Positions 1-64,000 of a DNA stretch of 64,000 bases are shown one piece after another; position 1 is the first letter of the stretch, and the number at the start of each line of letters is the position of its first letter. The position numbers were made by a program, and so were the translations under genes. The notes beneath the pieces were generated by a model. It was not told the DNA's origin. It made no database searches and saw only the letters and a program-made list of their open reading frames with translations. This stretch comes from Candidatus Marinacidobacterales bacterium. GTDB taxonomy: Bacteria; Acidobacteriota; Vicinamibacteria; Marinacidobacterales; DATDRI01. The stretch spans positions 1,888,001 to 1,952,000 of the forward strand of contig CBDCNP010000002.1 in the NCBI GenBank assembly GCA_965219415.1. Reading direction: 5' to 3'.

Positions 1-2
1 GG

Positions 3-752
3 GAAGAGCTGAACGACTACCTGCTGACGTGTTGCCGCAAGGAGGAGAAACGTCACATCTCCGGCAAAGCACATACGGTTGGTGTTGGGATGGAGTACGA
101 ACGCGAGCACCTGTTGCCACTGGCGACGCAGGGTTTCGAGCTCGAAGAAAGACGAATCGGTCTGGTGGATAAGAAGGGTTGCGTCCGTGCGGGCACGAAC
201 TGGTACTCGACGCCGCTCAAGCGCGGCCAACGTGCGGTGGCCAAGCTGATGCCGCTTGAAGTTGAGGTCTGGCACGAGGGACGCCGGGTGGCGCGTCACG
301 AACGCTGCTACGACCGCATGAAACAAGTACTAGATCTTGAACACTACTTGGACGTCCTCGAGCGCAAACCCGGAGCCTTAGCCGGGTCGACGCCTCTGGC
401 GCAGTGGCGCGAGCAAGGACGGTGGCCAGCGAGCTACGATGAAGTGTGGAAGCGATTGAATCGTCGTCACGGCAAGCAAGAAGGCACGCGTCAGATGATC
501 GAACTCGTGCAGCTTGGACGCCGACACGGTTACGACCAGCTAAGAGATACGTTGCGTGTGGCGCTTGAGATCGGCTGTATCGATGCAGACGCGATTCGGC
601 ACCTTGTCGAGTCTCCATCGCTTTCGCGCGCGGCATCGTCAGAGCTAGTCCAATCTCAACTCGGTGAGCTGGCGCGCTACGAACGTCCTCTACCTCACGT
701 GGGTCACTACGACCGACTCGTGGATGAGCAGGCACACGAGGTAAGTCGATGA
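3..752 (+). CDS. istA: IS21-family transposase IstA, C-terminal part (runs off the window edge)
   Basis: Frame open from position 3. Motifs '[17 protein letters not shown]', '[13 protein letters not shown]' and '[12 protein letters not shown]'. ATGA overlap with istB. Confidence 0.9.
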
Positions 753-1066
753 GACAACCCGTCGAGATTCAAACGATCCAGCAGCATTGCAAGACGCTTC
801 GGATGCCAACGGTGTCAGCTCAGTTCCACAAGCTCGCAGAACAAGCTAGCCGCGAAAAACAAACCCACGTGGGTTATCTGGAGGTTCTGCTCAGCTCTGA
901 AGTCGAAGAGCGAGAACACCGAACGGTTCAGAGACGGCTGAAGGAAGCACAGCTGCCGAGAGCGAAGACGCTCGACGAGTTCGACTTCTCGCTGTCACCG
1001 AAGCTGTCCGCTCAGCGAATCCGCCAACTCACTGAGGGTAGATACCTCGAGCGGGCAGAGCCGGAT
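749..1066 (+). pseudogene. istB: IS21 helper ATPase IstB, truncated before the Walker A motif
   Basis: 'LRMPTV...[38 protein letters not shown]...YLERAE', then the sequence switches to unrelated DNA. No GxxGxGKT. Confidence 0.88.
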
Positions 1067-1332
1067 TCGTACGCCTCGGCGTGATCGACCGCGTAGTCAC
1101 GCTTGACGACCGCGACGAGCTCCTCACCGCCATGCTCGGTATTGCCGCCCATCGCTTGTACCAATACGAAACCGTCGAGAGCGGCTTCGTTCAACTCACG
1201 CTCCATGGTCGAGGTCTTGTTGGTGGCGAGCAAGCGGTAGTCGACATCGACCGCGTCCTTCGCGGCGAGCATCGAGGTGGGTCCAACCCCAACGCCCATG
1301 AGGAAGATTAGCCGTCCCAAGTACTTCATCAC
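1067..1332 (-). pseudogene. Secreted hypothetical protein, 3'-truncated at the istB junction
   Basis: Signal-like N-terminus, then 'YRLLATNKTSTMERELNEAA'. Purine-rich RBS-like sequence upstream. Confidence 0.55.
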
Positions 1333-1394
1333 CTACCCCCTATCCTTCGGACGCCGACACTGAGAGGGTAGCATGTATCGGCGTCCGACAGTTG

Positions 1395-1590
1395 CACGCG
1401 ACGGTCTCTCGCCGGCAACTCAGGATCCAGCGTTCGGCGGTTCCATTCTGCCACGGGCTCCGATACGAGGTACGAATGGGTTCGATGCCGAGCGCCCGGA
1501 CGCACTCGACGACGGCCGGGCTGAAAATGGAGTCACGGTCGAAGATGAGATACCTAGGCGCGGTGTCGTATGGGAACGCCTCGCGCAGCG
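1395..1590 (-). pseudogene. Integrase-core (rve, DDE) transposase fragment
   Basis: 'LREAFPYDTAPRYLIFDRDSIF...RSPWQNGTAERWILSCRRE'. Confidence 0.8.
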
Positions 1591-1596
1591 AAAAAA

Positions 1597-1623
1597 TTGG
1601 CACGCCCGGTAGGATTCGAACCT
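1597..1623 (-). repeat. 27-bp duplicate of the tRNA-Arg 3' end (att-like site)
   Basis: ttggcacgcccggtaggattcgaacct is identical at 1597-1623 and 1770-1796. Confidence 0.9.
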
Positions 1624-1770
1624 TGTTGCGCCAAGGGTCCGGGTGTGGCACCGTCGGCGCCCACCTAGATACTGCACGCACCTATTTGCGGGCAATTGCA
1701 CATCCGTTCTGCAACTTGCGGTTGCGCGTGGCTGGACCTGTTTGCGCGGAATTCCCGCGGGGAGAGAAGT

Positions 1771-1847
1771 TGGCACGCCCGGTAGGATTCGAACCTACGA
1801 CCTACAGATTCGAAGTCTGGCGCTCTATCCAGCTGAGCTACGGGCGC
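1771..1847 (-). tRNA. tRNA-Arg (anticodon TCG)
   Basis: Reverse complement GCGCCCGTAGCTCAGCTGGATAGAGCGCCAGAC-T-TCG-AATCTG...GGTTCGAATCC...GGGCGTGCCA, 77 nt, CCA encoded. Confidence 0.96.
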
Positions 1848-1973
1848 ACCTAGTCCTTTCAATAACTTACGCTGCCCTGCTTGTCAAATCCGCCGCGCAA
1901 CAGTGTGTATTGCCAACGCGCCAGTTGAAAATCTCTCGGTTTAGTCTCACAATAGTAGATAACCCATCTACAA

Positions 1974-3373
1974 GAGTTATAACCAGAAGTTGTGGATCGC
2001 CTGAATGAGAAAGGCGGCGTATCCTTCCATGTAAGACAAAGGCCAAACCGGTTTTAGCGAACCGGAGGAAGGAAACGCCACCGATGCTGAGGATACAAGA
2101 TCCACCGAAGGAAACGAAACATGAGGAAGTCGGGACTGCGCTCGATGAGCTGGCTCGTGAGGGGGCGCGTCGAATGTTGATGACGGCGCTGGAGGAGGAA
2201 GTCGGAGACTACATCGAAAGCCACTCTCCGGAACGAGACGAGAACGGACACGCGAGCGTAGTCCGCAACGGTCGAGCTCGAGCCCGCAAAGTGACGATGG
2301 GCTGCGGAACGATGGAAGTCGAGGCGCCGCGAGTCAACGACAAGCGGGTGATCGATGGAGAACGTCAGCGCTTCACGAGCAGCATCTTACCTCCGTATAT
2401 GCGTCGCTCCCCGAAGGTGAGTGAGGTTTTGCCGTTGCTGTACTTGCGCGGATTGTCGACGAACGATTTCGGGCCTGCGCTGAAGGAGCTGCTGGGCGAG
2501 GAGGCTTCGGGGCTTTCGTCGACGGCGATCACGAGGCTGACGGCGAAATGGCAGTCGGAGTACGAAGAGTTTCGGAAACGAGACTTGAGCCGCGAGGATT
2601 ACGCGTACATCTGGGTCGACGGCGTTCACTTCAATGTTCGTCTCGAAGACGACAGGCTTTGCACCCTTGTCGTTCTTGGTGTTCGGGCGGATGGGACGAA
2701 GGAGCTGCTCGCGGTGGAGGACGGTTATCGAGAGAGCGAGGAGAGCTGGGCGTACGTGCTGAGGGAACTAGATCGCCGCGGGATGAAACCTCCTCTTCTC
2801 GCCATCGGAGACGGCGCCTTGGGATTCTGGGCTGCGGTTCGAAACGTATAGCCGGAAACCCGTCACCAGTTGTGCTGCGTTCACAAGACAAAAAACGTCC
2901 TCGACAAGCTACCGAGGCGTCTTCATGGCCGTGTGAAGAGCGCCCTGAACGAGATCGTCAAGGCTGAGACCAGGGAGCAGGCGGAAGAAGCTCTTGAGCG
3001 GTTCGAATCGGACTACGGGGCCAAGTACCCCAAGGCTGTCGCATCCCTGACCAAGCACCAGGACAAACTCCTGACGTTCTACGATTTCCCCGCCGAGCAC
3101 TGGGAGCACATCCGAACCGCCAACCCCATCGAGTCGGCGTTCGCCACGGTGCGACTCCGGCAGAGAGTTACCAAGGGAGCAGGCTCCCGTTCGAAAACCC
3201 TCCTCATGGCCTACAAGTTACTCGACATGGCGAGCCAACGATGGCGCCGGGTGAACGCCCCCGCACTTGTCGCTCGGATACTTGAGGGAGAGAAGTTCGT
3301 CGACGGATTAAACGAAGAAGCGAGGAACGCCGCTTGACTCAGAAAGTTGATCCACAACTCTTGACAATATCTC
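1974..3373 (+). mobile_element. IS256-family element (type A)
   Basis: Imperfect 25-bp terminal inverted repeats GAGTTATAACCAGAAGTTGTGGATC / GATCCACAACTCTTGACAATATCTC. No matching target-site duplication (TSD). Confidence 0.88.
2084..3337 (+). pseudogene. IS256-family transposase with an in-frame TAG at 2849-2851
   Basis: 'YIWVDGVHF', 'AIGDGALGFWAA', 'CCVHK', 'IRTANPIESAFATVR'. The two ORF halves are in the same frame. Confidence 0.9.
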
Positions 3374-3426
3374 CGACTGTTGTGCCTGGGCACTCTGTCC
3401 TTGGTTAGCTTGGCGGCCTCCAGGGC

Positions 3427-3600
3427 CTAGCTGGCCTGTAGATGGCCGCAGCCCCAGAACGACGCAGCCGGCGAGGCCCGACAGGAACCACTTCAGGGCC
3501 AGGTTATGCGGGAGCGGGAAGGCCACGTAGCTGTTTGTAGGACTGACTCATGGCGAAGAACAGGCCAATGATGGCCCCGGCACGTACGGGCTCACCATCG
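3427..3600 (-). pseudogene. Degraded membrane-protein remnant
   Basis: Hydrophobic pieces 'GAIIGLFFAMSQSY' and 'YVAFPLPHNLALKWFLSGLAGCVVLGL' in shifting frames. Confidence 0.4.
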
Positions 3601-3700
3601 AGATGCCTGGCTGCAAAACCAAGCAACTGAATTCCCGCTGGAACGGGCTATTTATCAAGCTCCTCCTGGACAATGTAGGCGCGCATACGATCGATTTTAC

Positions 3701-5160
3701 GGGGATGTCCCGCCGGATGTTGAATTTGGGGTAGCGGCGGCTCCTTGGCCGGCCTAAGAATAGGTCTGCCAAACAACCGTCTCCAGAGGGGGACAAGGAG
3801 CCACCAATGCCTAGGAAATCAAAGAAGCCAGTAAGAAAGCAAACGCACTCGCCTACGGGCAAGGTAGTTGGCCAAGTCGGTCAGATACTGCTACCGATGA
3901 TAGCTGGGATCGCGGCCACGAAGGCGGAACTGACGGAATGGGTGTACGAGCAAGGACTGACAGCTCTGCACCTACTGCTCAGAGAGGACGCCGAGGAGAT
4001 CGCGGGGCTCAAGGGCAAGCACGAGAAGGAGCGAACTCATAACCACTGGGGGAGCACGAACGGAGAGCTGAGCTTCGGTGGTCGTCGCATCCAAGTGTCG
4101 CGACCTCGAGTTCGCTCGAAGTCGGGCGAGGAGGCGTCGCTTCCACACTTCGAAGCCTTCCGCGAAGAAGACCCGCTTCCAGAGCGAGTGTTGAATCAGA
4201 TCTTGGTGGGGGTATCGACCCGAAATTACGAATCGAGTCTGAACAAACCCGCGGCCAAGTTGAAGTCTCGTGGCACGAGTAAGAGTGCCGCCAGCCGTCA
4301 CCTCGTGAGCCAGACGACTAAGAAGCTCGAGGAATACCTGTCTCGGCGGCTAGAGGAGTTCGAGCTTGCGGCACTGATGCTGGATGGCCTTGAGGTGGCC
4401 GGACAGACCGTCGTCGTAACTCTAGGTATCACAATAGATGGAACGAAGGTGCCCCTGGGTATATGGCTGGGCTCGACGGAGAACTCTCGGGTGTGCACCG
4501 CGATGTTGCAGGACCTTCTCGAGCGGGGCTTGCGCGTCGATGAGTCGATTCTCTGCGTAGTGGACGGAGGCAAAGGCATCCGCAAGGCACTCGTCGACGT
4601 TTTGGGGGACCTCGCGGTCATCCAAAGGTGCCAGATCCATAAACTCCGGAATCTTCGCTCGTACCTTCCCAAGTCTCGTCACGCCTACGTGCTCCAGACG
4701 ATGAAGGAAGCCTACAAGTGCAAGAGTGCCGACAAGGCGCGCAAGCGACTTCAGGCATTGGTGTCGTGGCTCGAGCGAAACGGCTACGACGAAGCTGCCG
4801 GAAGCCTTCGTGAAGGGATGGAAGAGACACTCACGGTCGTGAAGCTCGCGCTGCCCGCCTTACTTCGCCAGTCTCTTGCCACGACGAACGCCATTGAGAA
4901 TCTCAACGGAACCATTCGCAGAGTATCGAGAAACGTCAAGCGTTGGAAGAGTCCTTCCATGGTTCGCCGATGGACCGCTCTTGGCGTCGTCACCGCGCAG
5001 AAAAAGTTCCGGCGTATCAAAGGCTATCGCCATATGGGCGCTCTCGTTCACGCGCTTAGAAGCAAACAGAAATCTCTTGACAGCGATGAGTTTGCTGCCT
5101 AAGAGTATTCACAGGTGCCGCCGCTACCCGACCAAATTCAACAGCGGCCGGGACATCCCC
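3701..5160 (+). mobile_element. IS256-family element (type B), intact
   Basis: Inverted repeats GGGGATGTCCCG..GTTGAATTTGG / CCAAATTCAAC..CGGGACATCCCC. 8-bp TSD GATTTTAC at 3693-3700 and 5161-5168. Confidence 0.95.
3807..5102 (+). CDS. IS256-family transposase
   Basis: 431 aa. 'LMLDG', 'VVDGGKGI', 'IQRCQIHKLRN', 'TTNAIENLN'. Confidence 0.93.
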   Translation: MPRKSKKPVRKQTHSPTGKVVGQVGQILLPMIAGIAATKAELTEWVYEQGLTALHLLLREDAEEIAGLKGKHEKERTHNHWGSTNGELSFGGRRIQVSRPRVRSKSGEEASLPHFEAFREEDPLPERVLNQILVGVSTRNYESSLNKPAAKLKSRGTSKSAASRHLVSQTTKKLEEYLSRRLEEFELAALMLDGLEVAGQTVVVTLGITIDGTKVPLGIWLGSTENSRVCTAMLQDLLERGLRVDESILCVVDGGKGIRKALVDVLGDLAVIQRCQIHKLRNLRSYLPKSRHAYVLQTMKEAYKCKSADKARKRLQALVSWLERNGYDEAAGSLREGMEETLTVVKLALPALLRQSLATTNAIENLNGTIRRVSRNVKRWKSPSMVRRWTALGVVTAQKKFRRIKGYRHMGALVHALRSKQKSLDSDEFAA

Positions 5161-5759
5161 GATTTTACCTTCGCACACATGTTCCACCGATGCGACCCAG
5201 AATTGCACCCTCGTTCCAGGTTTCCCTCCGTCTATGGCCTTTGTGCTCCTTGTGCCTATTCCCGAGATTTCTACCAAAACCTGATCGTCATGAGCAAATA
5301 TATTGTCAATATTCCACTTCAGATCTGGAAATGAATCAAGGTATCCCTGTATCTCCTCTTCAAGCTCCCCTCGGGCCGTGTTTTGGAGGTTCTCCAAAAT
5401 CTTCATCCACTACGTCATCTGAAACTACAGAAAGGGACCGCTCGATATCGTGTTCTGCGAAACCCTCTATATGGGTTCTCACCAGGGCAATATTGGATCG
5501 TTCTTCTTCTGTGTAGTCAGTGTCACTTGATATTATTCATTTTTATATATCTCCTGAGGGTATAGTCGGGTTAGTCGAATTGATGAAGTAATTCAAATCC
5601 CAACAATGACTGACTATCGTTGAAGTACTCCAGATTCCTAGGGGATTATTCGTGAATATTCCCTGTATTTTCCCTGATATCAGTGAATAATGTGGTGAAA
5701 ATGGTTAGCTGGAGATTGTAACCACCCCCAAACAGCATTGGTACCTTATCCAGACAGAG

Positions 5760-5930
5760 TTAAAGAGCACATGTCCTGAAACCTGCCATTACATCACGGC
5801 GATCCAGGGGAAAAAAATTACGATACCGGCCCTGTCACCATAACGACTTCGTGTTGCCCAGGTTCGACCTTTTTAATACCTTGGTATCATCAAAAAGCGG
5901 CTCTGAATTGTTAACAGATAGGAAATCGTA
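5760..5930 (-). pseudogene. C-terminal remnant of an EgtB/SenA-like FGE-sulfatase domain protein
   Basis: 'SEPLFDDTKVLK..', 'TWATRSRY' (shifted frame) and 'YRNFFPLDRRDVMAGFRTCAL*' in an AT-rich patch. Confidence 0.65.
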
Positions 5931-6786
5931 TCTCGCCACCGTGTGTCTCACGGGCCTGAATTGTATCGGTTGAGGGTTCGGGTGGCGCAACAACCTACCG
6001 GGCGTGCCATTTGTTTTAGCGACGTATCGGTTTGCTACGATAAGCCTCTATCTAGTTAGGCCGAAAAGAGCGGTTGCTTTCCCCCACTCCCTTGAAACAA
6101 CCTATGTTGGGCGCGCTGCACAATGAGCCAAAAAGAAACATCGACCGCGACGCCATGGGCGAAGCTGCTCTTCGTCAACCTCGCCGTCCTGGCGCTGGGC
6201 CTGGTGGTGCTGGAGCTAGCTTTCGGCAACTGGGTCCGTCCCGACCAGCTCAATCGCTTAAATCTTCTCAAAACCCGTGAAATCCGCTACGACGTCGACG
6301 GTGCATACGGGACCGACCACACGTACACGGTCTATCGTCGCGACGCCTACGGGTTCCGCGGCTCTTATCCCTCGCTCTCGGAAATCGACGTCCTGACCCT
6401 GGGTGGAAGCACCACCGACCAGCGCCACATCCACGAGGGTGAGACGTGGCAGGACGTGCTGCACGAGAACTTCGCCGCTGACGGCCGGGCGGTCTCGATC
6501 GTCAACGCGGGCATCGACGGCCAGTCAACCTACAGGCACATCAAGAACTTCGTTTGGTGGTTTCCCGGCGTCCAAGGCCTGAGAGGCCGCTACTGTCTCG
6601 TCTACGTCGGCATCAACGATTTCTACAAGGAAGCCGGCGCCCAGCGGGACGACCTGCTCCGGCATGGCGAAGGCTCGGTGGTGGGAGCGCTCAAAGAGCG
6701 GAGCGCGATCTACCACCTCTACCGTCTGCTCAAGGGGATTCATGCCGCCGGAGCGCAGCACGGATTGAGTCATACCAAGATAGATT

Positions 6787-8171
6787 GGGTTTACGCGGAT
6801 TCGTGTGGGTAAGTTCTGACGGAAAAACAGTGTAACTCATTGTGTGGAAAAGGTATCGAGTACTTCATCAGGTGCTGAAAAGTGGTCCATTTTTAGGATA
6901 GGCTAGCCGAGTGAAAAATTCCCAGTCGATCCGCTCGCTGTTTGCGCTGCCAGGTTTCGTGGTTGGTGCCGGATTGAAGGGTCTATTCGGTGACCGATAC
7001 GCCCGCGTCATCCAGCTCAAGAGGCGAAAAAAACAGCTGTGTGCTCTTACTGTGGGCAACGGTGCCGGGGGCGCTATGACAAGCAAGTGTGCCGGGTCCG
7101 CGACCTGTCGTTGGCAGGCTGGCGGATCTATCTGGAATACGAGCGTTGGCGCGTCAACTGTTCTGGGTGCGGCGGTGTGCATGTAGAACACCTAGACTGG
7201 CTGGCGAACAACTCGCGCTACACCCAGCGTTTTGCGACGCATGTGGGCAAGCTGTGCCGGGATATGCCGAACAAGGCGGTGGCCGAGATGGAACGTCTGC
7301 ACCACGGTACGGTGAAGGCTCTGGATACGCTCTACATGCAAGAGCAGGTCGACCGGGCGGGGCTACCGGCGCCTCGGGCCATCGGTGTCGATGAGATCTC
7401 CATCCGCAAGGGACATAATTATCGCGTCATTGTCAGCGACCTGGAGCGGGCGCGTCCCATCTGGGTGGGCGGTAAGGGTCGCAAAGAAACCGACATCGAT
7501 TTGTTCTTCAAGGCGCTGGGCGGAAAGAAAAGCGCCCGTATCAAGCTGGCCGCCATGGATACGTGGAAGCCCTTCCGGAACTCGGTGATTCACAACGCGC
7601 CTAATGCGCGGATCATCTTCGACAAGTTTCATATCATGCGTCATCTGTCAAAGGCCTTCGATGAGGTCCGGCGCGGTGAGTACAAACGCCTCAGCGGCAA
7701 GGACCGGTCGTACATCAAGGGGCAGCGTTACACTTTGCTTTCCCGGCGGGAGAACCTGAGCCTAGACGGTCGCCGCGCACTCAAAAAGTTGCTCCAGGCC
7801 AACCGGCGCCTGAACACCGCCTATATTTTGAAGGAGGCCTTCGGGCAACTCTGGGATTACCGCACCGAACGCGGCGCTCGCGCCTTTTTCACCCGTTGGA
7901 AAGACAGCCTCAAATGGCAACGCCTGCATCCGTACCAGAAGTTCGCCGGTATGATTGAGTCCCATTGGGATGGTATCGCCTCCTACTGTCATCCGGAGAA
8001 CAAAGTCAGTCTCGGCCTAGTTGAAGGGGTCAACAACAAAATCCGTGTTCTGCAACGACGCGCCTACGGCTATCGCGACGAGGAATATCTCAAGCTGAAG
8101 ATCGTGGCGACTTTCCTTCCGCCATTACCCAGAAATGCAGTTTTCAACCCACACGAATCCGCGTAGACCCA
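6787..8171 (+). mobile_element. ISL3-family element, full copy
   Basis: Inverted repeats GGGTTTACGCGGATTCGTGTGGGT / ACCCACACGAATCCGCGTAGACCC(A). 7-bp TSD ATAGATT at 6780-6786 and 8172-8178. Confidence 0.95.
6911..8166 (+). CDS. ISL3 transposase, probably expressed through a -1 frameshift at A7C (7027-7034)
   Basis: Zinc finger CxxC..CxxC, 'IGVDEISIRKGHNY', 'FDKFHI', 'VEGVNNKI..RRAYGYRD'. Confidence 0.9.
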
Positions 8172-8805
8172 ATAGATTTCAGCTCGCTGCAGTGGACTTC
8201 GAGTCCTATCGCCGGTGACTACGACGGGCTCATGAAGGAACGGCTGGACGGCTATCGGGAGCGCCTCACGATTCTGTTGGATGCGATTCGCGAGTTCGAC
8301 GCCGCACCCATCCTGGTCTCGCAGCGAAGCATGAAATACAAGTGGATCGGCGGGCAGATCCAAGGTGTGGCCGACACGGAAGACTACGATGGCGTGGCCA
8401 TCAACGGCGTCGACTACTACCACATGCTCTCGCGACTCAACCGGCTGACGCAGCAGGCTTGCCAGCCGTCGGATTGCCTTTTCATAGACCTCGCCGCCGA
8501 GCTCGATCTGAGCGAAGACGACTTCTACGACTACCATACCAACCCTGCAGGCTGCAAAAAGATCGGCGACTACCTCTTCGCGAAGCTTCAACATTTGTTC
8601 TGAGAGTTTTCACAACGAAGACGTCTCCCCCGCGTCGGTGAGGGTCGACGAGCGGCTCCTACCACCGTAAGACCGATTGTGGTGTAAAGGATGAGGCTGA
8701 GAACCACTTAAAACTATTGTACAGAAGGAGGCGGAGACGGCAACCTTTTAACGGCGCTTGGTTTCACCTGATTGATAGGATATGTTGGCCGTGCTGGTAT
8801 AGAAG

Positions 8806-9777
8806 ATGTTTGGCAAGGGAGATCGAACTCGGCCAGGGAGCACCGTAGCGCTACTCGCGGTCTCCCTGGCGGCGGGGTGCCCTGGTACGGAACCAGAATC
8901 AGCTTCGGACGCGCAGCCAGGGATTGAGCGCCTGGCCGCGGGACCGCCACACGCCATCATCTTTCAGTCCGAACGGGCCGGCGGCGTCGACGTTTGGATG
9001 ATAAACGGCGACGGCTCGCAGCCAACCAACCTGACGGGAAACGGCGCCCTCGACTACAACGACCGCCACCCTACGGGATCTTCCGACGGCTCACGGATCG
9101 CCTTTCGTTCGGATCGAGACGGTAATCCCGACGTCTTCATCATGAGCCGGGACGGCTCCGAGCAGATGAATCTGACCGCTCACACGGCGACGGACATCGA
9201 CCCCTCGTTCTCACCCGACGGCTCGCGTATCACTTTTGATTCGGATCGCGATGGTAAGGTCGAAATCTATGTGATGGACACGGATGGCTCGAACCAGGTC
9301 CGTCTCACCGAGAACGACGCCGTCGACAGCCATCCTTTCTGGTCACCAACCGGTGACCGGATCGCCTTCTACTCGAATCGCGATGACCCGGATAGCGATG
9401 CGATGGATATTTACGTTCTGGATGTCGACGGAGGAGATGTCACTCGCATCACGAACGATCCAGCCGACGATCGCTACCCGTCCTGGTCGCCGGACGGTTC
9501 TCGGGTCACCTTCAGCTCCGATCGAGACGGGAACCCCGAAATCTATACGATGAGCGCCGACGGTTCCGACACCGTGCGCTTGACCCAGAACGATGCTCCG
9601 GATCTCGCACCCGCCTGGTCTCCCGATGGCGACTGGATCGTTTTTCGCTCCGAGCGAGACGGAGGTCCCGAGATCTATGTGATCCGCGCGGACGGCTCTG
9701 AGCCAACTCGACTCACCACGGACGGAGCGGGAAACAGCAACCCACGCTGGCTCTCCAACCAGTCAAGCGACCGGTAA
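8806..9777 (+). CDS. TolB-like beta-propeller (PD40 repeat) lipoprotein
   Basis: Lipobox LAAGC. About six repeats of 'P.WSPDG.RI.F.SDRDG..EIY.M..DGS...LT'. Confidence 0.9.
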   Translation: MFGKGDRTRPGSTVALLAVSLAAGCPGTEPESASDAQPGIERLAAGPPHAIIFQSERAGGVDVWMINGDGSQPTNLTGNGALDYNDRHPTGSSDGSRIAFRSDRDGNPDVFIMSRDGSEQMNLTAHTATDIDPSFSPDGSRITFDSDRDGKVEIYVMDTDGSNQVRLTENDAVDSHPFWSPTGDRIAFYSNRDDPDSDAMDIYVLDVDGGDVTRITNDPADDRYPSWSPDGSRVTFSSDRDGNPEIYTMSADGSDTVRLTQNDAPDLAPAWSPDGDWIVFRSERDGGPEIYVIRADGSEPTRLTTDGAGNSNPRWLSNQSSDR

Positions 9778-9811
9778 CGCTTCCGCTCGACGATTGTTCA
9801 AGGAGGAAATC

Positions 9812-10936
9812 ATGTTCGAGAATCCAAGGAAACGTCTTCTCCTAGGCGCGTGGCTCGTTACGACGCTATTGATTGCCTTGGCCGCACCCTCGGCGGCTCT
9901 GGCTCAAGGTTTCTTGACCTACCAGACGGTCCACAGCCCCGGATTGGAAGGCAACCTCTTGGGGGATTCGCCGAACCGGCAGGTGATGGTCTACTTGCCT
10001 CCGAGCTACACGAGCTCTCAGAAAAGCTACCCGGTCGTTTATCTCCTACACGGGTACAACGGAACCAACACGTCGTGGCGGGATGGAAGCTATCAGGGCT
10101 TCAACATTCAAACCGCTATGAACCAGCTCATCGGCGAGGGCAAGATCCTGGAGATGATCGTGGTCATGCCTGATGGTCGCAATTCCTATGGCGGTTCCTA
10201 TTTCGTCAACTCTCCAGTCATCGGTAATTGGGAAGATTTTGTGGCGCGAGACCTGGTCAAGTATGTCGACGAAACCTATCGAACGCTTCCCGACGCAAGC
10301 AGCCGGGCCATCGTCGGCCAATCGATGGGAGGCTACTCGGCCCTCTACATCGCAATCAAGAATGCGGACGTCTTTAGTGCCGTGTACGGACTCAGTGCCT
10401 GTTGTTTGGATATGGTGAAAGATCTCGAGGCCGGCAACCCCGAATGGATTCCGGCCATAGAAGCAAAAGACAGGGACGACCTGCTCCGGACGCATTTCGA
10501 CACCCCGAGCCACGGAAACTACGCCAATGCGCTCACGGCATTGGCGGCAGGCCTGTCGCCCAATCCGGACGAGCCTCCCTTGTTCGTCGATTACCCTTAT
10601 GAGATCGTGAACGGCCAAGTCCGGAGGAATGACAGCGCCTACGACAAGTGGATCGCCAATTTTCCGGCCCACATGGTCGAGCAATATCGATCCAACCTTC
10701 TCAAGCTCAAGGGCATCCGTTTCGTCACCGGTATGTCCGACCACTTGCAGCACATTCCGGCAGGCAGCCGGGCCTTTTCGCAAGCGTTGACGAAGGCCGG
10801 AATCCCCCACGAGCTCGAGATGGATAACGCCAGCCATAATGAGCTGGTGCGTGAATGGATGGAAACTCGAGTCTTACCGTACTTCTCCTTGATTCTGAAG
10901 CACCAGAAGCCGGTGTGGGAGAGGCCGGAGTCCTAA
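9812..10936 (+). CDS. Secreted alpha/beta-hydrolase esterase
   Basis: AGGAGG RBS, signal peptide, 'YPVVYLLHG', nucleophile motif GQSMGG. Confidence 0.88.
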   Translation: MFENPRKRLLLGAWLVTTLLIALAAPSAALAQGFLTYQTVHSPGLEGNLLGDSPNRQVMVYLPPSYTSSQKSYPVVYLLHGYNGTNTSWRDGSYQGFNIQTAMNQLIGEGKILEMIVVMPDGRNSYGGSYFVNSPVIGNWEDFVARDLVKYVDETYRTLPDASSRAIVGQSMGGYSALYIAIKNADVFSAVYGLSACCLDMVKDLEAGNPEWIPAIEAKDRDDLLRTHFDTPSHGNYANALTALAAGLSPNPDEPPLFVDYPYEIVNGQVRRNDSAYDKWIANFPAHMVEQYRSNLLKLKGIRFVTGMSDHLQHIPAGSRAFSQALTKAGIPHELEMDNASHNELVREWMETRVLPYFSLILKHQKPVWERPES

Positions 10937-10941
10937 CCCGC

Positions 10942-12180
10942 TCAGCGAGTCCCCTCGTCGAGACGCATCGCCGTGTCTTCTACCGCACCTAGCACACGAA
11001 GCGCGTTCTCGCCGAGAACTTTGCGTAGCTCCGTTTCAGAGTAACCGCGACGTGCGAGCTCCACGGTAAGGTTGGGATAATCTCCTACATCCGCCATCCC
11101 TTCCGGAAAGCTCGGCGCGCCGTCGAAGTCCGATCCAAGACCGACGTGATCGATCCCGGCCACCTCGACGACATGATCGATGTGATCGGCGAGGAGCGCG
11201 AGAGGTGTCTCGGAGCGCCCCAGATTCCAAACCCAGTTCTTAGCGAACCTCCAACCGGTGCTCTTGTCGGGGTCTAGATACATCGTGAAGAAGTTGATCA
11301 TCACCACGCCTTCATTCTTCGCGACGGCGCGAAGCATGTCGTCGGAAAGGTTTCGTGGATGGTCGGCAATCGCCCGGACCGAAGAGTGCGATGCCATCAC
11401 CGGTGCCCTAGTGACCTCCATGACGTCCCAAAAAGTTTCGCCGGCAACATGCGAGATGTCGACGATCATCCCCAGACGATTCATTTCAGTGACGACTTCG
11501 CGCCCGAAATCGGACAACCCACCATGATGGGGGACATCGGCGTCATCGATATCCCCCGACGAGTCCGCCCAACCGTGGCTGAAGCTGTGAGTGAGCGTCA
11601 TGTAGCGGACACCCTTTTCGTGATAGAGCCGCAAGTTCGCGAGATCGTCCTCGATGGCATGGCCTCCTTCGAGCCCCATGAGAGCGGCGAGCTTGCCATC
11701 GGAAACGATTCTTCGAACATCTTCGGTCGACGCGGCCATCTCGGCGGCGTCCAGGTGACGGCCCACCTGCTCGCGAAGCGCATGGATAATATCCAGTGCC
11801 CGCTGCCGTGCCTTGCCGGGTTCGGCGGGATCGTAGAAATCGGGACTCACCCAGATCGAGAAGAAAGCAGCATCGAGTCCACCCCTGCGAACTCTCGTTA
11901 GGTCGGTGCTCGTGCGCACGCTGTCGCCTTCGGGCCGGCGAGGGAGCGAGGGGAAAGCGAAATAGAGCCAGGGGGCGCGATCGCTCTCTTCGTCGCCCTT
12001 CATCCCGAGACCGAAACCGAAGTCGAGCATCATTAGTGGCAGGTCGTTGTGACCGTCGACGACGATGGTTTCGGTGTGAATTTGGAGTGCACGCTCTGGA
12101 TTCACTTGCTGTCGTCCACCAGACGCTGCGGCGGCAAACAAGACAGCCAAGCCGAAGACGCTCGAACGGAGGCGCTTCAT
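10942..12180 (-). CDS. Membrane dipeptidase (peptidase M19)
   Basis: 'VDGHND', 'GLEGGH', 'DISH', 'ASHS', 'HIDH', 'GLGSDFDG'. Confidence 0.93.
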   Translation of the reverse strand: MKRLRSSVFGLAVLFAAAASGGRQQVNPERALQIHTETIVVDGHNDLPLMMLDFGFGLGMKGDEESDRAPWLYFAFPSLPRRPEGDSVRTSTDLTRVRRGGLDAAFFSIWVSPDFYDPAEPGKARQRALDIIHALREQVGRHLDAAEMAASTEDVRRIVSDGKLAALMGLEGGHAIEDDLANLRLYHEKGVRYMTLTHSFSHGWADSSGDIDDADVPHHGGLSDFGREVVTEMNRLGMIVDISHVAGETFWDVMEVTRAPVMASHSSVRAIADHPRNLSDDMLRAVAKNEGVVMINFFTMYLDPDKSTGWRFAKNWVWNLGRSETPLALLADHIDHVVEVAGIDHVGLGSDFDGAPSFPEGMADVGDYPNLTVELARRGYSETELRKVLGENALRVLGAVEDTAMRLDEGTR

Positions 12181-12246
12181 GGGCGGATTCTACACCCAAG
12201 AGTTGCGAACGTGCCCGCCCGAGGGCAGAATGTCCGAGGAGGGAAG

Positions 12247-13023
12247 ATGAAAGTACCGAGCAAACCGGCGGTTGATATCGACGGGCTTCGAGAAGCGATT
12301 CGAGAGGAATACGAAACGGTCGCGTGCGAGCCTCAAAAGGGTTTTCACTTCCATACCGGCCGCTCTCACACCCAGCGTGTCGGGTACAACGAGGACTGGC
12401 TGAAGGGCATTCCCGACGGATCGATCGCGTCTTTCGCGGGAACGGGAAATCCGTTTAGCCTGGGTGAGCTTCGACCGGGAGAGCGTGTGGCAGACGTCGG
12501 ATGCGGCGCCGGCATCGACAGCCTGATCGCCGCGGGAATGGTTGGACCCGAAGGCCGAGTGATCGGCATCGACATTACGGAAGGCATGGTGAAAAAGGCG
12601 CGGGCCTCCGCCGGCGAAGCCGGAGTCAGGAACGCGGAATTCCGGCACGGCTTCGGAGAGAAACTACCCGTCGAGGATGGTCGGGCCGACGTCGTCATCT
12701 CGAACGGGGTACTCAACCTGATGCCCGACAAGCTGACGGCTCTTTCTGAAATGTCGCGTGTTCTCAAGCCAGAAGGTCGACTGCAGATCGCCGACATCGT
12801 GGTCCAGAGGGCGGTTCCAGAAGACGCCAAGGAAAGCATCGATCTCTGGACGGGGTGAATCGCCGGCGCTCTGCTGGAAGCAGAGCTCGAGGCCACCGTC
12901 GCGGCGGCCGGATTCAAGGACTTCGAGGTCACATGGCGGGCCCCCATCTATGAGGACGCACCGCAGAGGTCGAGCGCTAAGAACTTCGGTACCCTGGGCG
13001 TCAACTTTCGCGCCAGAAGATAG
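12247..13023 (+). CDS. ArsM-like SAM methyltransferase, probable selenoprotein (TGA 12856-12858)
   Basis: 'SFAGTGNP', 'DVGCGAGID', 'ISNGVLNL'. WTG-TGA-IAGAL stays open in frame to TAG at 13021. SECIS-like hairpin follows the TGA. Confidence 0.85.
12868..12886 (+). promoter_or_regulatory. Bacterial SECIS-like hairpin
   Basis: GCTCTGCT-GGA-AGCAGAGC. The loop starts 17 nt after the UGA. Confidence 0.7.
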
Positions 13024-13047
13024 CGTGCCGCCTGCAGATCGCGGAGT

Positions 13048-14778
13048 ATGAAGTATCTGGACGGCGCCACCGTCGAGGTCATCCGCAGCTATCTCTTCTC
13101 CGCCGCCAAAGAGATGCGGCGTACTCTCATACGCACCGCTTTCAACCCCGTCATATACGAAATCCTCGATTTCGGTATTTCCATTTACGATAGCCAGCTC
13201 GAGCCCATCGCCGAGGCTCCCAGCATGCTAACGTTTCTGGGCAGCAACGACTACGCGATCCGCAAAGGTGTTGAGTACATCGGTGAGGAGAACCTCGATG
13301 CGGGCGACATCGTCATCCTCAACTACCCGTACTGGAACTCGGCTCACGCTTCGGACGTCACACTCTTCGCGCCGGTGTTCGCCCCCGCCGCAAATCGGCC
13401 CTTCGCCTACACTTGCATCCGCGCGCATTGGATGGACCTCGGCGCGAAGGATGCCGGCTACGTCCTCGATTCCACCGACATGCATCAAGAAGGGCTCATC
13501 TTTCCGGGAACTAAGGTCTACAAAAAAGGTAAGCCCGATCCGCAAATCATCGATCTCATCCGTTTCAACTCGCGCATGCCGGACCTGGTGTTGGGAGACC
13601 TCCACGCTCAGGTCGCGTCCACACGCACCGGCGAGCGAAGACTAGTCGAGATCCTGGAGAAATTCGGCCGAGAAACTCTCGACACCGCGGTAACCCAAAT
13701 ACTGGATCACGGAGAACAACTCTCTCTCAACGCTCTAAAGGAGCTTCCGCGAGGCACCTGGAGTGCAGAGGGCTTCCTCGACGATGACGGCGTGACGGAC
13801 GAGATGATACCTATACGGGTCACCGTCACCATCGACGACGGGCGCTTCAAGGTGGATTTCACGGAGTCGGCAGGGGCGGTTGCGGGGCCGGTGAACGTTC
13901 CCTTTGGAGCGACCGTCACGCTGTGCAGGGCGCTCTTCAAAGCGCTGACTACTCCTCACTCACCGGCCAACGCCGGGAACTTCCGCCCTCTCGAGGTCGT
14001 CGCTCCCCCCGGAAATCTTTTCCATGCCGTCTACCCCGCGGCGACGTTCACGCTGTGGACGGTAACCGTCGCCATGGAACTAGTCGCAAAGGCGCTTGCT
14101 CAAGGGATGCCCGACCGCGTTCCCGCTTCCTCCGGAGGCGACGTCGTCGGTTTCATGATGGTGGGGATTCACCCGGAAACGAAGCAGTTCTTCGCGGTCA
14201 GCAACAACGATCCGATGGGCTGGGGTGCGACGATCGACCATGACGGCTCGAACGGCCTCAGCCACCCGCTCCAAAGCGTAGTGCGCAATACGCCGGTGGA
14301 GGTTCTGGAGACCAAGACCGGGATGTTCGTCGAACGTTTCGAGCTGAGGGAGGACAGCGGTGGGGCCGGCAAGTTCCGGGGCGGGCTCGGCATCGGGCTG
14401 GACGTCCGTTTCATCTCCGACGGCGAGTTTCTATCGGTGACAAAAAAGTCTAAGACCCGCCCCTGGGCGCTTGCGGGAGGCGCCGAGCCCGAGCCCAACG
14501 GAATGATCTTGTTTCCCGGAACGTCGCGAGAAAAGCGAGTCGGAACCTACCGTCTCCGGGTCTCTAAGGGAGACCGGATCCGCAGCATCACCGCCGGTGG
14601 CGGAGGATTCGGCAAACCCACCGAACGAGACCCGCGTCGAGTCTTGGATGATGTCCGAGACGGCTATATTTCCCCGCAAACGGCTCTCAAGGTATATAAG
14701 GTCGCGATCAACGAGCGTGGGCTCGACCCCTGCCCCACGGAGAAATTGCGACCCGACAAAGACGGGCCGGCGGAATAG
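13048..14778 (+). CDS. Hydantoinase B / oxoprolinase subunit
   Basis: 'RTAFNPVIYEILDF', 'RAHWMDLG', 'NTPVEVLE', 'DSGGAGKFRGGLG', 'GGGGFG'. Confidence 0.92.
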   Translation: MKYLDGATVEVIRSYLFSAAKEMRRTLIRTAFNPVIYEILDFGISIYDSQLEPIAEAPSMLTFLGSNDYAIRKGVEYIGEENLDAGDIVILNYPYWNSAHASDVTLFAPVFAPAANRPFAYTCIRAHWMDLGAKDAGYVLDSTDMHQEGLIFPGTKVYKKGKPDPQIIDLIRFNSRMPDLVLGDLHAQVASTRTGERRLVEILEKFGRETLDTAVTQILDHGEQLSLNALKELPRGTWSAEGFLDDDGVTDEMIPIRVTVTIDDGRFKVDFTESAGAVAGPVNVPFGATVTLCRALFKALTTPHSPANAGNFRPLEVVAPPGNLFHAVYPAATFTLWTVTVAMELVAKALAQGMPDRVPASSGGDVVGFMMVGIHPETKQFFAVSNNDPMGWGATIDHDGSNGLSHPLQSVVRNTPVEVLETKTGMFVERFELREDSGGAGKFRGGLGIGLDVRFISDGEFLSVTKKSKTRPWALAGGAEPEPNGMILFPGTSREKRVGTYRLRVSKGDRIRSITAGGGGFGKPTERDPRRVLDDVRDGYISPQTALKVYKVAINERGLDPCPTEKLRPDKDGPAE

Positions 14779-15081
14779 GCCTGATTCCGCCAACCACCTG
14801 CACCACAGAGGGATACACTTCCCGGCGGCGCGTTTGTCGAAACCGATCGTAGGGCAACACCCAGTCGACTTTACTTACTTGTTACGGGAGTTTCCCCACA
14901 GGCTCGTTGCCGTTTACCCCCTCTTTTTTGAAATGTCGACCATGCCGTTTTCCTCTAACCCCCGAGAGAAAAATCAGTTCTGGGGGCCGGGGGAGCGCGT
15001 AGGGGGCGGGCATAGTTCTTGCTCTAAGTACCGGTTGAGGCGTCGTATCCCCAGCCTCGAGCCTCCAGAAAACAGGGAACT

Positions 15082-17089
15082 ATGAGCGATTCTGGAGCAA
15101 CTGACCCGAAGACAGGTCGCCACGCGGTTGTGGCGGCAGTCGGAAGCCGCTATCACATTCAGGCCAAGGTAGGCACCGGTGCCTTCGCCGACGTCTACGA
15201 GGCTCACGACGCGGTCTTGGACCGCACCGTCGCCATCAAACAGTTTCGTCTCGACAGCTTCGCCTACCCCAGCAAGATAGAAGACCTCAAGAAACGCATC
15301 TTGAGAGAGGCACAGGTGGCGGCGCAGCTGCACCACTCCAATATCGTGACCACCCACGACATCATCTTGACCGACGAGCGGTGCGTCATCGTCATGGAGT
15401 TCGTCGATGGAGTGACTCTGGAAGCGATTGTCGAGAAACACAGCCGGCTCGGCCTTCCCGACACGATCAATATCCTGTCGCAAGTGGCGGAAGCTTTAGA
15501 TCACGCCCACGCGCACAAGGTTGTTCACCGTGACGTGAAGCCTGCCAACGTGATGGTCTCCCGGTCGGGCGAAGTAAAGGTAACGGATTTCGGAATAGCC
15601 AAGACCGAGACTTCCACGAACCTCACCGCTAGCGGAAGCATCCTTGGAACGCCCGATTACATGTCGCCCGAGCAAGCTCGGGCCGAGCATGTGGACGGTC
15701 GATCGGATCTGTTCTCCCTCGGCTGCATCCTTTACGAATGCTTGTCGGGCAGGAAACCGTTTCGGGGAGACGGGTTGACCGGGGTGCTCCTCCAGATTGT
15801 CAACGAAGAGCCCGAACCTCTCGACTGCGAGACACTGGGATTGCCGGTCGCAGTTCAGGCCGTCTTGAAAAACGCTCTGGCAAAGGATCCCCTCAAGCGA
15901 TTCGCTTCTGGACGCGAGTTCGCGTTGGCTCTGCAATCGATCCCTGCCATCGACCCCGACGAGCCGAGCAAGATCTTTCTCGATGGGGAGAGCGCCGAAG
16001 AGTCCAAGAGCAAGCTCTCGACCAAGGAAACGACACCGATCCTCGACGACTCGGTGGCAGACAGCCTGATGAAAGAAGCTCGACGGACCACGCGGATCGA
16101 GCCACACCTTCGGGTACTTCTAGAAGAAGACCGCCGGCTACGTCTCGTTTCGTCTCCTTTGCTCCACTTCCACAACGTGAGCCTGACTCCGGAAGAGGCG
16201 TTCATCCTTTCGCGAATCGACCGAACTGTGGCACCGCGTGACGTCTTTAAGGTGAGCGCGCTTTCAGAAAAAGACACCGCACGCACCCTGCTAGGCTTGC
16301 TGCGTGCCGGAATCATCGAGCTCGGTGGGGCCACCTACCGCCAAGAGAGCAGCCCAGGAAGCCAAACCGGACGCCGCCTCGGACCATGTAGCCGAACCGC
16401 TCCGCCGAGAAATCGCGCAGCTCTTCGAGCTCTTTCAGCAACAGGACGACTGGCAAGTGCTCGGGGTAGGCCAGGAAGCGACGCCCGTCGAAATCAAGAA
16501 GGCGTTTCAAAAGAAAACCTTTCAATTTCACCCGGACCGCTATTCCGGGATCGACGACCCGGGGTTTCACAAAAAGCTATCTTTCCTCTTCACTCAGGTC
16601 AGCGAGGCCTTTGCAACGCTTTCAAACCGAATTCACGCAAACGAGGAAAGCGCCCCCGCTACGAAGACAGCGTCCACCACGAGCAAGATCGAAAATCGCG
16701 CTCGTGCGAGCTCTATCTTCGAGAGCGCCAACGATGCGTTCGAGGCAGAGGATTACTGGCAGGCGATCTTGCTCTGCCGAGAAGCTATCGATCTCGCTAG
16801 CGATCAAGCCGAGTATCACCATGTACTCGGTCTGTCTCTCGCCCAGAATCGCAAATGGCGACTAGAGGCGGAGCAGAACCTCAAGATGGCGACGATCCTC
16901 GACCCGGGCAATCCCGAGTACCTCAGCTCTCTCGGTACTCTCTACGAGCGCGAAAGTCTACGATTGCGAGCGCGGGCGATGTTCGAGAACGCGACCGCGG
17001 TGAGCGGATCATGCTCCATGACGGACGAAGCACTGGCATCTTTCTTGTTCCAAGACCGACCGGCATCGGTCTCGGAAAATCGACTTTGA
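15082..17089 (+). CDS. Ser/Thr protein kinase fused to a DnaJ (J) domain and TPR repeats, with one frameshift near 16330
   Basis: GTGAFADV, VAIK, HRDVKPAN, DFG, GTPDYMSPE. In the second frame 'WQVLGV...IKKAF...FHPDR' and TPR-like helices. Confidence 0.85.
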
Positions 17090-17346
17090 GTTAGAACGAT
17101 AAACGAAGCCGGGCCCTAACCCTGGCGGAGTTGAAAGAGGGGAGGGAGCACGGAAAGCTCGACTCCTACGTGGTCGATACCATCGCCAAGCGTATTTCGG
17201 CTCTCTGGTAAGCCCGCGGCCCCATTGCCGCAGCTCTTATCTCTCTCAGTACTTGCGAGCATCCCTCCGCTCAAGTATCCTTGTCGGCGCTCCCGGGACG
17301 GACTTCGGTTCGAATTCCTCCCGAGCGTGTCGTTTCCAGCACTTGG

Positions 17347-17423
17347 GCGCCTGTAGCTCAGCTGGATAGAGCGTCTGCCTCCGGAGCAGAAGGCCAGAGG
17401 TTCGAATCCTCTCAGGCGTACCA
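17347..17423 (+). tRNA. tRNA-Arg (anticodon CCG)
   Basis: GCGCCTGTAGCTCAGCTGGATAGAGCG TCTGC-CT-CCG-GA-GCAGA ...GGTTCGAATCC...CCA. Confidence 0.97.
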
Positions 17424-17467
17424 ACTATGATGGACCGCCGACAAAAGTTACGCTGGTGCTCCGACTC

Positions 17468-17596
17468 GTCCTCTCCCTCAGGGAGAGGAATGAGGTGAGG
17501 GTGGTCCAAAAGATGGACCGACGAGGGAAACGAACAGTAGTTCCTCGTCGCTCAAACTACCCCTCTCCCCCTTGGGGAGAGGGATTGGGTGGGGGG
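17468..17596. repeat. Two REP-like palindromes (CCTCTCCC..GGGAGAGG..GGTG(A/G)GGG)
   Basis: cctctccctcagggagagg..ggtgaggg and ccctctcccccttggggagaggg..gggtggggg, between the tRNA genes. Confidence 0.7.
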
Positions 17597-17623
17597 TATG
17601 CCAACCCCATCCTCAAAGAGTGT

Positions 17624-17699
<76 letters not shown>

Positions 17700-17759
17700 A
17701 ACGAATCAAGAACGTCCGAGAAACCCGGCGCCTCGGCACCGATTTGGTTCCACCTTCCC

Positions 17760-17915
17760 CCTGAACCTGTTTCCAGCAAATGGGCAAAGCTCCGCCCATC
17801 CTTCGGAATCCAGCGGGCATAAAACCGCAGCGTCGAGTCCGGCGACCTGTGGCCACGTTGGTGCGAGAAATAGGTTACTGGAGCCAGTCTCGCGAGGAGC
17901 AAGGACACAGGCGAA
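17760..17915 (-). pseudogene. Tyrosine integrase C-terminal remnant
   Basis: 'SLLLARLAPVTYFSHQRGHRSPDSTLRFYARWIP' matches the box II LGH...T..Y pattern. It lies next to the tRNA-Lys 3' end. Confidence 0.75.
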
Positions 17916-17993
17916 GCTAATTGACAACGCTATAGGCGTCTTTTGGTATTGCACTCCCAACTGGTCCGTCGGGGCTAGTTCCTACCCAACCGA

Positions 17994-18844
17994 TTGACCC
18001 TCATCCCGAGCATCGGGAACAGCTTCGGGGTCGATAGCGTCCACTTGGTCGCGCACAGCAAGGGCGGGCTCGACGCGCGCGAATACCTGGCGACCTACCA
18101 GCCGGTCCGTGCGAACGACCTTACGATTCTCTCGTTCAACACCCTCAGCACTCCCCACAACGGCGCCGCCGGTGCCGACCTACTGGTTCTCCGGGATCGA
18201 GCCTTGGAGCAGACGGCCGAGCTCGATTTTGATGGGTTTCCTACATTCACCGAACAGGTTCTCAACGAGTTGCCCGCGCGGCGGACGCCGGCCAGCGGGA
18301 TCTGCCAACCTGGTTAACGGCCGTGTTCAACGCCAGGACCTTGCCGTCGCTGCTTTCCAGCCAGACCATCATCAACACGGTCGCCGACGACGCAGATCGC
18401 AACGACAACAACAGGATCGACAGCTTCCCAGACGAATACCTGGAGCTGAGGGAAGAAAGCACAGACCTAGCAAACCTCTTTGCGCAGAGTCCGTCAAACG
18501 CCGCGCTAGCGGTCACTGTCTTCTATCAAGTTGCGCAACGGGTGGCGAGCGTCGCCATCGATTTTGACGAGCGAAGGAAGTTCGGCGTCGGGAAGAGGCG
18601 GACGGTCGCGGTGCTCACCGCCAACCCCAATCCGCAGGAGCTGGGGAACGATACGCTCGTCACTATTCCCAGTGCTCAAGGACTGGGTTCTATCAGGCCT
18701 CACACGACGAGAAGGGTCATTTTCATAGGCAATCGGGGGCAGCAACAAGCCCGTAACCACGCGAGCGTAGCAGACGCGGGGGTGGCGTCAGTAGTGGCCC
18801 GGTGGATCATCCAGGCTGAGGAAATGCGGGGCGATCTGAAGTAG
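17994..18844 (+). pseudogene. Lipase-like alpha/beta hydrolase, 5'-truncated and frameshifted
   Basis: 'VHLVAHSKGGLD', 'LSTPHNG', 'NDTLV', 'NHASV'. Confidence 0.7.
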
Positions 18845-18869
18845 ACAAGAAAAGCGAGAGCGCACTCTA

Positions 18870-19818
18870 TGACCTCTAGAGGATCGAGATCAAAACTGTT
18901 GAGATTGTTCCAGGCGGCCGGGCTTGTAGCCGCGCTCGCCATTACCTTCGTATGGCTCAGCAAAGTAGGAAAAACGGCAAACAATCCCAGGAGATAGTCG
19001 GTGATGTGCCGCTCTTCGAGGCACCGGCATGGCGGACCCAGGGGGAGTTGCTGCTTCGTAGCTCGGGAGAGGACGAAGAAGACCTCCTCCTCATGCATCG
19101 GAAAGTCAAGGAGGTCTACCGCTACGATCCGAACACAGGGCGCTTGCGGGCGATGGTGCCCTATGAGGACTGGGAGCGGGCGACGGGGCCGATTGACGTT
19201 TACGAATCAGAACTCCCACCATCACCGCTCCGTCTGCGCGAGCTACTTGAGAGTTTGAAGTCTTTACCCGAAGCAGGATGGATGGTTCGGAGTGAAGGGC
19301 ATGACAAAGATACCCTCCTCCTCACGCACCTGAGACGCGAGATAGTCTACCGATACGACCAGGCGCCATTCAGGAGCTTTCCCTCGTACCCAACGAGCGT
19401 TGGGAGGCCGCCAGCGGGGCTGTTGTAGTCGACTGCGGTTTGCAGCCCCGTTCTGGCGCCCTGCACATCGACCCGCGGTCGAATCGCCTGCTTGCGAGAG
19501 AGCGGCCGGTGGACGTTGCGGGCAAGGTGGCGCTTGCTGGGAGCCTGTCACCGAGCGGCAGATGGGTAGCGGTACTTTCCGCCGCCGGGCCCGTGGTGAA
19601 ATCATCTGATGCCTTTCGGCGGGGGTGGCGCTTCGGGCCAGCACTACCACGAGGTACTCAGGGCTGACGACTTTTCGAGTACGGGACCGCCGGTGCGCCT
19701 ACCCTTCGAGACTGAGCGTGGATACTTTAGGGCCTGCTGGAGCGCCGAAGAAGACTACGTGGTCTACACCAATGTGTTTTTCTCCGACGTAGTCATCGTC
19801 CGATTTCAGAAGGATTGA
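18870..19818 (+). pseudogene. Hypothetical membrane/secreted protein with an internal repeat, frameshifted
   Basis: Duplicated '..LLL.H....VYRYD' motif. 'LSPSGRWVAVLSA' in another frame. Confidence 0.45.
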
Positions 19819-19828
19819 GAGAAGGAAT

Positions 19829-20990
19829 ATGAAGACCGTGAGAGTCCGGACACTCGCGAAAAAGAACAATCCGTGGCTCACGGCCTCAATGCTTCTGACG
19901 CTGTCCGGTCTCCTGTGGGGACAGCCGGTCTCGCCAATGCTCGGTCTACTCGATGCGCGGTTCGAGCTCGATCGGCTGGCCCCCGGACAGACTGTTGGCG
20001 AGGCGGTCTTTGTCGTCGACGATGCCAGTGTCCTTGAGTTCAACATCACCAGCACGATCGCGGCACTCACCACCAGCATCGAGGGACCCAGCGGCGAGAT
20101 CATCGACGAGACGACGGTCGGGAGCTTTGGCGGTGAGTTTGCTGCGTTCGAGGGCGCTTCCGGAAGCGACAGTGGACTCATAATTCCTCTGAGCGCGCCG
20201 GGGTTCCACTTCCTCTACCGTTTCGCCAGCGTCGGACCAGGCACCTACACGGTCCGCTTCAGCGTTCCTGTGGGACTGACGCAAGAGGAGGCGGTGTTCA
20301 CGCAGCTTACTACCAACAGTCCACTCGTTGTGGGGCTCGTCGCGCCCGATTCCGAGGTGGTGCTCACCAATCTCGCCGTGCTGACCGCTGCAGTCTTTGA
20401 GGGAAGCGAGCCCGTGGGCGGCGCGAGCGCTGAGGTGTCCGTGCGAGATCCAGATGGCACCTACACAACCTTCAGCCTGGTGGACGACGGGGTCGAGGCC
20501 GACAACGCAGCCGGGGACGGTCTCTATAGCGGTGAGTTCGAGCCCTCGCTGCCCGGCCGCTACGCTGCCGTCGCGGACATCACGGGGACGACGTCCAGCG
20601 GACTTTCTTTCTCGCGGCAGGCGGCGGAGTTCACGGTGGTGCCGGTCAGGAGCCTGTTGACGGGCGGCTTCAGCGACATGGGGGTGGATGATGACGGCAA
20701 TGGTCTTTTCGATCGCATCTCGATCGAGGTGGACGCCGACACCGTAGAGGCGGGCGACTACCGTCTCTTCCTAACGCTGGATACCGTCGGCGGGAAGTCG
20801 CTGCTGCGCAGCACCAGCGCCAGCCTGGCGGTGGGGCCCAGCGTTCTCACCGTCGACTTCGGGACCGACGCGATCCAGCAGCTGAGAGAGGACGGTCCCT
20901 ACGAGCTGGCGTTGATGGAGCTGCTTTTCCTGCGACCGGCGGGCGCCCGCTCAGCGGACCGACTCCGGAATGTGGGCCAGGCTATGGAAT
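19829..20990 (+). pseudogene. Large extracellular protein (choice-of-anchor X-like domain), 3'-truncated
   Basis: Signal peptide, 'LVDDGVEADNAAGDGLYSG', 'DMGVDDDGNGLFD'. Ends at a junction with the EamA remnant. Confidence 0.65.
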
Positions 20991-21539
20991 CCGGCTGAGT
21001 GAGAGTGTGTCGATATGTTTCAACAAGGGGCGGCTCAGCACGGAGCCCCAGCAATAGGCGAGCGTCCCAGCGACGAGGGCGGCCATGCCGGCGAGTGTCG
21101 GTGCTTCCTCCTGAACCGAAAGCTTGGGCAGAAACAGAATCGCGAGCCCCAAGACCCCCACCCCGATGGAAACCAATTTTCGCATTGAGAAGGACTCTTC
21201 GTGGGAGGCGAGCCCGATCGCAAAGAGTCCAACTGGAATGAGCGCCAGGTTGACCACTGCGGAGACCCCGCTGGAAACGTGTTGCATCCCCCAGAATAGG
21301 AATCCGTAGCAGGCGGTGTTCACGAGTAGCGCCGCGATGGCGATGCGCGGCCAGTAGTGGGAAGGCCAAGAGCTGCCGCCGTATAGTCTGCCGAGAAATA
21401 TCAGAAGACTTCCCGCCACGAGAAATCTGGACGACGCAAAAAGAAAAGGCGGCAGCGCCGTAACGCCGGTCTTGATGGCAATCCAGGTCAGTCCCCAGAT
21501 GAGGCACATGAGCGCAAAGAGGAGGTGTTTCCGTGTCAT
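20982..21539 (-). pseudogene. EamA/DMT transporter, 3'-truncated
   Basis: 'LIWGLTWIAIK...PPFLFASSRF..AG', 'VSSGVSAVV'. About 185 aa, stops inside the second EamA repeat. Confidence 0.85.
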
Positions 21540-21567
21540 GGGCAAGGCATCTCCAGGGCCATTTGAA

Positions 21568-21635
21568 TTCTAACCACTCTAGAGGTTAGAACAATACATC
21601 TTGACGGGCGGTGAGTCAACCTGTACGGTGGTTAG
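21568..21635. promoter_or_regulatory. Two AACC-N8-GGTT operator-like sites in the divergent EamA/CGNR promoter
   Basis: TTCTAACC-actctaga-GGTTAGAA (21568-21591) and tcAACC-tgtacggt-GGTTag (21616-21635), flanking a TTGACG -35-like hexamer. Confidence 0.65.
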
Positions 21636-21659
21636 AAATAGAGGGGCGTAGGAAAAGGC

Positions 21660-22355
21660 ATGACCCAACCCGATCGGCCGGCGGCCCGATTGAGCCGATT
21701 GAGTCGGATCGGAGGGCGGCTCTGCCTCGATTTCGTCAACACCGTGGGCTGGCGGTTCACCACCCGACCCAACGAATGGCTGCGAAGCTACAGCGACTTG
21801 GTTAACTGGAGCTTGCAGACCGGCGTCCTCGATCGAGCGCAAGCCAACGAGCTCCTACGATTGGCCCGCGGAACAGAGGAAGAAGCCGCGTCGACCCTGG
21901 CGCGGGCTCGGAAACTCCGCGAGGCCCTCTACCTACTGTTGGACAGATGGCGTCGAGGACGGTCCGAGGCCGAGGGAGAGCTGCGGCTTTTGAACCAGGA
22001 GCTGGGCCGGGCACCGGAGAGGTTGCGCCTTCGCTGGCAGAAGAGCGGTTTCGTTTGGGAGGAGAAACTGAGCCCCGTCTGTCTCGAGCGCGTGATCTGG
22101 CCGATCGCCTGGTCGGCTTCCGAGCTATTGACCACCGGCGTGCCGCAGCGACTCAAGCTCTGTGCCGGTGAAGGGTGCGGATGGTTTTACCTCGATGAAA
22201 GCCGCAACCGGAGCCGTCGGTGGTGCTCGATGAGCGATTGCGGCAATCGGGAAAAGGCTCGACGCCACTACGCCCGGAGCAAGGGCTCGGCCGGAAGCGC
22301 AACGAAGTCCAGAGGCTCTGGCGCTGTGGGCGCGAGAAGAAAGGCAAGGTTATGA
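21660..22355 (+). CDS. ABATE / CGNR zinc-finger protein
   Basis: 'GGRLCLDFVNT' and 'C...C.W.YLDESRNRSRRWCSMSDCGNR.K'. Confidence 0.93.
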   Translation: MTQPDRPAARLSRLSRIGGRLCLDFVNTVGWRFTTRPNEWLRSYSDLVNWSLQTGVLDRAQANELLRLARGTEEEAASTLARARKLREALYLLLDRWRRGRSEAEGELRLLNQELGRAPERLRLRWQKSGFVWEEKLSPVCLERVIWPIAWSASELLTTGVPQRLKLCAGEGCGWFYLDESRNRSRRWCSMSDCGNREKARRHYARSKGSAGSATKSRGSGAVGARRKARL

Positions 22356-22654
22356 TCGCGAGAATTTGGCACGGCATCGTCCCGGAAGCCAAGGCCGAGG
22401 CCTACACCGAGTATCTGAAGCGGACCGGTATTCCTGGCTACCGGGCGGCCCCCGGCAACCGTGGGGTCCAACTGCTTCGCTGCCTCGAGGACGGAAAGGC
22501 GCACTTTCTCCTGCTGACGCATTGGGAGTCGATGGACGCCATCCGTCGCTTCGCGGGAGACGACCCCGAGAAGGCTCGCTACTACCCGGAAGATGCCCAA
22601 TTTCTCATCGAGCTCGAGCCGCGGGTGAGGCATTACGAGCCGGTCGACGTTTGA
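22352..22654 (+). CDS. Antibiotic biosynthesis monooxygenase-like protein
   Basis: 'MIARIWHG...PGNRG...WESMDAIRRFAG.DPEKA.YYPED'. ATGA overlap with the upstream gene. Confidence 0.85.
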   Translation: MIARIWHGIVPEAKAEAYTEYLKRTGIPGYRAAPGNRGVQLLRCLEDGKAHFLLLTHWESMDAIRRFAGDDPEKARYYPEDAQFLIELEPRVRHYEPVDV

Positions 22655-22687
22655 GCTTCGACCTCGGGTTCCCAGATAATCACGAAC

Positions 22688-24186
22688 ATGGAGGTAGCTA
22701 TGACCGCACGAACGATTCGGCAATTAGGTTTCGTCTTACCGCTGCTGTTAGCGTTTGTATCTCCACCTCGGGCGCTTTGCGCTCAAAAGACACAGAAGAT
22801 CAGCAAGAATCTCATAAAGCGTGCGGAAAAGAGCGTCGAGGAAATTGAGAAGACCGAAAAGCAGCTCGAGACAACAGTTAAGAAATACAACGACCTTCTC
22901 AAGAAGAACAAAGTCAAAGACCGGCAGAAAGAATACAAAAAACTCAACGACGAGCTGAAAAAGACCGATAAGCGGGTGGGCGAGCTTCGCAAGCGCAACG
23001 ACGAGGTGCAGAAAGAGGCGAACAAGTTCTTCACCGAGTGGTCCAAGGGGCTGAGCAAGATCAACGATCCCCAGCTGCAGACCGCCGCTCAAGAGAACCT
23101 CGACCGAACCCAGTCCCGTTTCGGCGAGATCACTGCGGCCGGCAGCAAGGCCGGTGACGCTTACAACAAGTTTCTCACCGACTTGAAAAAACGGGTTTAC
23201 GCGGATTCGTGTGGGTAAGTTCTGACGGAAAAACAGTGTAACTCATTGTGTGGAAAAGGTATCGAGTACTTCATCAGGTGCTGAAAAGTGGTCCATTTTT
23301 AGGATAGGCTAACCGAGTGAAAAATTCCCAGTCGATCCGCTCGCTGTTTGCGCTGCCAGGTTTCGTGGTTGGTGCCGGATTGAAGGGTCTATTCGGTGAC
23401 CGATACGCCCGTGTCATCCAGCTCAAGAGGCGAAAAAAACAGCTGTGTGCTCTTACTGTGGGCAACGGTGCCGGGACAAGTTTCATATCATGCGTCATCT
23501 GTCAAAGGCCCTCGATGAGGTCCGGCGCGGTGAGTACAAACGCCTCAGCGGCAAGGACCGGTCGTACATCAAGGGGCAGCGTTACACTTTGCTTTCCCGG
23601 CGGGAGAACCTGAGCCTAGACGGTCGCCGCGCACTCAAAAAGTTGCTCCAGGCCAACCGGCGCCTGAACACCGCCTATATTTTGAAGGAGGCCTTCGGGC
23701 AACTCTGGGATTACCGCACCGAACGCGGCGCTCGCGCCTTTTTCACCCGTTGGAAAGACAGCCTCAAATGGCAACGCCTGCATCCGTACCAGAAGTTCGC
23801 CGGTATGATTTGAGTCCCATTGGGATGGTATCGCCTCCTACTGTCATCCGGAGAACAAAGTCAGTCTCGGCCTAGTTGAAGGGGTCAACAACAAAATCCG
23901 TGTTCTGCAAACGACGCGCCTACGGCTATCGCGACGAGGAATATCTCAAGCTGAAGATCGTGGCGGCTTTCCTTCCGCCATTACCCAGAAATGCAGTTTT
24001 CAACCCACACGAATCCGCGTAGACCCAAAAAAACAGACTAGCTATCTGGCCCTCGACATGAGCGACGACGCGATGGCGAAACTGAAGGCGGCCCAGCAAA
24101 CGACGAACGCCGACGCGAAAGCGCTCTTCAAGTCGATCGATGACCTCGCCGACGCTACCAACAGCTACATCAAGTCTTTGAAATAG
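22688..24186 (+). pseudogene. Secreted coiled-coil protein (DUF2959-like) split by ISL3
   Basis: 'FFTEWSKGLSKINDPQL'. Removing the IS gives DLKK|QTSYLALDMSDDAMAKLK...YIKSLK* (stop at 24184-24186). Confidence 0.8.
23193..24027 (+). mobile_element. ISL3 copy with a 552-bp internal deletion (non-autonomous)
   Basis: Near-identical to 6787-8171 but lacks the stretch matching 7070-7621. 7-bp TSD AAAAAAC at 23186-23192 and 24028-24034. Confidence 0.95.
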
Positions 24187-24298
24187 AACGGTTGAGAGTG
24201 TGATCCTTGTCCTATCTGGGACGCGGACCTTCCAGTAGGTTAGTCCACTGCCCGATTGTTCTCGCTGAAGAGCTATCCACGCGCCGAGGGAGGTAGAG

Positions 24299-25190
24299 AT
24301 GCCCCAGATCACGAAGCAGCAAAAGGGAAGCCTGCGATACCGCACAGAAAGCACTCAAAGGAAACCCGGGAGTCGTCTCGGTGGGGGTTGGCTACCGCTA
24401 CCGTAACGGTAAGCGCACCGACGAGGTCTGTATTGTCGTCGGCGTCAAGAAGAAGCTTCCGGAGGAGCAGGTTCCGGCCGGGCAAATGGCGTCATCGAGT
24501 ACGGAGAGCTGAAGCCACACTCACTTACCCAGCGGAGGCGCCCTTGTCCTCCCGGCTACTCTATCGGGCACCCGCAGATTACCGCCGGCACGTTGGGTGC
24601 ATGGGTGAAGCGCGGCACCGGCCAGGAGCACTACATCCTCTCCAACAACCACGTGATCGCCAATTCGAATGACACGACCCTGGGCGTCCTCATTCGACAG
24701 CCGGGTCCCGCCGACGGTGGTACGGATGACGATCGCATCGCTCGGTTGACCGAGTACGTCCAGATTCGCTTCGATGACGATCAGAACGGAAACGGCGGCA
24801 AGAAATCCAGCTCCTCTTTCGCGTGGAAGGCGTGGAAGTGGCCCGCCAATTTTCTGGCACGCGCGATGGGCTGTCCTTACCGATTAATGGTGGCGCGGCC
24901 GAACCTCGTCGATCAGCCACACCCCAATCTGGTCGACGCCGCTATTGCTCAGGTCATCCTGGAGAGCAACGTGGACCAGGACATTCCAGAGATCGGCGAG
25001 ATCCAGGGGATCGCAGACCTGCAGCTCGGCGACCGTGTTCAGAAGACCGGGCGAACTACCGAGCACACCACCGGCATGGTGGAGGTGGTGGGAGCGGAAA
25101 GTATCGTGAATTACGGTGCCGGCAAGGGCAACGCCACCTTCAACGATCAGCTTGTCATCAGAGCGGACAGTGGAGATTTTTCTGCCCGCG
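24299..25190 (+). pseudogene. Trypsin-like (S1/Nal1-type) serine protease, frameshifted and truncated
   Basis: 'VVSVGVGYRYRNGKRTDEVCIVVGVKKKLP', 'TAGTLG', 'ILSNNHV', 'VDAAIA', 'VQKTGRTT'. Stops before the GDSG motif. Confidence 0.8.
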
Positions 25191-26953
25191 CGGGCATGTC
25201 TCTGGAGCCGATCCTGCGCAGCCGACTCGCCTCCCGATAGCTCGTTCAGGTTGTCGTTAATGTAGTCTCGGGCACGTTCGTCTCCGACGGCGAAGACGTC
25301 GAGACTCTCGAGCGCCTTGACCTCGCGCTCGTAGCCTCGAGCAACAATGTTGGCCGCCTCCCGGAGATCCTCCTGGGGATCCTTCGGGGACGATTGCCAC
25401 AAGAGATCCATGGCGCGGCGTTCCTCCCCCGCAAGGCGCGCCCGGGCTTTACCCAGTGCGTTTTGAACAAGCACGGGTATTTCCCGGGGGCCCGCATTGG
25501 CCAGAATGTACGCAGACGCACCGACGATAACGGTGGCGCGCTTCATTTGTGTTGCGTCGGCGCGCTCTTTGGTATCCTCATTGGTCCCGATGTACGGATC
25601 GGGTCAGGTGTTGAGCAATACCGCGTTAATACCGAGTGGCGTGACGTCCTCGTGATCGCTAGGTCCCCAGAACTCTTCGATCTTGTAGAAAAACTGATCG
25701 CGACTCCCCGATGGTTCTAGTATTGGCAGAAGGAACTGGACTCCGCGATGCGGGAGTGAGGTCGTATTGCCGGCGGCCACGGTTTCGAACATCTCTTGGA
25801 CCACGTCATTGACGAACGAAGGCGTAGAAAAAGGGGTCCGGTAGAGTCGGAGTATGGACTTGCTGAGCTCCTGGTGATCGCCCACCATGTCCAGGTTGAG
25901 AAGCGCCAGCACCGATGGGATCGCTTCCGGGTTCTGGTAAAAGTAATAAATGATCGCCTTGTGCTCTGCACCCCAAATGAAATGGATGTTTCGGCGAGGC
26001 CTCGGGAGTTTGCCGCCGGCAATGAGGGAAGCGAGAGTCCGGGCCAAATCTACCGTCGCCCCCACGCCGGTCAGGTTGTTGCCTCCCGCTGAGCTTCGGT
26101 AGTTGTTGTGAGCTTGGATCCAAACCGCGGGTAGATCCGGCTCGGTACCCGGAATCGTGGCGTGGACCTGTGGGTAGTAACCGTCGCGCCGCGTCTCGGT
26201 GTCTACCCCGGCGTGCAGGACGAGTCGTTCTCCTGCTCGTAGCCGCTCGGAAAGCTCCCGGCCGGCACGATAAGAAATGGAAAAAGCAAAAGCAGGAGGC
26301 TCGCCGTTCGGGCCATCCCGGTGGTCGAGGGAGGCCGAGCGGATGAGGTCCGGCTCATCGTAGTGGTTCTGAACGCGGTAAACCAAAACGCCCGCCGCTT
26401 TGTTCTCCCAAACCGCGAGACTGTGAACGTCGCCGGCGCTGCCAGAGGCGAGAACGATTTTGCCTGCCACCGACTTGCCTTCGTAATCCGACGGGGAGGT
26501 GCCGGCTCCCACATCCACGAGCTCGGTGGTGATGTCCGCACTGCGACTGAACCGCGCCAAGTAGCCCCGATATGCGTCGAAGCTCGCAATCCTCTTTCGT
26601 TCCGGCTCGACGAGCCAAAGCTCTGCCCTCTTGGCTTCCCACCATGGCTCGGACCGAAACGCCCAATAGAAGAGCTTCCCGTCTGACGGAAACTTCTCGA
26701 TGTGGACGTTGGATAACCCGGAAGCTCTTGCCCGCTCGGCCAGGTATTCCGCGATCTGTTCGGCCCCTCGCGACGGGGCGTAACCGGAAAAGGCAAGCAA
26801 GTTCCCGAAGTGGACCAGCCCCTTCTCGCCCGAGCTTTCGTCGATGAGAGCCTTGAACGACCGGTCGTCTATAAGTGTCGAAGATTGCCCTGACGCCAAA
26901 CCACTGGCGCCGCAAACATAAAGGACGGCCGCGAAAAGGACCCCTGGTTTCAT
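25190..26953 (-). pseudogene. M28-family peptidase with PA domain, frameshifted near 25605 and 3'-truncated
   Basis: Signal peptide, 'VDVGAG...DYEGKSVAGKIVL', 'WGAE', 'LNLDMVG', 'GPSDH'. Confidence 0.8.
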
Positions 26954-27246
26954 TGCCGTCGCCTCCTTTCCTGCCCGCCGACTGCTTGTGAAACTTTTCT
27001 GCGGACTGCTATACCACATTCCTTTTGGGGTACCAAAACCTCTCAAACCCCTTCAATCGTGGGCGCTTCCGCGGCCTGTGGAAATCCCTGTGGAAAACTA
27101 CCGGGGCCGACGTTTCAGCTGGCCAAGTATCTGCCTGGCTTGAACTTTGCCGGATAGGCTCAGATTGGGATATGTGGAAAAAGGGCTGTCGAGCGGCGGC
27201 TTCTCAGGCGAAATCGCCGTCCGGTCTAATAAAGTTAGGGCCTCGC

Positions 27247-28511
27247 TTAGGGACGCTTTTCGACCTCGCCACCCTTCATCACGAACCGTACCTCCTCCAT
27301 CACATCGATCCGCTGAATCGGGTCGCCGGGCACCGCCACAAGATCGGCTAGTCGTCCCGCCTCGATAACACCTCGATCCTCGAGACCAAGGAGATCTGCG
27401 GCATAGAGCGTGGCTGTTCGCACGGCCTCGAGCGGACTCATCCCACGATCCACGAGGGAGAGGAACTCCAGAAGGTTCTCGCCATGTGGATAAACGGCTG
27501 CGTCGGTTCCGAAAGCGATTTTGACGCCGGTTTTCGAATCGCCCGCCTGAGGCTTTCCTTGGCGATGGGCATCACATACTCCGCCTTGGCCCGAATGAGC
27601 GGTGGCAACGCGTCCAGATCGATGGAATCGGCCAAGTAGGTGGTCGGCACGAGGTAGGTTCCCTTCTTCTTCATCAACCGGATCGCCTCATCGTCGAGCA
27701 TCGACCCGTGCTCGATAGAGGCGACGCCGGCTCGGACCGCCGCGATGATCCCCTCCGTCCCGTGCGCGTGAGCAGCCACTTTGACCCCGTGGCGCTCCGC
27801 TTCCTCCACCATCGCCCGGAGCTCCTCGTAGGAATATTGCTGGGCGCCGACTGGCCCCTCGAAGGACAGAACGCCGGCCGTTGCACACGTCTTGATCACT
27901 TTCGCGCCGTGCTTGATCTGATAGCGAACCGCCTCGATCACCTCGTCGACGCCGTCGGCGATCCCTTCCTCGGGTCCCAGCTCGCGAATCCCCGGCGCAA
28001 AGCCGGTGGCATCGCAATGCCCACCGGTGATTCCGAGCGAGTTACGCGAGGGAATGACCCGAGGACTCTGGACCCGACCCTTTTCTTCCGCCCGGCTCAA
28101 AGCCACCGTGACCTGTCCACCGAAATCCCGTACCGTGGTGAATCCCGCCATCAACGTCTTACGCGCATTGCCGACACTTCGGTATGCCACGTCGGCGGGC
28201 CCCTCGACGACTTCGAGCATCCAAAACCCCGGCTCGAGGTCGTGCACAAGGTGGGTGTGGAGATCCATCAACCCCGGAAGAAGCGTCACGTCACCAAGGT
28301 CCAGGATCTTTGCTCCTCCAGGGGTCGATGAGGGGTTAACAGAGACGATCCTCTCGCCTTCGATCACGACAACGGCATCTTTAACAATCTCGCCCGCGAC
28401 GACGTCCAGCATCCGAGCCGCTCGCAAGACCGTCACCTCCGATGGAGTCTGCGCGGAGGCAGAACTGACAAGGAACGAGGAAATCAACAGCATCGTTAAG
28501 CGCAGTTTCAT
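27247..28511 (-). pseudogene. Xaa-Pro dipeptidase-like amidohydrolase with C-terminal frameshifts
   Basis: 'PGLMDLHTH', 'GFTTVRD', 'AHAHG', 'SIEHG', 'GRLADLVAV.GDP'. Confidence 0.88.
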
Positions 28512-28567
28512 CTTTCTCTACTCCTTTTCAGGATGCGGAGGGGTGATGCGGTTGGTGAGGTCGAGGT

Positions 28568-29662
28568 CTACTCGATCGCGATGGGAGTCGGGACCTTGGT
28601 AACGGCGCAAGAGCGACATATCGATTCGCCCTCGGAACCAGGTTTGTCCCAAGTTCGCTCCCGGTGCGCTTCGCGGATGCGATCGAAGTTTGGACTCGCC
28701 CAGGATTCGCGGACGCTTAGACGAGGGCTCGCGGCTCCTTCGACCACCGGGCCGCCGTCGATCTCCAGGGTGAATCCCTGACAACATGGCATGGTGTGCT
28801 TGCCGTCCCAGGTCACCACCATCCGGCGAAAGGAATCCGTACATTGGAACTCTTCGGCGTTCAGCTGGCGCCACTGCGCCGCTTTCCAATGATGCTCCGA
28901 GCCGGCCGGAAAGTAGCACTCGCTTACCGACATCCAGTCGACGCCCATCTTGTCCTTCCAGAATTCTTCCATGCGCCCGCTATCCACGGCTTGCGCGTTC
29001 AAGTGGGTCCGGACGACAGAGGCGCGGATTCGACAATCGGGTGCCGCCTTGCCGCTTGCCCGAGTTTCGACCGCTCGGCGGACCGAGTTCAGCAGAACTT
29101 CCCAATCCCCACCCACCCTCTGGCGCCGGTAGCCCTCTTCATCACAGGCGTCGACGGAGAACATTAGATCCGTAATCCCCGCTTCGACGATCTCGGCGAA
29201 CAGATCCGGGTTCTTGCGACCGAGGCCGTTTCCGTTGGAGTTCATCATGATGTCCGGGAACTCCAACTCGACGGCGCGCGCTACGAAGTCCGCGATCTCG
29301 GGGTGCAGCGACGGCTCACCCCGGTAGTTCAGCTTGATGGAGCTCACTCCGATGTCCGCGCATTGGCGAAGCAAAACGTTGTACAGGTGGGGGTCCATGT
29401 AGCCGCGCATGTAGGTGTGATCCTCGAACCCTTGCGTCCGGATGTGCTCATGAGTCCATATCTGGCAAAAACCCTCCGGGTCTTCCTCCGAGCTGCCGCA
29501 GCGAAGGTCACACACCGCGACCGATTCCAGATCGACGTGCACGGGGTGGTCGGACGCATCGAGCTCCTCTCCCCGGCGGTCCCACTCCAACCGGTACTGC
29601 TCGTAGCGTTGGCTCCGCGTGGGGGCCTCTCCCAGGACTCTAAAGGTAGGGTCTTTACTCAT
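28568..29662 (-). CDS. Radical SAM / SPASM(twitch)-domain protein
   Basis: 'CDLRC..(10)..C', 'LNYRGEPSLHP', 'NSNG', 'FSVDA', and C-terminal 'C...F...W....PCC...C..C'. Confidence 0.85.
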   Translation of the reverse strand: MSKDPTFRVLGEAPTRSQRYEQYRLEWDRRGEELDASDHPVHVDLESVAVCDLRCGSSEEDPEGFCQIWTHEHIRTQGFEDHTYMRGYMDPHLYNVLLRQCADIGVSSIKLNYRGEPSLHPEIADFVARAVELEFPDIMMNSNGNGLGRKNPDLFAEIVEAGITDLMFSVDACDEEGYRRQRVGGDWEVLLNSVRRAVETRASGKAAPDCRIRASVVRTHLNAQAVDSGRMEEFWKDKMGVDWMSVSECYFPAGSEHHWKAAQWRQLNAEEFQCTDSFRRMVVTWDGKHTMPCCQGFTLEIDGGPVVEGAASPRLSVRESWASPNFDRIREAHRERTWDKPGSEGESICRSCAVTKVPTPIAIE

Positions 29663-29667
29663 AGCGA

Positions 29668-31040
29668 GAGCTCTTGTCAATAGGTGTGTAAAAAAGTTCA
29701 GGCAGCAGCAACCTTCGACGACTCCGTTACCCTGTCTCCATCTTCAAATCGAACGCCCAGGTGAACCTCTCGCATCAGCTCCGGTGCGTTGAGCCGGCGA
29801 AAATTCTTCTCCGCAACCAGAAGCAGTTTGAAGATTGTCGCAGTGGCGGACTCGACTTTCTTGAACCTTTTGGCCGCATCCGTTCTCAATCTCAGTGCAG
29901 CGAACGGTGACTCCACGACGTTGCTCGTGCGAAGGTGTTGCCAGTGAGGCTTGGGAAAGGAATAGAAGCTGACCATCCGCTCCCAGTCCTCGTCGAGCAC
30001 GTGCGCGGCCCCCGGAAGACCCTTGCGCAAGCACCAATCCTGGAACTTGGCCTTCTTCGTCTCGCACTCCTGCAGGCTGGTGGGGTAGGGGATCGCCGTC
30101 AACAGCGGCTTGGCCTGCGCCTGGTCCCTTTTCGGAATCCGGTCCAGTACGTTGAGGATTCGGTGGTTCCAGCACCGCTGCTCCTCAGCTTCTGGAAATA
30201 CGTTTCGGGTCGCGGCCCAGATGCCGAGATGACCGTCACCGATCACCAAACGGGGACATCTCAGACCGCGCTTCTTCAGTCTCCGTAGCAGCGACGACCA
30301 TGACGCTTCGGATTCTCGATGCCCGGCCTCCAGCGTCAGGACGATTTTCGTCCCGTCGGACAGGCCACCAACCGCAACTAGCACCGCCGCCTTGTCCTTC
30401 TCAAGGCCGGCCTTCACGTACACGCCATCTATCCACAGGGACACGAGCTTGAGTTCGTCCAGTGGGCGAGCTAGCCACTGCTCGTACTCTCCCTGCCATT
30501 TTCTGTTTCAGCCGCGACACCGTGCTGGGAGAAAGTGGAGCGTCCTCCCCTAGAAGCCCGCGGAGCGCCAAATCGAAATCTCCGTGAGCTAATCCATGCA
30601 GGTACAGCTCCGGAATCAACTCGCTCACCGTTTCGCTCCGACGCTTGAACAGCGGAAGCACTCGACTTTCGAACCTCTCCTCCACGTCCCGTACTCTCGG
30701 CCGGCGAACCGTCACTGTGCCCACGCTCATCGTCAGCTTCCGAGGCTTACCGTATCCATTTCGATAGCCCGCCGTTGTGTCCACGGGCTTCCGTCTCTCC
30801 GATTTCTCACGCCCGAGAAGCTCCGTGACTTCGGCTACCATCAGCTCCTGCACCCAATCCTGGATCTCGAGCCTCGCCCACTTCTCCAGCGACTCCCAAG
30901 CCACCCTTGACGAGCTCCGTCGTCTTGTGGTCTTTTCCTTCATGGCGGTGTCTCCTTCCGTTGGCCCCTTCACGCCGTGTTTCGTGACGCGGAAGGTTAC
31001 TCCGCCTTTACTTTATTTCCACACCTTCTGAGGGTAGCTC
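29668..31040 (-). mobile_element. IS256-family element (type C)
   Basis: Inverted repeats GAGCTCTTGTCAATAGGTGTG / CACACCTTCTGAGGGTAGCTC. 8-bp TSD CATAGCGA at 29660-29667 and 31041-31048. Confidence 0.93.
29698..30943 (-). pseudogene. IS256 transposase with a frameshift near 30500
   Basis: 'YRNGYGKPR', 'LYLHGLA.GDF', 'WIDGVY', 'IGDGHLG', 'QRCWNH', 'LRTSNVVES'. Confidence 0.9.
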
Positions 31041-31109
31041 CATAGCGACGTCCAGCGGCCCTAAGTCTAACGGTTTTGCGTCGGTCAAGCCACACGCCCG
31101 AAATTTGAT

Positions 31110-31496
31110 CGATTAGCGGTAGCGGGCCTCCCAAGGACGGAGGCGGTCATAGAGGCGGGGGTCATCCGGCTGCGGCCGGTGCTCTTGACCGCGGTGACCA
31201 CGGTGCTAGGGCTCATTCCCTTGACCGTCGGTATGAACATCGACTTCTTCAACTGGACTATCACCACCGGCGGGGAATCCTCTCAATGGTGGAGCTCGAT
31301 GGGGGTAGCCGTCATCTTCGATCTGAGCGTCGCGACGGTGCTGACTCTGATTGTCGTGCCGGTGACCTACCACAGCTTAGAAGAACTTTCCGGCTCGATG
31401 CAGCGACTACCGGACCGGTTGCGCGGTTCCCGAAAACGTGCGGGCGGCGGGGAGTTCAAAGCCGATAAGCACGAAACCAAGTCAGTCGACGGGTAG
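31110..31496 (+). pseudogene. C-terminal fragment of an RND/AcrB efflux permease
   Basis: 'EAGVIRLRPVLLTAVTTVLGLIPL...MGVAVIF.L..AT.LTL.VVP'. No upstream gene body. Confidence 0.85.
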
Positions 31497-31499
31497 CGA

Positions 31500-31529
31500 T
31501 TGATGAGCCCCGGTTGCGCCGGCTATAAT
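31500..31529 (+). promoter_or_regulatory. Sigma70-type promoter upstream of the RNA genes and dnaX
   Basis: TTGATG-N18-TATAAT. Confidence 0.6.
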
Positions 31530-31732
31530 TCACTCCTCCGACATCCCGGGTCCATCATTAAGGCGAAGGCAAGCCTCGTCGGTCGGGTCGGAGCGCCGGG
31601 TGTGGCCTCGAGATTGGCGGCCGGAGCATGCGAAGTGGCTCCTCAATCATTAGAGGCAGCTCTTCTTCCCCAGGTGGCCCGTGGTGGCCCCCTAAGAGAC
31701 GACGACGTGATGCGAAGGAGATCGAGGAATGC

Positions 31733-31822
31733 GGAGGGGTGCAAGAGCGGCTTATCTGGCGAGCCCGGAAAGCTCGTGTACGGGCAACCGTACCGTGGGT
31801 TCGAATCCCACCCCCTCCGCCA
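31733..31822 (+). tRNA. tRNA-Ser (anticodon GGA)
   Basis: 90 nt with a long variable arm. CGAGC-CC-GGA-AA-GCTCG, GGTTCGAATCC, CCA end. Confidence 0.93.
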
Positions 31823-31871
31823 CGCGAACCGCACTTTGTGCGCACTAAGGATTTCGAAAGGACGTTGAGCT

Positions 31872-31984
31872 GCCCTGCGGTTCAGGTCCTGCGCGAGCCG
31901 AACCTGTGAACCCCGTCAGGCCCGGAAGGGAGCAGCGGTAAGCAGATCCTCGACTGTGCCGCAGGAGAACCTGGACCGCAGGGC
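31872..31984 (+). ncRNA. ffs: Signal recognition particle RNA (small type)
   Basis: Core GTCAGGCCCGGAAGGGAGCAGC. Ends pair (GCCCTGCGGT / ACCGCAGGGC). Directly upstream of dnaX. Confidence 0.95.
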
Positions 31985-32029
31985 TTAATAGCGAGCTCGG
32001 CAAAAGCGAGCGAAGACAAGCGACGACAA

Positions 32030-33808
32030 ATGTCCTATCAAGTGCTGGCCCTAAAATGGCGCCCCAAGGTTTTCGACGAGGTCGTAGGCCAAGACACCGT
32101 CACCCGCACGCTTCGAAACGCCATCGAGCAAGACCGCGCGGCGCACGCCTTCCTTTTCTCCGGTGTTCGCGGCGTGGGCAAGACGACGACCGCAAGAATT
32201 CTCGCCAAAGCACTGAACTGCGCCACCGGCCCCACAGTCAATCCCTGCGGCGAGTGTCCGGCTTGTTTGGAGATCGCCTCCAGCACAAGTCTCGACGTCT
32301 TGGAGATCGACGGCGCCTCCAACAATGGTGTCGAACAAGTGCGGGAGATCATCGAAGCCTCTCGGTATGCGCCGTCGCGTGACCGCTTCAAGATCTACAT
32401 CATCGATGAAGTCCACATGTTGACGACTCCCGCGTTCAACGCGTTGCTCAAGACACTCGAGGAACCGCCACCCCGGGTGAAGTTCATCTTCGCCACCACC
32501 GAGTATCACAAGATTCCGGACACTATTGTTTCTCGGTGTCAGCAATTCGAGTTCTGCACCGTGCCCCGCCCAATCATCTCCGACCAGCTGCGCAAAATTG
32601 CTCAGCATGAGGGGATAGAGATCGGAGACGCCGCAGTTTCTCAAATTGCTCGGGCGGCGGAAGGTAGTCTACGGGATGCTCTCTCCGCGCTCGATCAGGT
32701 GCTCGCTGCGGTGGGAACGAAGATCGAAGAGAAAGATGTAGCCGAGCTGCTGGGACTCATCGATCACCAGGTGCTGGCCGAGGCGGCTCGTGCCATCATG
32801 GACCGCCGGACCGGTGCCATCCTTTCCATTGTCGACGAACTGGTCCGCGGGGGGCGAGACCTCAGGAGTTTCGCGCGCGGGCTCATTCAATATTTCCGTG
32901 ACCTCTTGGTCGTTCGTGCCGCCCCTGACTCGCCCGAGCTCGTCGAGCTGGCCGGGGATCGGCAGGAACTCGACGAGCTGTCGAGTCGACTCTCCGAAGA
33001 TGATTTGATCCGTAGCATCGATCTGCTTACGCAAGTGGAAGGTGCACTCCGCTGGGCTCCCGAGCCGCGCTTTCACCTGGAAGTCGCACTCCTGAAGTTG
33101 GCGCAACTTCGGGAGCTCGTTTCTTTCGAGGACTTACTGGCCCGTTTCGAAGCCCTCGAGTCGGGAAGCGGCCCTTCTCCGGGAACGGGTGGCACTCCGA
33201 AGCGTGCGGCTCCCAGGCTCGCGCCGAGAAAACCTACCGCGCCGGCCAGTCGACCCAAGGCTCAATCGAAGTCTGTTGCTTCACTCGCAACCGGTCCCAA
33301 GACGGCAACGTCGGCGGCTCCAAAGAAAGACGGACCATCGACCCCTGCGCCCGAAACGCCCCACACCGATGAACCGCACCAGCTGGTCGACCGCATTATG
33401 GAGCGCATCCGTTCCGTCAACCCCAAGCTCTCTGCCCTCCTCTCCCATCACAATGGCGTGAGCCTAGACGACGATTGCCTCCACATAGGCTTCGAAGTGG
33501 ACCAGAAGTTTTTCCAGGAACAGCTCCAGGACGAGGACATGCGACGAGTGCTCGAGGAGACGGCGTCCGAATGCGCAGGCCGTCCGCTGCGTGTCGAGGT
33601 TGCTCTATCCGATCGGAAGAAGGAGTCCCCACCGGAGTCACCCCCACCGTCTCAGGAGGCCCTTCGAGAGAAAGTCCTCAAGGAGCCGCTGGTCCGCTCT
33701 TTCTTGGAGACGTTCCGGGGCGAGGTCGAGGAGATCAAACCGCTCGGCGGAGCGGCTTCCGACCTAAAAGGAAAAGACCGTCCGTCCAATCGCACCAACA
33801 AGAGGTAA
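32030..33808 (+). CDS. dnaX: DNA polymerase III subunit gamma/tau
   Basis: 'MSYQVLALKWRP', GVRGVGKTT, 'EIDGASN', 'IDEVHML', 'NALLKTLEEPP', 'SRCQ'. Confidence 0.97.
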   Translation: MSYQVLALKWRPKVFDEVVGQDTVTRTLRNAIEQDRAAHAFLFSGVRGVGKTTTARILAKALNCATGPTVNPCGECPACLEIASSTSLDVLEIDGASNNGVEQVREIIEASRYAPSRDRFKIYIIDEVHMLTTPAFNALLKTLEEPPPRVKFIFATTEYHKIPDTIVSRCQQFEFCTVPRPIISDQLRKIAQHEGIEIGDAAVSQIARAAEGSLRDALSALDQVLAAVGTKIEEKDVAELLGLIDHQVLAEAARAIMDRRTGAILSIVDELVRGGRDLRSFARGLIQYFRDLLVVRAAPDSPELVELAGDRQELDELSSRLSEDDLIRSIDLLTQVEGALRWAPEPRFHLEVALLKLAQLRELVSFEDLLARFEALESGSGPSPGTGGTPKRAAPRLAPRKPTAPASRPKAQSKSVASLATGPKTATSAAPKKDGPSTPAPETPHTDEPHQLVDRIMERIRSVNPKLSALLSHHNGVSLDDDCLHIGFEVDQKFFQEQLQDEDMRRVLEETASECAGRPLRVEVALSDRKKESPPESPPPSQEALREKVLKEPLVRSFLETFRGEVEEIKPLGGAASDLKGKDRPSNRTNKR

Positions 33809-33813
33809 GACCG

Positions 33814-34119
33814 ATGTTCAAGAACATGGATCAAATACTCAAACAAGCCCAAGCGATGCAAGAGAAGTTCAAGGAGCAGCTCGGCGAAATGACAGTAGAA
33901 GGAAGCTCGGGCGGCGGCATGGTCACGGTTCAGATGGACGGCAACAAAGTCATCACCGGCCTCACCATCGACCCGGAAGTAATCAACAAAGACGACGTGG
34001 GGATGTTGCAGGACCTTATTACTGCCGCCGTCAACGAGACCGCGCGCAAGGTCGACGAAGAGAGCCAGCGCCAGCTCGGCAACATGGCAGGCGGACTCAA
34101 GATCCCCGGCCTCTTCTAG
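33814..34119 (+). CDS. ybaB: YbaB/EbfC nucleoid-associated protein
   Basis: 'KQAQAMQ...[10 protein letters not shown]...[20 protein letters not shown]'. Located between dnaX and recR. Confidence 0.96.
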
Positions 34120-34132
34120 ACACGGAGCAAAA

Positions 34133-34732
34133 GTGAAAGACTATCCAGAACCCGTGTCAAGACTGATCGCGGAGCTAAGGCGCCTTCCGGGCGTGGGGCT
34201 GAAGTCCGCGCAGCGAATCGCTTTCCACCTTCTCCGTAGTAACAAAGAAGAATCACAAGTTCTCTCCCAGGCAATCCGCGACCTCAAGGACAAGATCGGC
34301 ACTTGCCAGATCTGCAACAACGTCACCGATGTTGACCCCTGTAACTTCTGCACCAGGGCCGATCGTAACTCGAAACTCCTCTGCGTGGTCGAGGAGCCTC
34401 CCAACGTCGTGGCCATCGAAAAGACCCATGAGTTTAAGGGGCGCTACCACGTACTGATGGGAGCCCTCTCGCCCCTCCAAGGCGTGGGTCCGGAACAGCT
34501 AAAGATCTCAGGGCTCCTCGAGCGGCTTCGGCCCGGAGAGGTCGAGGAGGTGATCCTCGCTACCAATCCCAACGTCGAGGGCGAGGCCACCGCCATCTAT
34601 CTCTCGAAACTCATCAAGCCGCTCGGGATCCGGGTCACCCGAATCGCCATGGGAATCCCGGTGGGCAGTGAGTTAGACTACGCGGACGAGGTAACGATTC
34701 TAAAGGCCCTGGAGGGCCGTCGCGACTACTGA
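34133..34732 (+). CDS. recR: Recombination protein RecR
   Basis: '[11 protein letters not shown]', C4 zinc finger, '[16 protein letters not shown]', '[12 protein letters not shown]'. Confidence 0.97.
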
Positions 34733-34870
34733 GGGGGAGTTTGGCCTTTTTTTTCTATGGGTTAGCGGAACAACGCTTGCACTCTGCGGGACTTTACTGT
34801 CTAAATATTAGACGCTCGCAATTGCATCCCCATTTAAGAGTGCCTAGGCTGGACGGAGGGTAACAAAGTC

Positions 34871-35371
34871 ACGGCGACCGCTGACGTGGTCATGTATGAC
34901 GAGGAGTTCAACCAGATAAAGGTCATCATCAGTAAGCTCCGAGTCGACGCCAACGCAAAACTCGTTTTCCTGGTTGACAAGAACGGGCAACAGATCGCCG
35001 CCCATGGCGACGTCGAGAACCTGGACACTACCTCTCTAGCTTCTCTAACCGCAGGTAACGTCGCGGCCACCGATGCCCTCGCCAAGCTCATTGGTGAGAG
35101 GGAGTTCTCGATCCTCTTCCACGAGGGTGAGCGGGACAATATTCACATCTCGATCGTGGGGCTTCGGGTCATTCTGGTAGTCATATTCGATGAACGTTCA
35201 TCCCTCGGATTGGTCAGACTTCGCGTAAAGAAGGCTTCCAAGGAGTTAAACGACATCTTCGACCGGATCATGAAGAAAGTCGAAACAGAGAAGAGTACCT
35301 ACGGCGCCGGCGTGGACTCGCCCTTTGCGGAAATCACGGACGAGGATATCGATAGCCTCTTTAGCGAATAA
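34871..35371 (+). CDS. mglB: Roadblock/LC7 GTPase-activating protein MglB (start codon uncertain, 34871-34892)
   Basis: 'VMYDEEF', 'FLVDKNGQ', 'TSLASLTAGNVAAT', 'SSLGLVRLRVKK', 'FAEITDEDIDSLF'. Confidence 0.92.
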   Translation, partial: TATADVVMYDEEFNQIKVIISKLRVDANAKLVFLVDKNGQQIAAHGDVENLDTTSLASLTAGNVAATDALAKLIGEREFSILFHEGERDNIHISIVGLRVILVVIFDERSSLGLVRLRVKKASKELNDIFDRIMKKVETEKSTYGAGVDSPFAEITDEDIDSLFSE

Positions 35372-35392
35372 TCTGAAGCTGGGAACGAACGG

Positions 35393-35989
35393 ATGACCTT
35401 CATCAACTACGCCTCACGGGAGATCAACTGCAAGATCGTCTACTACGGGCCGGGGCTATGCGGGAAGACCACCAACTTGCAGTTCATCTACGATAAGACG
35501 AACCCCAGTGCCAAGGGTAAGCTCATCTCTCTCGCCACCGAGACGGACCGGACTTTGTTTTTCGATTTTCTACCACTCGAGCTCGGAAACGTCCGCGGCT
35601 TCAAGACGCGCTTTCATTTGTACACGGTTCCGGGACAGGTATTCTACGACGCCTCGCGGAAGCTCATCCTCAAGGGCGTGGACGGTGTCATATTCGTCGC
35701 CGACTCCCAGCGCGAGCGCATGGATGCTAATATCGAAAGCCTTCAGAATCTCGACGCGAATCTCAAATCGCAAGGTTACGATCTTCAGAGCATTCCCTAC
35801 GTCCTCCAGCTCAACAAACGGGATCTGCCGAGCGCGGTTCCAGTCGAAGAGATGAAGAAAGCGCTCTCCGTCAGGACAGAGCCGGTCTTGGAGGCCATCG
35901 CCAAATCCGGGAACGGGGTGGGTGTCTTCGATACGTTGAAAGCGGTGGCCAAGCTGGTGCTACAGGACCTGACGAAATCAGGGACCTAA
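35393..35989 (+). CDS. mglA: Small Ras-like GTPase MglA
   Basis: '[27 protein letters not shown]', 'DRTLFFDF', 'YTVPGQ', 'NKRD'. Confidence 0.96.
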
Positions 35990-36043
35990 CCGCCCGGACG
36001 AGCTATTCTGGCTCGTGCTATACTTCCTCGCTTTCAACCCTGT

Positions 36044-36118
36044 TCCCCGGTAGCTCAATGGTGGAGCGGCGGACTGTTAATCCGATGGCTGTAGGTTCGA
36101 GTCCTACCCGGGGAGCCA
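36044..36118 (+). tRNA. tRNA-Asn (anticodon GTT)
   Basis: TCCCCGGTAGCTCAATGG...GGACT-GTT-AATCC...GGTTCGAGTCC...GCCA. TGnTATACT extended -10 upstream. Confidence 0.96.
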
Positions 36119-36665
36119 ATTCCGAGGGACCTCGCAAACCCTGGAAACCTGCTAAGCCCTAGCCTCCCAAATTTTAGGGCGACCCAATGAAGAAAGCCTC
36201 GCTCTAGTAGGCATGATGATCGCCCCGAGTCGAATCAACGTAGAGAAAGAGCCCGCTCTGAACGCAAAGCGCGTGGAGTACATCAAGAGATTGATCCGAG
36301 GAGACTACCGAGCCGAATGGATTGATGGACCTATACTACGACAAGGACGCTTTGGATGCGCCTATTCCAGTGGACTCGTCACCGGGCGGGCAGACGATGC
36401 GGTGGGGAAGCGCTGAGTCTCAGCTGGGAAGAGGAATTCCCCAGCCAATCAAACCGACAATGAAATAGGTCAGGCACCCACCGACCACGAACAGGAGCAC
36501 CAGCCACCACCACCAAGGGACGTGGATCAATTCCCTCTTCTGAGCCATTCTTCACCCTCCGCGAGCCAGATGTAAGTCTCTCGGCCAACAGTAGTTGGGG
36601 TTCTTATTAGAAAGAAAACGGGTTGATCTAATTGTACCGCCTGGCCGTTGCTTTGGGAAGTTTGA

Positions 36666-37430
36666 CTAGAACTCGAGGAGGGTCGGCAGCTGGGCGATGG
36701 ACTCGAGGGTCCAGTCGGGCTGGCAGTCGATGGAGCCCGGATCGTCCAAGGCGTACTTGCCCGTCTTCACGAGAATCGTCTTCAGGCCCGCCGCGTGCCC
36801 ACCCAAGATATCGGTGTGGACATCGTCGCCAACCATGGCAACCGCGGGCAAACTTAGATCCTCTAGGGCCATTTCGAAGTAGGCGCGGTTAGGCTTTCCA
36901 ATTACTGTGGCTTCTTGGCCCGCGGCGTACTCTAGCGCCGTCACGAAGGCGCCAACGTCCATCGCCACGCCATCGAGTCTTTGCCAGAATCGGTTCTTCT
37001 GAAGGGCTATCAATCGCGCTCCACTTCGGATCAGTCGGAACGCGTGATTCAGGATGTCGTAATTGAAGTCGCGGCCGAGGTCCCCCACGACCACCGCCTC
37101 TGGGCTGTCGTCGGTGTTCTGGAAATCGGAAAAATCTTCTTGCGCGGCGGTGGGTAGCAGCAGGTGAACTCTATGGATGCCCTGTGCCCTCAACCAACGG
37201 GCTGCAACGACGCAGGTGCTGAAAACTTCCGCAGGCTCGACACGTATGCCAAAACCGCGTAGCTTCTGCGCCAACGAGAGCTGAGAAACCATGGTCGTGT
37301 TGGTGAGAAAACGGAGAGGATACTCCCGTTCTCGAAGCCATTCCATGGCCTCCACCGCTCCGGGAATAACCATGTCCTCTATATAGAGAACGCCGTCGAG
37401 GTCGACCAGGAAACCCTGGGGTAACTTCAC
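36666..37430 (-). CDS. HAD-IIA hydrolase (LHPP/TIGR01458-like)
   Basis: 'DLDGVLY', 'FLTNTT', 'IGKP', 'MVGDDVHTDI', 'VKTGKY'. Confidence 0.92.
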   Translation of the reverse strand: MKLPQGFLVDLDGVLYIEDMVIPGAVEAMEWLREREYPLRFLTNTTMVSQLSLAQKLRGFGIRVEPAEVFSTCVVAARWLRAQGIHRVHLLLPTAAQEDFSDFQNTDDSPEAVVVGDLGRDFNYDILNHAFRLIRSGARLIALQKNRFWQRLDGVAMDVGAFVTALEYAAGQEATVIGKPNRAYFEMALEDLSLPAVAMVGDDVHTDILGGHAAGLKTILVKTGKYALDDPGSIDCQPDWTLESIAQLPTLLEF

Positions 37431-37528
37431 AAGAATGGGCTGGGGATTTCGACCGACTTGCTTAGTCGGTACCGCGCTGGAAGTCCCGCCGCAGTTTAGA
37501 CCCCAGCTTGCCGAGGTCCTGCCGCAAG

Positions 37529-37942
37529 TTACTCACCAGGTCTTCGAACTCGGGGGGTCACGGCAAGTACTGCTCCTGGCACGAAGTCCGAGGAGTCCAG
37601 GAGATCCTGGAGCCTCGTCGCTTCTCCACCGCTGAGATGCGTGAATTGGACACCTTGAAGGACGGCGCTCGGAACACCCTGCGGGGAGTCGAGCTCGGGG
37701 CCGCTCCAAACGATGCGAGCCGGGGTCTTGAGCAGGTCCCCATGGCGGTAAAAGCTCATGCGTAGCATGACGATCCGGCCTTGCCCCACCGTGGTATCGG
37801 TCATCACGCACGCACCCGTCTCCGAGATGTTGGTGACGACACCGTACGCCAGATCGGTCTCCCCAACGTGTACGGCAACGGTAACCGGCTTGCGTGGCGT
37901 CAGGCGGCGGCTGGCACGATTCTGAATGAGGTTGCCTTCCAT
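37529..37942 (-). CDS. PilZ-domain protein
   Basis: RxxxR ('RLTPR') and (D/N)xSxxG ('NISETG'), plus 'ARIVWS' and 'GVQF'. Confidence 0.85.
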   Translation of the reverse strand: MEGNLIQNRASRRLTPRKPVTVAVHVGETDLAYGVVTNISETGACVMTDTTVGQGRIVMLRMSFYRHGDLLKTPARIVWSGPELDSPQGVPSAVLQGVQFTHLSGGEATRLQDLLDSSDFVPGAVLAVTPRVRRPGE

Positions 37943-38074
37943 CGTACTCCACTCCTCTCCCAACGGAGGGGGTGGCCTTTAGTGGTCGGGATTCTAGCCC
38001 AATTTTTATCGCTAATCGCAGTTGTTGTCAAGAGTTGCGGGGATGCGCGGAGGCGGGGAAATCGTGAGGTCGGT

Positions 38075-39091
38075 TTACGTCGCTCGGGCCGCAGCGAGGG
38101 CCCTAAGGAGGAGGAGATCGCCCTCGGATCGGGGGTTACAAATGAACCCTTCGCGAGTGTGGGCGGTCATGAATCCTCTCTGTTCCAGGATGAGCGCTTG
38201 GTGAGCCACGTACTCCTCGATGTTGGTACGGGGGAAAAACTGCGGCTCGTCGTCGACGATGGGGCCCTTGAATCGTGGCCAGCCGAAACTGAGCTCCGGG
38301 AAGTCCCGTCGCGGATAGTGGATGTTTCCCCACGAGCACTGTGGATAGATGTACCGATCGTACGTGGGCTCGGGCTCCTGAGCGGATGAACACGAGATGA
38401 TGACCTGCGGCCACCTCTCTCGTACTTCCTTCACGACGCGATTCACCCGGTCGGGCTCCCAACCCTTCCCCTGGATGTCGACTTCGTTGCCCAGCCTGAA
38501 AACGATGTTCGGTAGATCGTTGAGTCGCTCCATCACTTCGAGGACGTAGTTCTCGGTCGCTTCAAACCTCCGAAATAGTGGACCGCCATTCTGTTCGAAC
38601 TGTGTCACTAGGATGACGTACTCCATGACCGCACGCCGTGGCACGAAGGCTTGGCGGACGGTCTCCCTCACTGTCCGAACGTGCTCTCGAGAAGGATGTC
38701 GTCCAGTATCATCCACGGCGCGGTGCTTCGGCACGCGATCCAAAAGCGGATCGCTCGGCCAAAACGACGTATCGGAGAAAACCCGGAACACGACGATTCC
38801 TTCGGCGATCCCGCGCTCGACCCAGGCGATTCGGTCTTCCGAGGAGCGACCCAACAAACCGAAGCTCGTATAACCGATGTAGTCGAAGTTGAATGTCTTA
38901 CCAATGACCGCGGGCCGAAAGCCCTGGTTCTTCTGGGCGTACTCTTCACTCCGAAGAAGCGACTCCCTCATGTCGGCTTCGCTCATCCCAGCGTTCATTT
39001 CGATGTTGTAGAAATTACGCCCATCGGGATCGACTGCCCGTTGCAAAATGTCGCGGTAGCCGTCCCGGATGATGGAAGTGAAGTCGGGCAT
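38075..39091 (-). CDS. MPDF/DUF4214-like module fused to a clan GH-A-like TIM barrel
   Basis: Shared N-terminal module, then 'VFRVF', 'LGNE', 'IHYPR', 'PIVDDEP'. Confidence 0.75.
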   Translation of the reverse strand: MPDFTSIIRDGYRDILQRAVDPDGRNFYNIEMNAGMSEADMRESLLRSEEYAQKNQGFRPAVIGKTFNFDYIGYTSFGLLGRSSEDRIAWVERGIAEGIVVFRVFSDTSFWPSDPLLDRVPKHRAVDDTGRHPSREHVRTVRETVRQAFVPRRAVMEYVILVTQFEQNGGPLFRRFEATENYVLEVMERLNDLPNIVFRLGNEVDIQGKGWEPDRVNRVVKEVRERWPQVIISCSSAQEPEPTYDRYIYPQCSWGNIHYPRRDFPELSFGWPRFKGPIVDDEPQFFPRTNIEEYVAHQALILEQRGFMTAHTREGFICNPRSEGDLLLLRALAAARAT

Positions 39092-39094
39092 TCC

Positions 39095-40171
39095 TTAGAC
39101 CTGAATTGCAGCGGCCACGGGTTTCAGGACCGATTGCAGGAATTGGTAGACCGGTTTGGGTGAAAGGTCTTCGTTGACGATCCCGAACTTAGTGTTGCCC
39201 TGGTTCGGTCCGTCCCAATAGTGGAAGAAGAAAATCCGCTGTACCCAATCACTATTCCGCAGCGACGCGATGACCTCCTGGTAATACTCCACTTGATCTC
39301 CCTCTTTCGTCTCTCGCCCGGTCTCGGTGATCCAGAACGGCTTGTCCGATACTCCTAGATCCTCCATCAGGGTTCTCAAAGAAGGTCGGAAGGCCCGATC
39401 CTCTTCGAGCTCGCGAATCACGTCTCGCCCGCGGCTCGGATAGTTGTGATGGTTGATGATGTCGATGAGGTTCTTGGCCTTCATCGCCTCTTCGAACCAA
39501 TCCCTCCAATCTCCTAAGTTGGCGAGGCCGGGCGAAACGACCTGGCTAGCCGGATGGAGCTCCTTCGCCAATCGAGCCGCCGGCTGCAAGATCTGAGTCC
39601 GATACTGGCTCCTGGAGCCACGCCAAAACTGGTCGAGGTTGGGCTCGTTCCAGAATTGCCAGAATCGAACCTTGTCTCGATATCGGGTAACCGCCTCCCT
39701 GACGATGGTGGTCCAATAGCTCGTCTGGGCCGGAGGATCGCTGATCTGTGGGTTCTGCGGGTTGGACGAAGCCCAGGGTGGCGTGAAGGAGAGAGTGGCC
39801 AAGGGCTCGACGTTCAGTCTGAACGCTTGGTCGACAACGCGATCCGTATCCTCCCACCTGAAGACCCCTTGTTGCGGCTCCATGCGAAACCAATCGAAGT
39901 CGATTCGAATCCACTGCATTCCAAGGTTCCTTCCGATGTCGCGCAGCATGGTATTCGTAGGAATGTGGGCGTTGAGCCCGAGCCGCGTGGGCATGCCTGG
40001 ATCGGGATTGTTGGTCGCGTACTCCGGGCTTCGGAGTAGTGACTCGCGCATCTCGGCCTCCGACATCAACTGATTCATCAGGCCGTTGTAACTGGCGAGT
40101 CCAGTCGGATCAGGGTTTCGTTCTAGGATCTCCTGATAGGCTTCGGTAATGATGGGCGAAAAATCGGGCAT
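39095..40171 (-). CDS. MPDF/DUF4214-like module fused to a GH5/GH39-like glycoside hydrolase
   Basis: 'WIRIDFDW..EPQQG.F.W', 'TPPWA', 'WNEPN', 'NHHNY', 'PFWITETG', 'FGIV...PKP'. Confidence 0.85.
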   Translation of the reverse strand: MPDFSPIITEAYQEILERNPDPTGLASYNGLMNQLMSEAEMRESLLRSPEYATNNPDPGMPTRLGLNAHIPTNTMLRDIGRNLGMQWIRIDFDWFRMEPQQGVFRWEDTDRVVDQAFRLNVEPLATLSFTPPWASSNPQNPQISDPPAQTSYWTTIVREAVTRYRDKVRFWQFWNEPNLDQFWRGSRSQYRTQILQPAARLAKELHPASQVVSPGLANLGDWRDWFEEAMKAKNLIDIINHHNYPSRGRDVIRELEEDRAFRPSLRTLMEDLGVSDKPFWITETGRETKEGDQVEYYQEVIASLRNSDWVQRIFFFHYWDGPNQGNTKFGIVNEDLSPKPVYQFLQSVLKPVAAAIQV

Positions 40172-40202
40172 GAAGCTAGGCCTCCGGCTGGTGCGTAAGA
40201 AC

Positions 40203-40484
40203 TTATCTACTCTTACCGCGGGCCTTGGTTTTCTTCTTGCCGCGTGCCGACTTGGACTTCTTGCGCTTCGAAGATTGAGCCTTAACCGAAGCCTTCGCCG
40301 CTTGGGCAGCTTGATCAGGATTTTTGATCGCGTACTCCTCGCTTCTCAGAAGCGTCTCGCGCATCACCGCCTCGGTCATCCCTTGATTCATAAGCTGGTC
40401 GAAGTTTTCCTGGCCGCCTGGATCGGCCGGACGCGCGAGTATGCGCATGTACGCTAGATTGATGATTCGTCCAAAATCTGGCAT
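40203..40484 (-). CDS. Stand-alone MPDF/DUF4214-like module with a Lys/Ala/Ser-rich tail
   Basis: GAGGTG RBS. Module homologous to the N-termini of the two downstream genes. Tail 'SSKRKKSKSARGKKKTKARGKSR'. Confidence 0.85.
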   Translation of the reverse strand: MPDFGRIINLAYMRILARPADPGGQENFDQLMNQGMTEAVMRETLLRSEEYAIKNPDQAAQAAKASVKAQSSKRKKSKSARGKKKTKARGKSR

Positions 40485-40670
40485 CGCTCACCTCTTATGA
40501 GAGCACTCGGTACTAGCCTGAGAGTCTGCTCTCTGGCCTCCCCCGGGGACCCAACAATATTAGCTTACCGATCGCGCCACCGTGAGAACGATCACACTCG
40601 TTGACCAGGATTTTCACAAGGAATATATTGGGGCTTGACTAGGGGGAGCAACTTTTCAGGGTGATCGAAT

Positions 40671-41859
40671 ATGACTTATCGATGGATGTTGCTCCCTAAC
40701 ATACTGCCGCTTTGTTTCTTACTCGCCTGCCAGATTGGCGAAAACGCTGAGCCTGCCGATTTCGACGAGTTGCTCGCTAGCTTCCATCGGCTCTCGTCGC
40801 AAGAACGCCAGGAGCGGGTCGCCGACTACATCACGACCAACGGACCCACTCCGGTGATCGAAGGCAACGAAGCGATTTTCGTTGCCCAGGGCGACCCCTC
40901 GACACCTCCACGGATCCTCGGCGACTTCAACGCTTGGTGAAGAAACGACGACGGGCCTGTCGCCTCGGCAGGTAACATGACGCCGATCGAGGGAACCGAC
41001 TGGTATTACCTAAGGATGGAATTCCGTCCGGACGCGCGCATCGAGTATTCGGTCGTCCGGGGTGAGGCCGAAGAGCTGGATCCACACAACCCCTCGACGA
41101 CCGCGGGCGGCGAGCACCAGCTATCGGAGTTGGCGATGCCAGTCTACGACCCCCACCGGAGTTTTCCGAGGATACTTCGGTCCCCAAGGGCCCAGTGAAG
41201 GAGAGTATTTTCAAAAGCCGGATCTTGAGCAACGAGCGCAAGATCCTCATCTACTTGCCGAGCGGTTATGAAAAAAGTGATCGCCGCTACCCAAGCATCT
41301 ATATTGGGGATGGAGCCATCTATGCGGAACGCGGTTTTCCCGAGCTCATCGACTACGCCATCGCAGAGGGTCTCTGCCGACCACTCATTGCGGTTTTCGT
41401 AGATCCCGTCGTCCGCCGCGAAGAGTACCGGATGCACGAGGGCTATCGCCGGTTCATGACTGAAGAGCTGGTGCCCTTCATCGACGAAAGTTACCGGACC
41501 TTGACCGAGCCGAGCGAAAGGGCAACGTTGGGGGCCTTCGCGCGGAGGACTGGCGGCCGCGGACTTGGCCTATTCTCATCCGGAGATGTTCGGCTTTGCC
41601 GCGGCTTTGAACTCCCGCGACCAGGCCCACGAATTTCAACGAAGTCATTGCTTCGAATCCCGCCCGGCCGGTCCGGTTCTTCCTGATGGTCGGTCTCTAC
41701 GACACCCGCTGGGCCAACGACGGCTTCGAGCTTCGCGACGCTTTGGTCGAGGGAGGCTACGATTTCGCTTACGTGGAGGTCCCCGAGGGACACAACCTCA
41801 AGGCGCGGGGAGCCCAGTTGGACGAGATTTTCGCCGATTTTTTTCCGCCTGAACGTTGA
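40671..41859 (+). pseudogene. Enterochelin-esterase-like lipoprotein with an in-frame stop and frameshifts
   Basis: Lipobox LLAC, 'GDFNAW', 'LDPHNP', 'IYLPSGY', 'EELVPFIDESY', 'EVPEGHN'. Confidence 0.75.
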
Positions 41860-41959
41860 GCGTTCCCTTTTGAGGAAGCGAAAGACTGAGGGATCGCCGT
41901 GATATACTCGGCTCTTTCGAACCTGACGCTCATGTGGTCGGAGAAAGGAGGCGACCCGA

Positions 41960-43072
41960 ATGCATAAGAAAAGCAAGTATCTCCATGGACCCGAGATCAG
42001 CTCGCGCTCCATCGATCCGAATTGGTCCGTGGCGCAGCTCATCGACGATAGCTTCAACGCTTATAACGCCGGACGCCTCCGCGAATCTTGCCAGCTCTTC
42101 GTCGATCGCGTCCTCGACGACGATGTCACGGTAGGGCTCTCAGTCTCCGGAGCGCTCACGCCGGCCGGTCTCGGGCCAAGCGCGCTCATTCCGCTCATGG
42201 AGGCGGGCTTCGTAGATTGGATCATTTCTACCGGTGCCAATCTCTACCACGACACGCACTATGGCATCGGCTACGACATGCACCGTGGGACCCCCTTTGT
42301 CGACGACGTCAAGGTCTTCGAGGACCGAGTGGTTCGGATCTACGACATCTTCTTCAAGTTCGAAGACCTTCTATCTCTGGACAAGTATTATCAACGCCTG
42401 GTCTGCGCCGATGAATTTCAGAAGGAGATGTCGACCGCCGAGTTCCACTACCTTTGCGGCAAGTACGTGGGCGAACGGGAAAAGGCGCTGGGATTGGAGA
42501 ACCGCTCTTTTCTAGCCGCCGCGCATCGCTTGGGAGTCCCCATTTACACATCGTCACCCGGGGACAGTGCCATCGGTATGAACGTCGCCTCCATGGCGCT
42601 CAACGACAACAAGCTCAAGCTCGACATCTGTGCCGACGTCAACGAAACAACGGCCATCGTGTTCGACGCCAAGTTCAACGGCCGCAAGGCGGCCGCGGTC
42701 ATGCTCGGAGGCGGATCTCCGAAGAACTTCCTACTCCAAACCGAGCCCCAGATTCAGGAGATCCTCGGCTTCGACGAAAGGGGCTTCGACTACTTCATGC
42801 AGTTCACCGACGCGCGTCCGGACACCGGAGGCCTTTCCGGCGCCACCCCCGGTGAGGCCGTCAGCTGGGGAAAGGTCGACCCCGAGATGCTGCCGCATGC
42901 CATCGTCTCGTACGTCGATTCAACGATCGCTCTCCCGCTTCTTACTTCCTACGCTCTGGAGCGTCACAAACCTAGAAAGCTGAAGCGCCTCTACGATCAC
43001 CGCGCCGAGTTCGTCGACGCTCTAACCAAGGAATACCATAAGCGGGTCCCCGAGGTTCAGCCGCTCAAGTAA
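41960..43072 (+). CDS. Deoxyhypusine synthase-like protein (homospermidine synthesis type)
   Basis: '[10 protein letters not shown]', 'STGANLYHD', 'GGGSPKNF', '[16 protein letters not shown]'. Confidence 0.92.
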
Positions 43073-43127
43073 GCCCGCACGCCCCCGACTTGCCTTCTCC
43101 CGACGGAGCGGCTTACATTGTTCAGTG

Positions 43128-44699
43128 ATGTTCCGGCTTCCCCTCAAAGTCGGGGTGGCACTGCTTATCGCCGCTGCGAGTAGCTCCGCCATCCCTAACG
43201 GCCAAGAAAGTACGCCCCGCATTGGGAACATCGAGATCATTTCGAGCGACGTCTTTCACGAGGCGCAGGACGAGGACGGACTCTGGGTCTACCGCTTCGC
43301 GAATAAGCTGCATATGCAAACCCGGGAAGACATTATTCGTCAAGAGCTACTCTTCGTTCCCGGAGACTCGCTCGACCCAAAGATCCTCGCCGAAACCGAG
43401 CGCAACCTCCGGAATCTCATTTTCATAAGGGACGCCAAGATCGAAACCGTCCCTGCCGACGACGGCACCGTTGACGTCCGAGTCCGAACGTTTGATGCTT
43501 GGAGCATGGTGCTGGAGCTCTCGTTCGCAAAGGTCGGGAACGAGTTCACCTGGGGAGTAGGTGCCTCCGAAAGGAACCTTCTCGGTCGAGGCAAACAGCT
43601 CGAGTTTACCTTCCGTCATGGGCTGGAGCGAGATAGCACGAACTTTTTCTATCGAGACCGGCGCGTAGGTGGATCGCGGGTGGCCGCGACCATAGGGTAC
43701 TCCGATCTTTCCGACGGTGGACGAGGCCAACTCTCGCTTCTTAAGCCTTTTCACTCTCTTCAGACACAATGGGCCTTCAGCTTTCGCCTGCTAGGGTTCG
43801 ATCAGCTCGCGCCTCTCTATTTCAATGGCGAACGCGTGATCGACCTCAGGCATATTCGCCGGTTCGGGGAAATCGACGTGGCTCGGGCGGTCCGGCGGAC
43901 GGGCACCAGCGCGGTCAGGCTCCACCTCGGCTACCGCAAGCAAGAGGATGAAGTCGAAGGGACGCTCCGAGACTTCGGAGTCCTACAGATCGGAATCAGC
44001 ACCGAACAACACCGTTTCTTGAAGCTTACGCACGTGAATCGATTCGAGGTCGCTGAGGACTTCAACCTCGGCAATCGCGCATCGGCATTCTTCGGTGCCT
44101 CGACACCGGCACTAGGGGGAGAACCCGGTACCGCATACTTCCTCTTCCTGTCGGAGCAAGTCGGTGCCGAACTGGGTATCGGGCATTTCATTCGTGGTCG
44201 AGCTACCTGGCGAGTCCGACATCGCCGCGGGGGATGGGAGAACAGCCTCGCGGTCTTTCGTTTGGACTATGTGAATAAGATGGCCCCTCGCCGCACGTTT
44301 CTTGCGCTGGCGCGATTGCTCTACGGAAACAATCTCGATCCGGAAGTCCAGCTGACTCTGGGCGCACACAACGGCCTGCGCGGCTATCCGGTCTTTCAGT
44401 TTGCGGGCGACCGTTCGCTTCTTTTCAGCGCCGAGAAGCGCTTCTTCATTGCGGACGAGGTCTTTCGCCTCGCGTCATTCGCCCTTGGCGTCTTCGCCGA
44501 TGCCGGCTACGCTTGGCCGCGCCCGGTCAGGATGTCGCTGAGCGATCTCAGGGGCGACGTAGGTGTCGGTTTACTCATCGGTAGAAACCGTTTGTCGGCG
44601 TCGCGGCCCGGGGTCCGCTTCGATCTGGCGTACGCGCTCCACCCTGTTGTCGGCAGGAGCCGTTGGTTGTTCTCGGTTGGATCGCAAATCGGGCTCTAA
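43128..44699 (+). CDS. Omp85/BamA-TamA-like outer-membrane protein
   Basis: Signal peptide, POTRA 'IRQELLF..G...L.E.ERNL', 'ERNLLGRG', 'LRGY', 'DVGVGL'. Confidence 0.85.
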   Translation: MFRLPLKVGVALLIAAASSSAIPNGQESTPRIGNIEIISSDVFHEAQDEDGLWVYRFANKLHMQTREDIIRQELLFVPGDSLDPKILAETERNLRNLIFIRDAKIETVPADDGTVDVRVRTFDAWSMVLELSFAKVGNEFTWGVGASERNLLGRGKQLEFTFRHGLERDSTNFFYRDRRVGGSRVAATIGYSDLSDGGRGQLSLLKPFHSLQTQWAFSFRLLGFDQLAPLYFNGERVIDLRHIRRFGEIDVARAVRRTGTSAVRLHLGYRKQEDEVEGTLRDFGVLQIGISTEQHRFLKLTHVNRFEVAEDFNLGNRASAFFGASTPALGGEPGTAYFLFLSEQVGAELGIGHFIRGRATWRVRHRRGGWENSLAVFRLDYVNKMAPRRTFLALARLLYGNNLDPEVQLTLGAHNGLRGYPVFQFAGDRSLLFSAEKRFFIADEVFRLASFALGVFADAGYAWPRPVRMSLSDLRGDVGVGLLIGRNRLSASRPGVRFDLAYALHPVVGRSRWLFSVGSQIGL

Positions 44700-44725
44700 T
44701 TGACGCTGGCTTCCTTCCTTTACTG

Positions 44726-44821
44726 CCTCTCCCTTCCGCCTTCGCTGATGCTTCGGCGGACCCGCCGAAGTCGTTGGAATAGAAGCGGACGGAGGCGGGT
44801 TGGGAGAGGCCTAGGTGAGGG
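44726..44821 (+). repeat. Composite palindromic repeat, copy 1
   Basis: CCTCTCCCTTCCGCCTTCGC..GCTTCGGCGGACCCGCCGAAGT..GCGGACGGAGGCGGG.TGGGAGAGG. Inverted copy at 51003-51088. Confidence 0.85.
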
Positions 44822-44835
44822 ACTAGTCGGAAACC

Positions 44836-45399
44836 CTATTTCTTCTCCAGCACCACCAGAAACTGCCGGTCTACGAAGTGCTCCACGCCAACAAGATCTA
44901 GACCTGCGTTCGTCCCGAGCCGCTTGACTTCAGGCGAGGAGATGAACGCGTCGAACCCGTCGTTCCGGACACCGATCACGCCGATGCGTCCGCCCTTTCG
45001 GAGTCGCTTGCTGCACTCAACGAGCGTGTGTTCCAGCTCCTGCAAATCTTGTCTCGCCATGGTGACATGCAAGGAAAGCATGGCGTCCAAGCCGGGCGGC
45101 AGAGCGGCTACGATTTCTACTGAGGGTACCGTGCGAGCGATGCCATCCGAGACACGACTCGAAGGAGCAATGGCGAAGACGCGACCCACGTCCCCGACAC
45201 GCAGCAGCAATCGTTTGACGAAATAAGTATCGGACGGCGTCCATTCCGCCGCGCGCATCCCGGGCTGAACGCCAATTGCATCTAGAACCGCCTCCGGCTC
45301 CTGCCAACGGTCTCTTCTACCCCTGGCGCCTTGTTGGTACATGTAGAGCCCGGCCAGAGTCGCTACCGCCAAGATGACGGGCAAGAAGGCCAACACCAT
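44836..45399 (-). CDS. Membrane-anchored class I SAM methyltransferase-like protein (degenerate motif I)
   Basis: 'RDRWQEPEAVLDAIGVQPGM', 'LRKGGRIGVI', 'QFLVVLEK'. Confidence 0.65.
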   Translation of the reverse strand: MVLAFLPVILAVATLAGLYMYQQGARGRRDRWQEPEAVLDAIGVQPGMRAAEWTPSDTYFVKRLLLRVGDVGRVFAIAPSSRVSDGIARTVPSVEIVAALPPGLDAMLSLHVTMARQDLQELEHTLVECSKRLRKGGRIGVIGVRNDGFDAFISSPEVKRLGTNAGLDLVGVEHFVDRQFLVVLEKK

Positions 45400-45434
45400 G
45401 TAATGGCGTGGAAGCTTCTTCGTTATTGGGGGTG

Positions 45435-47147
45435 TCAGTTGGCGTCCGTGCTGTCGTTGAGGCTTACCGGGTAAACCACTTCGCCGCCCACGACGGTGTA
45501 GAGCACTTCGGTATCTAGAATCTCGCGCGGCTGCAGAGTCAGAATATCCTTGGACAAGACGGTGATGTCCGCCAGTTTCCCGGCCTCCAACGAACCCTTG
45601 TCTTGATCTTGAAAGGCAGCATAGGCCGCATCGAGCGTGTAGGACCGGAGCGCCTGTTCCAGGCTCATCCTTTGGTCAGGGAACCAGCCTCCCTCGGGTT
45701 TCCCCTGCTTGTCCTGACGAGTGATGGACGCATAGAGGGACTCTAGTGCCGAAATTCTCTCGACCGGTGCATCGGTGCCGTTGGCGATCTTGGTTCCCGA
45801 AAGGAGAAGCTTCTGCCACACGTAAGCCCCTTCTGCACTCCGCTCTTCGCCGAGTCGATCGGCCACCCACGGCATGTCGGAGGTGGCATGCACGCCTTGC
45901 ATGGAAGCAATGACGCCAAGCTGGGCGAAGCGGCGGATGTCGATCTCATCCAGAATCTGTGCATGCTCGATTCGAAACCTCGGATCGTCGACGGTTGCGT
46001 TATCGTCGAAAGCCCTTTGGAACGCATTCAGCACTTCGCGGTTGGCCCGATCACCGATAGCATGCACGTTGAGTTGGTAGCCCGCACTGAGCGCCCGATC
46101 TGCAATGTTGAAAACGTCCTCTTCGCTCAGGATAGTAAGGCCTCTCCAGTCGGGACGATCGACATAGGGCTCGAGAAGCGCCGCACCTCGTGAGCCGAGC
46201 GCGCCGTCAGCGACGAGTTTCACCGAGCGAATCGTGAGCCAGGGCGAGATCTCCGGTTTGTGAGAGAAGAACCGCTCCAGAAGTTCCGGATCACTGCCAT
46301 CCAACATGAGGTAGAGACGCAGTTTGAGATCACCTCGAGTCAGAGCGTCACGGTATAGCTCGATGTCGCGAGCACCCACACCTGCGTCGTGAACGCTGGT
46401 GATGCCCGCTCGTAGGGCTGCGTCCTGTGCGCTCTGGAACGCCTTGCGGCGATCCTCGTCACTCGGAGCCGGAATGCTATTGGTGATCAGATCCTTGGCG
46501 AGATCGATGAAGACGCCGGTCGGGTTCCCCTCCTCGTCACGAATGATCTCACCCCCCTCCGGATCGGCCGTTTCGTGATCGACACCCGCCAGCTCCATCG
46601 CCTTGGAATTGGCCCAGCCGACGTGCATATCGATTCGCGTGAGGTAGACCGGTTGCTCGGGAGCCACTCGATCGAGGATAGCCGCAGTGGGAAACTCCTT
46701 GTTCTTCCAGTCGTTTTGGTCCCAACCGTGCCCCCGGATCCAAATGGCTTCCTGTTCCTCGCCTTCTTCGTCCTCGTTTGCAGGGGGCGCGGCGACGTCC
46801 TTCAACTTGCGGGCGATCTCGTTCGAGCTTCGAGTGCCGACGAGATCCAACTGCAACTCGGCGAAACCGAGATCCATAAAGTGAGCGTGGGAATCGATGA
46901 ATCCTGGGACGGCCAGCGCACCGGCGAGATCGAGGATCCTCGTCTCCTTCCCCACGAAGTCGTTTACTTCGGCCGTGGTGCCAACGGCGGTGATGAGCCC
47001 GCCGGTCACGGCAAGAGCTTCCGCTACCGGACGTTCCGCAGACAAGGTGATGATTTTGCCGTTGCGAAGCACGAAGTCCGCTTTCGGCCCAGACGGAAGG
47101 CAGGCCGCAGCCAATGCCAGAGAGGTGAAGCAAAGAAGCACGCGCAT
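45435..47147 (-). CDS. YtcJ-like amidohydrolase (family 3) lipoprotein
   Basis: Lipobox LAAAC, 'PGFIDSHAH', 'DGALGSRGAALLEPY', 'HAIGDRAN', 'RIEHAQ', 'GTDAPVE'. Confidence 0.92.
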   Translation of the reverse strand: MRVLLCFTSLALAAACLPSGPKADFVLRNGKIITLSAERPVAEALAVTGGLITAVGTTAEVNDFVGKETRILDLAGALAVPGFIDSHAHFMDLGFAELQLDLVGTRSSNEIARKLKDVAAPPANEDEEGEEQEAIWIRGHGWDQNDWKNKEFPTAAILDRVAPEQPVYLTRIDMHVGWANSKAMELAGVDHETADPEGGEIIRDEEGNPTGVFIDLAKDLITNSIPAPSDEDRRKAFQSAQDAALRAGITSVHDAGVGARDIELYRDALTRGDLKLRLYLMLDGSDPELLERFFSHKPEISPWLTIRSVKLVADGALGSRGAALLEPYVDRPDWRGLTILSEEDVFNIADRALSAGYQLNVHAIGDRANREVLNAFQRAFDDNATVDDPRFRIEHAQILDEIDIRRFAQLGVIASMQGVHATSDMPWVADRLGEERSAEGAYVWQKLLLSGTKIANGTDAPVERISALESLYASITRQDKQGKPEGGWFPDQRMSLEQALRSYTLDAAYAAFQDQDKGSLEAGKLADITVLSKDILTLQPREILDTEVLYTVVGGEVVYPVSLNDSTDAN

Positions 47148-47197
47148 TCTGTTCTCTTGAGAGTCCTCTTCGACCTCGGCTATGCCGGCTATGCCCG

Positions 47198-48020
47198 TTA
47201 TGACTGAGCGGTCAAAACCTCGCCTAGTCCGTCGAGAAATCGGTGATTGTCCTCGGGCAGCCCGATTGAGACACGCAAGAATTTCGGTTTGCCCCACGAT
47301 TTGCCATCGGTGACGTAAACTTTCTGCTCCCGCAACGCTTTCTTCACCGGGGCCGCCTCACGTTCCAGATCCACCATCACGAAGGGCGCCACGTGAGGAT
47401 AACTGTCGAGGCCGAGCGCTTGGGTGCCCGCCCGGATATCAATTGGACACCCTCGGTGATCGTCCGCATTTAGGCCTTTTTCAGCGCGTCGGCGTCCATT
47501 GCTCCGTGCGATGCGAGAGGAACCTTGACCACTTTGGCACCCATCGATTTCGCCACCTTGGCCGACCAACCGTAGCGGGATCGTGGAGAAGCATGCTTCC
47601 CCCGTCTCCAAGAAGGGTCCACGGCAGAATGTTAAGGAACTCTGTGGATCCGCAGCCGACTATCACTTCCTTGGGGGAAACGCCGTGATACTGCGCAATC
47701 ACATCGTTGAGCGGTGCGATATTGTTGTAGCGATTGGATCCATGGAAGTCGTGCTGAACCACCGCATCGATCGCCTTTCGGGAGGGACCGATTGGGTTCT
47801 CGTTGAAATTCAGGCGCACTGCCCCCTGTGGATAACCGGTTGGAATCTCGTCGGGAACACCGTCACCCACGTTCGGCCCTCCGGTGACCTTCGATTGTGC
47901 AAAAGCATGGTGTGGTGGGGTCAGGGACGTAACCCCTGCGGTGGCTGCGACCGCGCGCAAAAACGCACGCCGTGTCGGCCCGATTCCCTCCGGATAGCAG
48001 CTCCAAGCCGGATGCTTCAT
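47198..48020 (-). pseudogene. Tat-exported HisC-like class I/II aminotransferase with internal deletion and frameshift
   Basis: 'TRRAFL', 'LNFNENPIGPS', 'GCGSTE', 'LRVSIG'. About 820 bp, with the PLP-lysine region missing. Confidence 0.75.
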
Positions 48021-48247
48021 CGCAAGTTTTCCTCCAGGATCCACGCGGGCCGGCGGTCTGGAACCGACCGCAACGCGGCAAGCCTACCGCCGATTCCGCT
48101 TCGCTGCAAGGTTCGCGGCGCCCGAAGCTAAGAGGTTGACTCCCCCGACCGCAACCGGATACCATGCCGAGGATCGAGCAAACTCAAATCCTTTCTCATC
48201 CTTGACTTTGATGACGAATCGGCGACTGTAGACCGCGGAGGGAACGA

Positions 48248-48526
48248 ATGGCTGGAAGGGGTAAGGACAAAACGGCGGCGGGCATTTTGGGAATCTTGCT
48301 GGGCGGACTGGGAGTCCACCAGTTCTATCTTGGCTCGATGGGCACTGGGCTGATCTTGATTGCCGCAACCGTGGTTACCTGCGGAATCGGTGGCGCGATC
48401 CTCGGCCTCATCGAAGGGATCATCCTCTTGACGATGAGCGACGACGACTTCAACAAGCGCTACAACGACCGAACTCCGCAGTCTGTCGAGTTCGTCTTCA
48501 TGAAGCCGAAAGAGGCGTCTGGCTAG
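48248..48526 (+). CDS. TM2-domain membrane protein
   Basis: 'KTAAGILGILLGGLGVHQFYLG...GLIEGIILLTMSDDDF'. Confidence 0.92.
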   Translation: MAGRGKDKTAAGILGILLGGLGVHQFYLGSMGTGLILIAATVVTCGIGGAILGLIEGIILLTMSDDDFNKRYNDRTPQSVEFVFMKPKEASG

Positions 48527-48576
48527 GCCGATACCGGCAACCACCGGGTGTGACGCCAAGCACGAACAGCCCCCGA

Positions 48577-50942
48577 CTATTTGGCGGCTACTGCGCAGAT
48601 CGTGCGTGGGCGCGGGGCGAGGGCTTCGCATGCCAATCGGCGACGACGCGCTCCGCCGGCTTTCCCCGCGGCGTCCAAACGTCGCCTCCCGAACCGGCGT
48701 TCGCGGGGTCGGAGAACCATTTCCACCAATAGAATCCATAGAACCAGGGGCGCGACCAATAGGTCTCGAACGTAACCCGGTAGAGAAGTGCCTGCCGTTC
48801 CCGAGATCGGTCGGGCTGCCCTCGTGTTTAGCGGTTCCCGCCGCGCGAACGGAAGGAAAGCCGACTTCGGTGAAGACCACCGGCTGGCCGACGCGAAGCG
48901 CAACCGCTTCTATCCGCTCCGCTACGCGCTCCGCTGCAACGCGGAGTTGCTCTTCGTCGGCGTCTGCACCCTTCGCTAGCGGGTAGTAAGTTATCGAGTC
49001 CAGCGACATCGAGCGCATCCCAAAAGGTAAGGCTCTCGAATTCCTCGTACCAGTTGGCGGCGTAAGTGAGAGGGCCCTGATAGACCCGCCTCACTTTCGC
49101 GATGATCTCGCGGATTTTCTCCGGTCGCTCGAGGGCCGGGTGAGTCAGCTCGGTGCCCACGCAGAAGAGGTCCACCCGCAGCTCTTCAGCCAAGAGCGCG
49201 TACGACAGGATCCAGCTTTCGTAGCTTTCGAACCAAGCATTCCACTCCTGGTCGGTCTCGAAATCGATGTCGCTCGGCCAGTCTTGGTAGCTGAGCCAGA
49301 TCTGCGGCTTCATCATGACCCGCAATCCCAGTCGCCTCGCGTCCGCGGTGGCCACCCGAATCGACTCGTCGCTCTCGGTGCTGATCGAGCTTCCGGCGCG
49401 ACGGATCGCGGTTCGGTGGACCGGTGAAGTAAAGCCGTAAGGCACCAGTGCCACAGCGTTGGCCGCTAGGTCTCGCAGTCCCTTGAGAGATTCCAACGAA
49501 CGGGCGGTCGGATACCCACTCTCGCGACTGTTCGTGTAGGCATAGTTGAAACCCTTGTGAAAGACTTTGGCACTGGAATAAGACCGACGCGAAAGCTCTG
49601 CTTTTTCCGCGAAACCCTCGGCGTCGGAGGAGGCCTCACGTTCAAGCTGACGTTGCCACCTCTTTTCCCAAGTTTGCAGGCGGGGCTCCCCGTGCCCCGT
49701 GTAGTGACGACGAAATTCGTCGCTCGTCATCTGCTTTCGAAGAAAAGAGACCCAGCTCGCCGCGTAGGCTCGATAGACCGGCTCGGGAAAGGCCAGCGAC
49801 AGACGGTCATCGGTCGCCGCGAGCCGCCGGAGCTCGGGAGGGAACCCGAGGTAGGCGAATCGAGCCGCCTCCTCCTCGAACGGCAGTCCGGCCAACATCC
49901 GCGAGTACCCGGCCCGCAGATACGGCTCGACCGGAGCTCCCAACAAACGGTCCAAGAGCAACCCCACTTCTTCGGCTCCGTCCAGGCCACTGCGCTCCGC
50001 AGAGTAGATTGCGTGGACCGTTAGCATGCTCGAATCGACATGGGACCGAGCCATCGAATCGACCAACCGGCCCTTGGTCTCGTGGGTCGGATAGAGATAG
50101 AAACGGATCGATAGCTCCGGCAGGTCGCCCAATTCCTGAGCCGCCCGGTCGAGCCGGGCCCCTAGGGTCTCGAGGATCGCCTGATGCTTCGATTCTGCGA
50201 AGCTCGCCTCCGGGTAGTAAAGCTCCAAGCGATCGCCAGCCGACCGCTGTAGAGTCTCCGCCCACGCTTCTTGCTCCGCCAGAATGTCGACGTCGGAGGC
50301 CGAGTCTATGCGGCCTTCGGACAGTCGCCCGTAGCGAATGGCGCGACGGCCTTCGAGAATCGAATAGTCCAGTCGCCCGAACCAAAAGCCTCGCCGCGAC
50401 AGAGGGGATTCGTGGGTTGCTCCAGCAACGAGAACCACCGGACGCTCCGGATTCCACGGTGAAAGCGTCAGGAGTCGAAGTACGTGCTCGACTTTTTGGT
50501 AAGATCGTCCGCCAAACGAGAAGCCTTTCGAAAAACGAACCGGCGTTTCCTCAACGATCTCACGGACCCATCGATTTGCTTCGGGTCGACCAATTAAGAT
50601 GATGGCAGCTTCCTTGCGATCGGAGGAAGAGAGGTTGTGATCAGCGATCACTTTCGCTGGACGGCCCCAAGAGTGATAACGCTCCGCGAACCGCTCGGCC
50701 TCAGCACGATACTGGTCCGACCACTTCGGGGCAGCCGTCCCGTAAACGATGAGAAGGGGGGCTCCCTCGCGAAGGGAACGCACCGCACGGCGGCGTTTCA
50801 CTTCCCATGATTCGCCCTCGGCAGTGAGCGAATGGACGCCGAGATGGAGGAGCACCGCTCCACCGAAGAGAACGGTCACGGCCAGGAATAAAGACCAGAC
50901 TCGGTGCACAGAGCTACTATAGCCCACGGTGGGCCTACGCAT
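48577..50942 (-). pseudogene. Multidomain protein with a C-terminal GH113-like domain, frameshifted near 48990 and 48800
   Basis: 'MMKPQIW', 'CVGTEL', 'TYAANW', 'YYPL', 'VFTEVGFPS'. Confidence 0.78.
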
Positions 50943-50945
50943 TGA

Positions 50946-51088
50946 CCCTCACCCGGCGTCTGACAACGTTGTAGCGGCGCGCACCCCCGTTTGTCGACGC
51001 CACCCTCTCCCAGCCCGCCTCCGTCCGCGTCCATTCTGAGAACTTCGGCGGGTCCGCCGAAGCTTCCGCGAAGGCGGAAGGGAGAGGG
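50946..51088 (-). repeat. Composite palindromic repeat, copy 2
   Basis: Reverse complement matches 44726-44821, with extra sequence before the GGTGAGGG end. Confidence 0.85.
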
Positions 51089-51110
51089 AATAAAGGATGA
51101 AGAGTCTTTG

Positions 51111-51896
51111 TTACCGTCTAGGAATCAAATGATGCCCGAAAATCAAACTTAGGATCAGAGCAGCGCAAAGCACGAAGTGCGGGGCAGTCAAACGCGGATA
51201 CATCCACAACCAAAAGCGACCCTTGGGCTCGCGATCGTTCATTCGCAGCCGAGCATAGAAGATCCTCTGGATCGCAATGAGGTTGGTGAAGATCGCGAGA
51301 ATCCAGAGCGTGATGTGCAGGTTGAAGGCAAGCATACCAATAATGATGGTGACCGTCCGCTCCGCCCGCTCCATGAAACCGACTTTGCAACTATCGATGA
51401 CGTTCTCGGCGCGGGCTCGCACGTAAGACGTGGTCGCCGTTCCAACGACCGCCAAAGACCAAAGCGTGAAGTAGAGAAGACGATGCGAGTGGATGTGTCG
51501 GTTGGTGTAGACCAGGATCGCAAACAGCATGATGAAATCGGTGTAGCGATCTACGACCGAATCCAGGAAGCCCCCGAAGAGCGTGCTTCCTCTGGAGATG
51601 CGGGCCACCGCCCCATCGAGCAGATCGAAGGCGCCAGCGGCGATCAGAACCAGTCCGGCCAGCCTTTGGTTTCCCTCGAAGACCGGTATAAAGACCAAGG
51701 ACACCACCACCGGCCCAGTCAGGGTCACCACGTTGGGCGAGATTCCGACGCGGATGATGCCGCGGGCGATGGCGTCCCTCGCCCAGCCGAAGACGCCCGC
51801 CACGGCCCTCGAAAGGGCGACCGCGATCGCCCGGAGGAACGCGTTGAGTCCGGGCGGCGGCGGATGTGGCTGATCTAGAGTGACTTTGGCTTCCAC
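51111..51896 (-). CDS. CDP-alcohol phosphatidyltransferase
   Basis: 'SPNVVT', 'DLLDGAVAR...GGFLDSVVDR..D', 'SYVRARAE', 'GFMERAER'. Confidence 0.93.
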   Translation of the reverse strand: MEAKVTLDQPHPPPPGLNAFLRAIAVALSRAVAGVFGWARDAIARGIIRVGISPNVVTLTGPVVVSLVFIPVFEGNQRLAGLVLIAAGAFDLLDGAVARISRGSTLFGGFLDSVVDRYTDFIMLFAILVYTNRHIHSHRLLYFTLWSLAVVGTATTSYVRARAENVIDSCKVGFMERAERTVTIIIGMLAFNLHITLWILAIFTNLIAIQRIFYARLRMNDREPKGRFWLWMYPRLTAPHFVLCAALILSLIFGHHLIPRR

Positions 51897-52034
51897 GGTG
51901 ACTATGTCCCAGGCTGACTAGGGTCAGGGAGTGTATCACACCATCGCGCCACCCGCTCACGCCGCCATCTTCGCTGGCGCGTCCACCAAGGGGGTTGGCT
52001 GCGTGCTAAGATCCCGCTATTCAGCGACCTCGGC

Positions 52035-52979
52035 ATGAACGATAGCCTCCCTCTTATCATCATCAATCCCGCCGCCCGCGGTGGTGCCGCCGGTCGCTCC
52101 TGGACGAGCGCGGCAGCTACCGTCCGCGCGCACTTCGGACCTTACGAGTGTGCTTTTACGAAGGCTAGAGGTGACGCTACCCGCATCGCAGAGGAGCAAT
52201 CACGATCGGGACGCCGACTGCTGATCACATTCGGTGGCGACGGCACCATCAGCGAAGTGGCCGGCGGTATCTTGCGCTCGGGTGCTAACGTCGAGCTCGG
52301 CTTCTTGCCGCAAGGAACGGGAGGCGACTTCCTGCGAACGATCGGCACGCCGAAACGATTGGCCGACGCGGCCCGAGCCCTCCGTTCGAGCGAACCACGT
52401 CGAATAGACGCCGGCAGGGTGGAATACACAGACGCTGAAGGGAAGACCGCATCCCGCTACTTCATTAATTCGTCGTCGTTCGGCCTGAGCGGAGAGGTTG
52501 CCGAACGCATGAACCAGGCGAATCGTTCGAGCGGGATCGGCTCCGCCCTCGGAGGAAAATTCGCTTACGCGACTCACACCGTCAAGGCCGCGTTGGCGTT
52601 CGACGCACCGGAGGTCTGGATCGAGACCGAAGACGAGAAGCGACAACTGCCGATCACTCAGGTCTCGGTCAACAACGGCAGATTCTTCGGCGGCGGCATG
52701 AAAATCGCGCCCGAGGCTAGGCTAGTAGACGGGCTTCTCGACCTCATTGTGATTCGAAAGGTCTCTTTCGCCCGGATCCTCGCCGACGGTCCAAGTATCT
52801 ACACCGGAACCCACGTCTCACTCCCGGAAGTGGATCACTCACAGGTGAAGTCGATCCGAGCTTGGCCCTTGGATGAAGCGGTCCGCGTCGGCGTGGAAGT
52901 GGACGGTGAGTCCCCCGGCACCCTGCCGGCGCAATTCGAAGTGTGCCCGGCTGCTCTCACCGTTCGCGTACCAGTCTAA
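52035..52979 (+). CDS. Diacylglycerol/lipid kinase (YegS/DAGK family)
   Basis: 'INPAA', 'GGDGT', 'GTGGDF', 'FFGGGM', 'VDGE'. Confidence 0.93.
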   Translation: MNDSLPLIIINPAARGGAAGRSWTSAAATVRAHFGPYECAFTKARGDATRIAEEQSRSGRRLLITFGGDGTISEVAGGILRSGANVELGFLPQGTGGDFLRTIGTPKRLADAARALRSSEPRRIDAGRVEYTDAEGKTASRYFINSSSFGLSGEVAERMNQANRSSGIGSALGGKFAYATHTVKAALAFDAPEVWIETEDEKRQLPITQVSVNNGRFFGGGMKIAPEARLVDGLLDLIVIRKVSFARILADGPSIYTGTHVSLPEVDHSQVKSIRAWPLDEAVRVGVEVDGESPGTLPAQFEVCPAALTVRVPV

Positions 52980-53059
52980 ACGCGAAAATCCGTATTTTTG
53001 CGGGGTCACAGACACCGGGCGGATCTACTATGCTTCGTGACCCGCGCTGAGTTTGCCGC

Positions 53060-53860
53060 TACTCACTTCTTCGGCATGGGCGGCGGGGTGTAGCCTGGCC
53101 ACGAGCTCTTGACCAAGGCGGCCCAGGCCGCTTCGGCCGCCATCGAGCTAGACCCAAGCCTGGCCGACGCGCACGTGTCGCTCGGGGAGGTGAGAATCCA
53201 CCAACTGCGCTGGAGCGAGGCTGAAGCCGCGTACCAAAGAGCTCTCGAGCTCGATGCAAACAGCGCGAGAGCGCACTATTTGTACGGCCATCATCTTATA
53301 AACGTCGGACGGCCCGAGGAGTCTGTGGCCGCGTTCATTCGCGCGAGGGAGCTGGATCCGCTCTCGGTCGGCCGTTGCGTGAACCTCGCGCGTGCCTACT
53401 CTTTAGTACGAGAAATGGGGCGTTCCGAAGAGCTCTGCAAGGAAGCCGTCCAGCTCGAGCCCAACCACCCCCTGGCACAGCTTTGCCTTGGGACCTGGAA
53501 CGTGTTGCAGGGGCACTACGCGGAGGCCATTCCTTACTCGAGACTTCTACCGCGTTGACGGACTCTCCGTGGAACCTGGCGGTTTTAGCGATGGTTTACG
53601 GTAAGACGGGGTGCGCGGACGAGGTCTTGGAGATACAAGAAGAGTTGATGAATCTGTCGGTCCAAGGGCGCGCCGTCACGGCGTCGATGGCCCTTACCCA
53701 TATCGGGCTTGGTGAGAAGGAGCAAGCACCGGATTGGTTGGAAAAAACCTTCGAACTGGGCGAGCCGGTTGCACGCCTCAATTACGTCCCTTTGTTGAAT
53801 AGTCTGCGCTTCGAGCCCCGCTTTCAGGAGCTCCTCGACCGCTTGAACCTGCCGGAGTGA
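53060..53860 (+). pseudogene. Orphan TPR C-terminal fragment, frameshifted
   Basis: 'AIELDPSLADAH', 'RARELDPLS', 'LRFEPRFQELL.RL'. No start codon or N-terminal domain. Confidence 0.75.
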
Positions 53861-53902
53861 GAAAAGGGGCCGTCGGTACGCGCCATCGCGCGATAGCATC
53901 GC

Positions 53903-54298
53903 TTACCATATCGTTTTCAGTTCTGGGTAGTTCAGTAGTCTTTCGTCCTTGGTGACGAGGGGCACTCCGATAGTTAGGGCGGTCGCGGCGATGATTCGGT
54001 CCGCGAGATCCGGATGCATCGGGGTAGGCAGGAAGGCTGACTTCACTGCGATCGCGTTGTCGACCGGTATGAACTGGAACTGTGGCAAGGCCTCGCATTT
54101 CGCGAGCCAATCGCGGAAATCCATTCTTAGCTGAAGCCGTCCTTTCAGAACTAGGAGGGCCGTCTCCCAGACACTCATAGAGGAGATCAAGGCCAGCCTT
54201 TCTGCGGCCGCCTTCTCTACCGCCTCTTTCGCCTTTCGTGAGAGTTTCCCCGGATCACTCACAAACCAGATCCAGACGTGAGTGTCGAGGACGATCAC
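53903..54298 (-). CDS. vapC: PIN-domain toxin VapC
   Basis: 'VIVLDTHVWIW', 'SVWE', 'H.D.ADRIIAATA', 'LVTKD'. Confidence 0.93.
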   Translation of the reverse strand: MIVLDTHVWIWFVSDPGKLSRKAKEAVEKAAAERLALISSMSVWETALLVLKGRLQLRMDFRDWLAKCEALPQFQFIPVDNAIAVKSAFLPTPMHPDLADRIIAATALTIGVPLVTKDERLLNYPELKTIW

Positions 54299-54528
54299 TT
54301 GAGGGATTCCCAATCCTCCAGCGCCACCGGCTCGGTTGGGTATTCATACTTCAATACCGAATGGCGCAGGTCGCGCATTACTTGGGCCGGGTCCTCGGAG
54401 TAAGGCACCACCTTTAGAACCGGCTGTCCCCGGTCCGTAATGACCAGGTCCTTACCCGTCTTCTGCACTTGACGGAAGTAGTAGAGGGCCCGGGCCTTGA
54501 ATTCCGACTTGGAGATCGATTGTTTCAT
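54295..54528 (-). CDS. Phd/YefM antitoxin
   Basis: 'ISKSEFKARAL...VITDRGQPV'. GTGA overlap with vapC. Confidence 0.92.
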   Translation of the reverse strand: MKQSISKSEFKARALYYFRQVQKTGKDLVITDRGQPVLKVVPYSEDPAQVMRDLRHSVLKYEYPTEPVALEDWESLK

Positions 54529-54536
54529 ATGAACCC

Positions 54537-54556
54537 AATATGACCATGGTCATATT
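54537..54556. promoter_or_regulatory. Toxin-antitoxin autoregulatory operator palindrome
   Basis: Perfect 20-bp palindrome AATATGACCATGGTCATATT, 8 bp upstream of the antitoxin ATG. Confidence 0.75.
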
Positions 54557-54627
54557 ACCATAGTCATAAAGATCACGCAAGCGGAAACCTGGGATGACAA
54601 CAAGGGACCCCAGCTGGGCAATCAGGG

Positions 54628-55629
54628 CTACCGAAATGTCCCGGCGCCGAGGAAATGCTCTTTGAGGTAGGCGACTGTCTCGTAAAGGGTGTCTCCCGGA
54701 TCCCGCGAACAAAATCCTAGGGCGTGCTCGGCCTTCGATGCATCGAGGTACCAGAAGTAGCAGCTCATCTCGACGCTAACCCGATCGACCGGCGGTGCTT
54801 TCCCCCAATGCCGGTACAAAGCATCGACCGCTTGGCTGGTCCATTCGATCACCGGTGCTGGTAGTCGAAGTCGCGGCGCGGCCACCTTCGTAAGGCGTTC
54901 CAATCTGCCGAACAATTTCGGGAATTCCCAGTTGGGTCCGCCGAGCAAGTATCGTTCTCCTGGTACGCCCCGCTTCATGGCTTCGACAAAGGCGGGCGCG
55001 ACGTCCCGCACGTCTACGAAATTCAGTCCACCGGGCGGTATGGCGGGAATCTCCCGCGCGAGAAACTTTAGGATGTCGTCGGTCGAAGAGAGGCGCTCGT
55101 CTCCTGGACCGAGCAAGAGGCTCGGGTTCAAGATCACGAGCTCCGGACCTCCCTCAGTTTCTTGTCGGGCAACCTGCTCCTGATAGACCTTGCTAGTGTA
55201 ATAGGGCCAGCGCGAGATGATGTCGAGAGGCGTCGACCAGGTTTCGTCCGGGATCTTCTCGCCGTCTTCGGTGACCGCAATCGTTCCGCTCGACGAAGCC
55301 AACACGATACGCTCGACGCGGGCGCGACATGCTTCCCGACAAAGCAAACGGGTTCCGTCGACATGCAATTCGTACATGTCTCGCTGATCGTCGGGATTTC
55401 GAGAGACCTTCCCGGCAAGATGATAGACCTTCTGTATGCCCTTCAGGGCGCGACCGACGATTTCCGGTGAGGCGATCGAGCCTTCGACTAGCTCGACGCC
55501 TTTCTTAGCGAGTTTCTCCGGCGGGGAAGTACTCAGGACGCGAAGCTCATCCTCGCCTCGCTCCAAGAGAAGCTCGACGAGATGGCTTCCAAGGAAGCCC
55601 GTTGCACCGGTGATGAGAACCTTCGGCAT
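54628..55629 (-). CDS. elbE: NAD-dependent epimerase/dehydratase (ElbE-like)
   Basis: GATGFLG, 'YHLAG', 'YYTSK', 'VDVRDVA'. Last gene of the cluster. Confidence 0.8.
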   Translation of the reverse strand: MPKVLITGATGFLGSHLVELLLERGEDELRVLSTSPPEKLAKKGVELVEGSIASPEIVGRALKGIQKVYHLAGKVSRNPDDQRDMYELHVDGTRLLCREACRARVERIVLASSSGTIAVTEDGEKIPDETWSTPLDIISRWPYYTSKVYQEQVARQETEGGPELVILNPSLLLGPGDERLSSTDDILKFLAREIPAIPPGGLNFVDVRDVAPAFVEAMKRGVPGERYLLGGPNWEFPKLFGRLERLTKVAAPRLRLPAPVIEWTSQAVDALYRHWGKAPPVDRVSVEMSCYFWYLDASKAEHALGFCSRDPGDTLYETVAYLKEHFLGAGTFR

Positions 55630-55641
55630 GGTGACTCGCGC

Positions 55642-58600
55642 CTAGGATTTTTTGCTGCGGCCGCTGGTCACGGGAACGGCGTCTCGAGCCGGCCGCTCGG
55701 TGCGATATTCCTGACGTATGGCCTGCGCCTCTTCCTCGATCCGCGTCTCGCGTCCATCGCGAAGATCTTCAACCACCCGCTCGACCAATCGAGTCACCGC
55801 CCGCTCGGCGTCCGAGCGTGCAAGCCCCTCTCCAACCCGCTGAAACAATTCGGGCTGGAGGTACGGTCCGATCACCGCGCTCACCTCGCGTGATTTCAGA
55901 TACCAACCTCCCGGCGGCAAGGCTTCGTGGGTACTGAGATACATCGGAAGTACCCCGACCTTGGCGCGCAAGACAAGGTGACCAAGGCCGCGCTGGAAAC
56001 GTTGCATGCGGCCACTTCGAGAGCGCGTACCCTCCGGGAAGAGCAGCAGGTTGTACCCTTGTTCGACGATATTGAGTGCCCACTCGAGTGATTTCCGGAG
56101 GGATCCCTTTCGCTCCATGGGCGCGAGGTTGGTGAAGTTCTCGAAGAAGGCTCGCTTCAGACGGTTATCGAAGAAGTAATCGGCAGCGGCCAATGCGACG
56201 AGATTCTTTCCTGCGTCGCCGAGCGCCGTTTTCACGAGTCCCATGTCCAAGTGGGACGAGTGATTCGCCGCGACGATGAAATGCGTATGCTTTGGTATGT
56301 GCCCTCGGCCGTGAAATTCCGGGTTCAACACTTCGTGGTAGAACCACCCCTGGGCCGCGGTCAGGCCCTGACGCCCGAGGTTGGCGATCAGAGGAGGAAC
56401 AGCAATTTCCTTTTCCTCCTTCTTCTCCGCGACCGCGCGTGCAGCAACCTTTCGGTCGGCGCTCACCGGCTTCCGTTTGAGATAGTCCACGAGCTCTCGA
56501 ATGTCGTTCAAGCCCGCCAGGACATCCGGCGAAGGCACGTCGCCGGTGGTGCTTTCGAGGGCCGTCGCAAGCTCGTTGTACATCAGGCTGTCGAACCCCA
56601 GCTCATCGAGTCGGCTATCGAGACGTACTTCGGCGCGCGGTTTCTCGCAAATGGTCGCCACCACATCGAGGAGCCAGTTCGAATCGAGCCCGGGGGCTTC
56701 GCTGGAAGGCGCCGGCCGCGCGTCGCTCTCTCGTTTGAGCTCTTGCATCAACGCGACGATCTCTCGACGCTTGATCTTTCGCGTCGACGTGCGCGGCAGC
56801 TCTTTGTCGGTAAACTGGAGGATCTTGGCTCTTTTGTAGAGAGGCAGCCGGCTGGACGCGCTCTGGAAATGCCTTTCTATTTCGGCGCGAAGCTCCCCTT
56901 CACTCATCGACTTGTTGTCCTCGACATTAGGCACCACCAGGCAAGCCACCCGCTCGGCCGCGCCGTCAGGAAAACCCACTACCGCGAGCTCTTTGATCCA
57001 TTTCGGATCGGCGTAGACTTCTTCGAGCTCGTCGGGGTACACGTTCTTGCCATTCCCGTCGACTATCATCTCCTTCAAGCGACCGACGATATGGAGATTA
57101 CCCTCTTGGTCCATTCGACCGAGGTCCCCGGTGTGGAGCCATCCATCGCGCAGCACTTCCTTGGTCGCCCGCTCGTTCCCGTAATAACCCGCCATGATGT
57201 TGGGGCCGCGGGCGAGGACTTCACCCACGCCCCGGGCGTCCGGAGTGTCGATGCGGATGTCGATTCCGGGTAAAGGCTGCCCCACGCTGCCAGGAATGGG
57301 ACGGCCGGTAGGCGGGGTGACGGTGAGCACCGGTGCCGCTTCGGTCATGCCGTAGCCTTCGTTGAGATTGAATCCCAGACCGCGAAACGTTTTGAGTGTC
57401 GATTCGGAGAGTGCCGAGCCACCGCTGATGAGGTAGCGGATCCTTCCCCCGAAACCAAGGTGAACCGGCGAGAAAAGGAGTGGACCCAGGTTGAAAGGAG
57501 TCTCGCCGCGCAACAAGTAGTTTCCGTCGATGAGCGCGGTAGCGATGTCCTCGAGCTTGGTCGAGCGGTCGGAGAGACGGCTCAGCACGCGTCGCTTCAG
57601 GAGATCCCAAAGAGCCGGAACACCCACGATGCATGTGACGTGTCCCTTCTTGAGCGTCCTGGTCATGGTGTCACCGGTGAGCTCGGTTAAATACGTGATC
57701 TGTGCTCCACGGCTGAGGGGAAGGAGAAACCCGGTCGCGAACTCGAACGAATGGTGAAGCGGCAGCGCGCTCAACATCCCGTCCTCGTTGTTGATGTCGT
57801 AGACGGTTAGGAGCTTGGCAACCAGACTCGTGAAGTTCCGGTGCGTCAACATGACCCCTTTGGGGTTTCCGGTGGTGCCGGACGTGAAGATGATGGAGGC
57901 CAACGCCTTGGGACCGACCCTCTCTGGAAGCGCGGCGATTCTTTCGCGCTCGACGGCTTCGTCACCGAGAGCAAAGATCTCTTGGAACGCCCATACTGGA
58001 GACTTGACGTCGACCACCGCGAGCTGACGATCGAGCTCGACATGCTTCTTCTTAAGCTCATCACTAATAACCAACCCGGTCGCTTCGCCGAGGCGTATCA
58101 GGTTGACGATCTCTTCTGTGGTCGCCTCCTTTTCGATCGGAATGCAGGTTGCGCCGGCTTTCAAGATACCGAAATAGCTCATGCCCCACTCGGGGGAATT
58201 CTCGGCGACCAAACCGATGCGCTCGCCCTCTCTCACGCCCTGGCCTACGAAGTACGCGGCCGCGCGGTGTACGCACTCTCTCAGATCGTCATAGGTGTAA
58301 CGTTCTTCGCGCCCCTTCCTCTCGATGCGCATGGCAATGCGGCCGGCGTGGTTCTTGGTCGCCGCATCGAAGAGCTCGGACAGGCTGCCGTAGGTATAGA
58401 TCCGTCGCGGCTTAACCTTTTCCGCTTCGTCCAACCGTGGGAACACCCACTTCTCGAGGCCGGGAAGATGAACCTTCAGCCAATAGTCATACCAATTGAG
58501 CGAGGCGATACCCCAGGGAAGAAGCTCTCGTTCCTCGGCGGGCATTCTCTCGAAAATCGCACGAGTGTTATCCGCTCGGAACGTGTAGTCGTTGTCGACG

Positions 58601-60057
58601 ATGAAGGGGCGGAAGGTTTGGTATTGCTCTTCACCCTGACTCGTGAAGCTCTCGAAGCGTTTCACCGCGTCCCGGGCCTGCTCGACGACGCCGCCGAAAG
58701 GACCGAGCTGCTGGGGTGGCAGTTGCTCCAGAAGTTCTTGAATCTTCCGCGTACCGCGATGCAACATCGGCATCGAGATCCGCTCGAAACGGTCCGGGCT
58801 CACCGCCTGTGCTTCCATGCGGGCAGCGATCTCGTTGAGAAGACGCGAACCGGTCTCCTTTTCTTTGAAGTGCTTTCTCTTATAAAGCCCAAGCAAGACG
58901 ACGAGTCGCCCCAAGCGCGCCGGATTCGTATCTCCCGAGCATACTTGGTGCACCAGCGCCGGCTCTTCCACCAAGGCCTGCGCAGTCGCCGCCAGCACCA
59001 CCGCCGCCGTGTGATCGACCGGGATGATGTCCAGCGTGAGATTTTCTTCGACTGGAAAGAGGTTCTGGCCTTTCAAGGCCATCCGGATGAGCGGAGCGGT
59101 TGTAGTGAAGCCCTCATTCCACCCAGGGAAGGGGAACTCCAACGAGCTCTCGACGATGGCCGGGCGGATGATTGTGCGGGCGATATCGGTCTCCGCCGCC
59201 ACGAGCTGCTCTCCCAAACTCTTGGTGTAGGTGTAGATGTTGGGCCAACCCCACCAGTTCGCCTTTTCGATTCCGAGATCAGTCAGGCGAGAGCGGATCC
59301 AGTTCTTTCGCTCGCGCGCCACCGCGAGGCGAAGCGCCTTTTCATCATCTGGATCCCGACCCTCTTCGAGGAAACGCTTCTTGGCCGCCTCTTGGAACCG
59401 ATCGACCAGCGAATTATCCTGTGCCTCGTCCCTTACCCGGGCCGCGAGGCGCTCGCAGTCCCTAATCTCCCGCTCGACGGAGAAGTGAGGGACCTCGGGC
59501 TCTCCTTTCCTAGGGAAATAGCCGACGAGTGGCTCGTTCTCCCAGATCTGGCCGGACCGGTTTCCGGCGACGAAACAGGTGCTGACATGGACGAGCGCCG
59601 GTCGCTTCATCCGCTTGGCGAAGGCAATGATATTGAGAGTCCCGGTGACGTTGGTCTTGAGAGCGGCTTCGAGCGGCGGATTGAAGGTCACCCGGCCCGA
59701 GCTATTCACCAGAACGTCGATGTCGGAAGCGATGCGTGCCGCTTGTTCTTCGGAGTAGCCAAGGTTCTCATCGGTAATGTCGCCACCGACGATCACAAGC
59801 TTCTTGTGAAGAAAGGCCTCGAGCCCAGAGGCGTATCGTGCCCGCAGCGGATCGAACGCCGGGGAGGGCAGGATGGTCTCCCAGAAACGGCTTTCGCTTT
59901 CCGCATCGGAGGCCGCACGAACCATCAAGTAGACCCGGCCGATCTGGGGAAAGCGATCGAGCAACATGCTCAGGACGACCTTGCCGAGAAAACCGGTCCC
60001 TCCGAGAAGGAAGATACGTCGGCCGGCGAAGGCCTCGCTAGGCTTTAGGTCGGACAA
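55642..60057 (-). CDS. elbD: Multifunctional fatty acyl reductase / acyl-CoA synthetase / ACP / acyltransferase (ElbD-like)
   Basis: Reductase: GGTGFLGK, 'YTYTK', 'PFPGWNEG'. AMP-binding: 'FTSGTTGNPKG', 'GYGMTE', 'TGDLG'. ACP: 'LGFDSL'. PlsC-type: 'NHSSHLD', 'FPEGTRS'. Confidence 0.9.
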   Translation of the reverse strand: MSDLKPSEAFAGRRIFLLGGTGFLGKVVLSMLLDRFPQIGRVYLMVRAASDAESESRFWETILPSPAFDPLRARYASGLEAFLHKKLVIVGGDITDENLGYSEEQAARIASDIDVLVNSSGRVTFNPPLEAALKTNVTGTLNIIAFAKRMKRPALVHVSTCFVAGNRSGQIWENEPLVGYFPRKGEPEVPHFSVEREIRDCERLAARVRDEAQDNSLVDRFQEAAKKRFLEEGRDPDDEKALRLAVARERKNWIRSRLTDLGIEKANWWGWPNIYTYTKSLGEQLVAAETDIARTIIRPAIVESSLEFPFPGWNEGFTTTAPLIRMALKGQNLFPVEENLTLDIIPVDHTAAVVLAATAQALVEEPALVHQVCSGDTNPARLGRLVVLLGLYKRKHFKEKETGSRLLNEIAARMEAQAVSPDRFERISMPMLHRGTRKIQELLEQLPPQQLGPFGGVVEQARDAVKRFESFTSQGEEQYQTFRPFIVDNDYTFRADNTRAIFERMPAEERELLPWGIASLNWYDYWLKVHLPGLEKWVFPRLDEAEKVKPRRIYTYGSLSELFDAATKNHAGRIAMRIERKGREERYTYDDLRECVHRAAAYFVGQGVREGERIGLVAENSPEWGMSYFGILKAGATCIPIEKEATTEEIVNLIRLGEATGLVISDELKKKHVELDRQLAVVDVKSPVWAFQEIFALGDEAVERERIAALPERVGPKALASIIFTSGTTGNPKGVMLTHRNFTSLVAKLLTVYDINNEDGMLSALPLHHSFEFATGFLLPLSRGAQITYLTELTGDTMTRTLKKGHVTCIVGVPALWDLLKRRVLSRLSDRSTKLEDIATALIDGNYLLRGETPFNLGPLLFSPVHLGFGGRIRYLISGGSALSESTLKTFRGLGFNLNEGYGMTEAAPVLTVTPPTGRPIPGSVGQPLPGIDIRIDTPDARGVGEVLARGPNIMAGYYGNERATKEVLRDGWLHTGDLGRMDQEGNLHIVGRLKEMIVDGNGKNVYPDELEEVYADPKWIKELAVVGFPDGAAERVACLVVPNVEDNKSMSEGELRAEIERHFQSASSRLPLYKRAKILQFTDKELPRTSTRKIKRREIVALMQELKRESDARPAPSSEAPGLDSNWLLDVVATICEKPRAEVRLDSRLDELGFDSLMYNELATALESTTGDVPSPDVLAGLNDIRELVDYLKRKPVSADRKVAARAVAEKKEEKEIAVPPLIANLGRQGLTAAQGWFYHEVLNPEFHGRGHIPKHTHFIVAANHSSHLDMGLVKTALGDAGKNLVALAAADYFFDNRLKRAFFENFTNLAPMERKGSLRKSLEWALNIVEQGYNLLLFPEGTRSRSGRMQRFQRGLGHLVLRAKVGVLPMYLSTHEALPPGGWYLKSREVSAVIGPYLQPELFQRVGEGLARSDAERAVTRLVERVVEDLRDGRETRIEEEAQAIRQEYRTERPARDAVPVTSGRSKKS

Positions 60058-60069
60058 GATCTTCTCCGC

Positions 60070-61668
60070 TTACTCGACTTCCGGGATCACGATGGGCGGC
60101 AAGTGCAACATCGAGATCTCAGCCGAAGGCCCGGTAAAACTGCGGGCCATCGCGATCGCTTCCGCGATCGACTCCGCCCGTTCCCAACCCAGGAGAGACG
60201 GTACGTGCTCGGTTTCAGCACCGGCGACAATGATCTTCCCGGCGTGACGGCGGCCATTCTCTCCCCAGTACCACATAAAGAAAGGATGGGCGCCATGATA
60301 AGCATTGCCTTGGCGATACATCTGGATGTAGCTCGGATTCTTGGCGAACTCTTCTTCGTATTTCTCGCGAAGCGCGAAGGAATCCCTGGTCTCAGGAAGC
60401 ACGCGGTTAAAGAACTCGATGTAGCTGGGGTGGAACTTGGCATCGAACTCGTCGTAACACGGATGCGCGAGAATCAAAACGCCGCCCTTTTTCAACAAAG
60501 GCTTACCGCGATACATGTTGAAGAAATAGCCGGGGCCCATGACCTGGACCAGAAGCGGGTTCAAAATCGAGTTCACGTTATAGGGAGAGATGTAGGGGAT
60601 ACCCACGATCAAGATGTCGGCCTGTCCCTTGACACGAACCGCGTATTGTTTGAACGATCGCTCGAGGGTGCGCTCGTGGACCGGGTCCGTCTTGCCGGCA
60701 TTGCAGGCGATCATCTGGAAGTGCGCCGGTATCGCGTGCAGGAACGCTCGTTTCGCCGCGCGGGGCATCTTCTCGAGCGACCAACGAGTGGCTCGCAACT
60801 TGAGGCGATCGGCTTCGGTGAAATCGTCTTCGTTCTTTCCCAGGAAATTCAGTTGATCGAAATACATCCGGTTGTTGAGCACGGTCTCGATGTGGAAGAC
60901 GTTGAGGTTCTTGTCGACCAGCTTTCCCATGCGATCGCACTTTTTCGCCAGGGCGGAACGAGGCGGATTCATGTAGCCGTCGGAGTCGATGATCGTCTGC
61001 GGCTCGTGGTGGGAGGTGAGACTTTCGTAGTCACAGAGCCCCACCGTCACCGACTTATGACCGCCATCCATGGGAACCAAATTGATGTTGATGTAAATGA
61101 CGAGATCGCTTTCACAGGCTCGCCGATTGATTCGAAGAACCTCGCCATGCTTGGTCTTTCCGAGATTGACCAGGCCGTCGGGGTCCTCGGCATCGTGGCA
61201 GTAATAGCGATCGGGATAGAACTCTTTGTGAATCTTCGAGCCCACCATCCTCCGCATCTCGGATCCCGTCATCTTTCGATGCAGCGAGTTAGCCACGACC
61301 AAATGGATATCGTCGACGCCATGGTCGGAAAGCATCTCCAACACGACTTCGAGGACGGTCTGTCGGACGTCGGGCGGAAGCATGGGTGGAAGCGGAAGAC
61401 TGACGTCGTCGAGTGCCACCGTGACCTTCATGCCGGGCGTAAGCTGTGCATAGAGCGGATCGCATCCCAACGGGTTGTTCAGAGCGTATCTAACGGCGGC
61501 TCGGGGATTGGGCAGGCCTTGGATCGATGGCTTGGGATAAATGACCCGCGTGCCGACCGGCAGATCCACTTCTAGGAAATCCTCTCCGAAATGGAGGACG
61601 CGAGGGGCCGAATCAGTGTCGATCATGACCGTCGCCGGATCCAGCTTGCGACGCAAGAGAGGACTCAT
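60070..61668 (-). CDS. elbC: LarA-like / DUF2088 protein (ElbC-like)
   Basis: 'ALNNPLG..PL', 'DDVSLP', 'ANSLHR', 'DGGHK'. Position in the cluster. Confidence 0.8.
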
Positions 61669-61692
61669 GAAGTCGGTTCCTTTCGCTTCTTC

Positions 61693-62355
61693 CTATTTGA
61701 GAGAAAGAATCGGCCAGTCGTGACGGAGCGCCGTGCTCCGCAGCCTGAGATCGGGATTAGTGGCGGTCGGATGACCCACCATGGAAAGCATGGGAAGGTC
61801 GCTCATGCTATCGGCGTAGCAGAAGCATTCACTCAGAGAAATGCTCTCGCGCTCGGCGTAGGTCCGGATCCAGGACGCCTTGGTCGCGCTCGCCATGATC
61901 GGAGGTACCAGTCGACCGGTGGCCACGCTGTCCACGAACTCCAATCGGTTGGCCACATACTCCTCGATTCCTAGATGTCTCAGCAAAGGCTGAATGCTGA
62001 TATCGAGCGCACCGGTGACCACCACCTGACGCAAACCCAAGCTTCGAGACTTGTCTAACAACTCCGTCGTTCCCGGATAGATCGACGGCTTGATCACGTC
62101 GTCGAACAGGTCCTGAGAGAGGTAACGGAGCCGGTCCTCGGACTGGTTGCGATACCACTTGAAGAAGAGATCGTTGAAGACCTTTCGGCTGTAGACATCG
62201 GTGGCGAGGAATAGCGGGATACCGAGAAACGTCGCGGCCGTCCGCCCCAGGCTCCGGAGTATGCCTTGGTCGTTTCGGGCGTAGAAGGCGAACGTGTGCA
62301 CGAGATTCGTGCTCAAGAGTGTCCCGTCCAAATCGTAGAAAGCCGCCGCCGGCAA
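61693..62355 (-). CDS. elbB: HAD-IB hydrolase (ElbB-like)
   Basis: 'FYDLDGTL', 'VTG', 'YADSMSDLPML..VGHP.A.NPD'. Confidence 0.82.
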   Translation of the reverse strand: MPAAAFYDLDGTLLSTNLVHTFAFYARNDQGILRSLGRTAATFLGIPLFLATDVYSRKVFNDLFFKWYRNQSEDRLRYLSQDLFDDVIKPSIYPGTTELLDKSRSLGLRQVVVTGALDISIQPLLRHLGIEEYVANRLEFVDSVATGRLVPPIMASATKASWIRTYAERESISLSECFCYADSMSDLPMLSMVGHPTATNPDLRLRSTALRHDWPILSLK

Positions 62356-62676
62356 AGTCTCTATTCCTTATTATTTGGGAAGGGGGAACGCGGCATCGCT
62401 CCCCCGCCGAATCCACGATAATCGTAGGATCATACGCGGTTGCGCCTAAACTCTCAACTCGCCCCTGACTACCTCCGGATCCAGCAACCACGTAGTTGGG
62501 GTGCGACCACGCCACCTCCGGCTGCAACAACCACTTATAGCTGGACGGCCTTGGATTACTAGCAATCCCGCGGCTCGGGTGCCCTCCGGCCTTTTGTTCG
62601 TTTTCATTTCGCCTTGAGGCCGGTTGGCGAGGATTCCGTTGACTGGGGCGAGGCTGGGATCTAGGATGGGCGCTCT

Positions 62677-63681
62677 ATGTCTTTTCGCCGCGCCACCATT
62701 ACCGGCATGGGCCGCTTCCTTCCAGAAAAGATCCTCACCAATGCCGACCTCGAAAAGATGGTCGACACTTCCGATGAATGGATCATAAGCCGGACCGGGA
62801 TCCGCGAGCGTCACATCGCCGAGGGGATGGCCACGTCGGACCTGGCCACCCGCGCCGCCCGAGATCTGTTGTCGAAACGTGGGCTGACTCCAGACGACAT
62901 CGATCTCATCATCGTGGCCACCGTCACGCCGGACATGTTCTTTCCCGCAACCGCCTGCTTGGTTCAGGACAAGCTGGGGGCGAGCCGCGCCTGGGGGTTC
63001 GATCTTTCCGCCGCTTGTTGCGGTTTCGTATACGCGCTCACGACGGGTGCCCACTTCGTGGCCGGTGGCTCCCACGACCGTGTCCTGGTCATTGGTGCGG
63101 ACGTCATGAGCAGCATCATCGATTACGAGGACCGCACGACGTGCGTGCTCTTCGGCGATGGTGCCGGTGCCGTCCTACTGGAGCCCGCAGAGGACGATTC
63201 GGGCGGCCTCATAGATTTCAACCACCACATTGACGGAAGCGGCGGCTTCTTTCTCTACATGCCTGGAGGCGGAAGCATGAACCCGACCTCAGACAAGACG
63301 GTGGCCGAAAAACTCCACTACGTGCATCAAGCCGGCCCCCAGATCTTCAAGTTTGCGGTCCGGCAGACCTACGAAGCCGCGTCGTCCCTGCTCAAGAAGC
63401 ACGGCCTCAATGCCTCAGATATTTCCCTGCTCGTCTCACACCAAGCGAACGCCCGGATCTTGGACGCGGCGGCCGAGCAGCTAGGCCTTCCGTCGGAGAA
63501 GGCCATCAAGAACATCGACAAGTACGGTAATACCACCGCCGCCACGATCCCCCTCGCGCTCACCGACGCTCAGGAACAGGGGCTCCTCAAACCCGGCGAG
63601 CTCATCCTAATGGCTTCCGTCGGCGCCGGGCTCACGGTGGGCTCGTGTCTGTTCCGCTGGACCGGTTTGAAATCGGCCTGA
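62677..63681 (+). CDS. fabH: 3-oxoacyl-ACP synthase III
   Basis: '[15 protein letters not shown]', 'AACCGF', 'LFGDGAGA', 'HQAN', 'GNT'. Confidence 0.96.
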
Positions 63682-63735
63682 TTCGGAACGGAGCGGAAGG
63701 GGCGGATCCGATCCAACTCCGTCTGGAGGGTTCCA

Positions 63736-64000
63736 ATGAAAAAATGCGTGTGTCTTGGCGCCTACCTCGTCGTATTCACTCTTATCGCGTGCCAACCACC
63801 AACTCGTTCAGCGCCCAACGCTCGAGAAGAGTTTCAGTTCAGTGAGGACTGGAAGTCTCGTCAGGCCCTGGTTCCGGTGGCCCTGGGACGTGAACCTGCC
63901 GACGTGGTTGTGAAGGGTGGGCAAGTCTTCATCACGCAGACCGGTGAGTTCAAAGACGGATGGATCATCGCGACCAAGGGAAAACGGATCGCCTATCTCG
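63736..64000 (+). CDS. Lipoprotein with an adenine-deaminase/amidohydrolase-like N-terminus (partial)
   Basis: GGAGG RBS. MKK..LIAC signal, then 'LVPVALGREPADVVVKGGQV...GKRIAYL'. Open to the window end and absent from the ORF track. Confidence 0.7.
   Translation, partial: MKKCVCLGAYLVVFTLIACQPPTRSAPNAREEFQFSEDWKSRQALVPVALGREPADVVVKGGQVFITQTGEFKDGWIIATKGKRIAYL

What the first reader, a model, noticed from the sequence alone, without database searches (positions are those of the whole stretch)
38075..40484. Three-gene operon sharing an N-terminal 'MPDF' module: basic-tailed stand-alone protein plus two different glycoside hydrolase-like cargoes
Seen: three tightly linked minus-strand genes (gaps 31 and 3 nt) all start with the same ~56-aa module: MPDFGRIINLAYMRILARPADPGG...MTEAVMRETLLRSEEYAIKN / MPDFSPIITEAYQEILERNPDPTG...MSEAEMRESLLRSPEYATNN / MPDFTSIIRDGYRDILQRAVDPDG...MSEADMRESLLRSEEYAQKN. 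Codons for conserved residues differ synonymously, so conservation is at the protein level. One protein is module plus a Lys-rich tail. The others carry unrelated barrels with intact-looking catalytic Glu pairs (WNEPN/TETG and GNE/DDEP). None has a Sec or Tat signal. Knowledge: the Y..IL.R..D..G...S.EY pattern resembles DUF4214, often found in surface/S-layer proteins. Inference: the module is a docking, export or self-assembly tag that gathers hydrolases on a scaffold, which the basic protein anchors to a polyanion. I know of no described system with this layout.
Basis: partly seen in the sequence, partly recalled or inferred. Interest (0 to 1): 0.82.

Follow-up and report, generated by a model that had tools for sequence, protein, structure and literature searches.

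The report
Tagged glycanase cassette with cationic partner
Three neighbouring genes of an uncultured acidobacterium encode two sugar-chain-cutting enzymes and a small, strongly positively charged protein that all start with the same 56-residue helical tag, a conserved but uncharacterised arrangement that probably brings the enzymes and their partner to the same place.

Summary
Three minus-strand ORFs (A 40203-40484, B 39095-40171, C 38075-39091) each start with a 56-aa module, with 29 of 56 residues invariant and 20 of those using different codons. The module is one DUF4214 unit, equal to half a phycobilisome-linker-type domain.

- B is a PslG-like GH39 enzyme.
- C is an unnamed clan GH-A (beta/alpha)8 barrel, closest to GH140 and GH5. 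Both have invariant catalytic Glu pairs.
- A is the module plus a disordered tail with pI 12.
- None has a signal peptide or TM segment.

The cassette is conserved in Vicinamibacteria: 18 of 401 class genomes matched, in three families. A-type genes sit beside the tagged enzymes in all 14 genomes with intact, assessable loci. The cargo is exchangeable (A-B-C, A-B-D, A-B, A-D, enzyme-with-C-terminal-tag + A), and two read-through fusions occur.

A-type modules form their own clade. Relatives elsewhere are mostly tandem arrays in secreted proteins.

My best reading, at moderate confidence, is that the tag is a shared handle. A-class and enzyme-class half-domains pair, which gives the glycanases A's polycationic anchor on an anionic glycan.

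The main rival is independent glycan or surface binding, as for Psh. A complex prediction gave no verdict, and I found no paper on this layout.

It is a new variant of a known kind, of moderate interest.

The parts
40203..40484 (-). Gene A: a 93-aa non-catalytic partner made of the 56-aa DUF4214-type module plus a disordered K/R/S/A-rich tail.
   Evidence: ORF. Pfam DUF4214 E 0.0027, below the gathering score. Ten orthologues aligned, with A-type signature residues R14 and P19 and basic tails of variable length. In the AF2 model the module has pLDDT 81-87 and the tail is below 50. A Shine-Dalgarno-like AGAGGTGAG lies 5 nt upstream of the ATG.
40317..40484 (-). A-class module (residues 1-56), acidic, pI 4.8.
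   Evidence: A-type modules from 11 genomes form one starred clade with support 97/91. Foldseek's best matches are almost all phycobilisome-linker domains, with 46-55 aligned columns and rmsd 1.3-2.7 A, but E >= 1.
40206..40316 (-). Polycationic low-complexity tail of A (residues 57-93: 11 K, 4 R, no E, pI 12.0).
   Evidence: The tail's K+R fraction is 0.35-0.52 in A-type orthologues of 10 other genomes, while its sequence and length vary. It is predicted disordered.
39095..40171 (-). Gene B: module plus a PslG-like GH39 (beta/alpha)8 glycanase.
   Evidence: Pfam Glyco_hydro_39 2.5e-11, Glyco_hydro_cc 1.3e-9, DUF4214 3.1e-5 (24.4 bits, gathering score 23.2). The best solved relative is PslG (5bx9/4zn2), E 2.4e-14 over residues 81-352. 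At least 136 homologue clusters at E <= 1e-10 cover the full length, including the module.
40004..40171 (-). Enzyme-class module of B (residues 1-56, pI 4.1).
   Evidence: M1 and P2 are invariant in 27 B homologues.
39638..39652 (-). B residues W174-N178 (WNEPN), holding the presumed acid/base E176 (codon 39644-39646).
   Evidence: W174, N175, E176, P177 and N178 are invariant in 27 sequences. The motif aligns residue for residue with WNEPN of PslG. Coordinates.
39317..39328 (-). B residues T282-G285 (TETG), holding the presumed nucleophile E283 (codon 39323-39325).
   Evidence: T282, E283, T284 and G285 are invariant in 27 sequences. The motif aligns with TEWG of PslG. Coordinates.
38075..39091 (-). 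Gene C: module plus a (beta/alpha)8 barrel of clan GH-A type that belongs to no Pfam family.
   Evidence: The only Pfam hit is DUF4214, E 0.0011. AF2 model: pLDDT 85.1, pTM 0.80. Foldseek: GH5 mannanase 3ziz 1.9e-7, 4n0r, GH140 8t9w. VIA-align: Z 23.1 to GH140 8t9w (rmsd 2.8, 264 aligned), 22.2 to 4n0r, 21.8 to GH5 1qnp. The family is narrow: 35 clusters at E <= 1e-3 among 5.8 billion.
38924..39091 (-). Enzyme-class module of C (residues 1-56, pI 4.5).
   Evidence: The model shows four helices (5-16, 22-33, 38-46, 49-54) at pLDDT 81-96.
38483..38491 (-). C residues G201-E203 (GNE), holding the presumed acid/base E203, at the end of predicted strand 196-201.
   Evidence: G201, N202 and E203 are invariant in 22 sequences. 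Strand position. Coordinates.
38243..38251 (-). C residues D281-P283 (DEP of VDDEP), holding the presumed nucleophile E282, just after predicted strand 278-280.
   Evidence: D281, E282 and P283 are invariant in 22 sequences. Strand position. Coordinates.
38002..38031 (-). Promoter-like site (TTGACA-18-AAAAAT) between C and the downstream PilZ gene. It suggests that A-B-C is a transcription unit separate from PilZ.
   Evidence: This is a consensus scan only: 3 sites found against 1.4 +/- 1.1 in shuffles. It is not evidence of function.

Best explanation
This is a conserved, modular glycan-degrading cassette of Vicinamibacteria (Acidobacteriota). B is a PslG-like GH39 retaining glycanase. C is a glycanase of an unnamed clan GH-A family. 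A is a small non-catalytic partner. Each begins, straight after the start codon, with a single DUF4214 unit, which equals one half of a phycobilisome-linker-type helical domain.

I read this unit as a shared handle that brings the three proteins together. The A-class half-domain pairs with the enzyme-class half-domains, in the way the two halves of a linker domain or neighbouring units of a DUF4214 array pack together. Each enzyme thereby borrows A's disordered polycationic tail (pI 12) as an anchor to an anionic polymer. The most likely polymer is an acidic or sulfated exopolysaccharide or envelope glycan that the enzymes cut.

Shown here: the gene structures, the module homology, the enzyme folds and catalytic motifs, the absence of signal peptides, conservation of the cassette, exchange of cargo, and the separate A-class lineage. 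Inferred: module-to-module pairing, polyanion binding by the tail, the substrate, and where in or on the cell this happens. How leaderless proteins would reach an extracellular glycan is not explained.
For: 1. The module is a single half-domain. A profile of 16 modules hits ApcE linker repeats (7eyd 1.8e-5, 8imi 5.2e-5), with two motif copies per linker domain. The A model's best structural matches are linker domains, aligned over only 46-55 of their ~130 residues.
2. Elsewhere the unit usually comes in arrays. Of the best 150 of 13,231 representative hits, 143 have 2-14 stretches, and only 7 have one N-terminal copy.
3. A-type modules form one starred clade across 11 genomes, while enzyme modules do not group by genome. 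There are therefore two old module classes rather than recent copies.
4. An intact A-type gene lies next to a tagged enzyme in 14 genomes: G000, G001, G003, G006, G008, G014, G018, G022, G028, G030, G034, G038, G444, G504. Of the 18 genomes matched, 2 more are degenerate (G002, G487) and 2 sit on contigs too short to judge (G007, G032).
5. The flanking genes differ between families, so the cassette moves as a unit.
6. Cargo is exchanged while A is kept: A-B-C (families f1, f2), A-B-D (G444, and G487 with a broken A), A-D (G504), A-B (G028, G030), and a 429-aa enzyme with a C-terminal module plus A (G022, G008).
7. Two natural read-through fusions exist: A-B (P0306) and module-GH39-A-type module-basic tail (P0307).
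8. The modules are acidic (pI 4.1-4.8) and the tail is strongly basic.
9. B resembles the exopolysaccharide hydrolase PslG. In three f2 genomes a GH140-like protein, one of them with CBM9, follows C.
10. The A-B-C frames carry no indels in contigs of four runs from four studies.
Against: There is no direct evidence for pairing. Published work on DUF4214 proteins points to secreted, surface-attached proteins, and in one case to binding of LPS O-antigen rather than protein docking. None of the three proteins has a signal peptide or TM segment, so access to an extracellular glycan is unexplained. An acidic module is not an obvious partner for another acidic module. C sits without a neighbouring A in G030 (L040). 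The two fusion proteins are each a single sequence on a single contig and could be sequencing or gene-calling artefacts. B is split by frame changes in 5 of 12 order-level genomes (G003, G008, G014, G018, G034), so the cassette may be dispensable or decaying in some lineages. In the partial list of strain variants, C shows 6 non-synonymous against 3 synonymous changes.
Confidence: 0.38

Rival explanations
1. The module is an independent glycan- or surface-binding module, used like a CBM. Each DUF4214 unit binds the same cell-envelope or matrix polysaccharide on its own. B and C are then substrate-targeted glycanases, and A is a small non-catalytic glycan-binding protein whose cationic tail adds affinity for acidic groups, for example by cross-linking, shielding or competing. 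No module-to-module contact is needed.
For: Psh, an RTX-DUF4214 protein of P. putida, is reported to be secreted by a T1SS and to bind LPS O-antigen (preprint 10.64898/2026.09.02.748959, passages read). DUF4214 is called a likely surface-anchoring domain in segmented filamentous bacteria (PMC12780176, introduction passage). DUF4214 proteins are found extracellularly or in the secretome. Every identified cargo of this tag is a glycanase-type barrel: GH39, the C family, a D family with a weak GH5 hit at E 0.003, and an E family carrying the Collagen_bind_2 accessory domain of apiosidase-like enzymes. The 29 invariant residues shared by paralogues with different cargo fit a common ligand.
Against: There is no signal peptide, whereas tandem-repeat DUF4214 proteins of the same order and elsewhere do start with signal-like hydrophobic segments (the G005 313-aa ORF; P0047 and P0098). 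This reading does not by itself explain why a dedicated A-class lineage is always adjacent. No glycan binding by a single unit has been shown.
Confidence: 0.3
2. The module is a leaderless export or targeting tag and A is a cognate small partner. The N-terminal module would be recognised by an unidentified secretion or packaging route, with A acting as co-substrate or chaperone. This would work like the small helical partners of T7SS LXG/WXG substrates or the adaptors of T6SS effectors.
For: The module always starts at residue 1, with M-P-[DN]-F nearly invariant: M1 and P2 are invariant in 27 B homologues, as are M1, D3 and F4 in 10 A homologues. There is no Sec or Tat signal on enzymes whose relatives act outside the cytoplasm. 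The tag is shared by at least five different cargo types.
Against: No secretion genes recur in the flanks examined. In G022 and G008 the module is at the C-terminus of a 429-aa enzyme, and in P0037 three modules stand in tandem. Neither fits a strict N-terminal signal. No such pathway is known in Acidobacteriota (from my own knowledge).
Confidence: 0.12
3. This is a cytoplasmic enzyme set. B and C trim imported oligosaccharides or an intracellular glycan, and A tethers or organises them on an intracellular polyanion (nucleoid, RNA, polyphosphate). This would work like the histone-like tails of granule-associated proteins.
For: There are no export signals or TM segments. The K/R/S/A-rich disordered tail is of a type common in nucleic-acid-binding proteins (the comparison is recalled, not tested). 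Leaderless GH39 and GH10 enzymes exist; for example, intracellular xylanase IXT6 appears among B's weak PDB hits.
Against: B's closest solved relative acts on an exopolysaccharide. DUF4214 proteins studied so far are extracellular. In f2 the adjacent GH140-like protein carries CBM9, which is typical of secreted enzymes.
Confidence: 0.12
4. There is no joint function. The shared module is only a leftover of domain shuffling among neighbouring paralogues, and A is a truncated remnant.
For: Frame breaks in B occur in several relatives.
Against: A is an old orthologous lineage with its own signature residues and a compositionally conserved tail across three families. Synonymous sites between the paralogous modules are saturated while 29 of 56 residues stay invariant. 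The ESM Atlas holds a 251-member cluster of ~94-aa look-alikes (this may be A's own cluster).
Confidence: 0.05

Closest known systems
DUF4214 (Pfam PF13946) proteins, including Psh of Pseudomonas putida (RTX-DUF4214)
   Same: The same helical unit: Pfam positions 24-71 of 72, with B above the gathering score. DUF4214 is also found fused to enzymes; the Psh preprint lists peroxidases and peptidases. The proposed role in attachment to a surface glycan could apply here as well.
   Different: Here there is one unit only, at the extreme N-terminus. There are no RTX repeats, no signal peptide and no T1SS neighbours. The cargoes are glycoside hydrolases, and a dedicated small basic-tailed partner gene is present. 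Fusions to glycoside hydrolases are not mentioned in the passages I read.
Phycobilisome linker domain (Pfam PF00427; ApcE REP domains, CpcC/CpcG)
   Same: There is sequence similarity to the repeat motif (AY..IL.R...S.EY), with ApcE 7eyd at 1.8e-5. The linker domain also gives the best structural matches to the module. Linker domains are protein-protein assembly modules (established knowledge).
   Different: The module covers only about half of a linker domain. It is acidic rather than basic. The organism is not photosynthetic as far as the window shows, and PF00427 itself was not among the Pfam hits.
PslG (GH39) of Pseudomonas aeruginosa
   Same: It is B's best solved relative, E 2.4e-14 over residues 81-352, and both catalytic motifs align. 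Some B homologues are auto-named PslG by JGI.
   Different: Identity is low. PslG has an N-terminal membrane anchor and lies in the psl biosynthesis operon (recalled). B instead has the DUF4214 module, and no polysaccharide-synthesis genes were found next to it.
GH140 apiosidase / GH5 mannanases / BVU_0362 (clan GH-A)
   Same: C's barrel superposes with Z 23.1 (8t9w), 22.2 (4n0r) and 21.8 (1qnp) over ~260-290 residues. It has an NE motif after strand 4 and a Glu after strand 7.
   Different: Structural identity is only 10-14%. There is no Pfam hit for the barrel, and profile-versus-PDB gives only E 0.02 to GH5 endoglucanases. C fits no defined family.
Cellulosome dockerin-cohesin systems
   Same: The logic is the same: one short tag on several different glycoside hydrolases, plus a non-catalytic partner that could anchor them.
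   Different: The folds are unrelated. Cellulosomal proteins have signal peptides. Here the partner carries the same kind of module as the enzymes rather than a distinct receptor. No binding has been shown.

Membership tests
DUF4214 (PF13946) | Match to the Pfam HMM at or above the gathering score (23.2 bits). | tested here: met
   B scores 24.4 bits (E 3.1e-5). C scores 19.4 bits and A 18.2 bits, both below the cut-off, but they align to the same positions 24-71 and to B's module at 57-59% identity. The own-genome scan gives 27, 22.2 and 19.2 bits.
DUF4214 (PF13946) | The usual architecture of tandem arrays in secreted or surface proteins. | tested here: not met
   There is a single unit at residue 1 and no signal peptide. 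Of the best 150 representative hits, 143 carry 2-14 units. This is a departure in architecture, not in homology.
Phycobilisome linker domain (PF00427) | A full ~130-aa two-repeat domain matching PF00427. | tested here: not met
   PF00427 is not among the Pfam hits at E <= 0.1. The module aligns to one repeat only. It is related at superfamily level but is not a member.
GH39 (PslG-like) | Match to the Glyco_hydro_39 HMM above the gathering score, plus a (beta/alpha)8 catalytic core. | tested here: met
   43.5 bits against a gathering score of 26 (E 2.5e-11). Glyco_hydro_cc scores 38.5 bits against 21. PslG E 2.4e-14. B was not folded here.
GH39 (PslG-like) | Acid/base Glu in the NEP motif and nucleophile Glu in the TE.G motif. 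| tested here: met
   E176 and E283 are invariant in 27 homologues and align with the same motifs of PslG. That these are PslG's catalytic residues is recalled, not taken from a call.
GH39 (PslG-like) | Hydrolytic activity, and on which glycan. | not testable with these tools
   This needs an enzyme assay.
Clan GH-A (C protein) | A (beta/alpha)8 barrel with the acid/base after strand 4 and the nucleophile after strand 7. | tested here: met
   Model pLDDT 85.1. Z 21-23 to GH140 and GH5 structures. N202-E203 follow strand 196-201 and E282 follows strand 278-280; all are invariant in 22 sequences. Strand numbering within the barrel was not checked residue by residue.
GH5 or GH140 (C protein) | Sequence-level membership via the Pfam Cellulase or Apiosidase HMM. 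| tested here: not met
   There is no Pfam hit for the barrel at E <= 0.1. Profile against the PDB gives only E 0.02 to GH5. C is not filed in either family.
Cohesin-dockerin-like assembly (works-like only) | Physical binding between the tag and the partner. | not testable with these tools
   This needs pull-down, SEC-MALS or ITC with purified A, B and C. See Tried and rejected for the one prediction attempted.

The most novel reading that the evidence does not exclude
The single DUF4214 half-domain is a new kind of split-domain docking tag. A-class and enzyme-class halves complement each other to form a complete linker-like domain, building exchangeable leaderless glycanase complexes on a polycationic adaptor. 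This would be an acidobacterial counterpart of the cohesin-dockerin principle, possibly coupled to an unknown leaderless export or surface-delivery route. It would also assign a first molecular function, protein-protein assembly by half-domain complementation, to a domain family with more than 13,000 representative clusters.
Probability: 0.22. Interest if true: 0.78.

Novelty: new variant of a known kind. Interest (0 to 1): 0.5.

Why it matters
DUF4214 is a very large domain family with no settled function: 13,231 representative clusters at E <= 1e-3. This cassette presents the unit in its simplest form. There is one copy per protein, on three co-encoded proteins, with exchangeable glycanase cargo and a dedicated partner. 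That makes the question of whether the unit binds protein or glycan directly testable with three small recombinant proteins.

The finding also defines an unnamed clan GH-A family (C) and a leaderless PslG-like GH39 lineage in Vicinamibacteria, an abundant but almost uncultured group. This bears on how these bacteria process polysaccharides or remodel their matrix.

Tried and rejected
- Complex prediction of the three modules (residues 1-60 of B, C and A, each with its own alignment, partner = A) scored 0.29 and 0.22 against a mark of 0.32. The tool's verdict is no answer, so it counts neither for nor against binding.
- RNA evidence: no RNA holder was listed among 24 runs, so nothing can be said on expression.
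- Rfam: there was no match in 37900-40800 at E <= 1, and no riboswitch upstream of A. Window-wide, only SRP RNA and four tRNAs were found.
- The phage collection gave no tblastn match to C at E <= 1e-3. An ESM Atlas lead to a viral cluster was therefore not followed further.
- NCBIfam gave nothing meaningful for A, B or C.
- The search for related loci with the 16-module alignment failed because no stretch was conserved enough. The C alignment was used instead and gave 7 loci.
- Concerted evolution of the three modules within a genome was considered and rejected, because modules group by type and not by genome.
- A double-glycine leader reading of the module's D-P-G-G was considered and dropped. 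B has D-P-T-G and C has D-P-D-G.
- Co-occurrence with secretion systems across relatives was considered but not run. Cassette-positive families have 5-10 Mb genomes and the cassette-negative family has 3-4 Mb genomes, so any such count would be confounded by descent.
- Foldseek of the A model gave no match at E <= 0.001. The linker-domain matches listed are therefore leads, which gain weight only together with the sequence profile result.
Full report
**1. Observation**

The ORF list and the sequence show three minus-strand ORFs exactly as described.
- A: 40203-40484, 93 aa.
- B: 39095-40171, 358 aa.
- C: 38075-39091, 338 aa.

The gaps are 31 nt (A-B) and 3 nt (B-C). Shine-Dalgarno-like purine runs precede A and B, and C starts just after B's TAA stop.

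The first 56 residues of the three proteins are 57-59% identical pairwise, and 29 of 56 positions are invariant. Of those 29 residues, 20 use at least two different codons. Third-position identity at identical residues is 0.39-0.55. These are therefore old paralogous modules held by selection on the protein, not recent DNA copies.

A loose motif for the module occurs three times in the six-frame translation of the window. A profile of the module finds exactly these three copies in the 8.05-Mb genome.

None of the proteins has a hydrophobic N-terminal or TM-like stretch. The modules are acidic (pI 4.1-4.8), and A's 37-residue tail has 11 K, 4 R, no E and pI 12.0.

**2. What the module is**

Pfam places all three modules on positions 24-71 of the 72-position DUF4214 model. 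B scores above the gathering score (24.4 bits); C (19.4) and A (18.2) score below it.

A profile of 16 modules from this and related genomes hits phycobilisome core-membrane linker ApcE in the PDB (7eyd 1.8e-5, 8imi 5.2e-5). It also hits isolated linker domains weakly (3osj and 2l06, about 0.05). The printed alignments show two motif copies about 60 residues apart within each linker domain.

The AF2 model of A has four short helices at pLDDT 81-87, followed by a low-confidence helix and a disordered tail. Its Foldseek hit list is almost entirely phycobilisome-linker domains, aligned over 46-55 columns at rmsd 1.3-2.7 A. All have E >= 1, so on their own they are only leads.

Taken together, the module is one DUF4214 unit, equal to about half of a linker-type domain.

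Against 1.84 billion representatives the profile finds 13,231 proteins at E <= 1e-3. Of the best 150, 143 carry 2-14 units and only 7 carry one unit at residues 1-56. The single N-terminal copy is therefore the unusual feature.

**3. The cargoes**

B matches Glyco_hydro_39 (2.5e-11) and Glyco_hydro_cc (1.3e-9). Its best solved relative is the exopolysaccharide hydrolase PslG (2.4e-14, residues 81-352), and WNEPN and TE.G align in both. N175, E176 and E283 are invariant in 27 homologues.

C has no Pfam family for its barrel. Its AF2 model (pLDDT 85.1, pTM 0.80) is a (beta/alpha)8 barrel.
- Foldseek gives GH5 mannanase 3ziz at 1.9e-7, plus 4n0r and GH140 8t9w.
- VIA-align gives Z 23.1 (8t9w, rmsd 2.8, 264 aligned), 22.2 (4n0r) and 21.8 (GH5 1qnp). 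These values are effectively tied.
- N202-E203 and D281-E282-P283 are invariant in 22 sequences and sit at the ends of predicted strands.

C is thus a clan GH-A enzyme of an undefined family. The family is small, with 35 clusters at E <= 1e-3 among 5.8 billion, all 'hypothetical'.

B's family is larger, with at least 136 clusters at E <= 1e-10. Coverage is 97-100% for most, so they include the module. They are named hypothetical, 'PslG' or 'DUF4214 domain-containing', and come from Acidobacteria or Vicinamibacteria MAGs.

**4. Organism and distribution**

Record titles of related loci name Vicinamibacteria / 'Candidatus Marinacidobacterales' MAGs. No paper holds that order name.

Among 41 relatives, the module profile hits 18 genomes at E <= 1e-3: family f1 6/7, f2 11/17, f3 0/16. 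A few of these are generic DUF4214 repeat proteins.

With the A-protein profile at E <= 1e-15, 18 of 401 class genomes match, G000 included. The family counts without G000 are f1 5/7, f2 9/19 and f7 3/59, and no other family sampled has a match.

In an even sample of the phylum, 7 of 401 genomes match at E <= 1e-8. All six that are not the window's own genome have only weak hits (1e-9 to 1e-12), most as tandem units inside 261-363-aa frames.

**5. Synteny**

The genus-mate G001 has the same context: deoxyhypusine synthase, esterase, A, B, C, PilZ, HAD. G003 keeps A-B-C between DHS and HAD. In family f2 the flanking genes are different, so the cassette travels as a unit.

An intact A-type gene (74-114 aa, tail K+R fraction 0.35-0.52 where measured) lies next to a tagged enzyme in 14 genomes. 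Two more genomes have degenerate copies (G002, G487), and two have contigs too short to judge (G007, G032).

The cargo varies while A is kept:
- A-B-C in f1 and f2.
- A-B-D in G444, and in G487 with a broken A. D is a ~365-390-aa family with only a weak GH5 hit through its relative P0037.
- A-D in G504.
- A-B in G028 and G030, with C elsewhere in G030.
- A 429-aa enzyme with the module at its C-terminus, followed by A, in G022 and at a second locus of G008.

A further ~485-aa E family carries the tag plus the Collagen_bind_2 domain typical of apiosidase-like enzymes.

Two fusion proteins exist. P0306 reads through from A into B. In G018 and G034, A and B are in the same frame, separated by one stop codon and 6 nt (coordinates). 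P0307 has the layout module-GH39-A-type module-basic tail. Each is a single sequence on a single contig. P0037 carries three tandem modules before a D-type barrel.

In a tree of 39 modules, the 11 A-type modules, together with both modules of P0307, form one starred clade (97/91). Enzyme modules do not group by genome. There are only 56 columns, so deeper forks are unresolved.

**6. Neighbours and regulation**

In this window the cassette is followed by a PilZ-domain gene (37529-37963; Pfam 1.6e-11) and a HAD hydrolase. A promoter-like site lies between C and PilZ (consensus match only). No Rfam element lies upstream.

In three f2 genomes (G008, G014, G034) a GH140-like Apiosidase+DUF5060 protein follows C; the G008 copy also carries CBM9. 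Another f2 genome (G030) has a sulfatase-TPR protein nearby.

No secretion-system genes recur in the flanks examined.

**7. Integrity in other samples**

Contigs of four runs from four studies cover 37500-41800. Two are identical and may be the source. Two differ by substitutions only within A-B-C, with no indels. Of the listed substitutions, B has 13 synonymous and 6 non-synonymous, C has 3 and 6, and A has 0 and 1. The list is partial: 20 more were not shown.

B is interrupted by frame changes in G003, G008, G014 and G034. In G018 it is split about 19 kb apart, with a TIR gene and a Mu-type transposase in the region examined around the A and B-N-terminal part. I cannot tell assembly errors from real decay.

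**8. Literature**

A full-text search for DUF4214 found 10 papers, and I read passages in five.
- A 2026 preprint reports that Psh, an RTX-DUF4214 protein of P. putida, is exported by a T1SS and binds LPS O-antigen. It also reports DUF4214 fused to peroxidases, peptidases and Ig-like domains, and places the domain in the phycobilisome-linker CATH superfamily.
- A Halomonas evolution paper speculates about an anchored extracellular enzyme.
- A Dechloromonas preprint mentions an extracellular DUF4214 protein next to an S-layer gene.
- A segmented-filamentous-bacteria paper calls DUF4214 a likely surface-anchoring domain.
- A Serratia preprint finds DUF4214 proteins in spent medium.

No paper combined 'phycobilisome linker', 'glycoside hydrolase' and 'Acidobacteria'.

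**9. Interpretation**

Some points are firm. This is a real, conserved, modular cassette. It has two (elsewhere one to three) clan GH-A glycanases with intact catalytic pairs and a dedicated non-catalytic partner. All carry a single DUF4214 half-domain, and none has a classical export signal.

The mechanism is inferred. I favour heterotypic pairing of the A-class and enzyme-class half-domains, which would attach A's polycationic tail to the enzymes (confidence 0.38). The reasons are:
- the unit is a half-domain whose relatives normally occur in arrays;
- A is a separate, always-adjacent lineage;
- cargo is swapped around a constant A;
- fusions exist.

The main rival (0.30) is that each unit independently binds a surface or matrix glycan, as proposed for Psh. 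Lesser rivals are a leaderless export tag with a cognate partner (0.12), a cytoplasmic role with A tethering to an intracellular polyanion (0.12), and no joint function (0.05).

The one complex prediction gave no verdict and is not used either way. The missing signal peptide is an unsolved problem for every extracellular reading.

**10. Novelty and score**

The domain, the enzyme folds and the idea of DUF4214 as an attachment module are known. Three things appear undescribed in the searches made:
- the single N-terminal half-domain on leaderless glycanases;
- the dedicated basic-tailed partner;
- the exchangeable cargo.

I rate the finding as a new variant of a known kind, interest 0.5.

G007 is flagged unpublished. 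It contributes only one row to the tallies and one ORF, and no claim depends on it.

Noticed in passing
window 40671-41859 (+): The esterase gene divergent from A is broken into at least four ORFs in different frames (89, 73, 163 and 57 aa), whereas the G001 orthologue is one 395-aa ORF. Contigs of two other runs carry single-base indels at 41148, 41239, 41537 and 41610. The window's copy is therefore either a pseudogene or carries assembly errors.
   Followed up: partly
L026, L027, L028/L034, L029, L025 (G008, G014, G018, G034, G003): B is split by frame changes in five related genomes, all of them highly contiguous assemblies. In G018 its two halves lie about 19 kb apart, with a TIR-domain gene and a Mu-type transposase nearby. 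Whether this is real decay or assembly error is undecided.
   Followed up: partly
L026:265-5157, L027:8716-11124, L029:4004-5866: In three f2 genomes a large GH140-like protein (Apiosidase + DUF5060; one copy also has CBM9 and Collagen_bind_2) lies directly downstream of C. This suggests a larger glycan-degrading locus there.
   Followed up: no
window 37529-37963 (-): A PilZ-domain protein (Pfam 1.6e-11; NCBIfam TIGR02266 4.2e-8, below its cut-off) lies directly downstream of C and is conserved there in G001. This is a possible c-di-GMP link to matrix control. It is not found next to the cassette in f2.
   Followed up: partly
window 29698-30973 (-): A Mutator-family transposase is split into two overlapping ORFs (190 and 248 aa). 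It is probably a frameshifted or programmed-frameshift IS element, and it lies beside a radical SAM/SPASM gene (28568-29680).
   Followed up: no
window 34886-35989 (+): A Roadblock/LC7 protein is followed by a small Ras/Arf-like GTPase, a pair resembling MglB-MglA. It lies after RecR, and the tRNA at 36044-36115 follows it.
   Followed up: no
window 48828-50942 (-): A 704-aa protein has a GH113 domain (6.1e-35) in its C-terminal half and no family hit for its N-terminal ~460 residues.
   Followed up: no
window 41960-43072 (+): A deoxyhypusine synthase homologue (Pfam DS, 4.6e-65) is present in a bacterium and is conserved next to the cassette in G001 and G003.
   Followed up: no
P0037 (494 aa, metagenome protein): Three tandem MPDF-type modules precede a D-type barrel in one polypeptide with no signal peptide. 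This is a natural 'three tags on one chain' counterpart of the three-gene layout.
   Followed up: partly
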